From positions 26,448 through 90,447 of the forward strand of contig DATHNT010000013.1 of NCBI GenBank assembly GCA_035485715.1: a stretch of 64,000 nucleotides of DNA, in the 5' to 3' direction. Origin of the DNA: Solirubrobacteraceae bacterium (lineage in GTDB: Bacteria; Actinomycetota; Thermoleophilia; Solirubrobacterales; Solirubrobacteraceae). Every line of letters starts with the position of its first letter. Position 1 is the stretch's first letter. Positions 1 through 64,000 of the stretch are shown here, piece by piece. Position numbers and translations under genes: made by a program. Under the pieces are notes generated by a model. It worked only from the letters and a program-made list of their open reading frames with translations, ran no database searches and had not been told where the DNA came from.

Positions 1-406
1 GGTGGCCGAGGCCCAAGCGTTCCAGCCACGGGCGGGCCATATCGTGCGCCTCCTCCAAACGCATTTTGAGCGCGAAGAGCTTCAAGGCAGCGTTGTCGAG
101 CGCACTTGCGCCCTGCATCAGGTGGAAGGACTGAAAGACAATCCCGACCGTCTCACGACGAAAGCGTGCGCTCTCACGCTTCGTCAGGCCCGCCAGCTCC
201 CGCCCGTCGAATGCGATCGAGCCCGAGTCCGGCCGCTTGATCGTGGCCGCCATCATCAGAAGCGTCGTCTTTCCGGAGCCGCTCGGCCCATACAGGGCGA
301 CGAACTCGCCGGGTGCGACACTCAGCGAGACACCATCGACGGCATTGACCGTATCGCCGCCGCCCTCGTAGCGCTTGACCACGTCTCGCAAAACAAGGGT
401 GCCCAC
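1..406 (-). CDS. ABC transporter ATP-binding protein, LolD/MacB-like (partial, runs off window start)
   Basis: Not in ORF track. Read by hand from GTG at 406 (overlaps upstream TAG): MGTLVLRDVVKRYEGGGDTVNAVDGVSLSVAPGEFVALYGPSGSGKTTLLMM...VFQSFHL. Intact Walker A and Q-loop; open to the window edge. Confidence 0.9.
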   Translation of the reverse strand, partial: MGTLVLRDVVKRYEGGGDTVNAVDGVSLSVAPGEFVALYGPSGSGKTTLLMMAATIKRPDSGSIAFDGRELAGLTKRESARFRRETVGIVFQSFHLMQGASALDNAALKLFALKMRLEEAHDMARPWLERLGLGH

Positions 407-1140
407 TATGCGCCCAGCTCTTGCGAGCCGCCACCAGGGAACTCGATCACCTTTCGCCGCGAAGCCGTCGAGGTCATGCGACCGTCTGACAGGCTCATCA
501 TGGGCTTGCAGCCACGTAGAGCGGTCGGCTCTTCCGAGGCGATCAGTTGCGCGCAACCGATCTTCTCAGGTAGCGAGCGCAACAGCTCGTAGAAGGCTCT
601 GGCATGTTCGGGGTTGCGAAACACTGCGGGCTCGTCCACGAGCAGTAGGCGGGGCTCGCGGATGATCGCGCGCGCCAACTCAACCAGTAGGCGTTCACTC
701 AGGCCAAGCTCGGCTGTGCGGCTGTGTCCAAGATGTAACGCTCCCACCAATTCGAGTGTTCGCAAGACGCGCTCCTCGGCTACCTTCATGTTCGGCGATC
801 CGCTGTAGAGCGGAGTCGAGATGTGCTGGATGACAGAGGTTGAGCGACTGGTACGCCACTCGCCGCGAACGACTGCTATGCCACCGTGACGACGCGCGTG
901 CGCGGTCTCGTCGTTGCTCATCTCGACAAGCTCGCGGTCATCCCATAAGACGCTGCCCTCGTCGGGGGCCATCAGGCCAGCGGCTATCTTCAGCAGCGTG
1001 GTCTTGCCGCCTCGGCGTGAGGCGAGCAGGCCGACCGTCTCGCCGACCTCTACCTCGAAGGAGACGCGATCCAGGACCGTGATCTCGCTCCCGCCGTCAG
1101 GAAAGCGCTTGCTTACCTGACGGAACGCCAGCAGGCTCAT
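406..1140 (-). CDS. Degenerate ABC ATPase-like protein (LolD/MacB-like fold)
   Basis: 244 aa. ABC-type N-terminus and Walker B LLLVDEP, but Walker A reads ASRRGGKT, the signature region LGLSE and the H-loop SEE. Overlaps both neighbours. Confidence 0.8.
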   Translation of the reverse strand: MSLLAFRQVSKRFPDGGSEITVLDRVSFEVEVGETVGLLASRRGGKTTLLKIAAGLMAPDEGSVLWDDRELVEMSNDETAHARRHGGIAVVRGEWRTSRSTSVIQHISTPLYSGSPNMKVAEERVLRTLELVGALHLGHSRTAELGLSERLLVELARAIIREPRLLLVDEPAVFRNPEHARAFYELLRSLPEKIGCAQLIASEEPTALRGCKPMMSLSDGRMTSTASRRKVIEFPGGGSQELGA

Positions 1141-1721
1141 TGCGGCCGCTTTTCACGCCGCGTTTCAAGCTCGCGGGTGGCTTCGTCAATCCACTCCATT
1201 TCAGCCTTCAATCGCTTGTCTACCGCTGAGCATTGCAGGCTGATGATCGTCCCCACATATGTGACCCTCAGAGTTTCGTGCGCCTCGTTCTCCTCCATCT
1301 CTTCGAGGAGGTCCAAGCGCCGCTCCGCAAGAGCACGCAGGAGGTCGGGGATGTCCTCTTCGGTCGAGAACGCCAAACGCGCATGCAGGTCTGTCCTGAC
1401 GACGCTCGACTTGGGCCGCGCCGCCAACCAATCGCGGCGGGCCTGTTCGCCCTTCTCGGTTGGGAAATAGACATCGCGAATATAGGGCGGACGCTTGAAA
1501 GCCTTCTGCTCAGAGCCCGCCAGCCCGTCAGCCTCCAACCGTTCCAGATACGAATAGATGTGTTTTGGTTCGACGCGCCATGAAGAGCCCATACGGAGAT
1601 TCGCGCGTCGCGCGATGTCCCACCCATGCCCAGGAGCTTCGATCAAGGCCGCGAGCACTGCGGCCCGGATCGGCGACTTGCCGTCGAGCGTGGCCTTCTT
1701 GCTTGTCTCTCGTTCAGCCAT
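1137..1721 (-). CDS. PadR-family transcriptional regulator
   Basis: wHTH pattern AVLAALIEAPGHGWDIARR...HIYSYLERLEADGL...YFPTEKG, followed by a C-terminal helical domain ending EMEWID. Confidence 0.85.
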   Translation of the reverse strand: MAERETSKKATLDGKSPIRAAVLAALIEAPGHGWDIARRANLRMGSSWRVEPKHIYSYLERLEADGLAGSEQKAFKRPPYIRDVYFPTEKGEQARRDWLAARPKSSVVRTDLHARLAFSTEEDIPDLLRALAERRLDLLEEMEENEAHETLRVTYVGTIISLQCSAVDKRLKAEMEWIDEATRELETRREKRPQ

Positions 1722-1890
1722 AGTCTTATCAGGCTAATCCTGAGAATCGGAACTCTACAGCAAACCCTGCGAGCACGATAATCCGCAATGGGAACACGAC
1801 ATTGGGTGGGTTGGTCGCGGGCCACCTGGTCGGTGCGGCGAGCAGCCTGCTCGTAGCCGAACTTCGCCTTCGCCGCGACTCGGCGGGGCC

Positions 1891-3228
1891 TCAGCCGATC
1901 GGCGCCAGCGAGTTGCCCGGCGCGATGCTCGAACAGTTCCGCGGGGCCGGCAGTCCGGCGAAACGTTCGGCGAGCCAGGCGTCGGCTTCTCCCAGCCACA
2001 CTGTCGCGCTCGGAACGTGGCTGAGATGTTCATATTCCTCGTACTGCACGGAGACGCCGCGGCTGCAGTACTCGCGCGCAAGGCTGCGCACATCGCCCGC
2101 GATCATCACGCCGTCCCCCGGACCGATGCCTTCCTTGTTGCCCGAGGTTCCTTCGAGTTCGCCACCGTTGCCCTGGCCGATGAACATCGGCATGCTGGGC
2201 GTACCACGACCACCCATGATCAGCTGGTTCACCACTTCGACGTAGACTGGCACGCTCTCGGGTGTCTGGTATTCGGGCTTCGCCATCTGCGCCCAAGTGA
2301 GACCCGGGTACTCGCCGAGCACGGTCTCGATCGAGGCGTGCTGGAGCTTGTTGTAGAGCTGCAGCCCGTATTCGTTCAGGTACGGCGTGAGGTCGACGTG
2401 GAAGGCTCGCGAGACTCCGATCACCGACATCGGGATCACGCCGGCCCAGACGGCGCTGCCTTCGACGTAGTGCAGGTTGTGCGCGGGATCGACGAGCACG
2501 CCGCCCATCGCCGCACCGACGATACGCGAGCTGATGTCGGGCGCGTAGGAAGACGCGAGCTCGGCGGCCCACCCGGTCGCGATCGCGCCACCGGAATAGC
2601 CGATCAGGCCGATCTTCTTTGCTCCTGCCGCTCCGGCGGCGGGAGAGCCGAGCACAGCACGCAGCGAATCGAGCGTGTTCATCCCGTACTCCGGGCCCGC
2701 CGCGAAATCTGCCGTCTCGCCCTCGGTGTCGGGCACGACGACGGTCTCCCCCGCGAGCAGTGCGGGCGCGATCAACCCCGACTCCGCTGTCGGGATCAGA
2801 CCGCCCAGCGTAACCCCGCCGGAGACGGCGTAGGAAGGCTCGTCTTCGGGATTCAGCGAGTCGTAGAAGGACTGGTAGGAGACGATCGTGGGAGCGCCAA
2901 GGCGCAGAGGCGGCTGCAGCACAGAGGTCACGTTGACCGTCGGCGCTCCCGTCTCACCCGTCGACCGATAGAGCAGTTGCACCGCTTTGATCGGCAGTGG
3001 CACGCCCGCCACGTGGTAGGAGAGCGTGCGTGTCTTCAGCACAGTGCCCGGCGCGATGTTCGCCAGAGGCGTGGAGCCTTCGTAGGAGTAGAAGGGATCC
3101 GCCTCGGGCGGCGCCGCCGCGCCCTCGGCCGGCATCGTGAGCACCATGAAGACCACCAGCAGCCCGACCGCGAGAATGCCCGCTCCCAATTTCATCCCCG
3201 ACCCGATCACAAGACGCATCGGGTCCAC
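1891..3228 (-). CDS. Secretory lipase (LIP family alpha/beta hydrolase)
   Basis: Signal peptide ending AEGAAA; QLLYRST, SYQSFYDSL..EDEPSY, PDTEG, nucleophile GYSGG, late His (LSHV). Start could be 3219. Confidence 0.85.
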   Translation of the reverse strand: MDPMRLVIGSGMKLGAGILAVGLLVVFMVLTMPAEGAAAPPEADPFYSYEGSTPLANIAPGTVLKTRTLSYHVAGVPLPIKAVQLLYRSTGETGAPTVNVTSVLQPPLRLGAPTIVSYQSFYDSLNPEDEPSYAVSGGVTLGGLIPTAESGLIAPALLAGETVVVPDTEGETADFAAGPEYGMNTLDSLRAVLGSPAAGAAGAKKIGLIGYSGGAIATGWAAELASSYAPDISSRIVGAAMGGVLVDPAHNLHYVEGSAVWAGVIPMSVIGVSRAFHVDLTPYLNEYGLQLYNKLQHASIETVLGEYPGLTWAQMAKPEYQTPESVPVYVEVVNQLIMGGRGTPSMPMFIGQGNGGELEGTSGNKEGIGPGDGVMIAGDVRSLAREYCSRGVSVQYEEYEHLSHVPSATVWLGEADAWLAERFAGLPAPRNCSSIAPGNSLAPIG

Positions 3229-3349
3229 CTCTACCCGCTGACGCGACCGGTAATCGCCGCCGATGTGGCTATCGCTCGTCGAGCCGTATTACGAGAACAA
3301 TCGGTTCACCCGTGCGCGCGATACCAGCGCCCTGACGCGGTCGCAGCGC

Positions 3350-4033
3350 TCAAAGTTCCGTCACAAGCCCAAGCGCAAAACCGTCATGGCCCTTGGCGCC
3401 AACCGTCTGGATCGCGGTCGCGCTCACACGAGACTCCGCGGCAAGCATCTCGTAGAAGCCCCGCACACCGGCCGCTATCCCACCATCCTCGGCACTAGAG
3501 GCGTCAGAGTCGAGGATCGCACCGCCGCGCACGACGTTGTCGCCGATGATCAACGTGCCCACCCGCGAGAGCTTCAGCGACCACTCCAGATAGCCCGGGT
3601 AGTTCTGCTTGTCGGCGTCGATGAAGATCAGATCGAACGGGGCCGTCCCTTCGTCGTGCATCTCGGGCAGCGTCTCCAGTGCCGGACCCACCCGGACCTG
3701 CACCGTATCCGCCAAGCCTGCGTTGGCTATGTTCGCGAGCGCGACCTCGGCGTAGCGGGACTCGCGCTCGAGCGTGACGAGGCGTCCGCCCTCCGGTAGC
3801 GCACGGGCAAGCCAGATCGTGCTGTAGCCACCGAGGGTCCCCAACTCGAGAATGCTCTGCGCGCGGTGGATACGCGCGAGCAGTTCCAACAGCTTGCCTT
3901 GGTTGGGCGTAATCGCAATGGGCGGCAGGCCGGCGGCCTCACTGGCGGCGATGGCAGCGTCAAGCAACGGGTCCGGCGAGAGCAGGTGCTCTGCTATGTA
4001 GCCATCGACGGCTGTCCAAAGGTCCTGGTCCAT
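3350..4033 (-). CDS. SAM-dependent O-methyltransferase (COMT/CCoAOMT-like)
   Basis: LELGTLGGYSTIW, FDLIFIDADK, IIGDNV motifs. ATG 4033 chosen because TATCTT lies 8 nt upstream. Confidence 0.9.
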   Translation of the reverse strand: MDQDLWTAVDGYIAEHLLSPDPLLDAAIAASEAAGLPPIAITPNQGKLLELLARIHRAQSILELGTLGGYSTIWLARALPEGGRLVTLERESRYAEVALANIANAGLADTVQVRVGPALETLPEMHDEGTAPFDLIFIDADKQNYPGYLEWSLKLSRVGTLIIGDNVVRGGAILDSDASSAEDGGIAAGVRGFYEMLAAESRVSATAIQTVGAKGHDGFALGLVTEL

Positions 4034-4070
4034 GGTGGAGGAAGATAAAGCAAGTCTCCTCAAACTACGG

Positions 4071-4099
4071 TTGACATCCCCCAAGATTCATGTTACAGT
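4071..4099 (+). promoter_or_regulatory. Near-consensus primary-sigma promoter for the secreted-protein/ABC operon
   Basis: TTGACA (4071-4076), 17 nt spacer, TACAGT (4094-4099), with extended -10 TG at 4091-4092. Confidence 0.75.
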
Positions 4100-4149
4100 C
4101 GGTAAAGTGAATTTGTAGGAGAGGTTCGCCAGCCAAATACGGGTCGAGT

Positions 4150-4176
4150 TCGGTCGGTGTCGCGCGCACCGACCGA
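4150..4176 (+). other. 5' UTR hairpin
   Basis: TCGGTCGGTG / CACCGACCGA perfect 10-bp stem with 7-nt loop, ending 4 nt before the AGGAGG RBS (4181-4186). Confidence 0.6.
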
Positions 4177-4196
4177 CGCTAGGAGGTGGGTTAAGG

Positions 4197-4964
4197 ATGA
4201 CGCGCAAAGTCAGGCTCATCCTTGGTGGCGTCCTCACCTCCATATGTGTGTTGGTGGCCACGGTAGCCTGGGCCACCAACACACTGACGGTCACCGAGGC
4301 CTTCACTCCCGACAAGCTCGGGGCGCCGACGAACCTCTCGATCACCGCGCAATTCGCCTCCAGCACCGGCGGGCCGCCCTCGCCGATCACCCGGCTCACT
4401 CTGTATGCGCCCGCCGGACTGGGAGTCGACGCGCGCGGTGCCGGCACCTGCAGCGAAGCGACGCTGCGGCTGCGGGGTCCCCAAGGCTGCCCGGCCACCT
4501 CGCGCGTCGGCTTCGGTGGCGGCGTGGGCTTGATCGAACTCCCCAAACAGGTGATTCGCGAGCGCTTCACGATCGACTTCTTCTTTGCTCCTCACGAACA
4601 AGGACATCTGGCTCTACTCGCCTATGCCAGCGCCGTCCAGCCCGTGGCCGTCGAAATAACCGTCATCGCCAAGGAAGTCCCTGCTCCCAAGCCCTATGGA
4701 CTCGGCTTCAGCGTCGAAATACCGCCCATATCGACGATCCCAGGGGCGACGCTTGCCTCGGTCGAAAGTGCCTTTGCGACATTCGGCTCGCCCAATGTCG
4801 CCTACTACCAGACCGTCCACGGCAAGCGCACACTCGTACACCTGAAGGGCGTCGTTGTGCCCAAGGCCTGCCCGCGCGGAGGCTTTCCCACCGAGGGAAC
4901 GATCGACTTCGCCGACGGCAGCACGCTCACCGTCAATCCCACCATCCCATGCCCTCACGGCTGA
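4197..4964 (+). CDS. Secreted 4-Cys beta-rich protein of unknown function (paralog 1)
   Basis: AGGAGG RBS, signal peptide ending AWA, C-x12-CP, CPRGGFP and terminal CP. Homologous to 5033-5803 and 38623-39435. Confidence 0.85.
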   Translation: MTRKVRLILGGVLTSICVLVATVAWATNTLTVTEAFTPDKLGAPTNLSITAQFASSTGGPPSPITRLTLYAPAGLGVDARGAGTCSEATLRLRGPQGCPATSRVGFGGGVGLIELPKQVIRERFTIDFFFAPHEQGHLALLAYASAVQPVAVEITVIAKEVPAPKPYGLGFSVEIPPISTIPGATLASVESAFATFGSPNVAYYQTVHGKRTLVHLKGVVVPKACPRGGFPTEGTIDFADGSTLTVNPTIPCPHG

Positions 4965-5032
4965 ACGCGGCCGCGCGTGGGCGCGCCGTCGCGCTGGGCA
5001 GGACAAACCCTGGGCACACGCTCCCCACACGC

Positions 5033-5803
5033 GTGCGCGGCGCGCTGGAAGCAACAATCGGCACACCTCTGCGCGCCCTCCCGCTGGCGCTGCTCCTCGC
5101 GCTCGTCGCCTGCGTCGCACCGAGCTCAGCGCTGGCAACCCGATCGACGACGACCGCAACGATCGCACCCACGCTTTTCCCCGACCGGCTTGGCGCCGAG
5201 GGTGCGCTACGGCTGACGATCGACTACTCGAGCGACGAATCGGCTGTGCCGCTGCCGGTCAGTAGCTCAGTTTTGCGTTTTCCCGTTGGGCTGGGTGTCG
5301 AAATACCCCATCTGCGCAGCTGCTCGCTCACACGCCTGCGCGCGCAGGGGCCCAAAGCCTGCCCGCCACAGTCGCTGCTCGGCCACGGCCACGCAATCGC
5401 CGAGGCGCAGGCCGGCTCGCAGGTCGTCAGCGAGGGCATTCAGCTCACCCTGTTCGTTGGGCCCTTTCACAACCTGCAACCCACTTTCGAGATCCTTGGC
5501 CAGGGCTACACGCCGTTCGACGAGCGCGTCGTGCTGACCGGTACCGTGCGCCCGGACAATCCTCCCTACGGAGAAGACCTGGTGCTCTCGATTCCACCGA
5601 TCCCGACCCTGCCGCTCGAGCCCGATGCCTCGATCGTCAGCATGTCGCTGACGGTCGGCACCGCTAAACCTCGCCATCCGATTACCGTCAACACGGTACT
5701 CGTCCCTCCCAGCTGCCCGGCCGGCGGCTTTCCCTTCGCTGCCGAATTCACCTATGCCGACGGCTCCACCAGCAGCGCCTTTGCCAGCGCTGTCTGCCCA
5801 TGA
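5033..5803 (+). CDS. Secreted 4-Cys beta-rich protein of unknown function (paralog 2)
   Basis: 3' half of track ORF 4157..5803. GTG 5033 gives a signal peptide ending SSALA; PDRLGA, C-x12-CP, CPAGGFPF, YADGS, terminal CP. Start is approximate. Confidence 0.8.
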   Translation: MRGALEATIGTPLRALPLALLLALVACVAPSSALATRSTTTATIAPTLFPDRLGAEGALRLTIDYSSDESAVPLPVSSSVLRFPVGLGVEIPHLRSCSLTRLRAQGPKACPPQSLLGHGHAIAEAQAGSQVVSEGIQLTLFVGPFHNLQPTFEILGQGYTPFDERVVLTGTVRPDNPPYGEDLVLSIPPIPTLPLEPDASIVSMSLTVGTAKPRHPITVNTVLVPPSCPAGGFPFAAEFTYADGSTSSAFASAVCP

Positions 5804-6351
5804 GTAACGAGAGAAAGCAGGTATCCGAGATGTCTCGGCAAAATCCTCCATCGCGGAATCTGCGACGGACACTTGCATCTACGCTCGCACGCGAGGACTC
5901 GTCGCGAAGGCTGCGACTGCTTGGCGCTACGGCCGCTTGCGCCGGCATACTGGCATTGCTCGCCGCACCGACCTCGCTAGCGGCGAAAACGTTTTCGCTC
6001 AACGAGAACGGCAACCTTCGCTTGACCGGTAAGCAGGGCTTCACCCTCAACGAGGAGGGGCCCGCCTCCGGCACCGTCAGCGGCACGATCTACGTACACC
6101 TGAAGATCGTCTCCAGCACGCGCGTCACTGCCGAAATCAGCATCTACCCGCACGGCGGCTCGATCACCTGCTCGGGCAGCGCCGGCTACAAACGCGAAGG
6201 CTCCTCCGCCCACTTCTCCGGTGGACTGTCGATCGATCGCGGTACCGGCAGTTACGCGCACGCGCGCGGGTCCGGGCTGAGCTTCAGCGGCACGATTCAG
6301 CGCTCCAACGACGCGATCGCCGTGCACGTCGGCGGCACGGCAGCGGACTGA
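5800..6351 (+). CDS. Secreted small beta-barrel protein (allene-oxide-cyclase/dirigent-like, tentative), paralog 1
   Basis: ATGA overlap with upstream gene; Arg-rich n-region and hydrophobic signal ending SLA. Mature part about 120 aa of alternating beta pattern with IDRGTGSYAHARG. About half identical to 39450-39956. Confidence 0.8.
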   Translation: MSNERKQVSEMSRQNPPSRNLRRTLASTLAREDSSRRLRLLGATAACAGILALLAAPTSLAAKTFSLNENGNLRLTGKQGFTLNEEGPASGTVSGTIYVHLKIVSSTRVTAEISIYPHGGSITCSGSAGYKREGSSAHFSGGLSIDRGTGSYAHARGSGLSFSGTIQRSNDAIAVHVGGTAAD

Positions 6352-6377
6352 CAACCAGCACAGGGGAGGCGATCGGA

Positions 6378-7097
6378 ATGCTCGAGCTGCGCGATCTGGT
6401 CAAGCACTATCCCGCCGTGGGCGGTGAGACCGTGCGCGCCGTGGACGGCGTTTCTCTCAAGGTCGAGGGCGGTGAGATGGTCGCCCTGTACGGGCCCAGC
6501 GGATCCGGCAAGACAACTCTGCTGCTGATGGTCGCCACATTGCTGGCGCCAACAGCCGGGGCGGTGTTGATCGGCGGACGCGACATCTCCTCGCTGTCCG
6601 AGCGCGAGGCGTCCAACTTCAGACTCTCCGAACTCGGCTTCATCCGCCAGAACTTCGACCTCCTGCCCGGCGTCAGCGCCATCGACAACACCGTGCTGAA
6701 GCTGTTGAAGGCGATGCGCTGGCGCGATGCTCAACGCCATGTCACACCCCTGCTCGAGCGTTTGGGCATGGGCGAGCGTTTGCACCACCGCGCGGAGACG
6801 CTCTCGATGGGCGAGCGCCAGCGCGTGATGATCGCACGCGCGCTCTCGACTGAACCGAGCATGCTGCTTGCCGACGAGCCGACGGGCAGCCTCGACACGC
6901 AGCGCGGGCGCGAAGTGCTCGAACTGTTGCGCAGCCTGTGTCGCGAGCGCGGCGTCGCCGTCGTGCTCGTAAGCCACGACCCGATGGCCGCCGAATACGC
7001 CGACCGCGTGCTGGCTTTGCGCGACGGGCAGCTGTGCGCCTACCAGCACGAGCAAGGCCCGCAAGCCCCTGCTCCACTGGTCGCAAACGGGGGTTGA
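6378..7097 (+). CDS. ABC transporter ATP-binding protein, LolD/MacB-like
   Basis: GPSGSGKT, LSMGERQR, LLADEPTGSLD, VSHD; RBS GGAGG. Confidence 0.95.
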   Translation: MLELRDLVKHYPAVGGETVRAVDGVSLKVEGGEMVALYGPSGSGKTTLLLMVATLLAPTAGAVLIGGRDISSLSEREASNFRLSELGFIRQNFDLLPGVSAIDNTVLKLLKAMRWRDAQRHVTPLLERLGMGERLHHRAETLSMGERQRVMIARALSTEPSMLLADEPTGSLDTQRGREVLELLRSLCRERGVAVVLVSHDPMAAEYADRVLALRDGQLCAYQHEQGPQAPAPLVANGG

Positions 7098-7099
7098 CG

Positions 7100-9619
7100 G
7101 TGAAGCTGTCGAACGCGCTACGCCTGTATCGGGTGCGTCTGCGCGCGCGCTTTCTGCAGGAGTGCTTTGCCGTGCTCGGCATCGCAGCCGGCGTCGCACT
7201 GCTGTTCGCCTCGCAGGTGTCGAGCTCGTCCCTGCAGGGCTCGGTCGCCCAGCTATCGCGTGCAGTCGTCGGCAAAGCCAATCTGCAACTCGTGGCGCGC
7301 GACCCGCACGGCTTTCCCGAGAGCATGCTTGCAAGGGTGCGCAATATCCCCGGTGTGCGGGTTGCGGCGCCGATATTGGAAGCCAACGCAAATGCTGTTG
7401 GGCCCCACGCCCGCGAGTCAATCGAGCTCGTAGGAGCGGATTCCGCTCTGTCTGCACTCCGCGGCACACTGCTCGCTCACGCCAACCTCTCGCCGTTCGG
7501 CAATATCGGCGCGGTCGCACTTCCCGCTCCCTTGGCCAAGGCGATCGGTGTCACCAAATTCGGGCAGGAAGTCAGCTTGCAGATTGCCGGGCGGACGGTT
7601 GACGCGCCGCTGTACGAACAGCTGCACGAACGCCAGATCGGTGCGCTGGTCGCCACACCGCTCGCGATCGCGCCGCTGTCCTACGCCCAGGAAATGACGG
7701 GCATGAGCGGTCGCGTGAGCCGCATCCTCGTGCAGAGCGCCGCCGGCTCACAGCCCAAGGTGCGAGCAGCGCTGACGGCACTTGCCGAGGGCCGCCTGAA
7801 CGTCGAGAGCACCAGCTACGACGAGACGCTGTTCGCGAAGGCGGCCACCGCCAGCAACCAGTCCACGGCTTTGTTCTCTGTCATCAGCGCCCTCGTTGGC
7901 TTCCTGTTTGCGTTCAACGCGATGCTGCTGACGGTGCCGCAGCGGCGGCGGCTGGTCGCGGACCTGCGCCGTGACGGGTACACGCCACTGACAGTGATCG
8001 CCGTGCTCTTGCTCGACGCGCTCGCTCTCGGGTTGATCGGCTGTGCGCTCGGGCTGGCGCTGGGCGAGGAGCTCTCGATTCACCTGTTTCATTCGAACCC
8101 GGCCTTCCTCTCGCTGGCCTTTGCCGTGGGCTCGCAGCGCGTCGTCAGTTGGCAGAGCGTCGCGATCGCGACCGGCGGCGGGATGCTGGCCGCAACCGTG
8201 GCGGTGTTGAGCCCGCTGCGCGACATCCTCTCGCGCGACCCGCTGGCCGCAATCAGTCCACGCGAAGGCAGCGGCGGCGCGCGCACAGGCCGACGCCGAG
8301 CGCTCGCGGGACTTGCTTGTCTTGCCGCCGCCACGGCAGTGCTGTTGGCCGAGCCGGATGCGGCCATTCCGGGCATGGTGCTGCTGCTCGGCGCGCTGCT
8401 GTTGGAGCTGCCGATCGTGCTCAGCGCGACGCTCGTAGCCGTCAAGCGGATCGGCTCTTTGATCGTGAGTCCCATCCCGCATGTCGCCGCAATGGAGCTT
8501 GGCGCCGCCCGCGCACGTGCCGTGGCGATAGCCGCAACGGGAGCAGTGGCCGTGTTCGGCAGCGTCGCGATCCAAGGTGCGCACGGCGACCTGCTGAGAG
8601 GGCTCGAAGGCGCGGCGCACGATACGAACGCCGCCACCGACGTTTGGGTAGCCCCTGCCGGCTCCTACAACCTGCTCGACACCACTCCCTTCACCCCAAC
8701 CGAGCGCTCGCGACTTGCACAGCTGCCGGGTGTGAAAGCAGTGCAGCTGTACCGCAGCGGCCTGCTCGACTACGGCTACCGGCGAGTGCTCGTGGTCGCG
8801 CCCGCGCGCGAAGCCACACCGCTGACACCCGCCGACCAACTGCTGCAAGGCAGCGCACACCAGGCCGAAGAACGAGTGCGCACGGGCGGCTGGGCGATCG
8901 TCTCGCAAGGGCTCGCCGAAGAACAGCACTTGCACGTCGGCCAGGTCTTCACCCCGCCCACACCCGATCCGCAGAGCTTCCGTGTGGCGGCGCTGTCGAC
9001 GAACCTCGGCTGGGCGCCCGGGTCGATTCTGATCAATGCAGCCGACTACGCGCGCGCGTGGGGGAGCCAGGATGCAAGCGCCTACAGCGTGCTGCTGAAT
9101 CCAGGCGTCCCGCCGAGACTCGCCGCCACCGAGATAAGGCATGCGCTCGGGCCTGGCACGGGGCTTGCGGTGCAAACCGCCGAAGCGCACGCGGCCGAGC
9201 AGGTCGCGCTCAGCCGCGAAGCCCTCGAACGACTCACACAGATCGCCACGCTGATCCCGATCGTGGCCGTGCTCGCGATGGCGGCGGCGATGGGCGCGAT
9301 GGTGTGGCAGCGCCGTCCGCGGCTGGCCAAGCTCAAGCTGGAGGGACTGCCGCGCGTGGAACTGTGGGGCACGATCCTGCTGGAGAGCCTGCTGCTACTC
9401 GGCGCCGGCTGCCTCACAGGGGCCGTCTTTGGCCTGTACGGCCAGCAACTGGCAGACCGTGCGCTTGCGCACGTGATCAACTTCCCCGTCGTCTATTCCG
9501 TCACGGCCCTGCCCGCGCTGCAGAGCCTCTCACTGGTAATCGTCACCGCGCTTGCGATCCTCGCGGTCCCAGGCTACATCGCCGCGTCGGTGCCGCCCGC
9601 GCTCGCGCTCCAAGATTGA
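7100..9619 (+). CDS. FtsX-like/MacB-type ABC permease with two extracytoplasmic + FtsX repeats (839 aa)
   Basis: N-terminal TM (LGIAAGVALLFAS), large soluble domain, 3-TM FtsX block (LVGFLFAFNAMLLTVPQRRR), then a second repeat; ends LALQD. GTG start chosen by alignment to the paralog at 36034. Confidence 0.9.
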   Translation: MKLSNALRLYRVRLRARFLQECFAVLGIAAGVALLFASQVSSSSLQGSVAQLSRAVVGKANLQLVARDPHGFPESMLARVRNIPGVRVAAPILEANANAVGPHARESIELVGADSALSALRGTLLAHANLSPFGNIGAVALPAPLAKAIGVTKFGQEVSLQIAGRTVDAPLYEQLHERQIGALVATPLAIAPLSYAQEMTGMSGRVSRILVQSAAGSQPKVRAALTALAEGRLNVESTSYDETLFAKAATASNQSTALFSVISALVGFLFAFNAMLLTVPQRRRLVADLRRDGYTPLTVIAVLLLDALALGLIGCALGLALGEELSIHLFHSNPAFLSLAFAVGSQRVVSWQSVAIATGGGMLAATVAVLSPLRDILSRDPLAAISPREGSGGARTGRRRALAGLACLAAATAVLLAEPDAAIPGMVLLLGALLLELPIVLSATLVAVKRIGSLIVSPIPHVAAMELGAARARAVAIAATGAVAVFGSVAIQGAHGDLLRGLEGAAHDTNAATDVWVAPAGSYNLLDTTPFTPTERSRLAQLPGVKAVQLYRSGLLDYGYRRVLVVAPAREATPLTPADQLLQGSAHQAEERVRTGGWAIVSQGLAEEQHLHVGQVFTPPTPDPQSFRVAALSTNLGWAPGSILINAADYARAWGSQDASAYSVLLNPGVPPRLAATEIRHALGPGTGLAVQTAEAHAAEQVALSREALERLTQIATLIPIVAVLAMAAAMGAMVWQRRPRLAKLKLEGLPRVELWGTILLESLLLLGAGCLTGAVFGLYGQQLADRALAHVINFPVVYSVTALPALQSLSLVIVTALAILAVPGYIAASVPPALALQD

Positions 9620-9626
9620 TACGCCG

Positions 9627-10346
9627 ATGGCCAAGGAAAGCGAGCGCGAGCAGGCACAGCGCGCGAGGCAGAAGCCGACACTCGAGCGCGAACGGACCGA
9701 ACGTACGAAGGCAAAGAAGCCGACGGGTGCAGGCGCCCAGCTCGAGCGCACCAAGCAAGAGCCCACCCGCGAGTACAAACAGGTCGAGCGCGCCAAGGCG
9801 CAGGAGCGCACACGCGAAGCGCTGATCGAGGCGGCAACCGACGAGTTCTTCGAGGGCAATTGGCTGAAAACCTCGCTCGACTCGCTCTCGCGCAAGGCCG
9901 GCGTCACCAGGCAGACACTGCTGCGCCACTTCGGCTCCAAGGACGGGCTGCTGATGCAGTCGCTGATGCGCGGCGCCGCACAGGTGCACGACCAACGCTG
10001 GAGCACGCCCACGACCAGCGTCGCCGACGCTGTGGACAACGTGATCGACCACTACGAAGATTGGGGCGAGCGCTCGGTGCGCGTCGGCGCCTGGCAGCGC
10101 GGCCCGACGGTGCTCGCCCTCTTCGCGAACGCTGCGCGCCAGATTCACTACGACTGGGTCGAGCACGCATTCGCGCATTGGCTTGAAGGGTTCGACGACG
10201 AAGCACGGGCGCAACTTCGGGCCATCTTGATCGTGCTGTGCGACGTGCAGACATGGTGGATTCTCTCCAACGACCTCGGCCTGCCGCGCAGGGAGGTCCA
10301 TGCGATCTTGACCGATCAGATCGAACGCGCACTGGAGGAGAAGTGA
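9627..10346 (+). CDS. TetR/AcrR-family transcriptional regulator with charged N-terminal extension
   Basis: HTH RTREALIEAA...SLDSLSRKAGVTRQTLLRHFGSKDGL. Confidence 0.9.
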   Translation: MAKESEREQAQRARQKPTLERERTERTKAKKPTGAGAQLERTKQEPTREYKQVERAKAQERTREALIEAATDEFFEGNWLKTSLDSLSRKAGVTRQTLLRHFGSKDGLLMQSLMRGAAQVHDQRWSTPTTSVADAVDNVIDHYEDWGERSVRVGAWQRGPTVLALFANAARQIHYDWVEHAFAHWLEGFDDEARAQLRAILIVLCDVQTWWILSNDLGLPRREVHAILTDQIERALEEK

Positions 10347-10392
10347 TGCAGGTCAGGCTCGCTTCGATACGCGCCGTCCCCATGCCCGCCCA

Positions 10393-10454
10393 GCGATCGA
10401 GCACGTACACATATTGGAAACGGGCGATCGAGCACGTGCACATGTTGGAAGCGG
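10393..10454. repeat. Tandem 31-bp direct repeat x2 (operator-like)
   Basis: GCGATCGAGCACGTACACATATTGGAAACGG / GCGATCGAGCACGTGCACATGTTGGAAGCGG, 28/31 identical. Confidence 0.85.
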
Positions 10455-10521
10455 CGGTCAAGTTGCCGTACGCGTGGGAGGCGGCGATGAAAATGCCGGT
10501 GCACCCGCGCCGGGGCCAGCG

Positions 10522-11853
10522 ATGAAGGTCTTGGCCTACACGTCCCCCGCGCGCGGCCACCTTTACCCGGCCGTGCCGATCATGGCAGAGCTCGCGCGGC
10601 GCGGCCACAGCGCGACGCTGTACTCGCTTGCCGGCGAGCTCGGACAGCTGGCGCCGCTTGGCATCGAGGGCGCCGCAATCGACCCCGCGATAGAACGCAT
10701 CGAGATCGAGGACTACCGCGAGCGCTCCCAGCTGGGCGCGATCCGCTCGGTATTCAGGGCGTTCCTGAAGCGCTCGGCGAGCGAGGCCCCCGACCTCGAA
10801 CAGGCGATTGCCAAGCACGATCCGGACTTGCTGCTGATCGACATCAACTGTTGGGGAGCAGCGACCGTGGCCGAGGCAAGCGGACGGCCGTGGGCCATAT
10901 ATTCGCCTTACCTGCTGCCGCTTCCCTCCAAAGACGCACCGGCCTACGGACCGGGACTGCGCCCGCTGGGCGGCCCGCTCGGGGCCGTGCGCGACACGAT
11001 CGTCAACCGCGTAAGCGAGCGCATCTCCTTTCAAAGCACGATGCCGCGGATCAACGCGCTGCGCTCCGAGCACGGGCTGCCCGCACTCGCACGCTTCGAC
11101 GACCTGCTGGCGGCGCCGAATCTGCTGCTGTCGCTGACCGCCGAGGGCTTCGAGTACCCGCGCGGCGACTGGCCGGCGAATGTGAAGCTGGTCGGCCCGA
11201 TGAATTGGAGTCCGCCGCTCGACGGACGCTCAGACAATGGTCTCGCTCACCGAACAGCACTCAACGAGGGAACTGCTCCCGAGCCACACTCTCCCGAGCC
11301 GACTTCTCCCCAACGCCTCCCAGATGCCCCCACGTGGCTGGACGAGCTGGCCGACCCACTGGTACTCGTCACCTGCTCGACCGAGCTCCAACGCGACAAG
11401 CGACTGCTGCACGTGGCACTCGAAGCGTTGCCGGCGGCCGGCATATCGGTACTCGGTACGACCGCGGCCCACGATCCCGCCGGCTTCGCCACCACACCCG
11501 GCAGCAAGGTCGTGCGCTTCGTCCCGCACGATGCCGTCCTCGGGCGTGCTGCGTGCGTGGTCTGCCACGGCGGCCTCGGCATCACACAAAAGGCGCTTGC
11601 AGCCGAGGTCCCGGTCGTGGTCGTGCCCTTTGGACGCGACCAAGCCGAGACGGCCAGACGGGTCGAGTTCGCCAAGGCCGGCGTGCGTCTCCCGCCACGC
11701 CACCTGACTCCCGAGCGGCTGCTCGGCGCCGTGCACGGCGCGATGCAGTGTCGCGAGGGCGCGCAACGCGTGAGTCGCGCTTACACTGCGGCCGGTGGAG
11801 CAAGCGCCGCGGCAGAAGCGATCGAGGCGATCGCCAGGGACGCATCGCGGTAG
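10522..11853 (+). CDS. GT1/MGT-family UDP-glycosyltransferase
   Basis: N-terminal GHLYP and C-terminal PSPG-like box FVPHDAVL...VCHGGLG...VVVPFGRDQ. Confidence 0.9.
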   Translation: MKVLAYTSPARGHLYPAVPIMAELARRGHSATLYSLAGELGQLAPLGIEGAAIDPAIERIEIEDYRERSQLGAIRSVFRAFLKRSASEAPDLEQAIAKHDPDLLLIDINCWGAATVAEASGRPWAIYSPYLLPLPSKDAPAYGPGLRPLGGPLGAVRDTIVNRVSERISFQSTMPRINALRSEHGLPALARFDDLLAAPNLLLSLTAEGFEYPRGDWPANVKLVGPMNWSPPLDGRSDNGLAHRTALNEGTAPEPHSPEPTSPQRLPDAPTWLDELADPLVLVTCSTELQRDKRLLHVALEALPAAGISVLGTTAAHDPAGFATTPGSKVVRFVPHDAVLGRAACVVCHGGLGITQKALAAEVPVVVVPFGRDQAETARRVEFAKAGVRLPPRHLTPERLLGAVHGAMQCREGAQRVSRAYTAAGGASAAAEAIEAIARDASR

Positions 11854-11867
11854 GGGTGTGCCCGACA

Positions 11868-12017
11868 GGCCTGCTCGGGACAGAGGGCCGGACAGGCTTA
11901 CGCGTGAAGGAGCGCCTCACAGGTTTGCTCGCGAGGGCCTGCTCGGGACAGAGGCCGGGACAGGCTCACGCGTGAAGGAGCGCCTCACAGGTTTGCTCGC
12001 GACAGAGGCTCACGCGT
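11868..12017. repeat. 68-bp tandem repeat x2 plus partial third copy (intergenic)
   Basis: Units at 11868-11935 and 11936-12003 are 64/68 identical; partial AGAGGCTCACGCGT follows. Confidence 0.9.
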
Positions 12018-12060
12018 TGGGAAAGCGCGGCTGGCGCTACGCCCAAAGGCGCCCTGAAAG

Positions 12061-13302
12061 ATGCTCGGCGTCGTTCACGTAGCGCCGGGCACGTTTTTTG
12101 CGGTCATCGCCGCTTCGGCGGTGGCAGCCACGATCGCGACACTCGCAGGAGGTCGCGGCTTGGTCGTACCGGTCGTCGTGATCGAGCTGCTGCTCGGGAT
12201 CGTGCTCGGGCCATATGTGCTCGGCCTGCACGTCAACCAGTTCATCCAGTTCTTTGCGGACCTCGGCCTCGGCCTGCTGTTCTTCTTCGCCGGCTATGAG
12301 ATCGACATGCAGCGGATCATGGGTCTGCCGCTGCGCCTCGGTTTGATCGGCTGGCTTCTCTCGCTCGCTCTGGCCTACACGATCGGTGGCGTGCTCGCCG
12401 CATCCGGGATCGTGCTGTCGCTCCTCTATACGGGCTCGGCACTTTCGACCACCGCGATCGGCACGCTGATCCCGATCCTCTCCGACGCCGGCGAGATGCG
12501 TACCCCTTTCGGCACCTACCTGCTGGCCGCTGGCGCCGTGGGTGAGTTCGGACCGATCCTGCTGCTGACACTGATCCTCTCAACGCAGAGCACCGCCCAC
12601 AACGCGGTCATCCTGGTCGCGTTCGTGGCCCTGGCGGTCGGGGTCGCGATCTTCGCGGTGCGTTCCTCCGAGCGCACGCTACCGCTGTTCGAGCAGACGA
12701 TCGAGGCCAGCTCGCAACTGGTCGTGCGCTGGATTCTCGTGCTCGTGTTCGCGCTCGCGCTGCTTGCTTTCGAACTGGGCCTCGACCTGCTGCTGGGCGG
12801 CTTTGCGGCAGGGATAATCACCCGTCAGGTACTCAAGACTCGGGAGCTGCCGGCGTTCGACTCAAAGCTGACGGCGGTCGCGTTCGGCGTGTTCGTGCCG
12901 TTCTTCTTCGTCGTCAGCGGCATGGGCCTCGACATCCACGCGTTGTTCGCGAGCGTCTCGGGTGTCTTGAAGATGCTGCTGTTCTTCGTGCTGTTCCTGG
13001 TCGTGCGCGGTACACCCGCGCTCGTCCTCTATCGCAAGGTGCTCGACGCACGCGCACGCCTGGCGCTGGCGCTGATGAGCTCGACGCAGTTGCCGCTTGT
13101 GTTGGCGATCACCGCGCTGGCCACTTCCAGCGGTCACATGCGGCCCTCGACCGCCGCCGCACTGGTTGGGGCCGCGGTCCTCTCCACGCTCGTCTTCCCC
13201 TTCGTGGCTCTGCGACTGCGGGGCGACTTGGGAACCACGCTTGACACGCCCGCCCTAAGCGGTGAGGATTGGCGCGTTGCCACCGCTAGCCAGGAGCATT
13301 GA
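12061..13302 (+). CDS. Cation:proton antiporter (CPA2 family)
   Basis: Polytopic; LLFFFAGYEID, STTAIGTL, AGAVGEFGPI, FFFVVSGMGLD. Confidence 0.85.
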   Translation: MLGVVHVAPGTFFAVIAASAVAATIATLAGGRGLVVPVVVIELLLGIVLGPYVLGLHVNQFIQFFADLGLGLLFFFAGYEIDMQRIMGLPLRLGLIGWLLSLALAYTIGGVLAASGIVLSLLYTGSALSTTAIGTLIPILSDAGEMRTPFGTYLLAAGAVGEFGPILLLTLILSTQSTAHNAVILVAFVALAVGVAIFAVRSSERTLPLFEQTIEASSQLVVRWILVLVFALALLAFELGLDLLLGGFAAGIITRQVLKTRELPAFDSKLTAVAFGVFVPFFFVVSGMGLDIHALFASVSGVLKMLLFFVLFLVVRGTPALVLYRKVLDARARLALALMSSTQLPLVLAITALATSSGHMRPSTAAALVGAAVLSTLVFPFVALRLRGDLGTTLDTPALSGEDWRVATASQEH

Positions 13303-13305
13303 GCC

Positions 13306-15516
13306 GTGACCGGCGTGCTGTACGGGCTGGCAAGATTTTGCGTGCGGCATCGCTTCGTGACGATCGCCGTGTGGCTGCTGGTGACGATCGTGCTCGTCAC
13401 CGTTTCACACAGCTTGGGCGAAAACACCAACGACAACCTGTCGCTGCCCGGGACCGACAGCCAGCACGCCACCGACACGCTCAGCCACTCGTTCCCTGAC
13501 CAGGCCAACGGCACGAGCCCGATCGTGCTGCACGCGGCCAAAGGCAAGCTGACCGAATCCAAGTATGCGAGCGCCGTCAATGAAGCGGCGGCCGATGTGG
13601 CAAAGGCTCCGCATGTCGCGTCGGTGGTCAATCCGCTCACCCCCGCGGGGGCCAACGCCTTGAGCAAAGACAAGTCGACTGGCTACCTGTCGGTCACCCT
13701 GGCCGTCTCACCAGGCGAACTATCCGTCTCAGAAGTGCAGACGATCATCGACGCGGCCGACCCGGCCAAGGCTGCCGGGCTGGAGGTGGAGACCGGCGGT
13801 CAGCTGGGTCAGAAGGTCTCCAAAACCTCGACCGAGTCCAGCGAGCTGATCGGGATCATCGCGGCGATGGTGATCCTGACGTTCACGTTCGGCACGGTCG
13901 TCTCGATGCTGCTGCCGATCCTCAATGCCGTACTCGCGCTGCTCTCGACGCTCGCGATCATCCGCCTGCTCGGGCACGTGATCAGCGTGCCGACGGTCGC
14001 CCCCACACTCGCGACGATGATCGGGCTGGGCGTGGGCATCGACTACGCGCTGTTCATCGTGACACGCCACCTGCGCGGACTGGACGAAGGGCACGACGTT
14101 CACGAGTCGATCGCGCGCGGCGCGGCGACCTCCGGCGGAGCCGTGTTCTTTGCGGGCTGCACCGTGACGATCGCGCTCGTCTCGCTGGCAGTGGCCAAAA
14201 TTCCGCTGGTCACGACGATGGGCCTGATGGCGGGTATCGCGGTCGTGGTCGCCGTGCTGGCGGCGCTCACGCTGATGCCGGCGCTGGTCGCGACAGCAGG
14301 TCCGCACATCAACTCGCTGCGCGTGCGCACGCCACCCTCGAACGCTCAATCCAAGCAGGGCGCATGGGCCAAGTGGGCCGCCGACATCGCCAAGCACCCC
14401 GCACTTGCGGGTCTGGCAGCACTTGCGATCCTGCTGCCGCTGACGATCCCGCTGCTGTCGCTGAACCTCGGACAGGAAGACGTGGCAGCGCTGTCCACCT
14501 CGACCACCGCGCGGCGCGCCTATGACCTGATATCGGCGAACTTCGGCCCGGGAGTGAACGGCCCGCTGATCGTCGCTGTCACGCTGGGCACTCCTGCGAA
14601 AGGCACAACCGACCCGCGCTTGGCGACGTTGCAGAAGGACGTGTCCTCCACAAAGGGGGTAGCCGCGATCACTCAGATCCAGATCGACAAGGCGGGCACC
14701 GCCGCCTATTTCAACGCAATCGCCACCACCGGGCCGGCCGAAAAAGCGACCAAGGAACTGGTCGACCACCTGCGCTCGAGCGTCATCCCCAGCTCTGAAA
14801 AGGGCACCGACATGCACGCCGACGTCGGCGGCAGCACGGCTGGCAACATCGACCTCGCAACACAAATCTCGAACAAGCTGCCGCTACAGATCCTGGTCGT
14901 GATCGCACTCAGCTTCGTGCTGCTGATCCTTGCTTTCCGCACCGTGGTGATCCCGCCCCAAGCGGCGCTCATGAACCTGCTCTCGATCGGGGCCTCCTAC
15001 GGCGTGCTGACCGCCGTCTTTCAATACGGCTGGCTCAGCGGCCTGATCGGCCTCAGCGGGCCGGTGCCGATCGTCTCCTATGTGCCGCTGTTCATGTTCG
15101 CGATCCTGTTCGGACTCTCGATGGATTACGAGGTGTTCCTCGTCAGCCAGATCGAGGAGCACGTGCACGCCGGCGAGGACAATCGCGGCTCGGTAATCTC
15201 CGGTCTGGTCACAAGCGCACGTGTGATCACGGCGGCGGCGCTGATTATGGTGTTCGTGTTCGGCAGCTTTGTGCTCAACGGCTCCCCCACGATCAAGCAG
15301 TTCGGCGTCGGCTTGGCCGTAGCGGTGATCCTCGACTCGACGGTCGTGCGCTGCCTGCTGGTGCCGGCTTTGATGATCCTGATGGGCAAGTTCAACTGGT
15401 ACATGCCGGGCTGGCTGGACCGCGTTACACCACATCTGAACATCGAGGGCGCCGAGTTCTTTCAGAAGCGCGACGCACAGCCAGAGCCCAAGCCCGCGGC
15501 GTTGACCGACGCCTGA
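13306..15516 (+). CDS. MMPL-family (RND) transporter
   Basis: Two MMPL repeats; GLGVGIDYALF and FAILFGLSMDYEVFL motifs. Confidence 0.92.
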   Translation: MTGVLYGLARFCVRHRFVTIAVWLLVTIVLVTVSHSLGENTNDNLSLPGTDSQHATDTLSHSFPDQANGTSPIVLHAAKGKLTESKYASAVNEAAADVAKAPHVASVVNPLTPAGANALSKDKSTGYLSVTLAVSPGELSVSEVQTIIDAADPAKAAGLEVETGGQLGQKVSKTSTESSELIGIIAAMVILTFTFGTVVSMLLPILNAVLALLSTLAIIRLLGHVISVPTVAPTLATMIGLGVGIDYALFIVTRHLRGLDEGHDVHESIARGAATSGGAVFFAGCTVTIALVSLAVAKIPLVTTMGLMAGIAVVVAVLAALTLMPALVATAGPHINSLRVRTPPSNAQSKQGAWAKWAADIAKHPALAGLAALAILLPLTIPLLSLNLGQEDVAALSTSTTARRAYDLISANFGPGVNGPLIVAVTLGTPAKGTTDPRLATLQKDVSSTKGVAAITQIQIDKAGTAAYFNAIATTGPAEKATKELVDHLRSSVIPSSEKGTDMHADVGGSTAGNIDLATQISNKLPLQILVVIALSFVLLILAFRTVVIPPQAALMNLLSIGASYGVLTAVFQYGWLSGLIGLSGPVPIVSYVPLFMFAILFGLSMDYEVFLVSQIEEHVHAGEDNRGSVISGLVTSARVITAAALIMVFVFGSFVLNGSPTIKQFGVGLAVAVILDSTVVRCLLVPALMILMGKFNWYMPGWLDRVTPHLNIEGAEFFQKRDAQPEPKPAALTDA

Positions 15517-15757
15517 GAGCAGCGACGGCGGCACAAGTCGATCTTCCTCCCTGCGGCCAAATGCGCCCTTTCCAGGGAGCACGCGAGATCCGCTCCTGAG
15601 GGCATGCGAAGTGTCAGGCCGCTGAGCCCAAATAAAACACTGCCCGAACAGCACCTCCAGCAGAACTGGCCGGCTAGCCAATTGTCGCTGAGCGCGCTAG
15701 GCTCAAGGCCCCCACGCAAGAAGCCCCCAGCGAGCGAAACAGGAACGGAGCCCCACC

Positions 15758-17155
15758 GTGAACAGCATCCTGGAGAACCGTCGCATCATGCAGCAACTTC
15801 CCCCCGGGCCCAAAGTGCCGGCCAGCGTGCAGATGGCAGGCTCGTGGCTGCGCCCGACAAGCGTCGTGGTACGCGCCCGCGAGCGCTACGGCAAGCGCTT
15901 CTCCGTGCGGCTGCTCGGCCAGCTGCCGTTCGTCGTCCTCTCAGACCCCGATGAGATCAAGGAAGTCTTCCAAGCATCCCCCGAGGTGCTGCACCCGGGC
16001 GAGGGCGCGCGCATCCTCGAGCCGATCGTCGGCCCGAACTCGGTGATCCTGCTGGATGAGAAGCCGCATCTGAGCCAGCGCAAGCTGATGCTGCCGGCCT
16101 TCCACGGCGATGCGATGCAGGCCCTGGCGGAGCTGATGAACGAGCTGACCGAGCGCGAGATCGCCACTTGGCCGCAGGACGAGCCGGTCCCGCTGCACCC
16201 GCGCCTGCAGCAGCTGACGCTCGAGATCGTGCTGCGAGCAGTCTTCGGGCTGGAGCAGGGAGCCCAGCTAGACCGCTTGCGCGACTTGCTGACGCAGCTG
16301 CTCGAGTTCGCCGAGAACCCGATCTCGCTGCTGCCGTTCGCCCAGCGCGCCCTGGCCGGCCGTGGCCCGATGGGTCGCCTGGAACGGCTCCGCGAGGAGA
16401 CCGACCGGCTGATCTTCGAGCTGATCGACGAGCGTCGTCGCGAAGACGCCCACGGTCCAGACGTGCTCACCATGCTGCTGGGCGCCGAACACGAGGACGG
16501 CTCGCCGATGAGCCCTACCGAGCTGCGTGATGAGCTGGTGACGGCGCTGGTCGCCGGCCACGAGACGACGGCTTCGCAGCTGGCATGGGGCTTCGAGCTG
16601 CTGGCGCGCAATCCCCGCGTCGCACAGCGCCTCTCCGCGGAGCTGAACGCGGACCCCGACTCGCCCTACCTGACGGCCACGATCCACGAGATCATGCGCC
16701 GCCGCCCGGTGCTGATGAACGCCGAGCCGCGCTTGGTCAAGCAGCCGGTGGAAATCGGCGGCGTCAGCTACCCGCCGGGCGTGGTGCTGATCGCAAGCGC
16801 CTATCTCGTCCATCACGACCCCGACATCTACCCGCAGCCATACGCGTTCCGTCCCGAGCGCTTCCTGGAGAGCGAGGGCGGCAAGGCTCCGGGCACCTAC
16901 ACGTGGCTCCCCTTCGGCGGTGGCCGCCGCCGCTGCCTCGGCGCGAGCTTCGCGATGCTGGAGATGAAGATCGTGCTGCGCAGTGTGATCGAGCGCAATC
17001 TCGTGCTGCCGGTCGGCGATCGCCCGGAGAGCGCGCGCCGGCGCTCGATCACGATCAGCCCGTCGCGCGCCTGCGAAGTGATCTTGCGCGCGCGGCAGGA
17101 GGCGAGCCTAGAGTCGGAGCCAGCTCTCGGAGAGAAGGTCCCGGTACTCGCCTGA
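15758..17155 (+). CDS. Cytochrome P450
   Basis: LPPGP, AGHETT I-helix, EIMR (ExxR), FRPERF, heme motif PFGGGRRRCLG. Start could be 15788. Confidence 0.95.
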   Translation: MNSILENRRIMQQLPPGPKVPASVQMAGSWLRPTSVVVRARERYGKRFSVRLLGQLPFVVLSDPDEIKEVFQASPEVLHPGEGARILEPIVGPNSVILLDEKPHLSQRKLMLPAFHGDAMQALAELMNELTEREIATWPQDEPVPLHPRLQQLTLEIVLRAVFGLEQGAQLDRLRDLLTQLLEFAENPISLLPFAQRALAGRGPMGRLERLREETDRLIFELIDERRREDAHGPDVLTMLLGAEHEDGSPMSPTELRDELVTALVAGHETTASQLAWGFELLARNPRVAQRLSAELNADPDSPYLTATIHEIMRRRPVLMNAEPRLVKQPVEIGGVSYPPGVVLIASAYLVHHDPDIYPQPYAFRPERFLESEGGKAPGTYTWLPFGGGRRRCLGASFAMLEMKIVLRSVIERNLVLPVGDRPESARRRSITISPSRACEVILRARQEASLESEPALGEKVPVLA

Positions 17156-17182
17156 CGCCCCGCCAGGGTGGATGACGGGGCG
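17156..17182 (+). terminator. Hairpin immediately after P450 stop
   Basis: CGCCCCGCCA-N7-TGACGGGGCG stem-loop; no U tract. Confidence 0.5.
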
Positions 17183-17244
17183 CTAACTCGCCCGACACCG
17201 CGCGGCTAGGCTGGGTGGTGGACACCAAATATGGAAGGTTCTGA

Positions 17245-17294
17245 ATATAACTTCTAGGTTGTGGTAAGGACTGCATACAACTTATAGGTTGTAT
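17245..17294. promoter_or_regulatory. Pair of palindromic operator-like sites, 30-bp period
   Basis: ATATAACTTCTAGGTTGTGG (17245-17264) and ATACAACTTATAGGTTGTAT (17275-17294; perfect 7-bp arms) in AT-rich intergenic DNA. Confidence 0.65.
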
Positions 17295-17354
17295 TTGTGA
17301 TCACCGCGAAAGACAACCACGTGCATCCCCATAATCGCTCCGCGTCATGCGACG

Positions 17355-17393
17355 CACCGCTCACCGCTCACCGCTCACCGCTCACCGCTCACC
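17355..17393. repeat. Heptamer tandem repeat (CACCGCT)x5
   Basis: Five exact copies plus partial CACC. Confidence 0.95.
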
Positions 17394-17538
17394 CGGCGGG
17401 ATAACACCTCTGTGCGCTTGACAGCAAGATCCACACTCGTTTGAGCGCGCGCCCGCCCGGGTATCAACGCTAGATCGGTCCGGGCGGGCCGCAAGGGGTG
17501 CTTGCCTGGCAAAGCCATTTCGCCGCAGGGAGGCAGAG

Positions 17539-18558
17539 ATGTTCGGTCGGCTTCGGTTTCATGTCCGCTCGCACGCGTGTATCGCGGTGCTCGCAGCGAT
17601 CCTCACAACGATGTGGCTGGCCTCGACCGCCGGCGCGTTCCCAGGACAGCGCGACCACTCGAGACACGCACACTCGAAACATGGCGGACCGCAGATCGGC
17701 CATCAGGCGCCCGGGCACGGTGGTCCTCCCAATGGGCAGAAACAGCCAGGCCATGGTGGCCCTCCTCCTGGCCAGAAAGGGCCTGGGCACGGCTTCCCAC
17801 AGGCCAGTTACCTGGCGCTCGGCGACTCGCTTGCGTTCGGCTACTCGCAGGCCAAGTTCGAAAGACTTTTACCGAACGAGAACCCCGCCGAATACAACAC
17901 GGGCTACGTAGACGATTTCGCCCATCTCCTGAGATTCGGCAACCCCAAACTTCAGGTCATCAACGACGGCTGCCCAGGCGAGACGACCGAATCCTTCATC
18001 AAGGGACCGTGCGAATACCAGTTGGCCTTCCCGTTGCATCACCCCTACGTGGGCGGCCCGACAAGCTCGCAGCTTTCTGACGCACTGGCCTATCTGCAGG
18101 CCAATCCGAACACAAACCCGATCACGCTCGACATCGGCGCCAACGACGCGCTCGGCGTGATCGAGCACACGTGTGAAAAGAAAGTGGAATGCGTAATCAA
18201 AGAAGCCCCAGCTCTGTTCGCGCACATAGCGACGAACCTGGGGCTGATCCTGGGCGACCTGCGCGGAGCGGACCCGCACGCGACGATCATCGTGCTGGGT
18301 TTGTACAACCCGTTCGGTGAAAAACTGCCGGGTGGCAATGCGTTGACGGCCCAGCTCAACGAAGTCATGGACAAAGTCGCCGAAGCGGTGGGCGCCCGCT
18401 TTGCGGATCCCCTGCCGCTATTCAACCCGCCGGGGAAGCTGGAAGAACCGACGATCTGCCTGCTGACGAATATGTGCAATGAACCCGAAGATATACACCC
18501 GACGGACTTGGGCTATGGGGTGCTGGCGGGGTTGATTGCCAAGCAGTACTTCTTCTAG
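17539..18558 (+). CDS. Secreted SGNH/GDSL hydrolase
   Basis: Signal peptide; blocks YLALGDSLAFG, GCPGETT, DIGAND, DIHP. His/Gly/Pro repeat linker. Confidence 0.88.
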   Translation: MFGRLRFHVRSHACIAVLAAILTTMWLASTAGAFPGQRDHSRHAHSKHGGPQIGHQAPGHGGPPNGQKQPGHGGPPPGQKGPGHGFPQASYLALGDSLAFGYSQAKFERLLPNENPAEYNTGYVDDFAHLLRFGNPKLQVINDGCPGETTESFIKGPCEYQLAFPLHHPYVGGPTSSQLSDALAYLQANPNTNPITLDIGANDALGVIEHTCEKKVECVIKEAPALFAHIATNLGLILGDLRGADPHATIIVLGLYNPFGEKLPGGNALTAQLNEVMDKVAEAVGARFADPLPLFNPPGKLEEPTICLLTNMCNEPEDIHPTDLGYGVLAGLIAKQYFF

Positions 18559-18585
18559 GAGGAACCTTGCGCCGGGGCCAGGCAC

Positions 18586-19788
18586 TCAGGGCGTCGGCCC
18601 CGGCGCAGGTGATCCCTGATGCCGAACTCGCTCGCGCATATCGGCGTAGCGGGTGACCTCATAGACGATCAGCAGGCTCAGCACCGCGGCGAGGATCGCG
18701 AGCGTCGCCAGCGATGAGACTTTCAACGTCAGCGTGATCGGCACCAGCGCCAGCAGCACGAGCGAGCAAACGAGCCGCCGGCCGCTGAGCGATTGGACGT
18801 TGCGCAAGCGGAAGGCGACGTGCGCGAGCAGATATGCGGCAGTGCCGCCGAGCAGGGCCACCGTGGGCACGAGCTCGAGCGGATCGCCGTCGTGCTCGAT
18901 CGTGACCTTCAAGCCAACCGCAAGCAACGCGATACCGGCCACCATCGGAAAGTGCAGATAGGAATAGGAGTCGCGCGCCAACTCGTTGCGCTCGCGTCCT
19001 TCCTTGGCATTCGACAGGCGCCGCTCGGCGACGAGCGCGGTCACATCGAAGTACGCCCACCACAGCGTCGCGGCAACAATCACCCCGAGCACAGCGGTGA
19101 CCACAACAGCGGTGTCGATCGTCGTGCGCGCCCCCACGCCGAGTGCCACGATCGACTCGCCCAAAGCGATCAGCACGATCAGACCATGACGCTCGGCGAA
19201 GTGTCCCGGAACGAGCTTCCAGCCGTCGGCGCCGAACAGAAAGGGTCCGCCGGCATCGAGCACCAGTGCAAGCCCCCACAGCCCGAGTTGCAGCGCGCCG
19301 CTCGTGGCGGCTGCGACGAACAGCAGCCCCGCCCCGATCGCGGTGCTGTACGCGAGACCGGCGACGGAATGTCTGAGCGCCGGGTCCTCGCGGCTTGCGA
19401 TCGTGAACAGCGCGATGTGCGCGCCACGCACGACCGCGTAGGCACAGGCGAACAGCAGCGCCTCGCTGCCGAACGCACCAGGCACGCACAGCGCCGCGAC
19501 GAGCATGGCGGCCATCGCCGTGAAGATCACGAGCCGCACGCTGCCCTCCTCCGGGTCGACGACGCTTGTCAGCCAGGCGTAGCCGGTCCAGGCCCACCAG
19601 AGCATGCCGAGCGCAAGCACGCCTTTGAGCAGCCCGATCCAGGTGGGAGTGCGTGCCATCAGCGTCGTGCACTGCGTCAGCGCCAGTACGAACACCAGAT
19701 CGAAGAACAGCTCCAGGGGAGTGACGCGCTCGCCTTCGCGCATGACGGCCGTCAACCGGGGACTGCGCTCCTCAGAGACGATGCTCAC
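18586..19788 (-). CDS. ltrA: Low temperature requirement protein A family membrane protein
   Basis: RVTPLELFFDLVFV, HFAERHGLIVLIALGESI, WWAYFD, YSYLHFP. Confidence 0.92.
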   Translation of the reverse strand: MSIVSEERSPRLTAVMREGERVTPLELFFDLVFVLALTQCTTLMARTPTWIGLLKGVLALGMLWWAWTGYAWLTSVVDPEEGSVRLVIFTAMAAMLVAALCVPGAFGSEALLFACAYAVVRGAHIALFTIASREDPALRHSVAGLAYSTAIGAGLLFVAAATSGALQLGLWGLALVLDAGGPFLFGADGWKLVPGHFAERHGLIVLIALGESIVALGVGARTTIDTAVVVTAVLGVIVAATLWWAYFDVTALVAERRLSNAKEGRERNELARDSYSYLHFPMVAGIALLAVGLKVTIEHDGDPLELVPTVALLGGTAAYLLAHVAFRLRNVQSLSGRRLVCSLVLLALVPITLTLKVSSLATLAILAAVLSLLIVYEVTRYADMRERVRHQGSPAPGPTP

Positions 19789-19834
19789 TTGCCCATCTTC
19801 GCAAGCCGCGTGAGGATCGTCCTAGGCTGAGACG

Positions 19835-20638
19835 ATGGACCTCACCGGCAAGACGGCGCTGGTCACAGGCGCCAACCGTGGCATCGGCCGTGCGCTCGTC
19901 GAGCGTCTTGCCGAATTGCCGCTGCGCTCGGTGCTGGCGGGAGTACGCAGCGTCGAGAGCTTCGAGGCCGTGAACCCACCGCCCGACGGCGCCCGAGAGG
20001 TGCGAGCCGTTCACATCGACCTGTCCTCGCAGGCGAGTATCGAGCAGTGCTGCTCGGAGTTGGGCGGGCAGCTCGGCCAGATCGATCTGCTCGTCAACAA
20101 CGCTGGGCTGATGACTGGCGGGCTGCTCGAGGAGCAGGACATCGGCGAGGTGTATGCGATGTTCCAGGTCAACTTGGTGGGGGTTACACACCTCACCCAG
20201 CGGGTACTCCCCGGGATGCTCGCGCGGCGGAAGGGGACAATCGCCAACAATGCGTCGATCAGCGGCTATGCCCACTTCCCCGCGGCGAGCACCTACGCCG
20301 CCGCGAAGGCTGGGATCGTCGGCTTCACCGAATCGCTGCGGCGCGAGCTGCGCGGCACTGGCGTGCACGCCATGCACCTCGTCACACCAGGCGTCGCGAC
20401 CGACATGCTGAAAGCCACCGATGAGGTGTACGGGCGCCACATGGACACATCCGGCTGGGACCGCATCCCTCCCGAGGAGTGGGCGGCCAAGGTCGTGGGC
20501 GCGATCGAAGCCGACCGGCGCATGCTCGGCCCTGGCGGTCGCTCCCGCTTGGCGATGCTCGCGGCGCAGGGACCAACTTTCGTGCTCGACGCGGTGACCG
20601 CCCGCTTGTTCAGTCGACGACCACGTAGCCAAGCCTGA
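19835..20638 (+). CDS. Short-chain dehydrogenase/reductase
   Basis: TGANRGIG, NNAG, YAAAK. TAGGCT 6 nt upstream of the ATG (leaderless). Confidence 0.92.
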   Translation: MDLTGKTALVTGANRGIGRALVERLAELPLRSVLAGVRSVESFEAVNPPPDGAREVRAVHIDLSSQASIEQCCSELGGQLGQIDLLVNNAGLMTGGLLEEQDIGEVYAMFQVNLVGVTHLTQRVLPGMLARRKGTIANNASISGYAHFPAASTYAAAKAGIVGFTESLRRELRGTGVHAMHLVTPGVATDMLKATDEVYGRHMDTSGWDRIPPEEWAAKVVGAIEADRRMLGPGGRSRLAMLAAQGPTFVLDAVTARLFSRRPRSQA

Positions 20639-20688
20639 CCTGGAGCGCACCGCGAGGGCGCTCGGGGCGGCTGGGCATCGCGGCGACT

Positions 20689-21924
20689 TCAGCCGGTGCT
20701 ACTGAGCTCATGCGTGGCCACCGACTGCCGCGCCCGCGCAGCGCGCCAGCCTGGCTTGGCCAGCAGCACCTGCACATCGCCGATGCGCCGCTCGGCAAAG
20801 CCGGCCTCGCAATAGGACAGGTAGAGCCTCCAGATGCGCTGGAAGCGCTCGTCATAGCCGAGCTCGGCGAGCCTGCCCAAGTTTGCCTCGAAGTTGGCGC
20901 GCCAGTGGCGCAGCGTCTGCACGTAGTGGAAGGTGATGTCCTGCAGCCCCGCGACGCGCATGTCCGTGCGCCGCTTGACGGCGCGTTCGATCACGCCCAA
21001 AGACGGTAGGCAGCCGTTCGGGAAGATGTAGGTGTTCATGAAGCTGTGCGAGGCCTTCTCGACCTCATAGGCGCGATCGTCGATCGTGATCGCCTGCAGC
21101 AGCATCGCGCCGTCGGGAGTGAGCAGCCGCGAGCAACAATCGAAGAACGTGCCGAAATGCTGCCAGCCGACAGCCTCGATCATCTCGATCGAGACGAGCT
21201 TGTCGTAGCGTCCGCGCAGGTCGCGGTAGTCCTCCAAGAGCACCTCGACCCGATCCTGCAGACCCGCGCGGCCGACGTGCGCGACGGCATGACGGTGCTG
21301 CTCGCGCGAGATCGTGGTTGTGGTGACGCGGCAGCCGCGCGTGCGCGCGGCATACAACGCGAACGCACCCCAGCCGCTGCCGATCTCGAGCACATGGTCA
21401 TCGGGCCGTAGGTCGAGCTTCTCGCAGACACGCTCGAGCTTGGCAAGCGCCGCCTCGTGCAGGCTCATACCCGGTCGCTCGAACAGGGCGCATGAATAGG
21501 TCATGCTCGGGTCGAGCAGCAGCTCGAACAGCTCGTTGCCGAGGTCGTAGTGGGCGGCGATGTCGCGGCGGCGACGGCGGCGCGTATTGGCGTTCAGCAG
21601 CATGCGTGCGCGTTGCGCTGGAGCCAGCAGCGGCGCGAGCACAGCGCGCAAGCGGTCGAGCGCGTCGGCGTTGCGAGCGGCGACGCGTACGACGGCGGTC
21701 GGGTCAGACGAATCCCACAGCTCCTGGGCATACGCCTCGGCGAGCCCGTTGCTGCCACGCAACAGCTTGCGCCAAGCACGCGGCGAGCGCACGTGCACGG
21801 TCGCGTGCGGCGCGCCGCTGCCGAACGTCACCTGTGCCCGACCGTCCTCGAGCACGGTGAGGCTGCCCGAATGGATGCGCCTCAACAATGCGTGCGCGAT
21901 CGTGCGTGCGATTCGCGTTGTCAT
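20689..21924 (-). CDS. cfa: Cyclopropane/methyl fatty-acyl-phospholipid synthase family SAM methyltransferase
   Basis: IAAHYDLGNELF, MTYSCALF, LEIGSGWG, SIEMIEAVG, YIFPNGCLP, YCEAGF. Confidence 0.9.
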   Translation of the reverse strand: MTTRIARTIAHALLRRIHSGSLTVLEDGRAQVTFGSGAPHATVHVRSPRAWRKLLRGSNGLAEAYAQELWDSSDPTAVVRVAARNADALDRLRAVLAPLLAPAQRARMLLNANTRRRRRRDIAAHYDLGNELFELLLDPSMTYSCALFERPGMSLHEAALAKLERVCEKLDLRPDDHVLEIGSGWGAFALYAARTRGCRVTTTTISREQHRHAVAHVGRAGLQDRVEVLLEDYRDLRGRYDKLVSIEMIEAVGWQHFGTFFDCCSRLLTPDGAMLLQAITIDDRAYEVEKASHSFMNTYIFPNGCLPSLGVIERAVKRRTDMRVAGLQDITFHYVQTLRHWRANFEANLGRLAELGYDERFQRIWRLYLSYCEAGFAERRIGDVQVLLAKPGWRAARARQSVATHELSSTG

Positions 21925-21961
21925 GCCACGCCTCCAGAGATCGGCGATGCGAGGCGCGCGC

Positions 21962-22732
21962 TCATGCGAGGCCTTCCTTGGGATGGCGATGCACCGGCAC
22001 GCCCTTCAACTTCAGCCGCAGAGCCTGGGCGTAGATCAGCGTGAGCATCCGCAGCGAGCTGGCCGGATAGCGCGCGCTCATGCGCGCAAGCGTGGTCTTC
22101 GTGAACTCATGTCGACGCAGCGAGAGCGTGGCGTCGAACGCCAGGTCTCCTTTACGAGAGCTCGCGATGTGCACCGACAACGTCTCGCCCGGCACGCTCA
22201 CACGCCACTCGTAGCGCTCGTCCATGCCCATGAACGGCGAGACGTGCAAAGCCTTGGCCGAATTGCCGGCGAGCACCGCGCCGGAAGTTTGGGCGGGTGG
22301 GCAGTACCCGCCGCCACGTGCGAGCACGTAGGCGTGGCGCTCGCCCCAGGGCGTGTTCGTCACCTCGGCGGCCACCGCCTCCACCGACTCGGCGGCCTCG
22401 TCCATGCAGTAGTAGAAGCTGACGGGGTTGAAGCAGTGCCCAAAGCTGCTCAGGTTGCAGAGCACGCGGACCGGCCCGGACGGCCGCACGCCGGCCTGGT
22501 CGGCCACGACGTCGCGCACCGCATCTGCCAGTGGCGTGTGCTTGTCACCCAGATAGTGGCGACGACGGAAGCGCGCGGGCCCGGGGCGGGACGCGAGCAG
22601 CCGGCCACCGAGCAGCGTGGGCAGCTCGTCGAGATCGATATAGGCCAACGCGAGTCGATAGCGGAACTCGTGCTCGCGCACATCGAAGCGCCGGTGTCGA
22701 ACGTGGCCATAGTAGATAGCGCTCACACTCAT
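21962..22732 (-). CDS. DUF1365 family protein
   Basis: GHVRHRR, FNPVSFYYC, EVTNTPWGERHAY, KALHVSPF. ATG 22732 overlaps the upstream stop (ATGA). Confidence 0.9.
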   Translation of the reverse strand: MSVSAIYYGHVRHRRFDVREHEFRYRLALAYIDLDELPTLLGGRLLASRPGPARFRRRHYLGDKHTPLADAVRDVVADQAGVRPSGPVRVLCNLSSFGHCFNPVSFYYCMDEAAESVEAVAAEVTNTPWGERHAYVLARGGGYCPPAQTSGAVLAGNSAKALHVSPFMGMDERYEWRVSVPGETLSVHIASSRKGDLAFDATLSLRRHEFTKTTLARMSARYPASSLRMLTLIYAQALRLKLKGVPVHRHPKEGLA

Positions 22733-23973
22733 AGCTCTACCCCGAAATGTGCGCCCACATCGAGCGCGCTGCGCACGCCGTCCTCGTGAAAGCCCCAACC
22801 CCAGTAGGCGCCGCAGTAGTGCGTGCGATTGCGTCCACTGATCTCCGCGCGGCGGGCCTGCACACGTACGCCCTCCGGCGTGTAGACCGGATGGGCGTAG
22901 GGAATCGTGCGGATCACCTGCTGGGGATCGATCGCCGCTGTCCGGTTGAGCGTCACACACAGCTCACGATCGGCTTTCAGCGACTGCAGACGATTCATGT
23001 GGTAGGTGACGGTGGCGCGCTCGGTTGGGGTCTCCAACAGGTGGTAGTTCCAGCTCGCCCAGGCGCGGCGGCGGCGGGGAAGCAGGCGCGTGTCGGTGTG
23101 GAGCACTGCCTCGTTGGCCTGGTAGGGCATCGCCCCTAGGATTTCGTGCTCGCGTGGGTCGGCATCGGCAAGCATCGCAAGCGCCTGGTCCGAGTGGGTC
23201 GCGATCACGACCTCGTCGAAACGCTCTGCCTCGCCACCGCGAGGCTTGACCATGACCGCGTCGTCTCGACGTTCGATCGCCTGCACCGCCGTGCCGAGCC
23301 GCAGGCGATGGCGCCACGGCTGGATGAGCGCACGCACGTAGCTCTCAGAGCCACCCGTGACCGTGCGCCAGTGCGGTCGGCCCGTCAACCCGAGCATCCC
23401 GTGGTTGTCGAAGAACTCGGCGAGGAAGCGTGCCGGAAAGCTGCGCAGCTGATGGGGGTCAGCCGACCACACGGCCGACACCTGGGGAACAATCAGCCTT
23501 TGCACAAATGCCTCTGAGAAGCGCTGCTCGGCCAGCCATTGCCCCAGCGAGATCTCGCCGCAGGAGCCACCCAGGAGCTCGCGGGCCGTGCGGTTGAAAC
23601 GCACGAGGTCGGCGATCATGCGATGGAACCATGGCGTCAGCAGGTGAGCACGCTTTGCGAACAGGCCGTTCGGCGAGGCGCTGTTGTACTCGAAGTCCCC
23701 GCGCCCATCGCTCACGCCGAAGCTCATGTCCGAGCGTTGCCAGGCCACGCCGAGCTGACGCAACAGACGCTCGAAGTTTGGGTAGTTGCGGTCGTTGAAC
23801 ACCATGAAGCCGGTGTCCACCCTGTGGGTCTGCTCGGGCGTCTCCACGCGGATCGTGTTGGCGTGGCCGCCGGCAGACTCGCCGGCCTCGAACACGACGA
23901 TCTCGTGTCTGGGATAGAGCAGGTGTGCCGCGACCATGCCCGAGACCCCGGCGCCGACGATCGCGATCCTCAT
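22729..23973 (-). CDS. FAD-dependent oxidoreductase (cfa-associated amine-oxidase-like/desaturase)
   Basis: IAIVGAGVSG, GGHANT, VDTGFMVFNDRNYPNF, YAHP, GAYWGWGFHEDG. Confidence 0.92.
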   Translation of the reverse strand: MRIAIVGAGVSGMVAAHLLYPRHEIVVFEAGESAGGHANTIRVETPEQTHRVDTGFMVFNDRNYPNFERLLRQLGVAWQRSDMSFGVSDGRGDFEYNSASPNGLFAKRAHLLTPWFHRMIADLVRFNRTARELLGGSCGEISLGQWLAEQRFSEAFVQRLIVPQVSAVWSADPHQLRSFPARFLAEFFDNHGMLGLTGRPHWRTVTGGSESYVRALIQPWRHRLRLGTAVQAIERRDDAVMVKPRGGEAERFDEVVIATHSDQALAMLADADPREHEILGAMPYQANEAVLHTDTRLLPRRRRAWASWNYHLLETPTERATVTYHMNRLQSLKADRELCVTLNRTAAIDPQQVIRTIPYAHPVYTPEGVRVQARRAEISGRNRTHYCGAYWGWGFHEDGVRSALDVGAHFGVEL

Positions 23974-24021
23974 GGGAGCAACACGATCCTCATCGGAGAA
24001 ATAGATAGCTCATGTCTGAGC

Positions 24022-24048
24022 ATTCGCTGGAGAGCCGCACCTGGATCA
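24022..24048 (-). promoter_or_regulatory. ECF sigma (SigK/RpoE-ChrR-type) promoter
   Basis: Minus strand TGATCC-N15-GCGAAT, about 48 nt upstream of the 23973 start. Confidence 0.6.
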
Positions 24049-24091
24049 GCGGCTCAGATCGTGCGACGTCTTCACGCGCTCGGCGCAAGGC

Positions 24092-24122
24092 ATTCCGCGC
24101 GCGGCAGTCCCGCGCGCGGAAT
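24092..24122. terminator. Perfect 13-bp GC hairpin
   Basis: ATTCCGCGCGCGG-N5-CCGCGCGCGGAAT, 13 nt after the stop of 24136-24795. Confidence 0.7.
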
Positions 24123-24135
24123 CAACGGTCCGCGT

Positions 24136-24795
24136 TTAGCCGACGTGTGCGAAGTGCGCGTCCACGCCGTCGAGCAGATCCCAATTACCGCGCAGTGCCG
24201 CCGTCGCGCACTCAACCATACGGTCGGCCTGGGCTCGTGCCTCATCCTCGTCCTCGCTCATCAACTCGGCGATCAGCTCCCGCGCCTGGCGTGCGTGCTC
24301 GACATCGAGCTTGGCGTGCAACTCGAAGTACTCGACCGCCGGGCCTTCGGGCTTGTAGCCGTAGCGCTCGACGAGCCCCTCGAGCTTGGTCTGGGCGATT
24401 GCCGGCTGGCTTGCCTCGACCGCGTACAGCACGGCAAGATGCTCCAGGACGTCGGCGCCGGCAGTCCACACCCGGGTGCAAACATCCGTCTCGCTCAGCG
24501 GACTACGCTCGCAGACACCCTCACCAGCAACAGCGTCCGCGAACGCATCCCACAACGCAACATGGCTGTGCTCCTCGGCCGCGTGGCGCTCGAGACCGGC
24601 GCGACGGTCCGGATCGGCCTTGGCGGCAACGCTGTCTGAGGCCTGTGCCAGCGCGACGACGGCGTGGCGGTACTCGCCGGCGTAGAAAGACAATTCCTCG
24701 GCGCTCAGCTCTCCCGCGCTCCAGCGCTGGTAGAACGGGTGCTCGAGCACGTCGCATTCACGCCTGGCCTGATCGATCCTGGCAATCACATCCAT
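24136..24795 (-). CDS. CADD/PqqC/TenA-like heme-oxygenase-fold diiron protein
   Basis: RBS AAGGAG; HPFYQRWSAGEL, EEHSH, LYAVE, TKLEGL, YFELHAKLDVEH. Confidence 0.8.
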   Translation of the reverse strand: MDVIARIDQARRECDVLEHPFYQRWSAGELSAEELSFYAGEYRHAVVALAQASDSVAAKADPDRRAGLERHAAEEHSHVALWDAFADAVAGEGVCERSPLSETDVCTRVWTAGADVLEHLAVLYAVEASQPAIAQTKLEGLVERYGYKPEGPAVEYFELHAKLDVEHARQARELIAELMSEDEDEARAQADRMVECATAALRGNWDLLDGVDAHFAHVG

Positions 24796-24904
24796 CCCGC
24801 GGCTCCTTCTGGTTCGTTTGGGCTGGGAGCACCCAGAGGCCCAGTAGGCAGGCACTCCCGATGCGGCGAAGTATGGCGGGCGCGTCGGGCGACACCGCCG
24901 TCGC

Positions 24905-25486
24905 CTATTGGACGGTGAGCTTGCCTTCCATGCCCGCCTGTCGATGACCAGGAACCGAGCAGTAGAAGACGTATGTGCCAGGCTTCAGATTCAACGTGAG
25001 CGTCCTCGCGCCGCCCTGGAAGGTGGGCGTCGCTGTCAGCACCGTGGTGCCCTGGGCGATCGTCATGTTGTGCATCAGCGGAGACATGTTCTTGAAATCG
25101 ATCGTGACCTTGCCGGCTCTGGCCGAAAGATTTTTCGTGGTGTAGCGCAGCTGGCCTTCGGGATCGGCTTCATCGGTCAGCGAGGAGGTGCCCGAGCCGG
25201 AGGCGGCTTCGCGGCCCGTCTGGGTGATCGGCGCGATCGTCGCCTTGGCGCTCGAGCCACCCGACGTGGCAACCGCCATGGAGACGGTAGCCAGTACGAG
25301 CACGGCCGATATCGCCATCACGGCGCGCTGGCCGCCCAACGAGCTCGGGAAGTTCGGGTTGCGCCGCCCCAAGACAACCGATACGAACAGTGCCCAGGCA
25401 ACGAGCAGACCGCCGGCGATGTAGTACGGCACCTTGCTCTTCTCGGCTGCAAGCACAGGCCCGAAGTGTGCTATTGCTGCAAACAT
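24905..25486 (-). CDS. Membrane-anchored plastocyanin/azurin-like cupredoxin
   Basis: Two hydrophobic N-terminal segments, then HNM and YCSVPGHRQAGM type-1 Cu ligands. Confidence 0.85.
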   Translation of the reverse strand: MFAAIAHFGPVLAAEKSKVPYYIAGGLLVAWALFVSVVLGRRNPNFPSSLGGQRAVMAISAVLVLATVSMAVATSGGSSAKATIAPITQTGREAASGSGTSSLTDEADPEGQLRYTTKNLSARAGKVTIDFKNMSPLMHNMTIAQGTTVLTATPTFQGGARTLTLNLKPGTYVFYCSVPGHRQAGMEGKLTVQ

Positions 25487-25534
25487 CCCGCCTGCGAGCG
25501 TAACCGATCCTCCGGTGGGTATGCTCTCTCGCCG

Positions 25535-26416
25535 ATGACCGACGCGGTGCGTACCCCGGACGAGCTGCTTGAAGGTCTCCCCGACTTTCCCTTCGAGGCG
25601 CACTATCGCGAGCACGACGGGCTGCGCCTCGCCCACGTTGACGAGGGTGAGGGCGCTCCGGTGCTTTTCATGCACGGCGAGCCCACCTGGTCGTTTCTGT
25701 GGCGCAAGGTGCTCGCGCCGGTCAGAGACGCCGGCTTCCGCTGCATCGCGCCCGACCTGCCCGGCTTCGGACGCTCGGATAAGCCGATCGACATCGACTG
25801 GTACTCCTACGACCGTCACGTGGCGGCAGTCGCTGCCCTGATCGAGGAGTTGGACGTGCGCAAAGCCACCATGGTCGTGCACGACCAGGGCGGTCCGATC
25901 GGGCTGCGCCTGGCGGTCGAGCATCCCGAGCGCTTCGAGCGGCTGGTGATCCTCGACACCGGACTGTTCACCGGCCACCAGAAGATGAGCGAGGCGTGGA
26001 CTGCATTTCGAGACTTTGTGGAGCGCACCGAGGACCTGCCGGTCGGCTTCCTTGTGCGGGGCGCCTGCAAGAACGATCCTGGCGACGAGGTGATCGCCGC
26101 CTATGAGGCGCCCTACCCGAGCGTCGCGTCCAAGGCGGGGGCGCGAGCCTTCCCGTTGATGATCCCGCATGAGCCTGACGCGCCGGGCGCCGCCGCCGGC
26201 CGGCGCGTGCTCGAGGCGCTCAAAGACGACAAGCGTCCGACGCTGATGTTGTGGGCCGACTCCGACCCGGTGCTACCGCTCGCCACCGGCGAGCGCTTCG
26301 CCGAGGCGATCGGTCGTGAGAAGCCACGCGTGATCGAGAACGCCTCGCACTTCCTACAGGAGGACGCGGGGCCCGAGATCGGCCGTCAGATCGCCGAGTG
26401 GCTCACGGCTGGGTGA
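25535..26416 (+). CDS. Haloalkane-dehalogenase-like alpha/beta hydrolase
   Basis: MTDAVRTPDE, HGEPTWSFLWR, PDLPGFGRSDKP, VHDQGG, SHFLQED. Confidence 0.85.
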   Translation: MTDAVRTPDELLEGLPDFPFEAHYREHDGLRLAHVDEGEGAPVLFMHGEPTWSFLWRKVLAPVRDAGFRCIAPDLPGFGRSDKPIDIDWYSYDRHVAAVAALIEELDVRKATMVVHDQGGPIGLRLAVEHPERFERLVILDTGLFTGHQKMSEAWTAFRDFVERTEDLPVGFLVRGACKNDPGDEVIAAYEAPYPSVASKAGARAFPLMIPHEPDAPGAAAGRRVLEALKDDKRPTLMLWADSDPVLPLATGERFAEAIGREKPRVIENASHFLQEDAGPEIGRQIAEWLTAG

Positions 26417-26427
26417 TCGCAAATGGC

Positions 26428-26465
26428 ATGCCCCCACGCGCGCGCCGGGGGCATCGCCCTTTTTC
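26428..26465 (+). terminator. Intrinsic terminator
   Basis: ATGCCCCC-N11-GGGGGCAT followed by CGCCCTTTTTC. Confidence 0.7.
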
Positions 26466-26509
26466 TTAGCCGACCCTGACTCAGCAGTCTCAGCCCCAGC
26501 GTCTCTTCC

Positions 26510-27406
26510 TCAACTGCCTCCGTCAGTCAACTGCACCTTCTCCGGCGCGGGAGCCAAGGCCGGCTCGGACTTGGAGGCGCGCAGTTCGTAGCCGCGGCGT
26601 GCGCTCGCGTCGGCCCCGGCCAGCACCTGGTCTGCCTTCAGCGCACGTGCCATCCCCTCCGAGAGTCGTCGCGGCAGCAGCACCCCCAGCGTGCTCGTGC
26701 GCTTGGCAGACTTCGGCACCCACACTTCCACACGGCCAGTCTGCAGAGCCTCGACGATCGCGTCGGCCACTTCGGTCGGCTGCAGTACCTTCATCCCGCG
26801 CGCCTGGCCAAGCCCGCCACCCAGTTCGGTGTTGACGACGAACGGCATCACGTAGCTGATGTCGACGTTGGCCTTCATCAAGCGCAACTCGCCGCGCACC
26901 GCCTCGCTGAGGCCGACGACCGCGTGCTTGGTCGCCGAGTAGGTGGCGCCGCCGGGCGCCCCGAACTTGCCGGCCTGGGAGGAGATGTTGACGATGTGGC
27001 CACGGTCGCGCGGGACCATCCGCTCCATGGCAAGCTTCGTCCCCAGGATCACCCCGTGCAGGTTGATGTCGACCATGCGCCGTGCGGTGAGGTCGTCCTC
27101 GTCGATGAAGCGCCCGATCGGCATGATGCCGGCGTTGTTGACGAGCACGTCGATCGGACCCAGCTGCTCTTCGGCCCTGTCGAGGAACGCGGCGAACGAC
27201 GCGCGATCGGTCACGTCGAGCGCCAGCGCCACGGTGCTGGGCCCGAGTTCCTTCGCGGTCTCCTGGGCAGCGGCAAGGTCGACGTCGCCGACCGCCACCT
27301 TCATTCCCTGGCGCAGGAGCGCCCGCGCGGTCGCCTTGCCGATCCCGCGCGCCGAGCCGGTGATCGCCGCGGTCTGGCCGGCGAGGATACGGGGCTGCTT
27401 GGCCAT
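26510..27406 (-). CDS. Short-chain dehydrogenase/reductase
   Basis: TGSARGIG, VNNAGIM, YSATK; RBS AGGAGG. Confidence 0.92.
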   Translation of the reverse strand: MAKQPRILAGQTAAITGSARGIGKATARALLRQGMKVAVGDVDLAAAQETAKELGPSTVALALDVTDRASFAAFLDRAEEQLGPIDVLVNNAGIMPIGRFIDEDDLTARRMVDINLHGVILGTKLAMERMVPRDRGHIVNISSQAGKFGAPGGATYSATKHAVVGLSEAVRGELRLMKANVDISYVMPFVVNTELGGGLGQARGMKVLQPTEVADAIVEALQTGRVEVWVPKSAKRTSTLGVLLPRRLSEGMARALKADQVLAGADASARRGYELRASKSEPALAPAPEKVQLTDGGS

Positions 27407-27451
27407 GCTGTCTCCTCCTGAAAATTGGTTGTGCAGCCAAAGCTAGCGCGC

Positions 27452-27707
27452 AAACGAAAACACCGCATCTTCCGGGGTCGTGCGGGGTTCTACGTGCAGA
27501 CCATCCCATCAGGCCTGTGGATGGTCCCGGAGGGGGGCCGGACCCGGACGATCCACGGCTTCGTCCGGGTCCGCGTATCGGACGTCACGCGGGGTGGGGG
27601 GGCCCGCGAGACGCCCTTCGATGCTCCGCTGACCCCCCGTTGACCGCTGCTGGTTCGGGACGGGTCGTGGGCATAGCCCAAACTCCCGTGCACGCAAAGG
27701 GGGTGTA
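27452..27707 (-). ncRNA. Structured ncRNA candidate with two C-run loops (6C-like)
   Basis: TATGTT -10 (27714-27719); several stacked hairpins, including C7- and C6-loop stems; U-rich 3' end. No credible ORF. Confidence 0.5.
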
Positions 27708-27785
27708 TTTCTGAACATACGTATCGTGGAATCGGAACAGACTGAGCCGCGGGCGGTACACACCCCGCCGCGCTAGGCTTCAACG

Positions 27786-28703
27786 GTGGCGTCGTTTCTC
27801 TTCCATCACCAGCGCATCGCCTACACGGAGTTCGGTGGAGGCCCAGCGGAGCTGAAGAGCGACGGTACGCGTGGCAAGACACCACGACGGGCCAAGGCCG
27901 CCAAGCGGCCCGTGATTCTCGTGCACGGCTTGCTGCTCTCCCAGAAGATGCACAAGCCGCTTGCCAAAGAGCTGGCGGCGCGCGGCAACCGTGTGATCAC
28001 GGTCGATCTGCTCGGCCACGGCGAATCCGATCGTCCCCGCGACATGTGGCGCTATTCGATGCACTCCTTCGCCGAGCAGCTCGTGGCCTTGATGGATCAT
28101 CTGGAGATCGGAGAGGCGGTCGTGATGGGCACTTCGCTCGGCGCAAACGCCGCGCTTCAGGTGGCCGCAACCGCGCCGGAGAGGCTGCGCGGGATGGTCA
28201 TCGAGATGCCGGTGCTCGACAACGGGCTGCTCTCCAGCGCCTTGACCTTCACTCCTATCCTGGTGGCGCTCACTTTCGGCGAGCCGCTGATGAAGCTTGT
28301 CGCGCGCGGCACCCGTGCGGTGCCGCGCCGGCTACTGCCCTACTACGGCAACGTGATCCTCGACCTCGTGCGCCAAGAGCCCGGTCCAGGCGGCGCGCTG
28401 TTGCAAGGTCTCTTCTTCGGGCGCATCGCGCCCCACCGAAACGAACGGCGCACCTTCAAGACGCCCACGCTCGTGCTCGGGCACCGGCGCGACCCCGTTC
28501 ATCCCTTCTCAGACGCGGGAATGCTGGCCGCGGAGTTGCCCGATGCCCGCCTGATCGAAGCAGACTCGCTCGTCGAGTTGCGCCTGCGCCCAGAACGGCT
28601 TACAGACGAGATCGCCGGCTTCCTCGACGAGGTGTGGACTACAAAGCCGCGCCGCGCCAGGTCGACGCGCAGCACACGAGCGAAACGCGTCTCCTCACCC
28701 TGA
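27786..28703 (+). CDS. Alpha/beta hydrolase
   Basis: LVHGLL, VDLLGHGES, GTSLG nucleophile elbow. TAGGCT 6 nt upstream of the GTG. Confidence 0.88.
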   Translation: MASFLFHHQRIAYTEFGGGPAELKSDGTRGKTPRRAKAAKRPVILVHGLLLSQKMHKPLAKELAARGNRVITVDLLGHGESDRPRDMWRYSMHSFAEQLVALMDHLEIGEAVVMGTSLGANAALQVAATAPERLRGMVIEMPVLDNGLLSSALTFTPILVALTFGEPLMKLVARGTRAVPRRLLPYYGNVILDLVRQEPGPGGALLQGLFFGRIAPHRNERRTFKTPTLVLGHRRDPVHPFSDAGMLAAELPDARLIEADSLVELRLRPERLTDEIAGFLDEVWTTKPRRARSTRSTRAKRVSSP

Positions 28704-28710
28704 CCCGCCG

Positions 28711-28822
28711 CCCTGACGGTCGGGGGGCAAGCCAGACAAGGACGCACCGACCGCCGACCGCCGTGTGCTTCAGCACACAAGGAGGGAGGACGCCGTATGG
28801 CGCCGCTCCCCGACCGTCAGGG
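28711..28822. repeat. 112-bp element with perfect 15-bp terminal inverted repeats
   Basis: CCCTGACGGTCGGGG (28711-28725) and CCCCGACCGTCAGGG (28808-28822), with inner hairpins GTGTGCT-TC-AGCACAC and CGCC-GTAT-GGCG; lies between convergent genes. Confidence 0.8.
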
Positions 28823-28824
28823 TC

Positions 28825-29940
28825 TTACTTCGGCGGGAAGAGTTCGAATTCGTTGATGGAGACGCTGCCCGGGTTCGCGGCTGTCGAGGTAGCCGGGGCC
28901 TTGGCCAGCCACAGCAGGATGTAGCGGTAGCCCTTGCCTTTGGTCTTCAACTTGAGCGTGGTGCTTTTCTTCTTCAAGACTTTCAGCCCGACGATGCGAG
29001 CCCAGGCCGGATCGGAGATCGACGCCGGCGGCGTACTGCCGTTCGTTCCATAGACTTCCACGGTGATTCCCGTGGTCGTCGTCTTGACGACAGTGCTTCC
29101 CAGCTTCTGCGGGTTCTTCAGGTCGAGCAGCAGTCCCTCGGCCATCTTGGGAGCGTTTTCGGTCTGTACCTGGGCCGTCCAAGCGGTGCTCGCTTCCCCG
29201 TCGATCGCGAGGCTGGGATCGCCGAACAGCGAAGGCGGGTAGTTGTAAGGGTTGTAGACGCTGGCCGCGTTCGTGTCGAGCAGGATCGGGCTCGGCGCTT
29301 CGGATTCGGCGCCTGTGTTCGTTTCGGAGCTGCTTGTTTCTTTGCTTTCGCTCGTGCTTTTCGTCGGTTCGCTGGTGGTTTTGGTCGGTTCGCTCGTGGT
29401 ATCGGTGGTTTTCGTTTCGGGCGGGAACAGCGCGTTGTTGGCTTCGCTGTCCGCGCCGCTCGTCGATTTGGGCGTCGGCGTTTGCAGAGGGATCTTCGGC
29501 GGGGTGGCTTTGACCGTCGTGGGCGTGCCCGGAACCGGGGTGGCACCAGGAGTCGAGGCGGCGCCCGGAGTCGTCGGCGTGGTTGTGGCGGGCACACCCG
29601 CTGCCGGAGTTTTTATGACCAGTGCCACAGCCGAGGACTTCGGCTTGGTCTTGTTCAATGCTGCGTACGCAGCCACCGCAGCGCCGCAAACGAGCACCGC
29701 TGTCGCCCCAAGGATCGCGATGCCCGTGCGCCAGCCCGGACCGCCGCCGAAAAGGCGTGGCTTGGCTGTGCCGCACTGCAGACACCAGTCCTGGCCCTCC
29801 TGCATCGGCAGCCCACATTTCGAGCACTGATAAGGCGCAGGAGCCGGGTCGGGCTGGGACCCGTTTGGGTCGATACCATTGGACTTCGCCGACTGCTCCG
29901 GCGAGCCCTCAGACCCTGGCTTCGTAAGCAAGGAACTCAC
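28825..29940 (-). CDS. Zinc-ribbon + TM + Thr/Pro/Ser linker + discoidin (F5/8)-like extracellular domain protein
   Basis: CSKC-x10-CLQC, one TM helix, low-complexity linker; C-terminus AIDG..TAW...GLLLDL...RYILLW..SINEFEL. Confidence 0.75.
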   Translation of the reverse strand: MSSLLTKPGSEGSPEQSAKSNGIDPNGSQPDPAPAPYQCSKCGLPMQEGQDWCLQCGTAKPRLFGGGPGWRTGIAILGATAVLVCGAAVAAYAALNKTKPKSSAVALVIKTPAAGVPATTTPTTPGAASTPGATPVPGTPTTVKATPPKIPLQTPTPKSTSGADSEANNALFPPETKTTDTTSEPTKTTSEPTKSTSESKETSSSETNTGAESEAPSPILLDTNAASVYNPYNYPPSLFGDPSLAIDGEASTAWTAQVQTENAPKMAEGLLLDLKNPQKLGSTVVKTTTTGITVEVYGTNGSTPPASISDPAWARIVGLKVLKKKSTTLKLKTKGKGYRYILLWLAKAPATSTAANPGSVSINEFELFPPK

Positions 29941-29969
29941 TATCGACCATTCTTACATCTCAGAGCCGA

Positions 29970-30950
29970 TCAACCTGCCGGCAGGATCTGTTTGTCGGTT
30001 GGCTGCATCCGCTCGTCCAGCTCCAGCTGCCAGTAGTAGCGCGTGAATGTGACCTCACGGCGATACTCGCCGACGTGCGAGGGCACGTGCTCGCCGGCGG
30101 CCATGCGCACGATCAGCTCGGGGTAGGAGCGGCCGGACAGGGCTGCCAACGCCGGCGCAGGGAAAGCTCCGCCGAAGCGCGTGTTGACATCGGTGATGCG
30201 CACGCCCAACTCCGGGTCGCGGAACACCTGGATCGTGGCGGGACCGCGCACCGCGAGCGCCTGCATCGCACTGCAACCCAACTCGACGAGCTCGGGGTCG
30301 TCGATCACGGTGCCCTTGATCGACTCGCCGCCACGCGACTCGAGCATCGTGCGCGGAATCGCGTTCAGGCAACGCCCATCCAGATCGCCGAGACAGTCGA
30401 TCGAGAGCTCCGGGCCTCCCATTGCCTGCTGCACCATAGTGGGCTCATCCACGTAGTCCACAAAGAAGCGAGCCTGCTCCGGGCTGTGCGCGAGATGGAT
30501 CGAGCGTGCGCCGGAGCCCTTCCGCGGCTTGACCATGACCGGATAGTGGAGGGCATCGAGGTCGTCATCGGGCAGCACCGTCGGAGGCGACGGCAGGCCG
30601 AGGCGCTCGAGCAGCAAATGCGCCTCGTACTTGTCGTAGGTGGCATGCGCCACCTGCGAGGAGGGGACGAGCGCCGGAAGCAGGCCCTGCTCACGCGCCA
30701 GCGCGAGCGTCTCGATGTCGAGGTCTGTCAGCGGCAGCACTGCGCCTACTCCGTATTCGGCGCATAGGCGTGCAAGCTCGGGCACATAGCCCGGGTCTGC
30801 GATCGGTGGCGGACTGACACGCACCTGCGCCGCGTACCGAGCAGGAGCCAGCGGGTTTGGGTCGACCGCTACCACTGTCGTAAGAGCGGCGAAGCAGGAA
30901 ACGATGTCGTAGCGCTTGCCGACGCCCGTGAGCATGATGCTCGGGGTCAT
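29970..30950 (-). CDS. ATP-grasp domain protein (polysaccharide-locus type)
   Basis: DKYEAH, YPVMVKPRKGSGA, QQAMGGPELSID, DVNTRFGGAFP. ATGA overlap with upstream gene. Confidence 0.88.
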   Translation of the reverse strand: MTPSIMLTGVGKRYDIVSCFAALTTVVAVDPNPLAPARYAAQVRVSPPPIADPGYVPELARLCAEYGVGAVLPLTDLDIETLALAREQGLLPALVPSSQVAHATYDKYEAHLLLERLGLPSPPTVLPDDDLDALHYPVMVKPRKGSGARSIHLAHSPEQARFFVDYVDEPTMVQQAMGGPELSIDCLGDLDGRCLNAIPRTMLESRGGESIKGTVIDDPELVELGCSAMQALAVRGPATIQVFRDPELGVRITDVNTRFGGAFPAPALAALSGRSYPELIVRMAAGEHVPSHVGEYRREVTFTRYYWQLELDERMQPTDKQILPAG

Positions 30951-31531
30951 TCCCATCCTCCCGTCTGGCCCTTGTAGAGACCCGAGCCACCGAGCACGAT
31001 CGCTACGGTGCGCCACAGGATACGTGCGTCGAGCGCGAGCGATCGGTGTTCGATGTAGTAGAGGTCGAGCTCGATGCGCTCGCTCCAGGGCAGCGCGGCA
31101 CGGCCGTTGACCTGGGCCCAGCCGGTGATGCCAGGCCTGATCGCAAGCCGGCCGCGCTGGCGCTCTGTGTAGCGGGCCACCTGCACCGGGATCGTTGGGC
31201 GCGGGCCGATGAACGACAGCTCGCCGCGCACCACGCCCAGCAGGTTGGGCAGCTCATCCAGCGAAGTCCGACGCAAGAGGGCCCCAACGCGCGTGACTCG
31301 AGGGTCGTTCTCGTTGATCGCTAGGCCCGCGCCCACGTGCTCGGCACCATCGACCATCGTGCGCAGCTTGAGCAGGTCGAACTCTTGACCGTCCTTGCCG
31401 ACGCGCCGTTGACGGTAGATCGGGTGCCCGCGCGACTCCAGCCTGATGGCGAGCATCGCTACCGCGATCACGGGCGCGGCCACGATCAGCGCGAGCGTGC
31501 CGAGGACGATGTCGATCGTGCGTCGGATCAT
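30947..31531 (-). CDS. Bacterial sugar transferase (polyprenyl-phosphate phosphoglycosyl transferase, PglC/WcaJ C-domain)
   Basis: RRTIDI, KLRTM, NDPRVT, RTSLDELP, SFIGPRP, PGITGWAQVNGR, DLYYI. Confidence 0.93.
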   Translation of the reverse strand: MIRRTIDIVLGTLALIVAAPVIAVAMLAIRLESRGHPIYRQRRVGKDGQEFDLLKLRTMVDGAEHVGAGLAINENDPRVTRVGALLRRTSLDELPNLLGVVRGELSFIGPRPTIPVQVARYTERQRGRLAIRPGITGWAQVNGRAALPWSERIELDLYYIEHRSLALDARILWRTVAIVLGGSGLYKGQTGGWE

Positions 31532-32703
31532 CTGGTCCCCTCCGCCGCTTCCCACGAAGGGGCAGTGCCATGGCGTAGCCAATCCCACAGGCCGGCGGCG
31601 GCGGCGAGCGTCGTGAGGAAGTAGTAGCGCGCGATCAAAAGGGGCCGCACACGTATCAAACCGCCAATCCCGGCGGAGGCGCCGAGGACGACCTGGAGGA
31701 TAAGGGTGATTTCATAGACGCCTCTGGTCCCGCCCGCCACGAGCGCAATGTTGGCGAGGAAGGCAAAGACGTGCAAAAAAGGGGTCAGGTAGCGCAAAAG
31801 CCGGTGGGAGAAGATCATCCCGGCGTAGCCGAAGGTGTAGCCGTGCGGGGAAAGCATGCCACCGCGCAGGACGATCGGCCACGTGTGGCTCATCATGCGC
31901 CGCTTGCGCCGCCACTCGCCCTCGATCGAGGGGACCATCTTCTCGGTGGCACGGGCGCTCGACACGTATACGGCGCGCCAGCCGCGCTTGACCATGTTGA
32001 ACGGGAACGACAGGTCGTGGCCCATGATCGGATCGACCACGATGTAGGACTCGCGACGGGTCGCGTAGATGGCGCCGTTGCCGGCGGTAATCGACGACAG
32101 GCGCGACTCGCGCGCGCGCTGCGCCATCTCATAGCGCCAGTACACACCCTCCTGGTTGGTGGCCTGGGCGCCGTCTGCGCCCTGCACGAAGCGGACCTGT
32201 CCGCAGGCGTAGCCCACTTGCGGATCCGCGAACGCGGCCACGAGCTCTCCCAGTGCATCCGGCTCCCATTGGGAATTGGCGTCGGAGAAGGCGACGATCT
32301 CCCCGCTCGATCGCTCCACAGCCGTGTCCTGAGCGACGATCTTGCCAGCGCGCGGGAGCTCGAGTACGAGGTCGGCGCCTGCGTCGCTCGCATGCTTGGC
32401 AGTGGCGTCCGTGCAGCCGTCGCAGGCCACGATCACCTGCAGCAGCTCGCGCGGATAGTGCAGCGCGAGCGCATTGGCGACCTTGGCGCCGATCACTGCC
32501 TGCTCGTCGTGCGCGGCGACGATCAACGACACGCTTCGATTTGGAGGATTGGTTCGTGCCTCTTCCCCCACCGCGGCTTTTGGCGCTGGCGCGAACAAGC
32601 GGGCCAGCACAGCCAAGGCAAAGGCATAGCCCACCTGTGTCCACACGATCAGGACAGCCGAAGCCCAGAACACGATCTCGAGCGCTGTGCGCATGAACCG
32701 CAT
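31528..32703 (-). CDS. GT2 glycosyltransferase with TM helices
   Basis: [35 protein letters not shown]; TM at both ends. Confidence 0.9.
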
Positions 32704-32721
32704 TCTGTCCGAGCGCAGACG

Positions 32722-33957
32722 CTAGCGCCGCTCCCCTGCTCCGAGGAGGAGCTCATAGAGCTCGATGTGCGCCGCCGCGATTGCCTTCCAGGAGTAACGT
32801 CCATTGGCGGCTGCCCTGGCCCTCACGCACATTTCGGTCAGGGCGGCCTCATCGGCCAACATCTCTCTCAAGGCCTTCCCGAGCGCACGGGGATCGCCCG
32901 CCTCTACGATCCTCGCAGCACCGGTGCTCTGTATCTCGGGGAAACCGCCGACGTCGCTCAGCAGCAGCGGCTTGCCGAACGCGAGCGCCGTGAACAGGAC
33001 GCCCGACTGGTCGGCCTGCAGGTAGGGCAGCACCACCAGGTCGGCTCGTTCGAAATAGGCGGGCAGCTCCTCGTCGGTCACGAAGTGCGGGTCGAAGCTC
33101 ACGTTTGCTGGCGCGTCTGCCCGCAGTCCTGAGATGTCCATGCGCGGCATGCCCGCGATCAAGAGCTCGGCGTCCTCGATCGGCTCCTCGCCCGCTGCCC
33201 CACGCCAGGCGTCCAGCAGCACGTCGATGCCCTTGTAGGGACGCATCAGGCCGAACATGAGCACGGTTGGGCGCTTGGCCTTGGCTTGGGCGCTTTCAAA
33301 AACGGGTCCCCCCCCGCGCGCACGGGGGGCATCGTCTTTTTCGGATGTCCCGACCTCCGCGTCCAGCCCAGTCATCCCCGCCTGCCGCTCCCCAGAGATC
33401 CCCGGAGCAAGGTGCGTGAACACGCCGTGTGGGATCACATGGACGCGCTCGCCGTCGGCGCCCAGCTCGTCGATCAGGCGCTCGCGACCGTGCTCTGAGT
33501 GCACCACTATCGCGTCGAAGCGGTCGTACAGACGCTTCTGCGCGGACAGCTGGCCAGGCCGGGGCTCACGTGGGAGCACGTCGTGGGCGGTCAGCACCAG
33601 TGGACGACGGCGCCCGTCCGCTGTACGTCTCGCCGGCAGCAGACGGCCGTCGAGATGTTGCACCGCCAGCCACTGGAAATGGACTACGTCTGCCGACCGA
33701 GCCGCGTGGCGGTAGCGCAACATGTCCGGTACGTGCTGGGCAAGCTTGCTGAGCATGCGCACACGTCCACCTGGGGCGCCCAGCGCGGCTCGGTAGAAGA
33801 ACTCGTGGCGCACGTACCCATTGGGTTGCGCGACAGGCCCGTAGGGGAAGCGACTGGTGAACAACACCACCTCTGTGTCTGCTACCGCCAGCGCATCGCA
33901 GAGCGCATGGTCGTAGGGTGGTGTGTAGGAGGAGGGGTCGACGACGTGAACGCGCAC
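32722..33957 (-). CDS. GT4 glycosyltransferase
   Basis: [50 protein letters not shown] start at 33957. Confidence 0.9.
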
Positions 33958-33975
33958 CGGGGAAAGACAATACGG

Positions 33976-35199
33976 ATGGCGCCGCTCAACCGTGTGGCGC
34001 TGCTTGTCACGTTCGCTCACGCCGCGTTCAGCTACTGGACGAGCGTATTCCCACGCGTCTGCTTTTACGTCGCCCGCTGGCGACGCCGCGCGCGGCGAAT
34101 ACCCGATCCCGTACTACGTCAGTTAGCACTCGACGCGCTCGACAAGCGCGGCAACATCGAGGGCGCAGCGGCTTTCGCCGCGTTCGTTCCGTTGGCCCGA
34201 CGGACCGACGTGACGAGGGCCACGAGCGCCTTCCAAGCGGCGTACAACCTGCTCGACATACTCGGCGAGCAGCCAAGCCCCGATCCGGTGCTCGACGGGC
34301 GACGACTGCACGAAGCACTGGTCTATGCGGTCACCCCGAAAGGCACCACAGCGCCGCGCGGCAGCGAAGTGGGCTCTCTCGACACGGACTCCTCCAGCGC
34401 CGATGGATGCACGACGGAGGGCGCTCGTGCACTCGACTGGTATGAGCATCATCCGCAACGCAACGACGGCGGATATCTGGACGCACTGATAGAGGAATGC
34501 CGTGACGCATTCGCGGCACTGCCCTCCCACCTCATGGCGGCGCCCTCAGCGCAGGCCGCGGCCGCTCGCATCGTCGCCTTTCAGAGCCTCAACCTGAGCA
34601 GGTCCCAGGGCGAGCACACCGGCTTGGAGCAGTGGGCGCGCGCAGCCACACCGCCCGGAACCGACTTGCAATGGTGGGAGACCGCCGCCGCGGCCGGCTC
34701 CTCGCTTGGCGTGCACGTACTGATCGCGGCCGCCGCCGGGCCGCAGCTCGAGATGGGCGAGGTCAACGTGCTGGCGCACGCCTACTTTCCTTGGATCGGC
34801 GGTTTGCACTCGCTGCTTGACAACCTGATCGACAAACACGAGGACGAGGCGGCGGGCCACCGCAGCCTGATCGAGTACTACGGCCCCGAGCAGGCCGCAC
34901 AGCGGATGAGGTGGATTGCCGAGCAGGCCCTCGAGAAGGCCGGCGGGCTGCCGCACAGCCGCCGCCACATCGTGATCTTGGCAGCGATGATCGGCAACTA
35001 TCTGGCGACGCCCGAAGCACACAGTGCCGAGCTGCAACCGATCGGCGACAGCGTGCTTGCCACGGTCAACGCGCTTCGGCGGCCGACGATGCTCGTGTTC
35101 GAGTTGCGCCGTCTACCCGCGCTGATACGGGCCAAGCTTGGGCATCCAGCCGACGATACACAGAAGCAGACAACTCCCAACGTGGACATTTTCAGATAG
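33976..35199 (+). CDS. DUF2600 family protein (YtpB/tetraprenyl-beta-curcumene-synthase-like class I terpene synthase)
   Basis: NDGGYLDALIEEC, WWETAAAAGSSLG, YFPWIGGLHSLLDNLIDKHED, SLIEYY, all typical of DUF2600. Confidence 0.85.
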   Translation: MAPLNRVALLVTFAHAAFSYWTSVFPRVCFYVARWRRRARRIPDPVLRQLALDALDKRGNIEGAAAFAAFVPLARRTDVTRATSAFQAAYNLLDILGEQPSPDPVLDGRRLHEALVYAVTPKGTTAPRGSEVGSLDTDSSSADGCTTEGARALDWYEHHPQRNDGGYLDALIEECRDAFAALPSHLMAAPSAQAAAARIVAFQSLNLSRSQGEHTGLEQWARAATPPGTDLQWWETAAAAGSSLGVHVLIAAAAGPQLEMGEVNVLAHAYFPWIGGLHSLLDNLIDKHEDEAAGHRSLIEYYGPEQAAQRMRWIAEQALEKAGGLPHSRRHIVILAAMIGNYLATPEAHSAELQPIGDSVLATVNALRRPTMLVFELRRLPALIRAKLGHPADDTQKQTTPNVDIFR

Positions 35200-35276
35200 G
35201 GTTTCTCCACAGGTCAAGCAGGAGGGGGTCGGTAGCATGGTCAGCTGCCGGCCGGTCACAAGGGAGAGGGACACGC

Positions 35277-36008
35277 ATGCTGGAGCTGCGGGATCTCGTC
35301 AAGCACTACCACACAGCCGGAGAGGAGACCGTACGCGCCGTAGACGGCGTGTCGCTATCGGTCTCCCAGGGCGAGATGGTTGCCCTTTACGGTCCGAGCG
35401 GCTCGGGTAAGACCACCCTGCTTCTGATGGTCGCCGCGCTGTTGGCGCCGACCAGCGGCAAAGTCCTGGTGAACGGCCGCGACATCTCTTCGCTCTCAGA
35501 GCGCGAGGCATCGCATTTCCGCCTCCAGGAAATGGGCTTCGTGCGTCAGAACTTCGATCTGCTGCCCGGCGTGACGGCGATCGACAACACGGTGCTCAAG
35601 CTGCTCAAGAACACCCCTTGGAAGGATGCCCACAAAAGCGTACAGCCGTTGCTCGAGCGCTTGGGACTGGGCGGGCGTCTCACGCACCGCTCCGAGACGC
35701 TCTCGATGGGCGAGCGTCAACGCGTGATGATCGCCAGGGCGCTGTCGACCGAGCCGAAGCTGCTGCTCGCCGACGAGCCAACCGGCAGCCTCGACACGCA
35801 GCGCGGGCGCGAGGTGCTCGAACTACTGACCGAGCTGTGCCGCGAACGAGGCGTGGCGATCGTGCTCGTCAGCCACGATCCCCAGGCGGCCGCATACGCC
35901 GACCGCGTACTGGCGCTGCGCGATGGCAAGCTGGTCGACTACGACCCAGACCAGGGTCTCGCGCCCACCAGCTCCGCACGCGGCGCGCACGACGACAGCG
36001 CGGCGTGA
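35277..36008 (+). CDS. ABC transporter ATP-binding protein, LolD/MacB-like (paralog of 6378-7097)
   Basis: GPSGSGKT, LSMGERQR, ADEPTGSLD, VSHD. RBS GGAG; TAGCAT -10 at 35233-35238. Confidence 0.95.
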   Translation: MLELRDLVKHYHTAGEETVRAVDGVSLSVSQGEMVALYGPSGSGKTTLLLMVAALLAPTSGKVLVNGRDISSLSEREASHFRLQEMGFVRQNFDLLPGVTAIDNTVLKLLKNTPWKDAHKSVQPLLERLGLGGRLTHRSETLSMGERQRVMIARALSTEPKLLLADEPTGSLDTQRGREVLELLTELCRERGVAIVLVSHDPQAAAYADRVLALRDGKLVDYDPDQGLAPTSSARGAHDDSAA

Positions 36009-36033
36009 GCGTAACGATCTCAGGGGGCAGGCG

Positions 36034-38550
36034 ATGAGGTTCGCGAACGTGCTTCACCTGTACCGCGTGCGTCTGCGTGCGCGGGCCCTGCAAGAGTGCT
36101 TCGCCCTGATCGGTATCGCCGCCGGCGTAGGGCTTCTGTTCGCCTCCCAGATCGCCAGCTCAAGCCTGTCAAGCTCGGTTGGGCAGCTCAACAGCGGCAT
36201 CGTCGGCGCCGCGACTTTGCAGCTGACCGCGCGCGCGGCACAGGGCATGCCGGAAAAGCTCGTCGACGAAACTCGGCGGCTGAATGGGGTGCGGATCGCG
36301 GCTCCGCTGCTCGAAGTGAGCGCCAACGCGGTCGGGCCGAAGGGCAGCGACTCGGTGGAGCTCGTCGGCGCCGACAGCACGTTGGCCGAACTCAAGGGCG
36401 CGCTCGTGCGCAAAGTGGCGCTCACTCCTTTCGCCGGCGTAGAAGCGGTCGTGCTGCCCGCGCCCGTCGCCAAAACGCTTGGAGCCAAGAAATTCGGTGA
36501 CATCATCAAGTTTCAAGCGCTTGGGCACACGAGCGAAGCGGCGCTCTATTCACGACTTGGCGAAAAGCAGATCGGCGCTCTGATCTCCAGCCCGATCGCC
36601 ATCAGCACGCTTGAATACGTACAGAAAGCGAGCGGCTTGAACGGACGCGTGAGCCGCATCCTGGTCGAGCCCAAGCCCGGCCAGACAGCGACTGTACGAG
36701 CCGGCTTGGAACGAATCGCCCAGGGGCGCTACGGCGTGGAGTCGGCAAGCTATGACGAACAGCTGTTTGCCAAGGCGGCAGCCGCAACCAACCAGTCGAC
36801 GCAACTGTTCGCGGTCATCAGTGCGCTTGTCGGCTTCCTGTTCGCGTTCAACGCGATGTTGCTGACCGTTCCCCAACGCCGGCGCCTGATCGCCGACCTG
36901 CGCCGTGACGGCTACACGCCGAAGGCGGTGATCGCCGTGCTGATGTTCGACGCCGTCGTGCTCGGCACGATCGCCTGCGCGATCGGACTGGTGCTCGGCG
37001 ATGAGCTCTCGATCCACCTTTTCCATTCGAACCCGGGCTATCTGTCATCCGCCTTCGCGGTTGGCTCTGAGCGCGTCGTGAACTTGCAGAGCATCGTCAT
37101 CTCGATAGTCGGCGGCATGGGCGCCGCGAGCGTGGCCGTGTTGAGCCCTTTCAAGGACATCGTCTCGCGCAACCCGCTTGCCGCGATCGAAACCAAGGAA
37201 GGCACCGGCGGAAGCACCTCGCCACTACTGACCATCTTCGGACTCCTGTGCCTTGCGGCCACACTCGCGATCCTGCTTGCCGCCCCACAGGCGGCGATCG
37301 TCGGGATGGTCACGCTGATCGCGGCGTTGCTCGCACTACTGGCGATACCGCTCAGCGGCATGCTCGCACTGGTGAGACGAATAGCGCCGAGCATCGTCAG
37401 CGCCGTACCGCACATCGCCGTGATGGAGCTTCGGGCCGGGCGCTCGCGCGCGATCGCGATCGCCGCGACCGGTGCGATCGCCGTGTTCGGCAGCGTCTCG
37501 ATCCAAGGGGCACACAGCGACCTGCTGAAGGGGCTGTACAACGCGGCAAGCGACGTCAATGCTTCGACCGACGTCTGGGTGTCGGCGGCCGGCAACTCCA
37601 ACCTGCTGATGACTTCCCCCTTTACCCCGACCCAGCAGGCAAAGTTGGCCGCGCTGCCTGGGGTGCGCTCGGTCCGCATCTACCGCGGGGGCCTGCTCGA
37701 CTACAACGACCGGCGCATCTGGGTGATCGCGCCGCCCAGCGAAGCCTCGCCGCTGGTGCCGCCGACACAGCTCGTGGAAGGTAGCGTCACCCAGGCCGAC
37801 GCGCGCGTGCGCGAAGGGGGCTGGGCGGTCGTCTCGCTGGCGCTCGCCGAAGAACACAAACTGAAAATCGGCCAGTCCTTCACACTGCCGACGCCGAATC
37901 CGAGCACGTACCGCGTCGCCGCGATCAGCACCAACATCGGCTGGGCGCCAGGAGCGATCGTGATGAGTGCCGGCGACTACGCAAAGGCCTGGGGCAGCAG
38001 CGACGCAAGCGCCTACAACGTGCTGATGCAGCCTGGCGTCTCGCCCGAGCAGGGCGTGCACGAGATCAGAGCGGCCCTGGGCAGCGAAACGGCACTCGCA
38101 GCGCAGACCGCTGAAGAGCACGCCAACACACTGCGCTCGATCACGCGCCAGGGCCTTGAACGGCTCTCGCAGATCGCGACCCTGATCCTGGTGGCAGCAG
38201 TGATGGCAATGGCAGCGGCGATGGGCGCGATGATCTGGCAGCGCCGTCCACGCCTGGCCAAGCTCAAGCTCGAGGGCTTCCCCCATCGCGAACTTTGGTA
38301 CACGATCGTGCTCGAGAGCCTGATGCTGCTGGGCGTCGGCTGCTTCAGCGGAGCCGTCTTCGGTCTCTTCGGCCAGCAACTGCTCGACCGCGCCTTGAAC
38401 ATCGTCATCAACTACCCCGTCGTCAGCTCCGTCGGGGTGGTGGTGGCGCTGTCGAGCCTCGCGCTCGTCACTGCCTCCGCCGTTCTGATGGTGGCGATCC
38501 CCGGCTGGTTCGCCGCCAAGGTGCAGGCCAGCCTCGCACTCCAAGACTAG
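36034..38550 (+). CDS. FtsX-like/MacB-type double-repeat ABC permease (838 aa, paralog of 7100-9619)
   Basis: Colinear with 7100-9619, sharing blocks such as LFSV/LFAVISALVGFLFAFNAMLLTVPQRRRL and RRPRLAKLKLEG; ends LALQD. Confidence 0.92.
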   Translation: MRFANVLHLYRVRLRARALQECFALIGIAAGVGLLFASQIASSSLSSSVGQLNSGIVGAATLQLTARAAQGMPEKLVDETRRLNGVRIAAPLLEVSANAVGPKGSDSVELVGADSTLAELKGALVRKVALTPFAGVEAVVLPAPVAKTLGAKKFGDIIKFQALGHTSEAALYSRLGEKQIGALISSPIAISTLEYVQKASGLNGRVSRILVEPKPGQTATVRAGLERIAQGRYGVESASYDEQLFAKAAAATNQSTQLFAVISALVGFLFAFNAMLLTVPQRRRLIADLRRDGYTPKAVIAVLMFDAVVLGTIACAIGLVLGDELSIHLFHSNPGYLSSAFAVGSERVVNLQSIVISIVGGMGAASVAVLSPFKDIVSRNPLAAIETKEGTGGSTSPLLTIFGLLCLAATLAILLAAPQAAIVGMVTLIAALLALLAIPLSGMLALVRRIAPSIVSAVPHIAVMELRAGRSRAIAIAATGAIAVFGSVSIQGAHSDLLKGLYNAASDVNASTDVWVSAAGNSNLLMTSPFTPTQQAKLAALPGVRSVRIYRGGLLDYNDRRIWVIAPPSEASPLVPPTQLVEGSVTQADARVREGGWAVVSLALAEEHKLKIGQSFTLPTPNPSTYRVAAISTNIGWAPGAIVMSAGDYAKAWGSSDASAYNVLMQPGVSPEQGVHEIRAALGSETALAAQTAEEHANTLRSITRQGLERLSQIATLILVAAVMAMAAAMGAMIWQRRPRLAKLKLEGFPHRELWYTIVLESLMLLGVGCFSGAVFGLFGQQLLDRALNIVINYPVVSSVGVVVALSSLALVTASAVLMVAIPGWFAAKVQASLALQD

Positions 38551-38569
38551 TCGGGGCCAGGACCCGCAT

Positions 38570-38615
38570 CATCCTCTGCCCCGACAGGCTCTTCGAGCCG
38601 TCGGGGCAGAGGATG
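38570..38615. terminator. Bidirectional terminator hairpin
   Basis: 16-bp perfect stem CATCCTCTGCCCCGAC/GTCGGGGCAGAGGATG plus inner GGCTC-TTC-GAGCC, between convergent genes. Confidence 0.8.
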
Positions 38616-38622
38616 AGCCGGA

Positions 38623-39435
38623 CTATTTCTTGTGAGGAGTCGGCGGCGGGCAGGGGACGTTGTGCGTCGCCACCACCTGGCTGCCGTCTTGGAACGTGAA
38701 CAGCGCGGAGAACGGGAAACCACCCTTTGGACACTTCGTCGGAAGTGAGATGCCCTGCGGTTTGTAACCAACCAGTTTTCCGTGCACTCGCTTGTAGTAG
38801 GTGAGATGTTCGGGGCCGATCGTCGATTTGACGTTGATGATCGACACCGGCGGTCCGTTCGTGACACTGGGTATCTGCGGGATCGCGGTGTCGAGATCGC
38901 CGCCGAATGCGCCTTCTCCGGGAAGCAATTCGCCCGCGAAGACGATCTGCGCATATACGGGCGCAAGCCCATTGGCGTAGAACAGCACCACGATGTTGCC
39001 TTCGTGCGGTGGCCCCATCAATGCCTCGATTTCAGGAATCTCCCGGCCCGCACCCTCTCCAAACGGCACTTCCACGAATGCGCTGCCGAATCCCAGTCGA
39101 GAGTTGGCGGGACAGCCCGCGATGCCTTTCGCCACCAGCGCTTCGGGCTTGCAGATTGCCAGCCCAAGGGTGGTCGTGACGTAGTTCATGCCCTTGGGCA
39201 TCCGCAAGCTGACGTGAGTCAGCGGCGAAGGTAGCCCGCCTGTCGTACTACCGATCGTGAAGCCGAAGCCGATCGTTGTCGAGGCGCCCAACTTCTCGGG
39301 CGTGAACGACGTCTGCAAGGCGACCGTCTCAGCTGCCTGCGCCGATGCGGAGATCCCGCACAGCACAAGTAGGCAGCTGAGAGCAAGCGGCCCAAGCACG
39401 AGGGCGCGAGCCCTGCGTATCCGCGCTCTGGACAA
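38623..39435 (-). CDS. Secreted 4-Cys beta-rich protein of unknown function (paralog 3)
   Basis: GGAGG RBS, signal ending AQA; PEKLGA, C-x12-CP, YYKRVHGK, CPKGGFPF, FQDGS, CP. Confidence 0.85.
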   Translation of the reverse strand: MSRARIRRARALVLGPLALSCLLVLCGISASAQAAETVALQTSFTPEKLGASTTIGFGFTIGSTTGGLPSPLTHVSLRMPKGMNYVTTTLGLAICKPEALVAKGIAGCPANSRLGFGSAFVEVPFGEGAGREIPEIEALMGPPHEGNIVVLFYANGLAPVYAQIVFAGELLPGEGAFGGDLDTAIPQIPSVTNGPPVSIINVKSTIGPEHLTYYKRVHGKLVGYKPQGISLPTKCPKGGFPFSALFTFQDGSQVVATHNVPCPPPTPHKK

Positions 39436-39449
39436 GATGCCTCCGCTCG

Positions 39450-39956
39450 CTAATACGACATGGGTCCGCTCACGTGCACCGTGACGGCGTCGTTTGAGCG
39501 CTGGATGGTGCCGCTGAAGCTGAGAGCCGAGGCTTTCGCTTTCGAGTAGGTACCACTGCCTTTGGTGATCGTCATCGTGCCCGAGAACGACGCGGTCGAG
39601 CCGGCCACGTGGTAGCTCGCTTTGGCGTCACCGCTGATCGAGCCGCCTTTGGGATAGACCTGCACCTGCGCGGTCACGCTGCGGGTCGAGGTGACGTCGA
39701 GCTGCAGGTAGAGCTTGCCGCTCAGCGAGCCTTTCGCCGTGCCACCCTCTTTGAGCACGAGCCCGTGTTTGTTTTCCAGGTGCAGGCTGGCGCTGTCGTT
39801 CAAGTCGAGCGTGCGCGCAGCTGTCGCATGCGGCGCCGCAGCACCGGCTCCGGCCGTGCCGAAGGCCGCAGCTGTCGCGGCAGCGCCGAGCGCAAGCGCG
39901 GCGGTTGAGATACGCATGCGAGCGGACTTGCGCTTGCGCGAAGACTGATTCCCCAT
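39450..39956 (-). CDS. Secreted small beta-barrel protein (AOC/dirigent-like, tentative), paralog 2
   Basis: GGAGGG RBS before ATG 39956; Ala-rich signal; ITKGSGTYSKAK and LSFSGTIQRSNDA shared with 5800-6351. Confidence 0.8.
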   Translation of the reverse strand: MGNQSSRKRKSARMRISTAALALGAAATAAAFGTAGAGAAAPHATAARTLDLNDSASLHLENKHGLVLKEGGTAKGSLSGKLYLQLDVTSTRSVTAQVQVYPKGGSISGDAKASYHVAGSTASFSGTMTITKGSGTYSKAKASALSFSGTIQRSNDAVTVHVSGPMSY

Positions 39957-40187
39957 CGTTCCCTCCATATGGCTGTTGATGTCGTGTCCCATTAGAACAG
40001 ACCCCTCTCCTCGGTACGACCCCCCCAAACCCAAAAGCCTAGTCCACATAGCGGAAAGGCAGTGCGGCTGGACAATTCTAGTGCATATAGGCCTACGAAG
40101 TTCAACCACTCACGCTAGCGGAAGTTGTGCATTTCCAACGCCAACCTCAGTCTGCCTCCCAAGGGATGTGCCCTAAGGTCACCCTCC

Positions 40188-41123
40188 GTGAGCCAGATCG
40201 AGCTGAGCTACTGCATCGTCAACACATCCCAGCGCGAGTTGATGCTGCGCGGGCTTGACGCGCTCGCGCGCGAGCGCGACGTGCTGCCGTTTACAAGCGA
40301 GGTGCTGGTACTCGACAACGGCTCGCGCGACGGCTCGGCGCAGGCAGCACACGAGCACGCCGCCGTTGACGAGGTGATCGCACTCGAGCAGAGACAGGGC
40401 AAGGCGATCAACGACTCCGAGTTGTTGCGTCGCGCACGTGGACGCTATGCGCTGTTGCTCAACGAGGACTCCGAGCTGCAGCCTGGAGCGACATTGGCGC
40501 TGCACGAGGCGCTCGAGCGCCGTCCCGACGCCGCCTGTGCGGGAGCCAAGCTGTTGCGTCCGGACGGTGCCGGGCAGGCATGCGCCTGGCGCTTTCCCAC
40601 ACCGCTCGCCGCCCTGGCAAGTGCGCTGCTTCTGCAGCGCCTCTACACCGTGCAGAGCAAGGGAGGGCGCACGCGCGAGGTGGACTGGTGCCAGTCCTCG
40701 GCACTGCTCGTCCGCCGCGAGTCAGCCGCACAGGTCGACTACCTCGACCCGGACTTCTTCGTCTACTCAGACGAGGTCGACTTCGCTCGACGCCTGCGCG
40801 ACGCGGGCTGGCGCAGCCTGTATGTGCCGAGCGCGGTGGCAATCCATCACGAGCAGCTGTCGACCGGCGCGGTGCCAGAGCGACGCATCGTCGAACTGTC
40901 CCGCAACCGCGACCTGTACATGCGCAAGCACCACACGCCAGCGGCCGCGCGCGCGGTGCGCTGGCTGACGGCTCTCTCCTATGCGGAGCGCGCGCTTGCG
41001 GCGCTGCTATTGCCTGGCCACCCGGCCAAGCGCTACTGGCGCCATGTGACGGCGACGCTGTTCCCTTCTCGGGGCGAGGGACTACGTGAGGCGGCCGAAG
41101 CCTACAACCGCTCATCCCAATAA
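40188..41123 (+). CDS. GT2 glycosyltransferase (WbbL/rhamnosyltransferase-like)
   Basis: SYCIVNT, VLDNGSRDGS, LLLNED, LDPDFFVYSDEVD. Confidence 0.88.
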   Translation: MSQIELSYCIVNTSQRELMLRGLDALARERDVLPFTSEVLVLDNGSRDGSAQAAHEHAAVDEVIALEQRQGKAINDSELLRRARGRYALLLNEDSELQPGATLALHEALERRPDAACAGAKLLRPDGAGQACAWRFPTPLAALASALLLQRLYTVQSKGGRTREVDWCQSSALLVRRESAAQVDYLDPDFFVYSDEVDFARRLRDAGWRSLYVPSAVAIHHEQLSTGAVPERRIVELSRNRDLYMRKHHTPAAARAVRWLTALSYAERALAALLLPGHPAKRYWRHVTATLFPSRGEGLREAAEAYNRSSQ

Positions 41124-41136
41124 CCATTTCGGGGAA

Positions 41137-41183
41137 GACAGCGCCGCATGCGGCGCTGTCCGGTCGGCGCATGCGCCGACCGG
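41137..41183. repeat. Two abutting perfect 24-bp palindromes
   Basis: GACAGCGCCGCATGCGGCGCTGTC (41137-41160) and CCGGTCGGCGCATGCGCCGACCGG (41160-41183). Confidence 0.95.
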
Positions 41184-41263
41184 TCACAGAGGTTGGGAGA
41201 GGTGCATGTCCGACCTGGAATTGGTCACAGAAGTTGAGAGAGGTGCATGCTCAACCTGGAACT
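41182..41263 (+). repeat. 41-bp tandem repeat x2 with conserved internal hairpin
   Basis: Units 41182-41222 and 41223-41263 are 35/41 identical; stems GGTTGGG/TCCGACC and GTTGAG/CTCAAC. Confidence 0.9.
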
Positions 41264-41271
41264 ACAGGCAG

Positions 41272-42462
41272 CTAAACGACAGCCAGCTCTTCCAGCAACA
41301 CGCTCACCACGTGCTCGTCCAACTGCGTGCCACTTACCCGCAACAGCTCCTCGCGCGCCTGCACATCGGTGCGCGCAGCACGGTAGGGACGATCGGTGAC
41401 GATCGCGTCGTAGGTGTCGCAAACCGAGATGATCCGCGCAGCCAGCGGTATCCGCTCGCCCGCGAGACCATCCGGATAGCCCTTGCCGTCGACGCGCTCG
41501 TGGCTGGAGCGCACCGCGGGAGCCAGGTGCGAGAAGGTGTCGATACGCTCGACCAGCTCCGCGCCGACGACCGTGTGGCTGCGCATCACGACCCACTCCT
41601 CCTCGGTCAGGGGACCTTCCTTGCAGAGAATCTCGCTCGGCACGGCGATCTTGCCGACGTCGTGCAGCATCGCCGCATAGTGGACCTCGCGCGCCTGTTT
41701 GGCGCTGAGTCCCATGCGCAACGCGACGCGTTCGGCCAAGGTCGCAACGTCGCTGCCGTGACAGGCGGTGTAGTCGTCCTTGGCCTCGACGGTGCTCGTC
41801 ACGACCGCAAGCGTGTTCGTGAAGGCCTGCTCGATGTCCGAGATCAGCCCGGCCCTATGGACCGCGGAGCCAAAACTCGCGGCGATCGCCTCCACCAACA
41901 CCGCCTCAGCCTCGCCGAGCGCTTCAGGCTCGACAGACTCGATGTTGAGAACGCCCCAGACCGACCCATCGACGACGATCGCCACACTCAACTCAGAGCA
42001 CGGATCGGTCTCGGGGTCGCGCGCAATGTAGTCGGGGTCCTTGCGAGTGTCACCCACGAGAGCCGTCAAGCCCGAGCGGGCCACGCGTCCGTTCACACCC
42101 TCGTTCACGGATTGCTCCACGATCAGAAACTCCGTCATCACCTCGGCCAGCGGCCCACGACCGGCCATCAGTCGCAGGACTCCGTCCTCGTCGAGTCGTT
42201 GCACCGCCGCCAGGTAGAAGGCGAAGGTCTCGTGCAGCTCATCTACGACCAGCTGCGTCATCTCGTCGACGTCTCGCGTGGCGGCCAGTCGCGCCGTCAG
42301 CCGGGCCGCCGCACGCAACTGGGAGCGCAGGTAGGCGAGCTCACCGGCCGCCGCGATGCTCTGCACACGCTCGTCAGCTCGGTAGCGGCGCAGGGCCTCG
42401 GCCCTGCGTGCAAGCTCACGCCGACCAGCTGGCCGGGGTGGATTTACAGTGGACTCACGCAC
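41272..42462 (-). CDS. GAF + HD-GYP domain phosphodiesterase
   Basis: GAF (GVNGRVARSG...SELSVAI...GVLNIES), then LHDVGK, SHERVDGKGYP, CDTYDAI, RPYR. Confidence 0.9.
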   Translation of the reverse strand: MRESTVNPPRPAGRRELARRAEALRRYRADERVQSIAAAGELAYLRSQLRAAARLTARLAATRDVDEMTQLVVDELHETFAFYLAAVQRLDEDGVLRLMAGRGPLAEVMTEFLIVEQSVNEGVNGRVARSGLTALVGDTRKDPDYIARDPETDPCSELSVAIVVDGSVWGVLNIESVEPEALGEAEAVLVEAIAASFGSAVHRAGLISDIEQAFTNTLAVVTSTVEAKDDYTACHGSDVATLAERVALRMGLSAKQAREVHYAAMLHDVGKIAVPSEILCKEGPLTEEEWVVMRSHTVVGAELVERIDTFSHLAPAVRSSHERVDGKGYPDGLAGERIPLAARIISVCDTYDAIVTDRPYRAARTDVQAREELLRVSGTQLDEHVVSVLLEELAVV

Positions 42463-42578
42463 GCAGGCGGAATCGGCTAAAAAGCCCCATAACTTGAGCT
42501 TTTGCGCGAAATCACGCGACCGGATTCGTCAAACCATCACCCCCTTTTGGATCGATCCAGAGGGATGATCAGGCAGAA

Positions 42579-44108
42579 TCAAATGTCTCTAAGCGAGTCC
42601 TCGGCGTATGCCTCAACGTCGCCGTGCCCGCGCCGGAAGGCCGTCACCCGCCTACGCCCGTCGAGCACGAGCGTGCGTGCCTGCTCGCGCTCGTTTGGCG
42701 CAAAGAAGCGCGTCAGCAGTAGCAGCACGGGGATCAGCAACAGCCACAGTACCCGCAGTACGAGTCCCGAAAGGCCAGTTGTTGGCAACAACAGCTCGCC
42801 TGAAACAGCCACACCCGCGAGGATTGCCGTCAGCCGGCCGAGGCGGCGCCAGTCGAAATCGACAGCAAACACATTACGAGTGAGCAGGTGCATGATCGCC
42901 ACCATCGCCACGTAGGCGCCGCAGAGAGCGATCCCCGCGCCGGCGAGGCCGAGACCGAGACCGGAGCTGGGTACGAGCACAAGCAGGAGCACCACGTTGA
43001 CCACCAGTCCGGCAGCCGCGGCCGGAATGTTGCGCTGCATCGCGCGCGCCCTGCCGGTGATCACGATCATCACCTGATAGAGCCCGTACAGCGTCCAGCC
43101 CAGCGCCAGCCACGGCAGCGCCGTGTGTGCTCCGAAGTATTCGGGATGAGCGAGCAACCGCACAAGCCAGCGGCCAAGCAAAGCCACGGCGGCGACGACC
43201 ACCCCCGTTGCCAATACGAAGTAGGTGGTAACGAGCGAGTACAGCTTCGAGGCCTCCATGTCGCTGTCGATCGAGTATGCAAGCGGTGGCCACGCATATT
43301 GGAAGCCGCGCACGAAAACGAATACGACTGTCGCGAGTTGGACCGCAATCGCGTATTCGCCGGCGGCTTCGTGACTGACGACGCGGAACAGGTACAGACG
43401 ATCGATTACCTGCAGCGCGTACACGCTCGCGTCGGCCGGCACCGTGGGTAGGCCGAACCCGAGCATCGCGCGCAGGTCGCCCAGGTGAACGCGTAGCGAG
43501 AAACGCTTACGCAGGATCCACCAAAGGCCGAGTACGACGAGCGCGCTGGCGCCGAAATTGCCGATCAACAGGCCACGCGCGCCCTGGCCTGCGAACACGA
43601 CCAGCGCGATCGTGAACGCCACCGTCATCGCCACGTTGGCGCCGGAGGCAAACATGTAAGCGCGTGCGCGCTCGTCCACTCGCAGCTGAGCGTAAGCCAT
43701 CTCGATGTTCGTGAAGGCCCACAGTCCGAGGATCGCGCAGTCCATCAACAGCGGGTCATCGAAGCCGAGCACAAGCCGTGACAGCGGCCCGGCAAGCGCC
43801 ACGCAGATCAGTGACACGACTGTCGTGGTCCAAGCGACTGTCGCGGTCGCCGTGCGCGCGATGCGCGTGCGGCGCTGCTCATCGGTGTCCGTGAAGTAAA
43901 AGCGCACAAACGCCTCCCCCACGCCAAGGCGCAGCACGATGCTCCCCAAGATCACCGTCGTCAGTAGAAGGTTGTATGCGCCGTAGGCTTTCGTCGACGC
44001 GTGCCCCGTGTAAAGCGGCAGCGTGATCACGGCAATGCCCTTGGCCACGATTTCCGCGGCCTGATAGGCCGCGCCCGTCGTAACCAGCCGCTTCAGGTAG
44101 CCAAACAC
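42579..44108 (-). CDS. Wzx-like oligosaccharide flippase (MATE/PST family)
   Basis: About 12-14 TM. GTG 44108 lies 7 nt after a TAGGTT -10. Confidence 0.85.
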   Translation of the reverse strand: MFGYLKRLVTTGAAYQAAEIVAKGIAVITLPLYTGHASTKAYGAYNLLLTTVILGSIVLRLGVGEAFVRFYFTDTDEQRRTRIARTATATVAWTTTVVSLICVALAGPLSRLVLGFDDPLLMDCAILGLWAFTNIEMAYAQLRVDERARAYMFASGANVAMTVAFTIALVVFAGQGARGLLIGNFGASALVVLGLWWILRKRFSLRVHLGDLRAMLGFGLPTVPADASVYALQVIDRLYLFRVVSHEAAGEYAIAVQLATVVFVFVRGFQYAWPPLAYSIDSDMEASKLYSLVTTYFVLATGVVVAAVALLGRWLVRLLAHPEYFGAHTALPWLALGWTLYGLYQVMIVITGRARAMQRNIPAAAAGLVVNVVLLLVLVPSSGLGLGLAGAGIALCGAYVAMVAIMHLLTRNVFAVDFDWRRLGRLTAILAGVAVSGELLLPTTGLSGLVLRVLWLLLIPVLLLLTRFFAPNEREQARTLVLDGRRRVTAFRRGHGDVEAYAEDSLRDI

Positions 44109-44205
44109 CAGCAAGAACCTAACGACCGCGTCGCCGTAGGACCTTCCCCGCTCTGCCTTTCACCGTTGCGAGGAGCAGTGACTCCCAGTCGGCTGTACCG
44201 GCGCC

Positions 44206-45591
44206 TCACTTCTGCGAGGCAGCCAGGGACGCGGAGCGAGCTTCGCGTCCGCGAGCACAGTAGGCGCTGTTGAGACTCCCATTGCGCGCTACCGCAAACG
44301 CCACCCCGAGCCCGAGCAGCGTCCACGTCAACGGATCCTCCAGAAAGTCCGCATACACCCAGGTGTGCAGCACAAGCGCGGCAAAGCAGGCAGCGATGGC
44401 GATACGCGGAGGAGAGCGGCCCGCGCCACGAAACAGCGTCGCCAGCGCTGTGATAATCAGCGCCACATACAGCGCGAAGCCGACGATCCCCTGCTCGGCG
44501 GCGATCGTCACAGGAATCGTGTGCGAGGCCGAGACGGCATTTGCGGCCGTGCCGCCTTCGTGGCTGCGGTACTCGGTTTCAAATGAGCCTGAGCCATACC
44601 CGCCGAGCGGGCGATCGACAAAAAGTTCCAGACCGCCCGTGATCAGTTTTGCGCGGCCGCTTGTCGCATTGTTGGCCGAGCCGCTGGACCCCTTCAAGCC
44701 AAAGTGCAGACTTGAAGGCGCCACCAGTACGAACACCACCGCTATGGCCGCCAGCGCAACGGACACATAGATCGTGCCGCGCACATCCCAGCGCCAGGCC
44801 GCCAGGATCGCAAGCCCAAGTAGCAGCGCCGCGATACTCGACTGCGAGAAACTGGTCACGAGCCCAGCAAGCAGCCAAGCCAGGATCGCCGCGCCCCACA
44901 GTTGCGTGCGTTTTTCGCGACTCCAAAGCACGACGGTCGTCACGGCGATCATCACGAGCGCCAGGAAGCGACCGTAAATGCTGGGATCGAAGAACAGCGA
45001 GTTGACCCTGAAATAGTTGTCGTACTCGTTCGCAGCCACCACTTTCGGGTTCAGGAATAGGGCTTTGCGGTAGTACTCGATGAAGCCGACACCGGCGAAC
45101 AGGACGGCCAGTCCCACCGCCGCAGCCAGGCACGTGAGCAACAGTCCTCGCGTCCACGGCGCCTCGCGCAACAGTATGTAGAGCAGCCCGAACGGGATAT
45201 AGAAGAACAAAAGGTTCTCAGCTCCCTTGCCCGGGTCCGAGGAGTAGGCGATCTGCAGTGTGTAGAGACCCACGGAGGCAAGCAGCAGCCAGTCGAGCAG
45301 CATCGGCGGCCGGGCGGGCGGGGCCGAATCATGGCCGCCGGGGCGACCCAACAAGCGCGGCAACAGATGCGCGAGTACACCGGCAGCCACAACCGCATAC
45401 AAGGGCAGCAGCAGATTCACGGTTCGGCCGTCGGCCGCGATCGGCAGCCTGAACGGCAGAGTGATCACAGCCAGCAGCGGGAAAGCCCGCGGATCGCGGC
45501 GCATTACGAGTACCAAGCCGGCGATCACGATCAACGCAGCGAGCACGGCGGCCGCGAGCACAGGCGCACTTGGCAAGGTCGTGGCGATCAT
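44206..45591 (-). CDS. O-antigen ligase/polymerase (Wzy_C) family membrane protein
   Basis: Polytopic; RVNSLFFDPSIYG, TSFSQS, GYGSGSF, SHTIPVTIAAEQGIVG. Confidence 0.85.
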   Translation of the reverse strand: MIATTLPSAPVLAAAVLAALIVIAGLVLVMRRDPRAFPLLAVITLPFRLPIAADGRTVNLLLPLYAVVAAGVLAHLLPRLLGRPGGHDSAPPARPPMLLDWLLLASVGLYTLQIAYSSDPGKGAENLLFFYIPFGLLYILLREAPWTRGLLLTCLAAAVGLAVLFAGVGFIEYYRKALFLNPKVVAANEYDNYFRVNSLFFDPSIYGRFLALVMIAVTTVVLWSREKRTQLWGAAILAWLLAGLVTSFSQSSIAALLLGLAILAAWRWDVRGTIYVSVALAAIAVVFVLVAPSSLHFGLKGSSGSANNATSGRAKLITGGLELFVDRPLGGYGSGSFETEYRSHEGGTAANAVSASHTIPVTIAAEQGIVGFALYVALIITALATLFRGAGRSPPRIAIAACFAALVLHTWVYADFLEDPLTWTLLGLGVAFAVARNGSLNSAYCARGREARSASLAASQK

Positions 45592-46151
45592 GGTCCAACC
45601 AGCTTGAAGGTGTGCGGGAACGGCACCGAGCGGTCTTCTTGGTGCAGCTCCACACGCACGCTGTATTCGCCGGGCGGGGCGAGTGCCCCATGGTTGTGGG
45701 GCACCAGCGTCGTGTACCCATCGGCCTTGCGCAACACCGAATAGCCGTGTGCCGTTCCCTCACGACCATTCCAGCGCAACGACAGCGTTTTGTAGCGTCC
45801 CACCGGCAGGTCCCGCACCAGGGTGGCCACCATTTCATCAGAAGAATTTTCGACGACCACAGTCACCCGATCGGCTTTCGCGAGCTTGAAAGCGATGTGC
45901 TCTTCTCGCGATTCGCCGCCGGAGGCCGGCGCGATCACATGGGTCAGCTTCGCTTCCTGAACAAGCGTCGGGGTGTGCTTGAGCCTCTGCGTGATCAGCA
46001 GGGCCCCAAAGCAGCCAACCACGAGCAGCGTAAACACGATCCGTGCCAAGCGCTCGCCTGAGCCGCCGTCGGCCCTCCGACCTCGCGCCCCGGCCTGTGC
46101 CCCGCCTCCATCGACGGGCATCTGAGCGCCGCCGGCCCGTGCGCCGCTCAA
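45588..46151 (-). CDS. Membrane-anchored small Ig-like (FlgD_ig-like) protein
   Basis: One TM, then VTVVV..VATLVRD..SLRWNGR..PPGEYSVRV; overlaps both neighbours. Confidence 0.6.
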   Translation of the reverse strand: MSGARAGGAQMPVDGGGAQAGARGRRADGGSGERLARIVFTLLVVGCFGALLITQRLKHTPTLVQEAKLTHVIAPASGGESREEHIAFKLAKADRVTVVVENSSDEMVATLVRDLPVGRYKTLSLRWNGREGTAHGYSVLRKADGYTTLVPHNHGALAPPGEYSVRVELHQEDRSVPFPHTFKLVGP

Positions 46152-46948
46152 GCGCCGCCGTCCCGAGCGAAGCGCTCGACCGTGTCAGAACGCAGTCCCA
46201 AGCGCAGCGTCTCCAGCGAGAGCACGTCCTCGGGTGCGATGTTGCCGAGGTTGCACTCGCTTCCGAAGCGGTGCAACAGCCACACCTGCTGTTCGCGTTG
46301 CGGCGCCTCGAATATCAAGCGATCGGCGTCGATCGCATGAACGATCTCGTCGATCAGCCCGGTGCGCACCTCGCCGTCGGCACGGTAGATGCCCGCCGTG
46401 CCCGACTCACGCGCCTCGGCGATCACCTTCCAAGCGCCGGCCTCCAGGTCGCGTTCGATCTGCTCCACCCACACATAGGGAGCCATGATGAAGTCTGCGT
46501 CCTTGCTGCCCACCTCCGAGAGCACCGTGAATTCGCCTGCAAGCGTGCGAATCAGATGGGCCTTGACCTCGGGCTCGAGCGAAATCGTCCCGTCGGAGAT
46601 CTCGACGTGGCGCAGGCCCAGCTCGTGCAGCCAGGCGATCAGGCCCTCGACCCGCCCTTGCTTGATCGCGACCTCCGTGAGCGTGCCGCCGAGTACCACG
46701 GGTATCCCGTGCGACGCGTAGCGCTCGAGCTTGGGCTTCAAGTTCGCTGTCACGAGCGCCGTGCCCCAGCCGAGCTTGACGATGTCCACGCTATCGCCGA
46801 CCGTCTCGATCAGGCCGTCGACCTCGGCCACCGACAGGCCGCGATCGATCACATGTGTGATGCCGCGCTCGCGCGGCTTGGGTGAGCGCGCCGGCACATC
46901 CAGGAAACCGGCTATCGCGCGATCTGGCTCCACTTGCGGGGCGCTCAC
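46148..46948 (-). CDS. comA: Phosphosulfolactate synthase (ComA family)
   Basis: KPRERGITHVIDRG, DIVKLGWGT, VEISDGTI, SEVGSKD, VIAEARESG, IFEAP, QQVW, NLGNI. Confidence 0.93.
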   Translation of the reverse strand: MSAPQVEPDRAIAGFLDVPARSPKPRERGITHVIDRGLSVAEVDGLIETVGDSVDIVKLGWGTALVTANLKPKLERYASHGIPVVLGGTLTEVAIKQGRVEGLIAWLHELGLRHVEISDGTISLEPEVKAHLIRTLAGEFTVLSEVGSKDADFIMAPYVWVEQIERDLEAGAWKVIAEARESGTAGIYRADGEVRTGLIDEIVHAIDADRLIFEAPQREQQVWLLHRFGSECNLGNIAPEDVLSLETLRLGLRSDTVERFARDGGA

Positions 46949-48627
46949 TGACCGCTGCCGGCGGCGCCTTCCGCGGCACCTCCGGCGCCGGTGCCTTCGC
47001 CAGAGCCTGTTTCACCGCTAGCCCCTGAGGCCGGTTCGCCAGTGCCCTGGGCGCCGCCGCCGCCGAGCTGCGCGGCCTGATCGGCGCCAGCGACCACGAC
47101 CACCGTCGCGTGACCGGCCAGCGACGCGGTGCTCCCTTCCATCGGCTGTACCCGAGTCACGTCGAGCGCTTTCGCGACAGCCTGCCCATCGGCGCGATGG
47201 CCTGTCGTGTATTGGACGACCGTAGTGGCATGCGTACCGGGCGGCACCGCCGAGGAGGCTTCCGCATGCTTATACCCGCTCTGCTGCAGGTCGTCTGCCA
47301 GATGGTGGGCGAGACCGTTGGTGCTCGTCCCGTTCACAACCGCGACGTTGAGTTCGCTCGGATTGGATGCAGGCGCAGGCGTCCTCGTGTGCGTAACCGT
47401 GGAAGGCGTGGAGGGCTGAGTAGCCGTCGGGTTCGGTTTGCTCCCGCCTTTCAGAGCCGACACCGCCAACACGATCACCGCCACACCGAGAACCACACCG
47501 CCCAAGATCAGCAAGGTCGTGCGGCCGGACGAGCGCTCCTGCTTGAAGTACTTCGGGCCCGAGCCGACCGGGGCGCCGGGCATCCGCGCAGCGCCGGCTC
47601 CCGAAACAGCGTCCCCCTCGCGCGCACGCGGAGAGGCCGGCTTGCGTGCACCGGGCTCTGCCCCCTTGGATCCTGCCGGAGCGGGTGGGCTCGCAACCGC
47701 GCGCGAGGCCACCGGCCGCGACGCCGCCACAGGTACGGGCGGGCGTGACGCCGCGGGTTGAGCTGTCTGTGCGGAGGAGGAGGCAGAGGCAGGCGGCACA
47801 GCCGCGGCTGCACCCGCCACAGTCGACGCCGGCACGCCAGGCGGCATCGGTGCGGAGGGAGACGGCGGCAAGGGTGAGCGTGGGGGCGGAACGCCAGCAC
47901 GTGCGGCCGCCGTCGCGGGCGCTGCAGCGGACTGCTCATCAGCCTGCGGCGGCACGGCAGCAGACTGATCCCGATCGGCTGCTGGGACCGTCTTGGGAGA
48001 TCCGGCACCATTTGCAGCAGATTGCTCGACGCCGGGCATCGGCACCCCTGCCACGGAGGAAGCAGCCGGAGACGCATCGGGTTGCGAAGGACTGGGTTGG
48101 GCGGCGCCGGCCGTCGCCTCATCCGCTTGGACCGCGCTTGGTTGGGCAGCGCCGTCAGTGCCAGGATCGGCTTGAGTGGGACCTGTCGCGGCTGGGGTGT
48201 CCTGGCTGGCCGCGACGGGACCTGCGACCGCCGGCTTGGCGGGATCGGCCGCGGCGGGATCGGGCTGGGCGCCGATCTTCCCCGCTGCCACCGTGGCGTT
48301 CACGGCCGTGGACACCGGAGCACTGACAAGTGGCGTCTTGCGCGGCACCACACGGGCCCCGGCGGCCCCAACAGCCGCGGCGGCCGGCGCTCCCGCGCGC
48401 TGTATGCGAGCGGCCGCCTCGGTGCTGACGCGCTGCTCCATCTCGGCGGCACGCTCGGGCGCGCGCCCTGCCCACTCGCGCAGGCGCTTGATCTCGCGCG
48501 CCTGGGCGAACGCCAGCAGCGACAGCAGTGCGATCCCCAACAGCGCGGCGAAGCCGGCGATCGCGCCCACCTTGGTGAAGGTGCTCGTCAGCGACAGTGC
48601 AAGCGGCAGCGCGTTCACTGCGTACAC
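46945..48627 (-). CDS. LytR C-terminal domain protein with two TM helices and long Pro/Ala-rich linker
   Basis: C-terminal VAVVNGTSTNGLA...TTVVQY...VVVVAGAD is LytR_C-like; no LCP catalytic domain visible. Confidence 0.8.
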   Translation of the reverse strand: MYAVNALPLALSLTSTFTKVGAIAGFAALLGIALLSLLAFAQAREIKRLREWAGRAPERAAEMEQRVSTEAAARIQRAGAPAAAAVGAAGARVVPRKTPLVSAPVSTAVNATVAAGKIGAQPDPAAADPAKPAVAGPVAASQDTPAATGPTQADPGTDGAAQPSAVQADEATAGAAQPSPSQPDASPAASSVAGVPMPGVEQSAANGAGSPKTVPAADRDQSAAVPPQADEQSAAAPATAAARAGVPPPRSPLPPSPSAPMPPGVPASTVAGAAAAVPPASASSSAQTAQPAASRPPVPVAASRPVASRAVASPPAPAGSKGAEPGARKPASPRAREGDAVSGAGAARMPGAPVGSGPKYFKQERSSGRTTLLILGGVVLGVAVIVLAVSALKGGSKPNPTATQPSTPSTVTHTRTPAPASNPSELNVAVVNGTSTNGLAHHLADDLQQSGYKHAEASSAVPPGTHATTVVQYTTGHRADGQAVAKALDVTRVQPMEGSTASLAGHATVVVVAGADQAAQLGGGGAQGTGEPASGASGETGSGEGTGAGGAAEGAAGSGQ

Positions 48628-48643
48628 ACGTTTCGAGGGGAAC

Positions 48644-50710
48644 TCATGACTCCCGGGAGTCTATGAGGGGCGCAGGCGCCTGAGCGCCGTGTCCCGAGCC
48701 GGGCTGCCCGCCCTGAGCGCTGTGTCCGGATACGTCCGACAGCTCGGCGCGCACGGTCGACAACTCCGCCACCTTTGCGGCAAGCCGGGCGGCGTCGCCC
48801 TCGAACACCAACAGCCTTATCTCGTCGAACATCGCTTCCACCGTCTCGGGCGAGAGCGGCTCGCGCCCGGCGAGCATGATCTTCTCGGCCTTGGTGGGAC
48901 GCGGCTGCTCGTAGCGGTTGAACAACTCCTCGTGCAGCTTCTCGCCAGCGCGCCGCCCGACGATCTCGACGGCCACGTCGCGATCGGGGTCCAGGCCCGA
49001 GAGCTCGATCATCGCGCGCGCCAGATCCACGATCCGCACGGGATCGCCCATATCCAGCACGAACACATCCGCACCGCGGTCGCCGTCGGAGACGAGCGAG
49101 CCCGAGCGGATGATCAGCTGCACAGCCTCGGGAATCGTCATGAAATAGCGGGTCATACGCTCGTCGGTGACGGTGACCGGGCCACCGCGCTCGATCTGGC
49201 GGCGGAAGATCGGCACGACGCTGCCTGAGGAGCCGAGCACGTTGCCAAAGCGCACGGCCGCGTAGCGAGTGCCGGCAAAGCGGGCGGTGGCGGCCTCCAG
49301 CGCGAACTCCGCCAGAGCCTTGGAGGCGCCCATCACCGTCGCCGGTGCGACGGCCTTGTCGGTGGACACCAGCACGAAGCGGCCGACTCCCATTTCCCCG
49401 GCGACGTGGGCCACCACACGTGTGGCTATTGCGTTGTTGCGCACCGCCTCGACAGGGTTGGACTCCATCAGGCCCACGTGCTTGTAGGCGGCGGCGTGGA
49501 ACACGACTGTGGGACGGTGCTCGGCGAATATCTCGCGCATGCGCTCGTCCTCCTTGCAGTCGGCCAGTACCGCAGCCAAGACCGAAGACTGCACGTGACG
49601 CTCGTCCTGCAGCTCGCGCTGAATCTGAAAGAGGTTGTCCTCGGCATGGTCGAGCAGCACGATCCGCCGCGGCCCGACGCGCGCGATCTGGCGGCACAGC
49701 TCCGAGCCGATCGAGCCGCCGGCCCCAGTCACGAGCACAGTCTCCCCGGCCAGATAGGCACCAACGCGATCGAGCTCCATCAAGACGGGCTCCCGCCCGA
49801 GCACGTCCTCGACACGCACCTCACGCACCTGGCGCGAGATCCCAGTGGGCGAGGATTGGTCCTGCAGGAGCTCGAAGACGGTCGGCAGCGTGCGCACCGC
49901 GATCGAGCGCTTGCGACATTCGCGCACTACGCGCGCACGTGTCGAGCCAGGAGCGGAGGGGATCGCGATGATCACTTCGTCGGGCTCGGACTCCTCGAGG
50001 ATGCGCGGCAGATCGCCCTCGGTATCCCCGCGCACCCGCACGCCGTCGATACGCAGGCCGTGCTTGCGCGCGTCGTCGTCGAGGAAGCCGACGGGCTGCA
50101 ACCCGAGCTCGCGATTGCGCAGGATCTCGCGCAACACAAGACGCCCGCCGTCGCCCGCTCCGACGATCAAGACGTTGCGCTCGCTACGCCCCCCGGCACG
50201 AAAGGCCCCCAGGGGGCGTCGCTCGTACAGGCTGCGCGCGATCACACGCACCCCGATCAGGAGCAGCAGCGAGAGCAGGAAGAAGAGGACGATCACGCCG
50301 TCGGGCAACTCGACGGCGGTAGTACCACTGGTCGAGCTGGACCGATCCGCGGTTGTGGCGCCGCGGGCGATCAGGTGGGGGATCTGGACAGGGCGCACGA
50401 CGGCTACTGCCACCACGGTGAGCAACACGATCGCGAGCACCGCGCGCGCTACGGCCTCGTAGTCGCGCTGGCCCGAGTATCGCCAGCGGCGCTGGTAGAC
50501 CCGCGAGAGCAACAGCACTACGAGGCTGCCGGCAAGCACCCACCAGACCGTCCGTTCAAACAGCTTCTCGTAGCGACCTTGCGGCCCATTGTCGAAGCGC
50601 AACTCCCACGCCAGCCAGTAGGCGAGCGCGACGAGCGCGCCGTCGAGCGCGAGCCTCGGTAGCGAGTGCCGGGTCAGGGACAGGGCCGGCGCACTGATCC
50701 GTCGGCGCAT
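48644..50710 (-). CDS. Nucleoside-diphosphate-sugar epimerase/dehydratase (PglF/CapD/WbpM family)
   Basis: 4 TM; LIVGAGDGG; VLVTGAGGSIGSELCRQ, HAAAYKHV, STDKAV, RFGNVLGSSGSVVP, MTRYFMTIPEA. Confidence 0.94.
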   Translation of the reverse strand: MRRRISAPALSLTRHSLPRLALDGALVALAYWLAWELRFDNGPQGRYEKLFERTVWWVLAGSLVVLLLSRVYQRRWRYSGQRDYEAVARAVLAIVLLTVVAVAVVRPVQIPHLIARGATTADRSSSTSGTTAVELPDGVIVLFFLLSLLLLIGVRVIARSLYERRPLGAFRAGGRSERNVLIVGAGDGGRLVLREILRNRELGLQPVGFLDDDARKHGLRIDGVRVRGDTEGDLPRILEESEPDEVIIAIPSAPGSTRARVVRECRKRSIAVRTLPTVFELLQDQSSPTGISRQVREVRVEDVLGREPVLMELDRVGAYLAGETVLVTGAGGSIGSELCRQIARVGPRRIVLLDHAEDNLFQIQRELQDERHVQSSVLAAVLADCKEDERMREIFAEHRPTVVFHAAAYKHVGLMESNPVEAVRNNAIATRVVAHVAGEMGVGRFVLVSTDKAVAPATVMGASKALAEFALEAATARFAGTRYAAVRFGNVLGSSGSVVPIFRRQIERGGPVTVTDERMTRYFMTIPEAVQLIIRSGSLVSDGDRGADVFVLDMGDPVRIVDLARAMIELSGLDPDRDVAVEIVGRRAGEKLHEELFNRYEQPRPTKAEKIMLAGREPLSPETVEAMFDEIRLLVFEGDAARLAAKVAELSTVRAELSDVSGHSAQGGQPGSGHGAQAPAPLIDSRES

Positions 50711-50731
50711 TGGCCTTGATTCTAGGGCTTG

Positions 50732-51811
50732 TCAGGGCGAAAGTGGCGAGAGCAGCAACTCCACCAGCCGCCGGGGATCGCGGCGGACGCGATTTGCGAC
50801 ATTCGCAGGGTCGCGCTTGGCCAGATGGAGTCGCTCCGCGCCACCGAGCTTGAGCAGACGACCTTCGCCGATCAGGCGCTCATCGACCGCCCCGAGGCGT
50901 CCCTCGAAGGTGGTGTAGACGGGCGTGCCGAGCGCCACCGCCTCGCGGTTCATCGTGCCCCCAGCCGAGATCACCAGATCGGCAAAAGCGATCAAAGACT
51001 GGGCGTCGATGGCCTGCTCGGGCACAGTGAAGCCCTCGACGCCGCGCAGCTGCGCACGCTGGTCCGCGGTTCTGGGCAGCACGACGGACTGCACCCCCTG
51101 TTCTCGCGCAGCCTCGCGCAGATGCGCGAGCACGTCGGCAAACAGGTCGTTTTCGAAGCGGTGGTAAAGCGATACCTCGGGAGGGGTCCTGACCACCACA
51201 AGTGGCCTCCCGCGGTCGATCGCAAGCTCGCCGAGCACCGCCTCGTCAGGCTCGAAGTCGGCGAGGTAGTACTCCTCCTTGAGCCCCTCGTAGGCGTGGA
51301 TCTTGCCCTTCGCGCCGTAGCGGTCCAAACGCTCGGGCGGGATCGCGTCGGGCACGACCACCGCCTGCGCAAGGCGACAGTTGACGTGATGCTGAACCGC
51401 CGCCCACTCGTAATCGAACGTCGTCGAGCAGGGAATCCGTAGCAGCCGAGCCGCGACGCTGATGTCGTTCGAGCCGTGGCCCAGCGCGATGTCGAAGCGC
51501 CCGACGGCGCGAGCGCCGCCCGTAACCGTGCCAGCCGGGCGAGCCGCCGCCGAGCCCCGCGACTCTCCACGCGCCCAGCGCACGAGCGCCGCCGAGCGGC
51601 TGGCGAGCCCCACCGCCTTGTCCGCAAGGCGCTCGCCCCTGTGATGCCCAATCGCCGTGTGGTCGATCGCAAAGCGGTCAAGCAACTGCAAGGTCTGGGC
51701 GAAGTCACGCGCGGTCACTCGCACTTCGTGGCCATCGGCGCGCAGCAGCTCGATGACGGGGCGCATGACAAGCACGTGCGGGCTGTTGGTGAGGTCGATC
51801 CATACACGCAT
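50732..51811 (-). CDS. DUF354 domain protein (GT-B-like)
   Basis: MRVWIDLTNSPHV, TARDFAQT, GLKEEYYLADFEPD, SAGGTMNREAVALGTP. Confidence 0.85.
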   Translation of the reverse strand: MRVWIDLTNSPHVLVMRPVIELLRADGHEVRVTARDFAQTLQLLDRFAIDHTAIGHHRGERLADKAVGLASRSAALVRWARGESRGSAAARPAGTVTGGARAVGRFDIALGHGSNDISVAARLLRIPCSTTFDYEWAAVQHHVNCRLAQAVVVPDAIPPERLDRYGAKGKIHAYEGLKEEYYLADFEPDEAVLGELAIDRGRPLVVVRTPPEVSLYHRFENDLFADVLAHLREAAREQGVQSVVLPRTADQRAQLRGVEGFTVPEQAIDAQSLIAFADLVISAGGTMNREAVALGTPVYTTFEGRLGAVDERLIGEGRLLKLGGAERLHLAKRDPANVANRVRRDPRRLVELLLSPLSP

Positions 51812-51921
51812 CGCAGGAGCACGCTAGCGCCCGTAAGGGCGGGCGGGCTCTCTGCCGGCGCCAGGGCTGTGCTGCGCTGTGCGGTGGCGGACACACAAAC
51901 GACAGGTATCGTTGCGGGCAC

Positions 51922-52614
51922 ATGGCCCACGTGCTCGTCCTTGCCTCGATCTCAGAATCGTTGGTCAACTCGATCTCGCACTTCGTGCGCGACGCCGGGC
52001 TGCCGGGGATCTTCGCCTTGATGGCGATCTCGAGCGCCTGCATCCCGATCCCCTCCGAGGTGGTGATGCTGTTCGCCGGCTTTGCCGTCGCGGACCCCAC
52101 ACAAAGCGCGGCGCAGCACCACATGACGATGACCGGCGTCGTGCTGGCGGGACTGCTTGGCACGATGGTCGGCTCGTGGATCGCCTACGGCGTCGGGCGC
52201 GCAGGGCGCCTGGAGCTGCTCGAACGCCATGGCGCCAAGCTGCACATGGGGCCCGCTCAGATACAGCGGGCAGATCGCTTCTTCCAGCGCTACGGCGAGC
52301 AGACGGTGCTGTTCGGGCGCATGGTCCCGCTCGTGCGCGCCTTCGTGTCGCTCCCTGCGGGCGTCGCGCGCATGCCACTCGGGCGCTTCACGCTGTTCTC
52401 GCTGCTCGGCACGATCCCTTGGGTGCTGGCGCTGGCATTCGCAGGTCACGCGCTCGGCAGCGACTGGACCACCGTGCGCAAAGGCTTTGAGTACCTCGAC
52501 TACGCGATCGTCCTGCTGATCGTCGCGGGCATCGTCTATGCGGTCGTGCGCCGCCGCTCGCGAGGGTCGGCCTCAGTGGCCGAGGAGAGCGAGCCGGCGG
52601 CCGACGTCAGTTGA
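51922..52614 (+). CDS. dedA: DedA-family membrane protein
   Basis: IPIPSEVVMLFAGF, YGVGR, FFQRYG, GRMVPLVRAFVSLPAG. Confidence 0.92.
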   Translation: MAHVLVLASISESLVNSISHFVRDAGLPGIFALMAISSACIPIPSEVVMLFAGFAVADPTQSAAQHHMTMTGVVLAGLLGTMVGSWIAYGVGRAGRLELLERHGAKLHMGPAQIQRADRFFQRYGEQTVLFGRMVPLVRAFVSLPAGVARMPLGRFTLFSLLGTIPWVLALAFAGHALGSDWTTVRKGFEYLDYAIVLLIVAGIVYAVVRRRSRGSASVAEESEPAADVS

Positions 52615-53492
52615 CCCGGGCCGGGATGCCGGGCTCTGTGCCCGAACTGCCGCTGCGTCACGCCGTGGTCCTCGGCCTCTTGCACGGCCCCACCGAGCTG
52701 CTGCCGGTCTCCTCCTCGGCGCACACCACACTCGTGCCGTGGCTGGCCGGCTGGCCTTACGAGCAGCTCGACCCAGGACTGCGCAAGTCCTTCGAGGTGG
52801 CCCTGCACGCGGGTACAGCGGCAGCCTTGTTGCTGTACCCGCCGCTCGAGTGCCAGCCGGTAGGGCCAGGCTTTCTGCTCGCGGCCTTGACGCCGCCCGC
52901 GCTGACCGGCTATGCGCTAGGCGGACAGATCGAGCAAAGGCTGGGAACCCCAGCCAATATCGTCGCCGGTTTGGTGGCCGGGTCGGTCGTGATGGGCGGT
53001 GTTGAGGTCTACAAAAAGTGGCATGCCCCCCACGTGCACGCGGGGCATCGGAATTTTGCGAGCAACACAACCCCCGCACAAATCGACGTCGTCCGCCCAA
53101 CCGCAAGCGACGGGCTGGCGCTGGGCTTGGCTCAAGCATTGGCGCTGATCCCGGGTGTGTCGCGCAGCGGCGCCACGTTGGCCGCAGCAAGGGCACGCGG
53201 CTTCTCACGCGAGGACGCAGACCAGCTCTCCTGGACGGTGGGATTGCCGGTGATCGCCGGCGCCACTCTGTTGCAGAGCACGCGCCTGGCACGCCGGCAG
53301 GCACGAGCAGACACGCCGGCAGGCACAACGCTGCCTCTGGCCATAGGCGCGGCAAGCGCTTTCCTCTCCACGCTCGCCAGCTCAAAGGCGCTCAATCGAC
53401 GCCGACGCGCCCAACTGCTGCCGGCCTGTATCGCCTACAGAGGGATGCTGGCGGCTCATGTGATCCGGCACATGCGCGATAACACCTGTTAG
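52611..53492 (+). CDS. uppP: Undecaprenyl-diphosphate phosphatase (BacA/UppP), divergent
   Basis: GLLHGPTELLPVSSSAH, EVALHAGT, QALALIPGVSRSG, FSREDA. Confidence 0.85.
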   Translation: MTRAGMPGSVPELPLRHAVVLGLLHGPTELLPVSSSAHTTLVPWLAGWPYEQLDPGLRKSFEVALHAGTAAALLLYPPLECQPVGPGFLLAALTPPALTGYALGGQIEQRLGTPANIVAGLVAGSVVMGGVEVYKKWHAPHVHAGHRNFASNTTPAQIDVVRPTASDGLALGLAQALALIPGVSRSGATLAAARARGFSREDADQLSWTVGLPVIAGATLLQSTRLARRQARADTPAGTTLPLAIGAASAFLSTLASSKALNRRRRAQLLPACIAYRGMLAAHVIRHMRDNTC

Positions 53493-53575
53493 CACGCCCT
53501 TCAATCCCAAAAAATATGCAGCTAGGCACGCCCTCAAGCAAGCGTTGGCATACTCAGGCATTCGAGACTCAAATC

Positions 53576-55132
53576 GTGAACAGCGCCATCCTTGGCACCA
53601 CACTCGGCGGTCGCTACCGCCTCGACGAGCAGATCGGGCACGGCGGTATGAGCACCGTCTACCGCGCGTTCGACACCGTGCTCGAACGCGAGGTCGCGAT
53701 CAAGCTGATGCACCGCGAGATCGCATCGGACTCGGGACAGCTCGAGCGCTTTCGGCGCGAGGCGCGCGCCGTGGCGCAGCTCAACCATCCGCATATCGTG
53801 ACCGTGATCGACGCCGGCGAGTGGGATGTCGGCGAGGGCTCGGGTACCGCCGAGAGCGAGTCCAGCGGGACTCCGTACATCGTGCTCGAGCACGTCGCCG
53901 GCGAGACGCTCAAGGATCTGATCCGTCGCGACGCGCCGCTGGACGTGCCCACGGCGCTCGCCTACGGGATCGAGATAGCCCGCGCGCTCGGCGCCGCACA
54001 TCTGCAGGAGATCGTCCACCGCGACGTCAAGCCGCAGAACGTGCTGCTCGGCGGAGAGGGCGGCGCGAAGATCACCGACTTCGGCATCGCGCGCACGCTG
54101 ACGGAGGAAGGACTGACCATGGACGGACGCGTGCTCGGCACCACCGACTACGTCTCCCCGGAGCAGGCGCTCGGGCAGCCCGTCACCGGTCAATCGGACG
54201 TCTACTCGCTCGGCGTGGTCCTCTACGAGATGCTGACCGGCTCAGTCCCATACAAAGGCTCCTCGCCGGTTGCGGTGGCGATGATGCACGTGCGCGAGGA
54301 GGTTCCAGACGTGCAACTGGCACGTCCCGAGGTCTCGGCGGCAACCGCTGCTGTAGTCGAACGCGCCACCGCCAAGGATCTCGAGCGGCGCTATCCAGGC
54401 ATGGCGGCCATGATCGCCGACATGGAGGAGGCCCTGGCGATCGAGACGGCCCGCTCCGGGCAGACCACCGGCGAGGTCACCGCGGTCCTGCGCACCCTGC
54501 ATTCGCCAGCCAGGCGCCTGCTGCCGTGGCGCCTGCGCCACCCAGCACGCTGGGCGATCTCGCTGGCACTGCTCGCGGCGGTCGTCGCGCTCGTGCTCGT
54601 CGCACTGGCGGGCCACACGCACAGCGGCACTGGCGTGGCGCCGGACGTGCACTCGAGCGCCGGAGTCACGCCGGTCGTGCTCAAACAGGAAGCGGCCAGC
54701 TCATACAACCCGTTCGGTACTGGGCCAGAACACGCCGAAGACGTGGCAAGCGTCATCGACGGGGATCTCACGACCTCGTGGAGCACCGAGCACTACATCG
54801 AAGGCAACTTGGGCAAGCCAGGACTCGGCGTCTCGCTCGACGCAAGCCCGGGCGTGGCCGCACGAGCACTCGAGATCCAGACGCCCACCCCGGGCTTTCG
54901 CGCCGGCGTATACGGCGCAACCGGTCCGCCCACCTCCACCCCGTCCAGTAGCAGCGAGAGTCTGACTGCGCTCGGCTGGAAGCAGCTGGCGCCGGCACGC
55001 AAGATCGGCGCGCGCACGACGATCCCGATCAACCCGACACGACTGGTCTACCGCTACTACCTGGTCTGGATCGTCAGCTTGCCGGCGAGGAACGAAACCG
55101 CACAGATCTCGGAGATCACCTTGTTCAAGTAG
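53576..55132 (+). CDS. Ser/Thr protein kinase with TM and discoidin-like extracellular domain
   Basis: IGHGGMSTVY, VAIK, HRDVKPQN, DFGIA, YVSPEQ; TM; C-terminus VIDGDLTTSW...YRYYLVW. Confidence 0.92.
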   Translation: MNSAILGTTLGGRYRLDEQIGHGGMSTVYRAFDTVLEREVAIKLMHREIASDSGQLERFRREARAVAQLNHPHIVTVIDAGEWDVGEGSGTAESESSGTPYIVLEHVAGETLKDLIRRDAPLDVPTALAYGIEIARALGAAHLQEIVHRDVKPQNVLLGGEGGAKITDFGIARTLTEEGLTMDGRVLGTTDYVSPEQALGQPVTGQSDVYSLGVVLYEMLTGSVPYKGSSPVAVAMMHVREEVPDVQLARPEVSAATAAVVERATAKDLERRYPGMAAMIADMEEALAIETARSGQTTGEVTAVLRTLHSPARRLLPWRLRHPARWAISLALLAAVVALVLVALAGHTHSGTGVAPDVHSSAGVTPVVLKQEAASSYNPFGTGPEHAEDVASVIDGDLTTSWSTEHYIEGNLGKPGLGVSLDASPGVAARALEIQTPTPGFRAGVYGATGPPTSTPSSSSESLTALGWKQLAPARKIGARTTIPINPTRLVYRYYLVWIVSLPARNETAQISEITLFK

Positions 55133-55202
55133 ACGAGGCGGCCGCCGAGACCACGCCCGCGAGCGCAAGCCTGGGCGCGGCCGGGTCAGGCACGCGAAGG
55201 CG

Positions 55203-57149
55203 TTACCCGTTCGCCGGCGGCGCGCCCGCAGCCGGCGCCGGTGCGGCAGGAGTGGTGGGGGTAGTTGTGGTGGTGGTAGAGGTCGAGGTGGTTTGCTGGG
55301 CGAGTACGCCAACGGCGATCGTCACTTCGCCGCCCTTGGACAGCTTGTGACCGGCCGCTGGGCTCTGCTGCACGACGGTCCCGACCTTGCTCTGTTCGGT
55401 GACCGTGCGCTGCACGGTATGCGAAGTGAGGTCGGCGGCAGTCAGCGTCGCCACCGCCTGCGCTTCGCTTTGGCCGACGAGCGAGGGCACTGTCGCTTGC
55501 TTGAGCGCCTGTGCCACCACGATCGTCACGGCTGAGCCGACCTTCAGGGAGGAGCCGGCCGATGGGGACTGCGATATTACGGTGCCCGCTGCCGGTTCGG
55601 CGACTTCGCGCTTGACCACCGTCTCTTTCAGCCCGGCGGCTGCCAGCGCCGCCGTCGCGGCAGCCTGCGATTCCCCTGTCACTTCCGGCACGCTGGCTTC
55701 CCGGGGGCCCGAGGACACGTATACCGTGACGGGGCTGCCGTGCTGCACCTCGATGCCGGCAGCAGGGTTGGTGGAGATCACCAGGCCCTTTTCGACGCTG
55801 CTGCTCGACTGGTTTTGGGCGGTCGGCTGAAAGCCCTTCTTGCGCAAGATCTTCAGCGCTTCGTCGCTCGTCTTGTGTATGACATCGGGCAACCCCAGAG
55901 TTTCCGGGCCCGAGGACACGTACACGCTTACGTGCGAACCCTTCGCGACGAGCGTTCCGTGTGGAGGTGTGGTGCCGACAACGAGCCCGTTTGCGACGTC
56001 CGCATTGGAGGTCAACGAGACCACGGGTGTCAACCCGGCCCGCTGCAGCGAGGTCACGGCAGCCGGCTGCGTCTCGCCCGTGACTTCCGGCACGCTCACG
56101 CGGTCCGTCTTCGATCCTGGCAGGAGTAGCAGCAACAGCACTGCCGCCACGATCGCAAACGCCGCCACGCCGGCGGCGATCCACCAGGCGCGCTTGCGTT
56201 TGCGCGCATCGTCCTCGGCCGAGTGCGTCTCCTCCGGCGGTAGCGGCGGCACCAACAGCGCGGCAGCCGCCGCGGTCTGCGTAGGCGGCGCCCCGTTGAA
56301 GGCGGGCGCCGGCGCCGGCGAGATGCCCTCGCGCGCCTGCTGCAGCGCGGCGATGAACTCATCCGCGCTCGCAAAGCGCGCCAAAGGATCCTTGGCCAGC
56401 GAGCGCATCACCACCGCGTCGAGCGCCGGCGTCACTTCGGGATTGCGCTGGCTCGGAGGGGTCGGTTCGGCCGAGACCTGCTTGAGCGCGATCGTCACGG
56501 CCGACTCGCCCTCGAAGGGCACGCTGCCGGTCAGCAACTCATAGAGGACGACGCCGACCGCGTACAGGTCGGAGGTCTCGCTGACCGCGTGGCCTTGGGC
56601 CTGCTCGGGTGAGAGGTACTGCGCCGTGCCCATGATCGAGCCGGTCAGCGTCATGTCCGAAGCCCCGGCGCGCGCGATCCCGAAGTCGGTGACCTTCGCA
56701 CGTCCCTCCTCGTCGAGGATCACGTTGTGGGGCTTGATGTCACGGTGGATGATCCCGCGGCGATGGGCAAACCGGACCGCCAACAGGATCTGCACGACGA
56801 TGTCGGTCGCATCCGACGGCGACAGCGGCCCATGCTCGCGCACGACGGCCTTCAGCGAGCGCCCCGGCAGGTACTCCATCGCGATGTAGTAGGTGCCGTC
56901 CCACTCGCCCCGGTCGAACACGGCGACGACGTTGGGATGCGAGAGACCGGCGGCGCTCGAGGCCTCGCGACGGAAGCGCTCGACGAACTCCTGATCCTCG
57001 GCGAAGCGATGGTGCAACAGCTTCAGCGCCACCTGCCTGCCGAGCAGCGTGTCGTGGGCGAGGTACACGTCAGCCATCCCGCCGGAGCCGAGCCTCGCGG
57101 AAACGCGATAGCGCCCGTCTATGACCGTGCCGGCCTCGATCGCGCTCAT
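55203..57149 (-). CDS. pknB: PknB/Stk1 Ser/Thr kinase with four PASTA domains
   Basis: LGSGGMADVY, VALK, HRDIKPHN, DFGIARAG, GTAQYLSPEQ; TM; four PASTA repeats. Confidence 0.95.
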   Translation of the reverse strand: MSAIEAGTVIDGRYRVSARLGSGGMADVYLAHDTLLGRQVALKLLHHRFAEDQEFVERFRREASSAAGLSHPNVVAVFDRGEWDGTYYIAMEYLPGRSLKAVVREHGPLSPSDATDIVVQILLAVRFAHRRGIIHRDIKPHNVILDEEGRAKVTDFGIARAGASDMTLTGSIMGTAQYLSPEQAQGHAVSETSDLYAVGVVLYELLTGSVPFEGESAVTIALKQVSAEPTPPSQRNPEVTPALDAVVMRSLAKDPLARFASADEFIAALQQAREGISPAPAPAFNGAPPTQTAAAAALLVPPLPPEETHSAEDDARKRKRAWWIAAGVAAFAIVAAVLLLLLLPGSKTDRVSVPEVTGETQPAAVTSLQRAGLTPVVSLTSNADVANGLVVGTTPPHGTLVAKGSHVSVYVSSGPETLGLPDVIHKTSDEALKILRKKGFQPTAQNQSSSSVEKGLVISTNPAAGIEVQHGSPVTVYVSSGPREASVPEVTGESQAAATAALAAAGLKETVVKREVAEPAAGTVISQSPSAGSSLKVGSAVTIVVAQALKQATVPSLVGQSEAQAVATLTAADLTSHTVQRTVTEQSKVGTVVQQSPAAGHKLSKGGEVTIAVGVLAQQTTSTSTTTTTTPTTPAAPAPAAGAPPANG

Positions 57150-58582
57150 TTGAGCAACGCTTCCATCACTTGCTTTGCGACGGGCGCGGCGAATGTGGCC
57201 CCTTGGCCCGGCACGCCCTTGAGCGTCACCGCGACGGCGACTGTCGGATTCTGCGCGGGCGCAAAAGCGATGAACCAAACGTTGTTGATCGCCGTGCCGA
57301 TCTGCGTTTCGGCGGTACCCGTCTTGCCGGCAACCCGCACCCCGGGAATCTGGGCACTGGTGCCGGTCGCGCCGGGACTGTAAACGACGGCTTCCATCAT
57401 TCCGGTGATAGACGCGGCGGTCGAGCGCTTCATCACCACCGACTGCACTTTGGGGGCGATGCGTTGCAGCACGTGCCCGTCCGGTTCTACGATCGAGGAG
57501 GTCAGGTGGGGGACCATCAGCTTGCCGTGATTGGCGACGGCTGCAGCCACCTCGGCCATCTGCAGCGGTGTCACCTCGAGCTTGTCCTGGCCGATACCCA
57601 TGCGACCCACATCGACGTATGTGCTGGTCGGCGCGATCAACCTTCCGTTCAGGTACTCGCCGCTGGCAGACATCTCCTTCGCCGGGTAATCGAGTTGCGG
57701 CTTGCGGTCGAAGCCGAAACGACGCATGTAGCGTGCCATCGTGGCCTTGCCGAGTCGCTCCGCCACCTGTGCGTAGACCGTGTTCACCGAATGGGCGAGA
57801 GCTTCGGTGAGCGTGATTTTACCGAAGCTCTCGTCGTTGTCGTTTTTCAGCGGAAAACCGGAGACGAGCAGTCCGTTGCGTCCGCTCAAAGTCGATTCCG
57901 GGGTGAACTGCCCTGTGTCGATCGCGGCGGTGGCGGTCACGACCTTGAACGTCGAACCCGGGGCGTAGCCATATTGGACGGCACGGTTCAAAAGCGGCGA
58001 GCCAGGCTCGCGCTCGATCTTCTCATAGCTGCGACGCGAAGCAGCCGCGTTCGCGTCATAGCTCGGCTTGGAAGCCATCACCTCGACCGCTCCGGTGCGC
58101 GGGTCGAGCGCCACGACGGCGCCTTCGTGTTCGCCGAGCGCGGCGATCGCCGTCTGCTGCGCTGAGGGCTGGAGTGTCGTGACGACCGTGTTGCCCTGCG
58201 GCTTGCGCCCTTGCAGCTGGTCGAGAATGCTCTGCACGCTGGTGCCGGTCTCGCCGTCGAGCGCGGCGTTGCGATACAGCTCCAAACCCACCTGCCCGCG
58301 TTCGATGAAGGAGTAGCCCACTGGCGCGGTGAACTCGCTCCCACGCGGATAGCTGCGTGAATAGGTGCCTTCGTCTCCACGCACACTATGAGCCAGCACC
58401 GTACCGTCAGCCGCCAGAATCGGGCCGCGGTCGATCCGCTCCTGCTGGAGCAGACCGCGCACATTCAGTTCGCTTGTACGCAACGAGGAGGCTTCGAAGA
58501 CGGTCCAGCGCGAGGTGAAGGCGATCAACACCGCGAACAGCACCACGACCAGCCCATACAAACGGACGATTGGACGGTTCAC
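57146..58582 (-). CDS. pbpA: Class B penicillin-binding protein (PbpA-type transpeptidase)
   Basis: N-terminal TM; STFK (SxxK), SVN, KTG motifs. Confidence 0.92.
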   Translation of the reverse strand: MNRPIVRLYGLVVVLFAVLIAFTSRWTVFEASSLRTSELNVRGLLQQERIDRGPILAADGTVLAHSVRGDEGTYSRSYPRGSEFTAPVGYSFIERGQVGLELYRNAALDGETGTSVQSILDQLQGRKPQGNTVVTTLQPSAQQTAIAALGEHEGAVVALDPRTGAVEVMASKPSYDANAAASRRSYEKIEREPGSPLLNRAVQYGYAPGSTFKVVTATAAIDTGQFTPESTLSGRNGLLVSGFPLKNDNDESFGKITLTEALAHSVNTVYAQVAERLGKATMARYMRRFGFDRKPQLDYPAKEMSASGEYLNGRLIAPTSTYVDVGRMGIGQDKLEVTPLQMAEVAAAVANHGKLMVPHLTSSIVEPDGHVLQRIAPKVQSVVMKRSTAASITGMMEAVVYSPGATGTSAQIPGVRVAGKTGTAETQIGTAINNVWFIAFAPAQNPTVAVAVTLKGVPGQGATFAAPVAKQVMEALLK

Positions 58583-58659
58583 GCGCGAGCACCCCCGTCC
58601 AAGCCTGTCCAAAGGCAGGCGGCGGGACCGGCGGCCGTCGGGGCGGTAAGCCGGCTCAT
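58579..58659 (-). pseudogene. 26-aa mini-ORF at the usual rodA position (possible deletion scar)
   Basis: ATG overlaps the pstP stop and its TGA overlaps the pbpA GTG; MSRLTAPTAAGPAACLWTGLDGGARA. No recognisable RodA motif. Confidence 0.35.
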
Positions 58660-59939
58660 CCTTCGCTCAACTGTCCCAGTTCGAGCTCACGCATCAGTTC
58701 GGCGGCGTCGCCTTCGGAGCGCAGCGAATGGTCGAGCAACGCCTGGCGACGAGCGGGCACGAGCGTCGAGGCGCTCACGCCCGAGACATAATCGCTCGTG
58801 TACAGCTTGATTTTGCCTGGGAGTTCGTAGGGCAGGCCGTTGTACATGGTCACCAGGCCGCGCTGATTGGTGCCGATGAAATAGACCGACTGCAACGCCA
58901 GGTACGCCGCAGCCGCCAGCAGACCAACGACGATCGACAGCACGACGAGTGTGCGCACGCGGCGAAGGCGTCTGCGCAACCGCGCACTTTTTGTGGGTTG
59001 GGAGGTCTGCTGCGGCCAGCGCGGGCGCCGCGGGGGCGCCGGCGCCTGGTTGCCGTTGAGACTCAGTGGCTGTTCGGCATACTCGTCATCGCGCACAGCC
59101 ACATCCGAGTCGGCCTGTGAAGTCGGGATGGAAGTTCGCTCCTGTGACGCCGAGGGGGCCGGCGGCACAGCCGCGACGGCGGTGATCGTGGTGTGCCCGT
59201 CGCCGGGCCGCTCGGCCTCGCTGAGCACCTCCTCCAAGCGCAGCAGCACGACGGTTATGTTGTCCTTGCCGCCTGCCCCGTTGGCAGCCGCGATCAGCGC
59301 CTCACCGGCGTCCGCCAAACGTTCGTGCAATGCGAGCAAGCGCAGCAGTTCGGCCTCACCGACCATTGTCGTCAGGCCGTCGCTACAGAGCAGATAGACG
59401 TCGCCCGGACGACCGCGGAAGGAGCGCACGTCCACCTCGACGCTCGCCTCCGGCCCGAGCGCGCGCGTGATCACCGATCGTTGCGGATGCTCCTCGGCTT
59501 CCTCGGGGGTCAACTTGCCCTGGCGGATCAGCTCGTCTACGAGCGAGTGGTCGTCTGTGAGGCGCAGCAGTTCGCCGTCGCGCATGCAGTACGCGCGCGA
59601 GTCGCCGACGTGGGCGATCGCGACATCCTGCTCGCCGACGTACACGGCCGTGATCGTGGTGCCCATACCGGCATGCTCGGCGTTGCTGTGCGAGAGCTCG
59701 TTGATGCGGGAGTTCGCCTGCTCGACCTGAGCCACGAGGCTACGCTCGGGATCCTCGCCGTCCTCCAGGCCCGCACGGAAGGTGTCGACCGCGACGCTCG
59801 AGGCGACCTCGCCGGCCTGCGCGCCGCCCATCCCGTCGGCGACGACGAACAGCGGCGAGCGTACGAGCAGCGAGTCCTCGTTGGCGCGGCGTTGCAGGCC
59901 AGTGTCGGTGCCAGACCAGTGTTCGGCCACACGCAGCAT
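58656..59939 (-). CDS. pstP: PP2C (Stp1/PstP) Ser/Thr phosphatase with TM and extracellular tail
   Basis: NEDS, VADGMGG, GMGTT, HVGDSRAY, TDDHS, LCSDGL, GGKDNIT. Confidence 0.95.
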   Translation of the reverse strand: MLRVAEHWSGTDTGLQRRANEDSLLVRSPLFVVADGMGGAQAGEVASSVAVDTFRAGLEDGEDPERSLVAQVEQANSRINELSHSNAEHAGMGTTITAVYVGEQDVAIAHVGDSRAYCMRDGELLRLTDDHSLVDELIRQGKLTPEEAEEHPQRSVITRALGPEASVEVDVRSFRGRPGDVYLLCSDGLTTMVGEAELLRLLALHERLADAGEALIAAANGAGGKDNITVVLLRLEEVLSEAERPGDGHTTITAVAAVPPAPSASQERTSIPTSQADSDVAVRDDEYAEQPLSLNGNQAPAPPRRPRWPQQTSQPTKSARLRRRLRRVRTLVVLSIVVGLLAAAAYLALQSVYFIGTNQRGLVTMYNGLPYELPGKIKLYTSDYVSGVSASTLVPARRQALLDHSLRSEGDAAELMRELELGQLSEG

Positions 59940-59953
59940 CAGTGGACCACCGG

Positions 59954-60472
59954 TCAGTCGACCTCGAAGACGAATTCGGAGTCGCCGATGCGCACGCGAT
60001 CGCCTGGGTGCAGGGGACGTGGGCCGTCGAGCAGCTCCTCGTTGAGGTAGGTGCCGTTGGTTGAGCCGAGATCCTCGATCACGAGGATCTTCCCTTGCTC
60101 GTATACGCGCGCATGGCGCGAGGAGGCGAACGGATCGCTCAAGCGTATCTCGGCAGTGTCGCCACGGCCGAAGACGACGTCGCCGCCAAGGTCATAGATC
60201 ATCCCCGGCTCGTGACCCGGAGCGCGCTCGACGACCAGGCGCGGTTCGCGGCCGAGCAGATCGGCCGGCCCGAGCGTCGAGGCCGAGTGCAGACCGGTCG
60301 CATCGGCGGGCACGGTTCCCGCCTGCACGGCGCCTCGGTCCAGGGCTGAGACCTGCGCCCCATTGCCGCGCAGGTCTCGCAGAGCGCTACGAGCCACCCA
60401 CAAAAGGAACAGGTACATGACAGCCAGGAAGCCGAACTTCAGCATCACCGACACAGGCGCGAGATTGTTCAT
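59954..60472 (-). CDS. fhaB: FHA domain protein with N-terminal TM (FhaB/FipA-like)
   Basis: LKFGFLAVMYLFL; FGR, ASSRHA, DLGSTNGT. Confidence 0.9.
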   Translation of the reverse strand: MNNLAPVSVMLKFGFLAVMYLFLLWVARSALRDLRGNGAQVSALDRGAVQAGTVPADATGLHSASTLGPADLLGREPRLVVERAPGHEPGMIYDLGGDVVFGRGDTAEIRLSDPFASSRHARVYEQGKILVIEDLGSTNGTYLNEELLDGPRPLHPGDRVRIGDSEFVFEVD

Positions 60473-61365
60473 GGGGCGATCTCGAAAAGCATCTCAGTCG
60501 AGCCGATCTCGATGCGGTCCCCTGTGTGCACTTCTTGCGGGCCGTGGACTGTGGCGCCGTTGACGCGCACCCCGTTGGTGGAACCAAGGTCCTCGATCGT
60601 CCAACCCTGACCGCCGGGGCGAAGCTCGGCATGGCGGCGCGAGATGCTCGAATCCTCGAGCACGATGTCGCAGTCGCGGCTGCGACCGATCGTTGCCCCG
60701 CGAGGAGCGACGAGCAGGCGTCTGCCCGAGACCAGTAGCAGCGCCTTGGGCCGCCGCCGCGCGCCGGTCTGCTCGTCGGCGGCGCGCGTGCGCTGGGAGT
60801 TACTGAAGATCATCGTGTTGCCGACCTCTTCGGGCTCCGTGTAGGCAGGCGCAGGTGCAACAGCGGGAGAACGGGCCCCGACAGCTGAGCCGGCAGGTTC
60901 GATCGATGCACCCGCGCCGCCGGCGGATGCAGCCGATGCGCGATGGCCCGTAGGAGCCGGCTGAGGTGGCTCCTCATTCACCGGTGGCTCCTCCTCGAGC
61001 CTTGCCAGCCGCGCTTCGATGCCAAATTCGCCGAGCTGCAGATCCTCGTCGGTGTGAAACACGATCTGCGGTCGCGAAGCGAGCGCCAGGTCCTCAGCGC
61101 GCGCGTGCTCGAGCAGATAGGCGCACAGTTCGTCGATCACCTCTTGCTCGACGCCCTCGTAGCGGGCGCGGTCGCGTGGCGAGAGCCAAACCGAGTATTC
61201 GTTGGGTGCGTACACGCGCGAGACGGAGATCGTCTTGTTCTCGTCCATCTCGCGTGCGAGCTTGTGCGCAAGCTCCATCGGACGGACCTCTGCTTTGAAG
61301 ACGCGCCCGAACGTGCCTTCGACGAGGCCGGCGATCATGTTCTCCAGTGTCCTCAGCGGATTCAT
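60469..61365 (-). CDS. fhaA: FhaA (DUF3662 + FHA)
   Basis: LENMIAGLVEGTFGRVF, VRPMELA, APNEYSVWLS; C-terminal IGRS, SRRHA, DLGSTNGV. Confidence 0.92.
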   Translation of the reverse strand: MNPLRTLENMIAGLVEGTFGRVFKAEVRPMELAHKLAREMDENKTISVSRVYAPNEYSVWLSPRDRARYEGVEQEVIDELCAYLLEHARAEDLALASRPQIVFHTDEDLQLGEFGIEARLARLEEEPPVNEEPPQPAPTGHRASAASAGGAGASIEPAGSAVGARSPAVAPAPAYTEPEEVGNTMIFSNSQRTRAADEQTGARRRPKALLLVSGRRLLVAPRGATIGRSRDCDIVLEDSSISRRHAELRPGGQGWTIEDLGSTNGVRVNGATVHGPQEVHTGDRIEIGSTEMLFEIAP

Positions 61366-61487
61366 CTCAGGGGCACCTCGAAAAGAGCACCTCAGCTTGG
61401 CCGCGACAAGCGCCTGGCGCATCCAGAGGTGCACGCATTTCGATACCCACTCTAAGGGCCGCGTGCGATGGGAGCGTGCGCATGTCG

Positions 61488-63278
61488 CTAAACGGGGCCG
61501 CGCAACGCGCGCGCGCAGATCGCAAGCGCACAGCCAAGCACCGCCCCCAACAGCGCGCCGCGCGGACTTGGTTGGCTTGCGTGCGAGAGCAGCGCCCGTT
61601 CCAGCAACGGCACCGCTGCTAGCAATGCGATCGTCCAGACGATCGCCGCGCCCACGTCCAAAGCAGCGCTGCGGCCGCGCACAAGCCACGGCAGGATCGC
61701 GCTCGCGAGCGCCCACACCGCCGCGCCGAGCAGCAGCTCGACCGTGAACGTCGGCACGATCACGTGCGTGGCGGCGGCGTTGATCGAGCTCTCCCAGGCC
61801 GCTCTCGGCGGCAGCCCTACTGGGGGCCCAAGCCACAGCCTGCGCCTCAGCAGCGACTCCGCGAGCGCCAGCCACCAGAAGCCGAGCGCGGCCAGTCCGG
61901 CGCGCGCAAGCCAGTTCGAGCGTTGGCCGGCCAACGCCGGAAAAGCACCCGCCAAGCCGGCAAGCCCGAGTGCCGGCGCCAGTCCTGCGGCCAGCCAGCC
62001 GGGACCCGAGCGGCGTGGCAGCGCCAGCAGTGGAGCGCCGGCGGCAAGCACCAACAGAGATACCCCGGGTAGACCGGCGAAGGCCTGCCAGGCGGCGAGC
62101 GTCAGTAGACAGCCGAGCCACAGCAGTCTTGGCAACGCCACTGTCCGGCTCGTACGAGCGCGGCCCTCCTGCTCGTCGAACTCGTCATCCAGATCGCGGA
62201 GATCGCCATCGCGAGCGGCACGGCGGGGGTCGGCAGCGTGCGTAAGTGCAGCGGCCGGCCAGGTGCGATCCAGGTTGACGCGGGGCCGAAAAGCGGTGCG
62301 CTCCTCCTGAGCATCCTCCTGCAGCGCCATTGAGTCAGCCCGGCGACGCGAACCACGACGAGCAAAGAGTCGTTGCCTCAGCCCCCGCTCCAGCGTGCGC
62401 TCGAGGACGTCGTGCAGTTCGCTGAGCGTGCCGCGCCGCTCGGGCTGAGCGAGCAGCGCCCGGTCGAGAGCGCGGGTGAGCTCGGGCGGGAGGTCGCGGC
62501 GGCGACGCTCCAGCGGCTCCACCGGGGCGCCAATGCGCCTTGCGGTGGCGGCGGGCGTGCGACCGCGCACAGGGTTGACACCACTCAAGGCCTCATACAG
62601 AACAAGCGCCAGCGAGTACAGATCGGCCGCGGGACCGGCCTCGTGGCCCTCACTCTGCTCGGGGGACATGTAAGCAAGCGTGCCGAGCACATCCCCGGTG
62701 CGCGTCAACGCGTCGTCTCCGGCCAGCCTGGCTCCGCCGAAGTCCGCGAGCTTTGCCAGCGGCGGGGCCACGCCGCGAGTCGGCGTGTGCTCTGCGGCGT
62801 CGCTCGGCACGAGCACGTTTTGGGGCTTGACGTCGCGGTGGATCACGCCGCGCGCGTGCGCGTGCTCCAGCGCGCTAAGCAACGCCACGCCGATCTCGAG
62901 CACCTCCTCGTCTGCGAGCTGATCCTCGGAGATCAGCTCAGCCAGCGTCGCCCCGTCGATCAGCTCCGAGATCAGGTAGAAGGCATCCGCGTCCGAGCTG
63001 GCCTCGTACAGCGCCACGATCGCCGGGTGCGCGAGTCTGGCCGTGGCGTGCGCCTCGCGCGTTGCCCGCTCACGGTCCTCCTCGGAGGGCAGCGGAATGC
63101 GCTTGACCGCCACGGCGCGATCGAGCTGCTCGTCGTGCGCGCGCCACACGGTGCCGAAGCCTCCAGCACCGAGCCGCTCCTGCAACAGGTAGCGCCCGAG
63201 CAGCAGCTCGCCCCGGCGGGTGGAGCGCTCGTCAGAGATGCGGATCTGGCCCTGGACAAGGGTTTTGGAGGAATCCAC
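61488..63278 (-). CDS. Ser/Thr protein kinase with polytopic membrane C-terminus
   Basis: LGAGGFGTVW, VAVK, HRDVKPQN, DFG, YMSPEQ; about six hydrophobic segments at the C-terminus. GGAGG RBS before GTG 63278. Confidence 0.88.
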   Translation of the reverse strand: MDSSKTLVQGQIRISDERSTRRGELLLGRYLLQERLGAGGFGTVWRAHDEQLDRAVAVKRIPLPSEEDRERATREAHATARLAHPAIVALYEASSDADAFYLISELIDGATLAELISEDQLADEEVLEIGVALLSALEHAHARGVIHRDVKPQNVLVPSDAAEHTPTRGVAPPLAKLADFGGARLAGDDALTRTGDVLGTLAYMSPEQSEGHEAGPAADLYSLALVLYEALSGVNPVRGRTPAATARRIGAPVEPLERRRRDLPPELTRALDRALLAQPERRGTLSELHDVLERTLERGLRQRLFARRGSRRRADSMALQEDAQEERTAFRPRVNLDRTWPAAALTHAADPRRAARDGDLRDLDDEFDEQEGRARTSRTVALPRLLWLGCLLTLAAWQAFAGLPGVSLLVLAAGAPLLALPRRSGPGWLAAGLAPALGLAGLAGAFPALAGQRSNWLARAGLAALGFWWLALAESLLRRRLWLGPPVGLPPRAAWESSINAAATHVIVPTFTVELLLGAAVWALASAILPWLVRGRSAALDVGAAIVWTIALLAAVPLLERALLSHASQPSPRGALLGAVLGCALAICARALRGPV

Positions 63279-63420
63279 CGCCTCCGCGTTCGCCGCGCCC
63301 AGCCCCTTACCTGCCGCAAGATCGTGCGATCCGTTACTGACTGAGAAGTTGCAGCAAACATTCCGGCTGACGGTGGGGTCATACTGATGTGCTTCACAAG
63401 CCCCTGCAAGGAGCACTCTT

Positions 63421-64000
63421 TTGTCGTTCTTCGACGACGAGGACGAGGAGCCGCCGACCACAGTCCGGCCGGCGCCCACTCAACAACAGTCGCGACCACA
63501 GCCGCGCCGTCCCCAACGGGGAGGGGGAGGAACGGGCCCTGGAGCTGGCGCATCCTCGATCGACCATCACGCGATGATGGTGCGCCGGCGCATTGCGGCC
63601 GGCGTCGGGGTGGTGCTGTTGATCGCGATCGTGCTGCTTGTCAACGGCTGTTTGAAGCGGGGTAAACAGCAGGCGCTCGAAAGCTACAACCAGAACGTCA
63701 ACCAGATCGCGGCGCAGTCCGAATCGCAGGTTGCGAAGCCCTTGTTCACGACGCTCTCCTCCGCCAGCGGCAAGCAGGCGCTCGACGTGGAGACGCAGAT
63801 CGACCAGTTGCGCCGCCAGTCCGAAGAAATCGCCGAACATGCCAAAGGGCTGAGCTTGCCGAGTGAGATGACCTCGGCGCAACGCAACCTGCTGCTCGCA
63901 CTCAACCTGCGCGTAGAAGGACTCACAAAGATCGCCGGACTCGTGCGCGAAGCGCTCGGCGGCAAAGCCCAGCAGGCCAGCACCTATATCGCGGGGGCAA
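63421..64000 (+). CDS. Hypothetical membrane-anchored protein (partial, runs off window end)
   Basis: Read by hand from TTG 63421 after AAGGAG: MSFFDDEDEEPP...VRRRIAAGVGVVLLIAIVLLVNGC..., then helical; open to the edge. Confidence 0.8.
   Translation, partial: MSFFDDEDEEPPTTVRPAPTQQQSRPQPRRPQRGGGGTGPGAGASSIDHHAMMVRRRIAAGVGVVLLIAIVLLVNGCLKRGKQQALESYNQNVNQIAAQSESQVAKPLFTTLSSASGKQALDVETQIDQLRRQSEEIAEHAKGLSLPSEMTSAQRNLLLALNLRVEGLTKIAGLVREALGGKAQQASTYIAGA

Follow-up and report, generated by a model that had tools for sequence, protein, structure and literature searches.

The window analyzed here, a 64,000-nucleotide stretch of a Solirubrobacteraceae MAG, carries on its minus strand a cluster encoding FHA proteins, a PP2C phosphatase, a class B PBP, and a PASTA kinase, co-oriented in the typical actinobacterial order and chained by ATGA overlaps or short gaps (Table 1). 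The stop of fhaA, a gene whose start was picked at MNPLRTLENMIAGLVEG, shares a 4-nt ATGA overlap with the fhaB ATG, and fhaB is separated from pstP by 14 nt in the window. The pbpA stop forms a further ATGA overlap with the pknB ATG; this leaves no room for a second kinase, and pknA is absent upstream of pknB. The pstP product ends in LELGQLSEG, a C-terminal motif kept in all relatives, and the 3′ end of the gene reads GAA GGA TGA with its stop at 58658-58656. The pbpA gene opens at GTG 58582-80 (VNRPIVRLYGL...), at an MNRPI N terminus that is conserved family-wide, while the ORF listing prolongs the frame to TTG 58612, a start that is not conserved among relatives. As the initial annotation had stated, PbpA is intact, with the motifs S210-T-F-K, S265-V-N, and K420-T-G, and the Pfam search likewise agreed with it that no SEDS gene lies in the cluster, where pstP and pbpA are only 73 nt apart.

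Table 1. Features of the pstP-pbpA locus and the relocated rodA (window positions, except where a contig is named)
Feature	Position	Strand	Description	Support
fhaA	60469..61365	-	298 aa from ATG 61365	Pfam FhaA_N 4.6e-30, FHA 1e-21
fhaB	59954..60472	-	172 aa	Pfam FHA 5.5e-18
pstP	58656..59939	-	PP2C Ser/Thr phosphatase, 427 aa	Pfam PP2C_2 5.9e-16
Bridging ORF MSRLTAPTAAGPAACLWTGLDGGARA	58579..58659	-	26 codons, docked on pstP and pbpA	
Intercistronic spacer	58583..58655	-	73 nt, single copy	
G-run GGGGG	58592..58596	-	9 nt upstream of pbpA GTG	read from sequence
pbpA	57146..58582	-	class B PBP, 478 aa from GTG 58582	Pfam Transpeptidase 3.3e-70, PBP_dimer_2 1.5e-15
pknB	55203..57149	-	PASTA kinase	Pfam Pkinase 2.2e-52, 4x PASTA
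Cluster-type rodA orthologue	G000 C3 about 442490-443845		451 aa from TTG	PF01098

The spacer is exactly spanned by a 26-codon ORF in the orientation of the operon, a layout that was reported in the initial annotation and is confirmed here. The ATG of the ORF (58659-57) overlaps the pstP TGA within an ATGA (58659-56), and its TGA (58581-58579) lies inside the GTGA (58582-79) of the pbpA start, so that the ORF is docked at both ends, as translational coupling needs. The same junction with a homologous spacer occurs in five independent MAG assemblies, which makes a misassembly unlikely. The spacer is open in all three frames, and 81% of spacer shuffles keep the bridging frame open; the chance of an exactly bridging frame is therefore ~0.27 for this genome alone (81% open multiplied by one length in three), and the frame becomes significant only through comparison with relatives. 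A search against Rfam assigned the spacer to no family (a sub-threshold chance match to che1 scored 22.9 bits, below the cut-off of 54.1), it showed neither a promoter nor a terminator consensus, and a 17-mer scan of metagenome contigs for the spacer start returned only chance matches, none of them related to the locus. The spacer RNA folds no better than its shuffles (z = +0.69). In the minimum-energy fold, UUGGACGG pairs with CCGUCCAA around the GUG, a pairing that is only partly kept in relatives.

A search with the PF01098 profile identified three SEDS genes in the genome, two on contig C22 and one on contig C3. One is ftsW, in the dcw region, and another adjoins its own class B PBP ~4 kb from mreB (C22:73273). 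The C3 gene, which is divergently oriented to an LCP gene and has an EAL gene downstream of it, is intact (1.2e-59, 203 bits, full length, no stops) and retains the N-terminal RNRELL motif. Phylogenetic analysis of the SEDS proteins recovered three orthogroups and grouped the C3 gene with the pbpA-adjacent rodA of other families (100/100), outside both ftsW and the SEDS gene near mreB. The gene that the initial annotation regarded as missing is thus present elsewhere in the genome, and its product is predicted to be the glycosyltransferase that partners PbpA. Because this orthologue is intact, the re-partnering of PbpA with another SEDS protein proposed in the initial annotation need not be invoked, and neither need a changed cell shape; the third SEDS-bPBP pair is merely unlinked, and no polymerase has been lost.

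The site between pstP and pbpA is normally occupied by a SEDS gene, an expectation that was borne out in 16/16 genomes of five other families and, within the same family, in 18 loci of 16 other genera. On the other hand, pstP abuts pbpA with no rodA between them in 80/80 Solirubrobacteraceae loci, and the same arrangement was also found in all same-genus genomes (19 same-genus loci) and in 12 genomes of 8 genera, 7 of them further genera. The site lacks rodA in at least 8 genera and ~110 genomes, most of which have gaps of -8 to +19 nt. In the within-family rodA tree, which excluded one locus with an internal TGA (L142), the moved copies form a single clade (100/98.9), and one change is needed. 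These phylogenetic and synteny patterns indicate that rodA left the operon once, in a common ancestor of at least 8 genera. The linkage of pstP, rodA, pbpA, and the PASTA kinase has been described as conserved throughout Actinobacteria (PMC6554272), and the unlinked rodA in this clade of soil Thermoleophilia is an exception to that published rule. Since both junctions of the old gene order (pstP-rodA-pbpA) are 4-nt xTGA stop/start overlaps (-4), excision of rodA regenerates a pstP/pbpA overlap, and we infer that the event probably left pstP overlapping or abutting pbpA. The clean deletion suggested in the initial annotation therefore probably holds for the ancestral excision, but the 26-codon ORF is not its scar.

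The 73-nt spacer is the 7-nt spacer of the sister lineage (ATGAGCGCCGCGTGA) enlarged in frame by 66 nt; the short form itself carries a mini-ORF (M-S-A-A-stop). The expansion is limited to 9 close relatives within one 11-genome subclade, and the PbpA tree places the 73-nt state in one subclade with 99% support, with spacers of 7 or -4 nt in the sister and outgroups. As judged from this distribution, the spacer is much younger than the rodA relocation. Eight close relatives have homologous open frames, which are 25 to 83 codons long. Later changes to the spacer (-3, +3, +60, and +168/171 nt) have all preserved the reading frame between pstP and pbpA, including the 18-nt tandem units that make up the +60 nt change in one relative (L060) and the MITE that accounts for the +168/171 nt change, whose 168-nt insert in L056/L057 is the only multi-copy element at the spacer. 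In two close relatives (L061 and L063) the spacer has been exactly deleted (-77 nt), which restores the ATGA overlap. Every spacer change thus leaves the two genes either directly overlapping or linked by a frame that stays open between the stop of pstP and the start of pbpA.

The same regularity extends across ~110 genomes, in which positive pstP-pbpA gaps are almost always of length 3n+1. The distinct positive gap values in a 96-row PbpA tree comprise 16 of 3n+1, 4 of 3n, and 0 of 3n+2, and another genus adds a seventeenth 3n+1 value, 28 nt. Of the 59 spacers in the 3n+1 class (1 to 244 nt), 58 are open over the full length between the two xTGA motifs, the rule-breaking spacers number four (3, 6, 9, and 60 nt), and long rodA-pbpA spacers of 49 and 52 nt in other genera are likewise bridged. 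At the pbpA-pknB junction, where lengths are locked to 3n, 20 of the 23 positive spacers (12 to 279 nt) contain a docking ORF that begins at the ATG of cATGnnTGA and ends at the TGA of the pknB ATGA. The fhaB-pstP junction, which has a CTGA stop context and an ATGC start and so offers no way of bridging, served as a control. Inferred length changes are multiples of 3 in 11/13 cases at pstP-pbpA and 12/14 at pbpA-pknB and are distributed 6/14/8 by length modulo 3 at fhaB-pstP, all as counted by unordered parsimony on a quick single-gene tree in which some reconstructions are implausible (73 to -4 to 244). On balance, these observations favor, by a modest degree, a general frame lock on the coupled pstP-pbpA-pknB junctions of Solirubrobacteraceae, under which growing spacers would persist only as an ORF docked on both sides and relay ORFs (2 to 95 codons) would arise repeatedly and independently.

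For the locus in the window, we consider it likely that rodA relocated long ago and that the 26-codon ORF is a later relay that preserves termination-reinitiation coupling between pstP and pbpA. The sequence prerequisites of coupling are in place, from which translation of the ORF may be inferred. Ribosomes ending at the pstP UGA would restart on the overlapping AUG, read 26 codons, and reach the UGA within GUGA, where they would terminate and begin again on pbpA. By this route coupling would survive a gap that is otherwise expected to break it, or the spacer would at least stay translated, and the peptide itself would have no function. Reinitiation coupling collapses at gaps of ~20 nt (PMC10666635), and short ORFs, such as the MIRU ORFs that dock at -4 on a downstream gene, can "deliver" ribosomes (PMC12548453). 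Counting against the relay is the G-run that lies 9 nt before the pbpA GTG; as a possible weak Shine-Dalgarno sequence, it could drive independent initiation of pbpA.

This G-run is central to an alternative that we regard as unlikely, in which the spacer is an untranslated insertion, the G-rich Shine-Dalgarno-like run initiates pbpA on its own, and the open frame is incidental in GC-rich DNA. The single-genome chance of a bridging frame and the openness of all three spacer frames are compatible with it, as are the presence of a G-run or, in L060, of GGAGG in its place, and the near-neutral evolution of the spacer, which diverges at 40 to 80% of the pbpA four-fold-site rate. However, an untranslated insertion leaves unexplained the 3n+1 lock at pstP-pbpA and the 3n lock at pbpA-pknB, a locked length class that always gives a docking ORF while fhaB-pstP is unlocked, and the fact that the frame stayed open through both a MITE insertion (168 nt) and a tandem expansion (60 nt).

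Two further readings assign the spacer a coding role. It is very improbable that PbpA has an N-terminal extension encoded by the spacer, beginning at TTG 58612 (MDRLGRGCSR-VNRP...) or further upstream. The pbpA frame is open through the spacer, L060 has an ATG at the codon matching the TTG, and a test on five sequences detected an excess of synonymous changes there (P = 0.01), but the TTG is replaced by CTG in L059 and L062 and by CCG in L055, and no start codon occurs upstream of it in the pbpA frame. Moreover, the excess fell within this upstream part, which lacks a start, and was lost with nine sequences (18/50 versus 15.5 expected, P = 0.27), a set in which no spacer frame showed a synonymous excess; the conserved MNRPI N terminus also speaks against an extension. 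We give still less credence to a functional micro-protein of 26 residues, even with a frame that is open and retained in 9 genomes, since the peptide is not conserved (pN/pS = 1.27, with 7/23 positions differing between genomes whose PbpA proteins are 94% identical), accommodates a MITE insert of 57 codons as well as a repeat of 20 codons, is removed entirely in two close relatives, and is replaced by unrelated bridging peptides in other lineages. Finally, the reading of the initial annotation, that a recent clean internal deletion of rodA fused its first and last codons into the 26-codon ORF, is scarcely tenable and was rejected: the ORF does dock on both genes and rodA does occupy the site in other genera, but two of the outcomes named beforehand as refuting it were observed, as relatives across at least 8 genera also lack rodA here and the ORF has no similarity to rodA ends (the best alignments of the peptide to eight rodA orthologues fall in gene interiors with shuffle-level scores, and the spacer has no nucleotide match to the genome's own rodA, which is intact elsewhere), while the spacer itself is derived from a 7-nt state inside a young subclade.

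The preferred reading, an old relocation followed by a relay ORF, can be placed beside several described systems. The locus resembles the actinobacterial pstP-rodA-pbpA-pknB cluster in that fhaA, fhaB, pstP, pbpA, and a PASTA kinase lie tightly chained in the same order and strand, and differs from it in that rodA is unlinked, beside an LCP gene, in at least 8 Solirubrobacteraceae genera, and pknA is lacking. The canonical 4-nt overlap at both ends of the ORF is that of ATGA/TGATG termination-reinitiation (Huber et al. 2019, PMC6728339; 2023, PMC10666635), and the operon is chained in the same manner, with ATGA at both fhaA/fhaB and pbpA/pknB. Unlike in the published coupling experiments, which covered no relay ORF, two overlaps here stand in series via a nonfunctional ORF. 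In Mycobacterium tuberculosis, an upstream ORF with an NUGA overlap (bioRxiv 10.1101/2022.06.01.494293; PMC12548453) is reported to be likewise a short ORF, with no role other than to hand the ribosome on via a 4-nt overlap; it lies in a 5′ leader with its own initiation, whereas the putative relay here has a long gene on either side and would receive its ribosomes by reinitiation.

Taken as a natural experiment, two junctions of one operon hold their spacers (1 to 279 nt) to lengths that produce a docking ORF, and the unbridgeable third drifts freely. This pattern supports the idea that short ORFs may serve only to hand ribosomes on (PMC12548453), and it suggests a way for annotators to recognize relay ORFs instead of recording them as hypothetical proteins or scars. 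A general frame lock, if true, would be natural-variation evidence of strong selection on the termination-reinitiation coupling of these genes for wall synthesis and signaling.

The spacer also invites comparison with mycobacterial interspersed repetitive units (MIRUs), for which the senX3-regX3 intercistronic region is an example (Supply et al. 1997, via PMC12548453) and whose insertion barely disturbs expression owing to the docked ORF (PMC12548453). Both are short intercistronic segments in the orientation of the flanking genes, with a small ORF docked downstream by a 4-nt overlap and a length that varies in frame-keeping units, here the 18-nt tandem units of L060. A dispersed repeat of the MIRU type was nevertheless rejected for the spacer, which occurs once in this genome and once in each of five relatives and so is no interspersed repeat; the host, moreover, belongs to another class (Thermoleophilia). 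A further difference is that unrelated spacers, the MITE, and tandem repeats all conform to the same rule of frame; the pattern points toward the junction as the target of selection, rather than toward some property of a single element. If this is true, MIRU-like behavior would belong to the junction and not to a particular mobile element. Under a general frame lock, spacer growth may be de novo, tandem-repeat driven, or MITE driven, and the relay ORFs would be nonrepetitive.

The gene order described in the initial annotation, in which pstP is followed by a 26-codon ORF overlapping both neighbors and then by a pbpA that opens with GTG, is exact in the sequence. The 3′ end of pstP reads GAA GGA TGA, and the bridging frame MSRLTAPTAAGPAACLWTGLDGGARA has its opening ATG overlapping the pstP stop and its closing TGA inside the GTGA that opens pbpA; pbpA and pknB are joined by an ATGA overlap (57146-57149). 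PbpA was found to carry the SxxK, SxN, and KTG motifs attributed to it, as STFK(210), SVN(265), and KTG(420). Apart from rodA and pknA, the latter of which was not found in the window's cluster, the layout matches the actinobacterial pstP operon. Two more Ser/Thr kinase genes (61488-63479 and 53516-55132) flank the cluster.

Locations of the cluster features in the window and of the SEDS genes elsewhere in the same genome
Feature	Location	Strand	Annotation
fhaA	60469-61365	-	Pfam FhaA_N+FHA
fhaB	59954-60472	-	Pfam FHA
fhaB-pstP spacer	59940-59953		
pstP	58656-59939	-	Pfam PP2C
pstP-pbpA spacer	58583-58655		73 nt
Relay ORF	58579-58659	-	26 codons
pbpA	57146-58582	-	Pfam PBP_dimer_2+Transpeptidase
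pknB	55203-57149	-	Pfam Pkinase+4xPASTA
SEDS gene 1	contig C22, 91.7 kb		~4 kb from FtsI-like PBP
SEDS gene 2	contig C22, 68 kb		immediately follows its own class B PBP; ~4 kb from mreB
SEDS gene 3	contig C3, 442.8 kb		rodA orthologue

Taken alone in one genome, the bridging ORF is unremarkable, as this frame stays open in 81% of shuffles of the 73-nt spacer and one-third of lengths fit, which gives a chance of ∼0.27. Across 96 distinct loci, the positive pstP-pbpA gaps take 16 values equal to 1 mod 3 (1, 4, 7, 10, 13, 16, 19, 31, 40, 52, 64, 70, 73, 115, 133, and 244), four equal to 0 mod 3 (3, 6, 9, and 60), and none equal to 2 mod 3, and the gaps of other genera (4, 10, 13, 16, and 28 nt) are every one 3n+1. 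The 3n+1 lengths are exactly those at which a frame whose start codon overlaps the stop of pstP terminates at the TGA in the xTGAAC of pbpA. Of 59 spacers in this class, 58 are uninterrupted throughout and start with ATG, GTG, or TTG, and 11 of the 13 gap-to-gap changes on the PbpA tree (96 loci) are divisible by 3. Among long spacers of independent origin (pstP-pbpA, 28, 31, 40, 52, 64, 73, and 115 nt; rodA-pbpA in two other genera, 49 and 52 nt), 9 of 10 have a bridging ORF, an outcome with an estimated P of ∼6 × 10⁻⁵ at a per-case chance of ∼0.27.

The pbpA-pknB boundary is, on the same kind of comparison, a second frame-locked relay junction in this operon. In relatives (loci L055, L057-L063, L065, L067, L076, L077, L079, L082, L083, L085, L087, L089, L094, and L103), the positive spacers there measure 12 to 279 nt, and 20 of the 23 hold an ORF, at most 95 codons long, that starts at the ATG in cATGnnTGA (8-nt overlap with the last codons of pbpA) and ends at the TGA of the pknB ATGA; length changes are divisible by 3 in 12 of 14 cases. 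The fhaB-pstP junction, which is unbridgeable (stop context CTGA, start ATGC), was used as an unconstrained control. Its spacers in close relatives (L054-L133) range from -1 to 114 nt without frame preference, and the changes, sorted by length mod 3, number 6/14/8, the kind of split that DNA under no constraint would give. Insertions into the spacers of this operon seem to be frequent within the clade.

Termination-reinitiation coupling is nearly nil once the gap reaches ∼20 nt (PMC10666635), and a short ORF may exist solely for ribosome delivery (PMC12548453). The simplest account of the comparative sequence data is that ribosomes would be relayed from pstP to pbpA via the 26-codon ORF, or that the spacer is at least kept translated, with relay-breaking spacers removed by selection. 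The main rival holds that pbpA is initiated independently at the G-run that precedes its GTG by 9 nt and that the bridging frame is incidental, but this leaves the junction-specific length classes unexplained. The relay ORF would work like the ORF of mycobacterial MIRUs, which insert at start codons and carry an internal ORF docked at -4 (PMC12548453); MIRUs, however, are dispersed repeats, whereas no further copies of the spacer were found in the window's genome or five relatives.

Neither the peptide nor an RNA appears to be the selected object. Spacer divergence is 0.10 to 0.33 per site, versus 0.23 to 0.42 at pbpA four-fold sites and 0.02 to 0.07 at first and second codon positions, and pN/pS in the relay-ORF frame is 1.27. 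No synonymous excess was detected in any frame with nine sequences, a hint in the pbpA frame with five sequences having disappeared. The spacer RNA folds no better than shuffles, and searches of the spacer for Rfam families, promoters, and terminators gave no match. The TTG at 58612, the pbpA start in the automatic ORF listing, lacks conservation among relatives. Within the spacer, UUGGACGG (58605-58612) can pair with CCGUCCAA (58569-58576, pbpA codons 3 to 5) in a hairpin enclosing the G-run and GUG; the pairing is partial in relatives (GGACGG/CCGTCC in L058 and L059) and lost in L062.

The statement that a SEDS gene (RodA/FtsW family) usually sits between pstP and pbpA was borne out, as one abuts pbpA in 16/16 genomes from five other families of the order and the pstP-rodA-pbpA order is kept at 18 loci from 16 genera of the window's own family. 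The absence of rodA from the cluster is old and shared, judging from relatives that also lack rodA between the two genes: pstP lies beside pbpA in all 80 best Solirubrobacteraceae loci and 19 same-genus loci, and pstP abuts pbpA with rodA away from the cluster in the genomes of eight genera (g1, g14, g20, g22, g24, g31, g46, and g57). The moved copies group together in a single clade (100/98.9), which requires one change on the tree, and they adjoin the LCP gene at all loci but one. With rodA unlinked, this clade is an exception to the pstP-rodA-pbpA-PASTA-kinase linkage stated as conserved throughout Actinobacteria (PMC6554272). In rodA-keeping genera, the pstP/rodA and rodA/pbpA junctions are nearly always 4-nt xTGA overlaps, so cutting out rodA from one TGA to the other would again leave pstP overlapping pbpA. 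The genus-root gap is placed at -4 or +10 by parsimony, and the original excision was probably clean and scarless.

The spacer itself has a later history. Homologous spacers of 70 to 244 nt are restricted to one 11-member subclade of the PbpA tree (99% support; PbpA 91 to 95% identical to that of the window). In the sister lineage, L064, the spacer measures 7 nt (ATGAGCGCCGCGTGA) and forms a four-codon mini-ORF, and the next outgroups have gaps of 7 or -4 nt. The window's spacer shares the flanks of the L064 spacer (ATGAGC...CGCGTGA) and is therefore a 66-nt, 22-codon expansion. The ORF peptide is no more similar to eight rodA orthologues than shuffles are. The reading of the 81-bp ORF as a rodA deletion scar is thus refuted by comparison, since relatives lack rodA at the site, the peptide resembles the rodA orthologues no more than shuffles do, and the spacer grew from 7 nt; what stands of the proposed coupling is an ORF docked on both genes, and what falls is its origin as a clean deletion remnant.

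Within the subclade, the spacer has lost 3 nt in L055, gained 3 nt plus a 168-nt insert in L056 and L057, gained 60 nt in 18-nt tandem units in L060, and disappeared exactly in L061 and L063 (-77 nt, back to ATGA). Three ATGGACAGGCTCGGACGT-like units bring the L060 spacer (OY969921.1) to 133 nt and its relay ORF to 46 codons, and every unit also has an ATG in the pbpA frame. By its inverted ends (GAACGTGTCTCAAAACCTGCGG...CCGCAGGTTCTGCGACACGTTC) and multiple copies, the 168-nt insert is a MITE; ∼15 full or partial copies occur in each of the L056 and L057 genomes and three full copies in the window's own genome (C21:41346-41511, C14:337916-338080, and C27:47865-48038). After its insertion into the relay ORF, the frame is still open, at 83 codons.

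Counting SEDS genes in the window's genome (a 3.1-Mb MAG of 29 contigs, 93.6% complete), a check proposed in the initial annotation, gave three, and rodA is not lost from it. Three orthogroups are resolved in a maximum likelihood tree built from 22 SEDS proteins of nine genomes; one of them, with 100/100 support, unites the C3 protein and its counterparts from the same genus with proteins encoded directly upstream of pbpA in four other families. This rodA is intact (451 aa from TTG; 203 bits versus PF01098), retains the N-terminal RNRELL motif of in-cluster RodA copies, and is flanked by a divergent LytR-CpsA-Psr (LCP) gene and, downstream, by one with an EAL domain. The same neighborhood (C3:434000-452000, locus L034) includes, 2 to 6 kb upstream of rodA, genes for an RNase H-like protein, a sigma-70 factor, and a tyrosine recombinase of the Phage_integrase family. 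In another family, f3 (genomes G026, G031, G035, and G039), the SEDS profile match beside pbpA consists of two pieces that lie in different reading frames (e.g., G031:C1:79781-80521 and 80510-80989), which suggests a frameshifted or recoded rodA.
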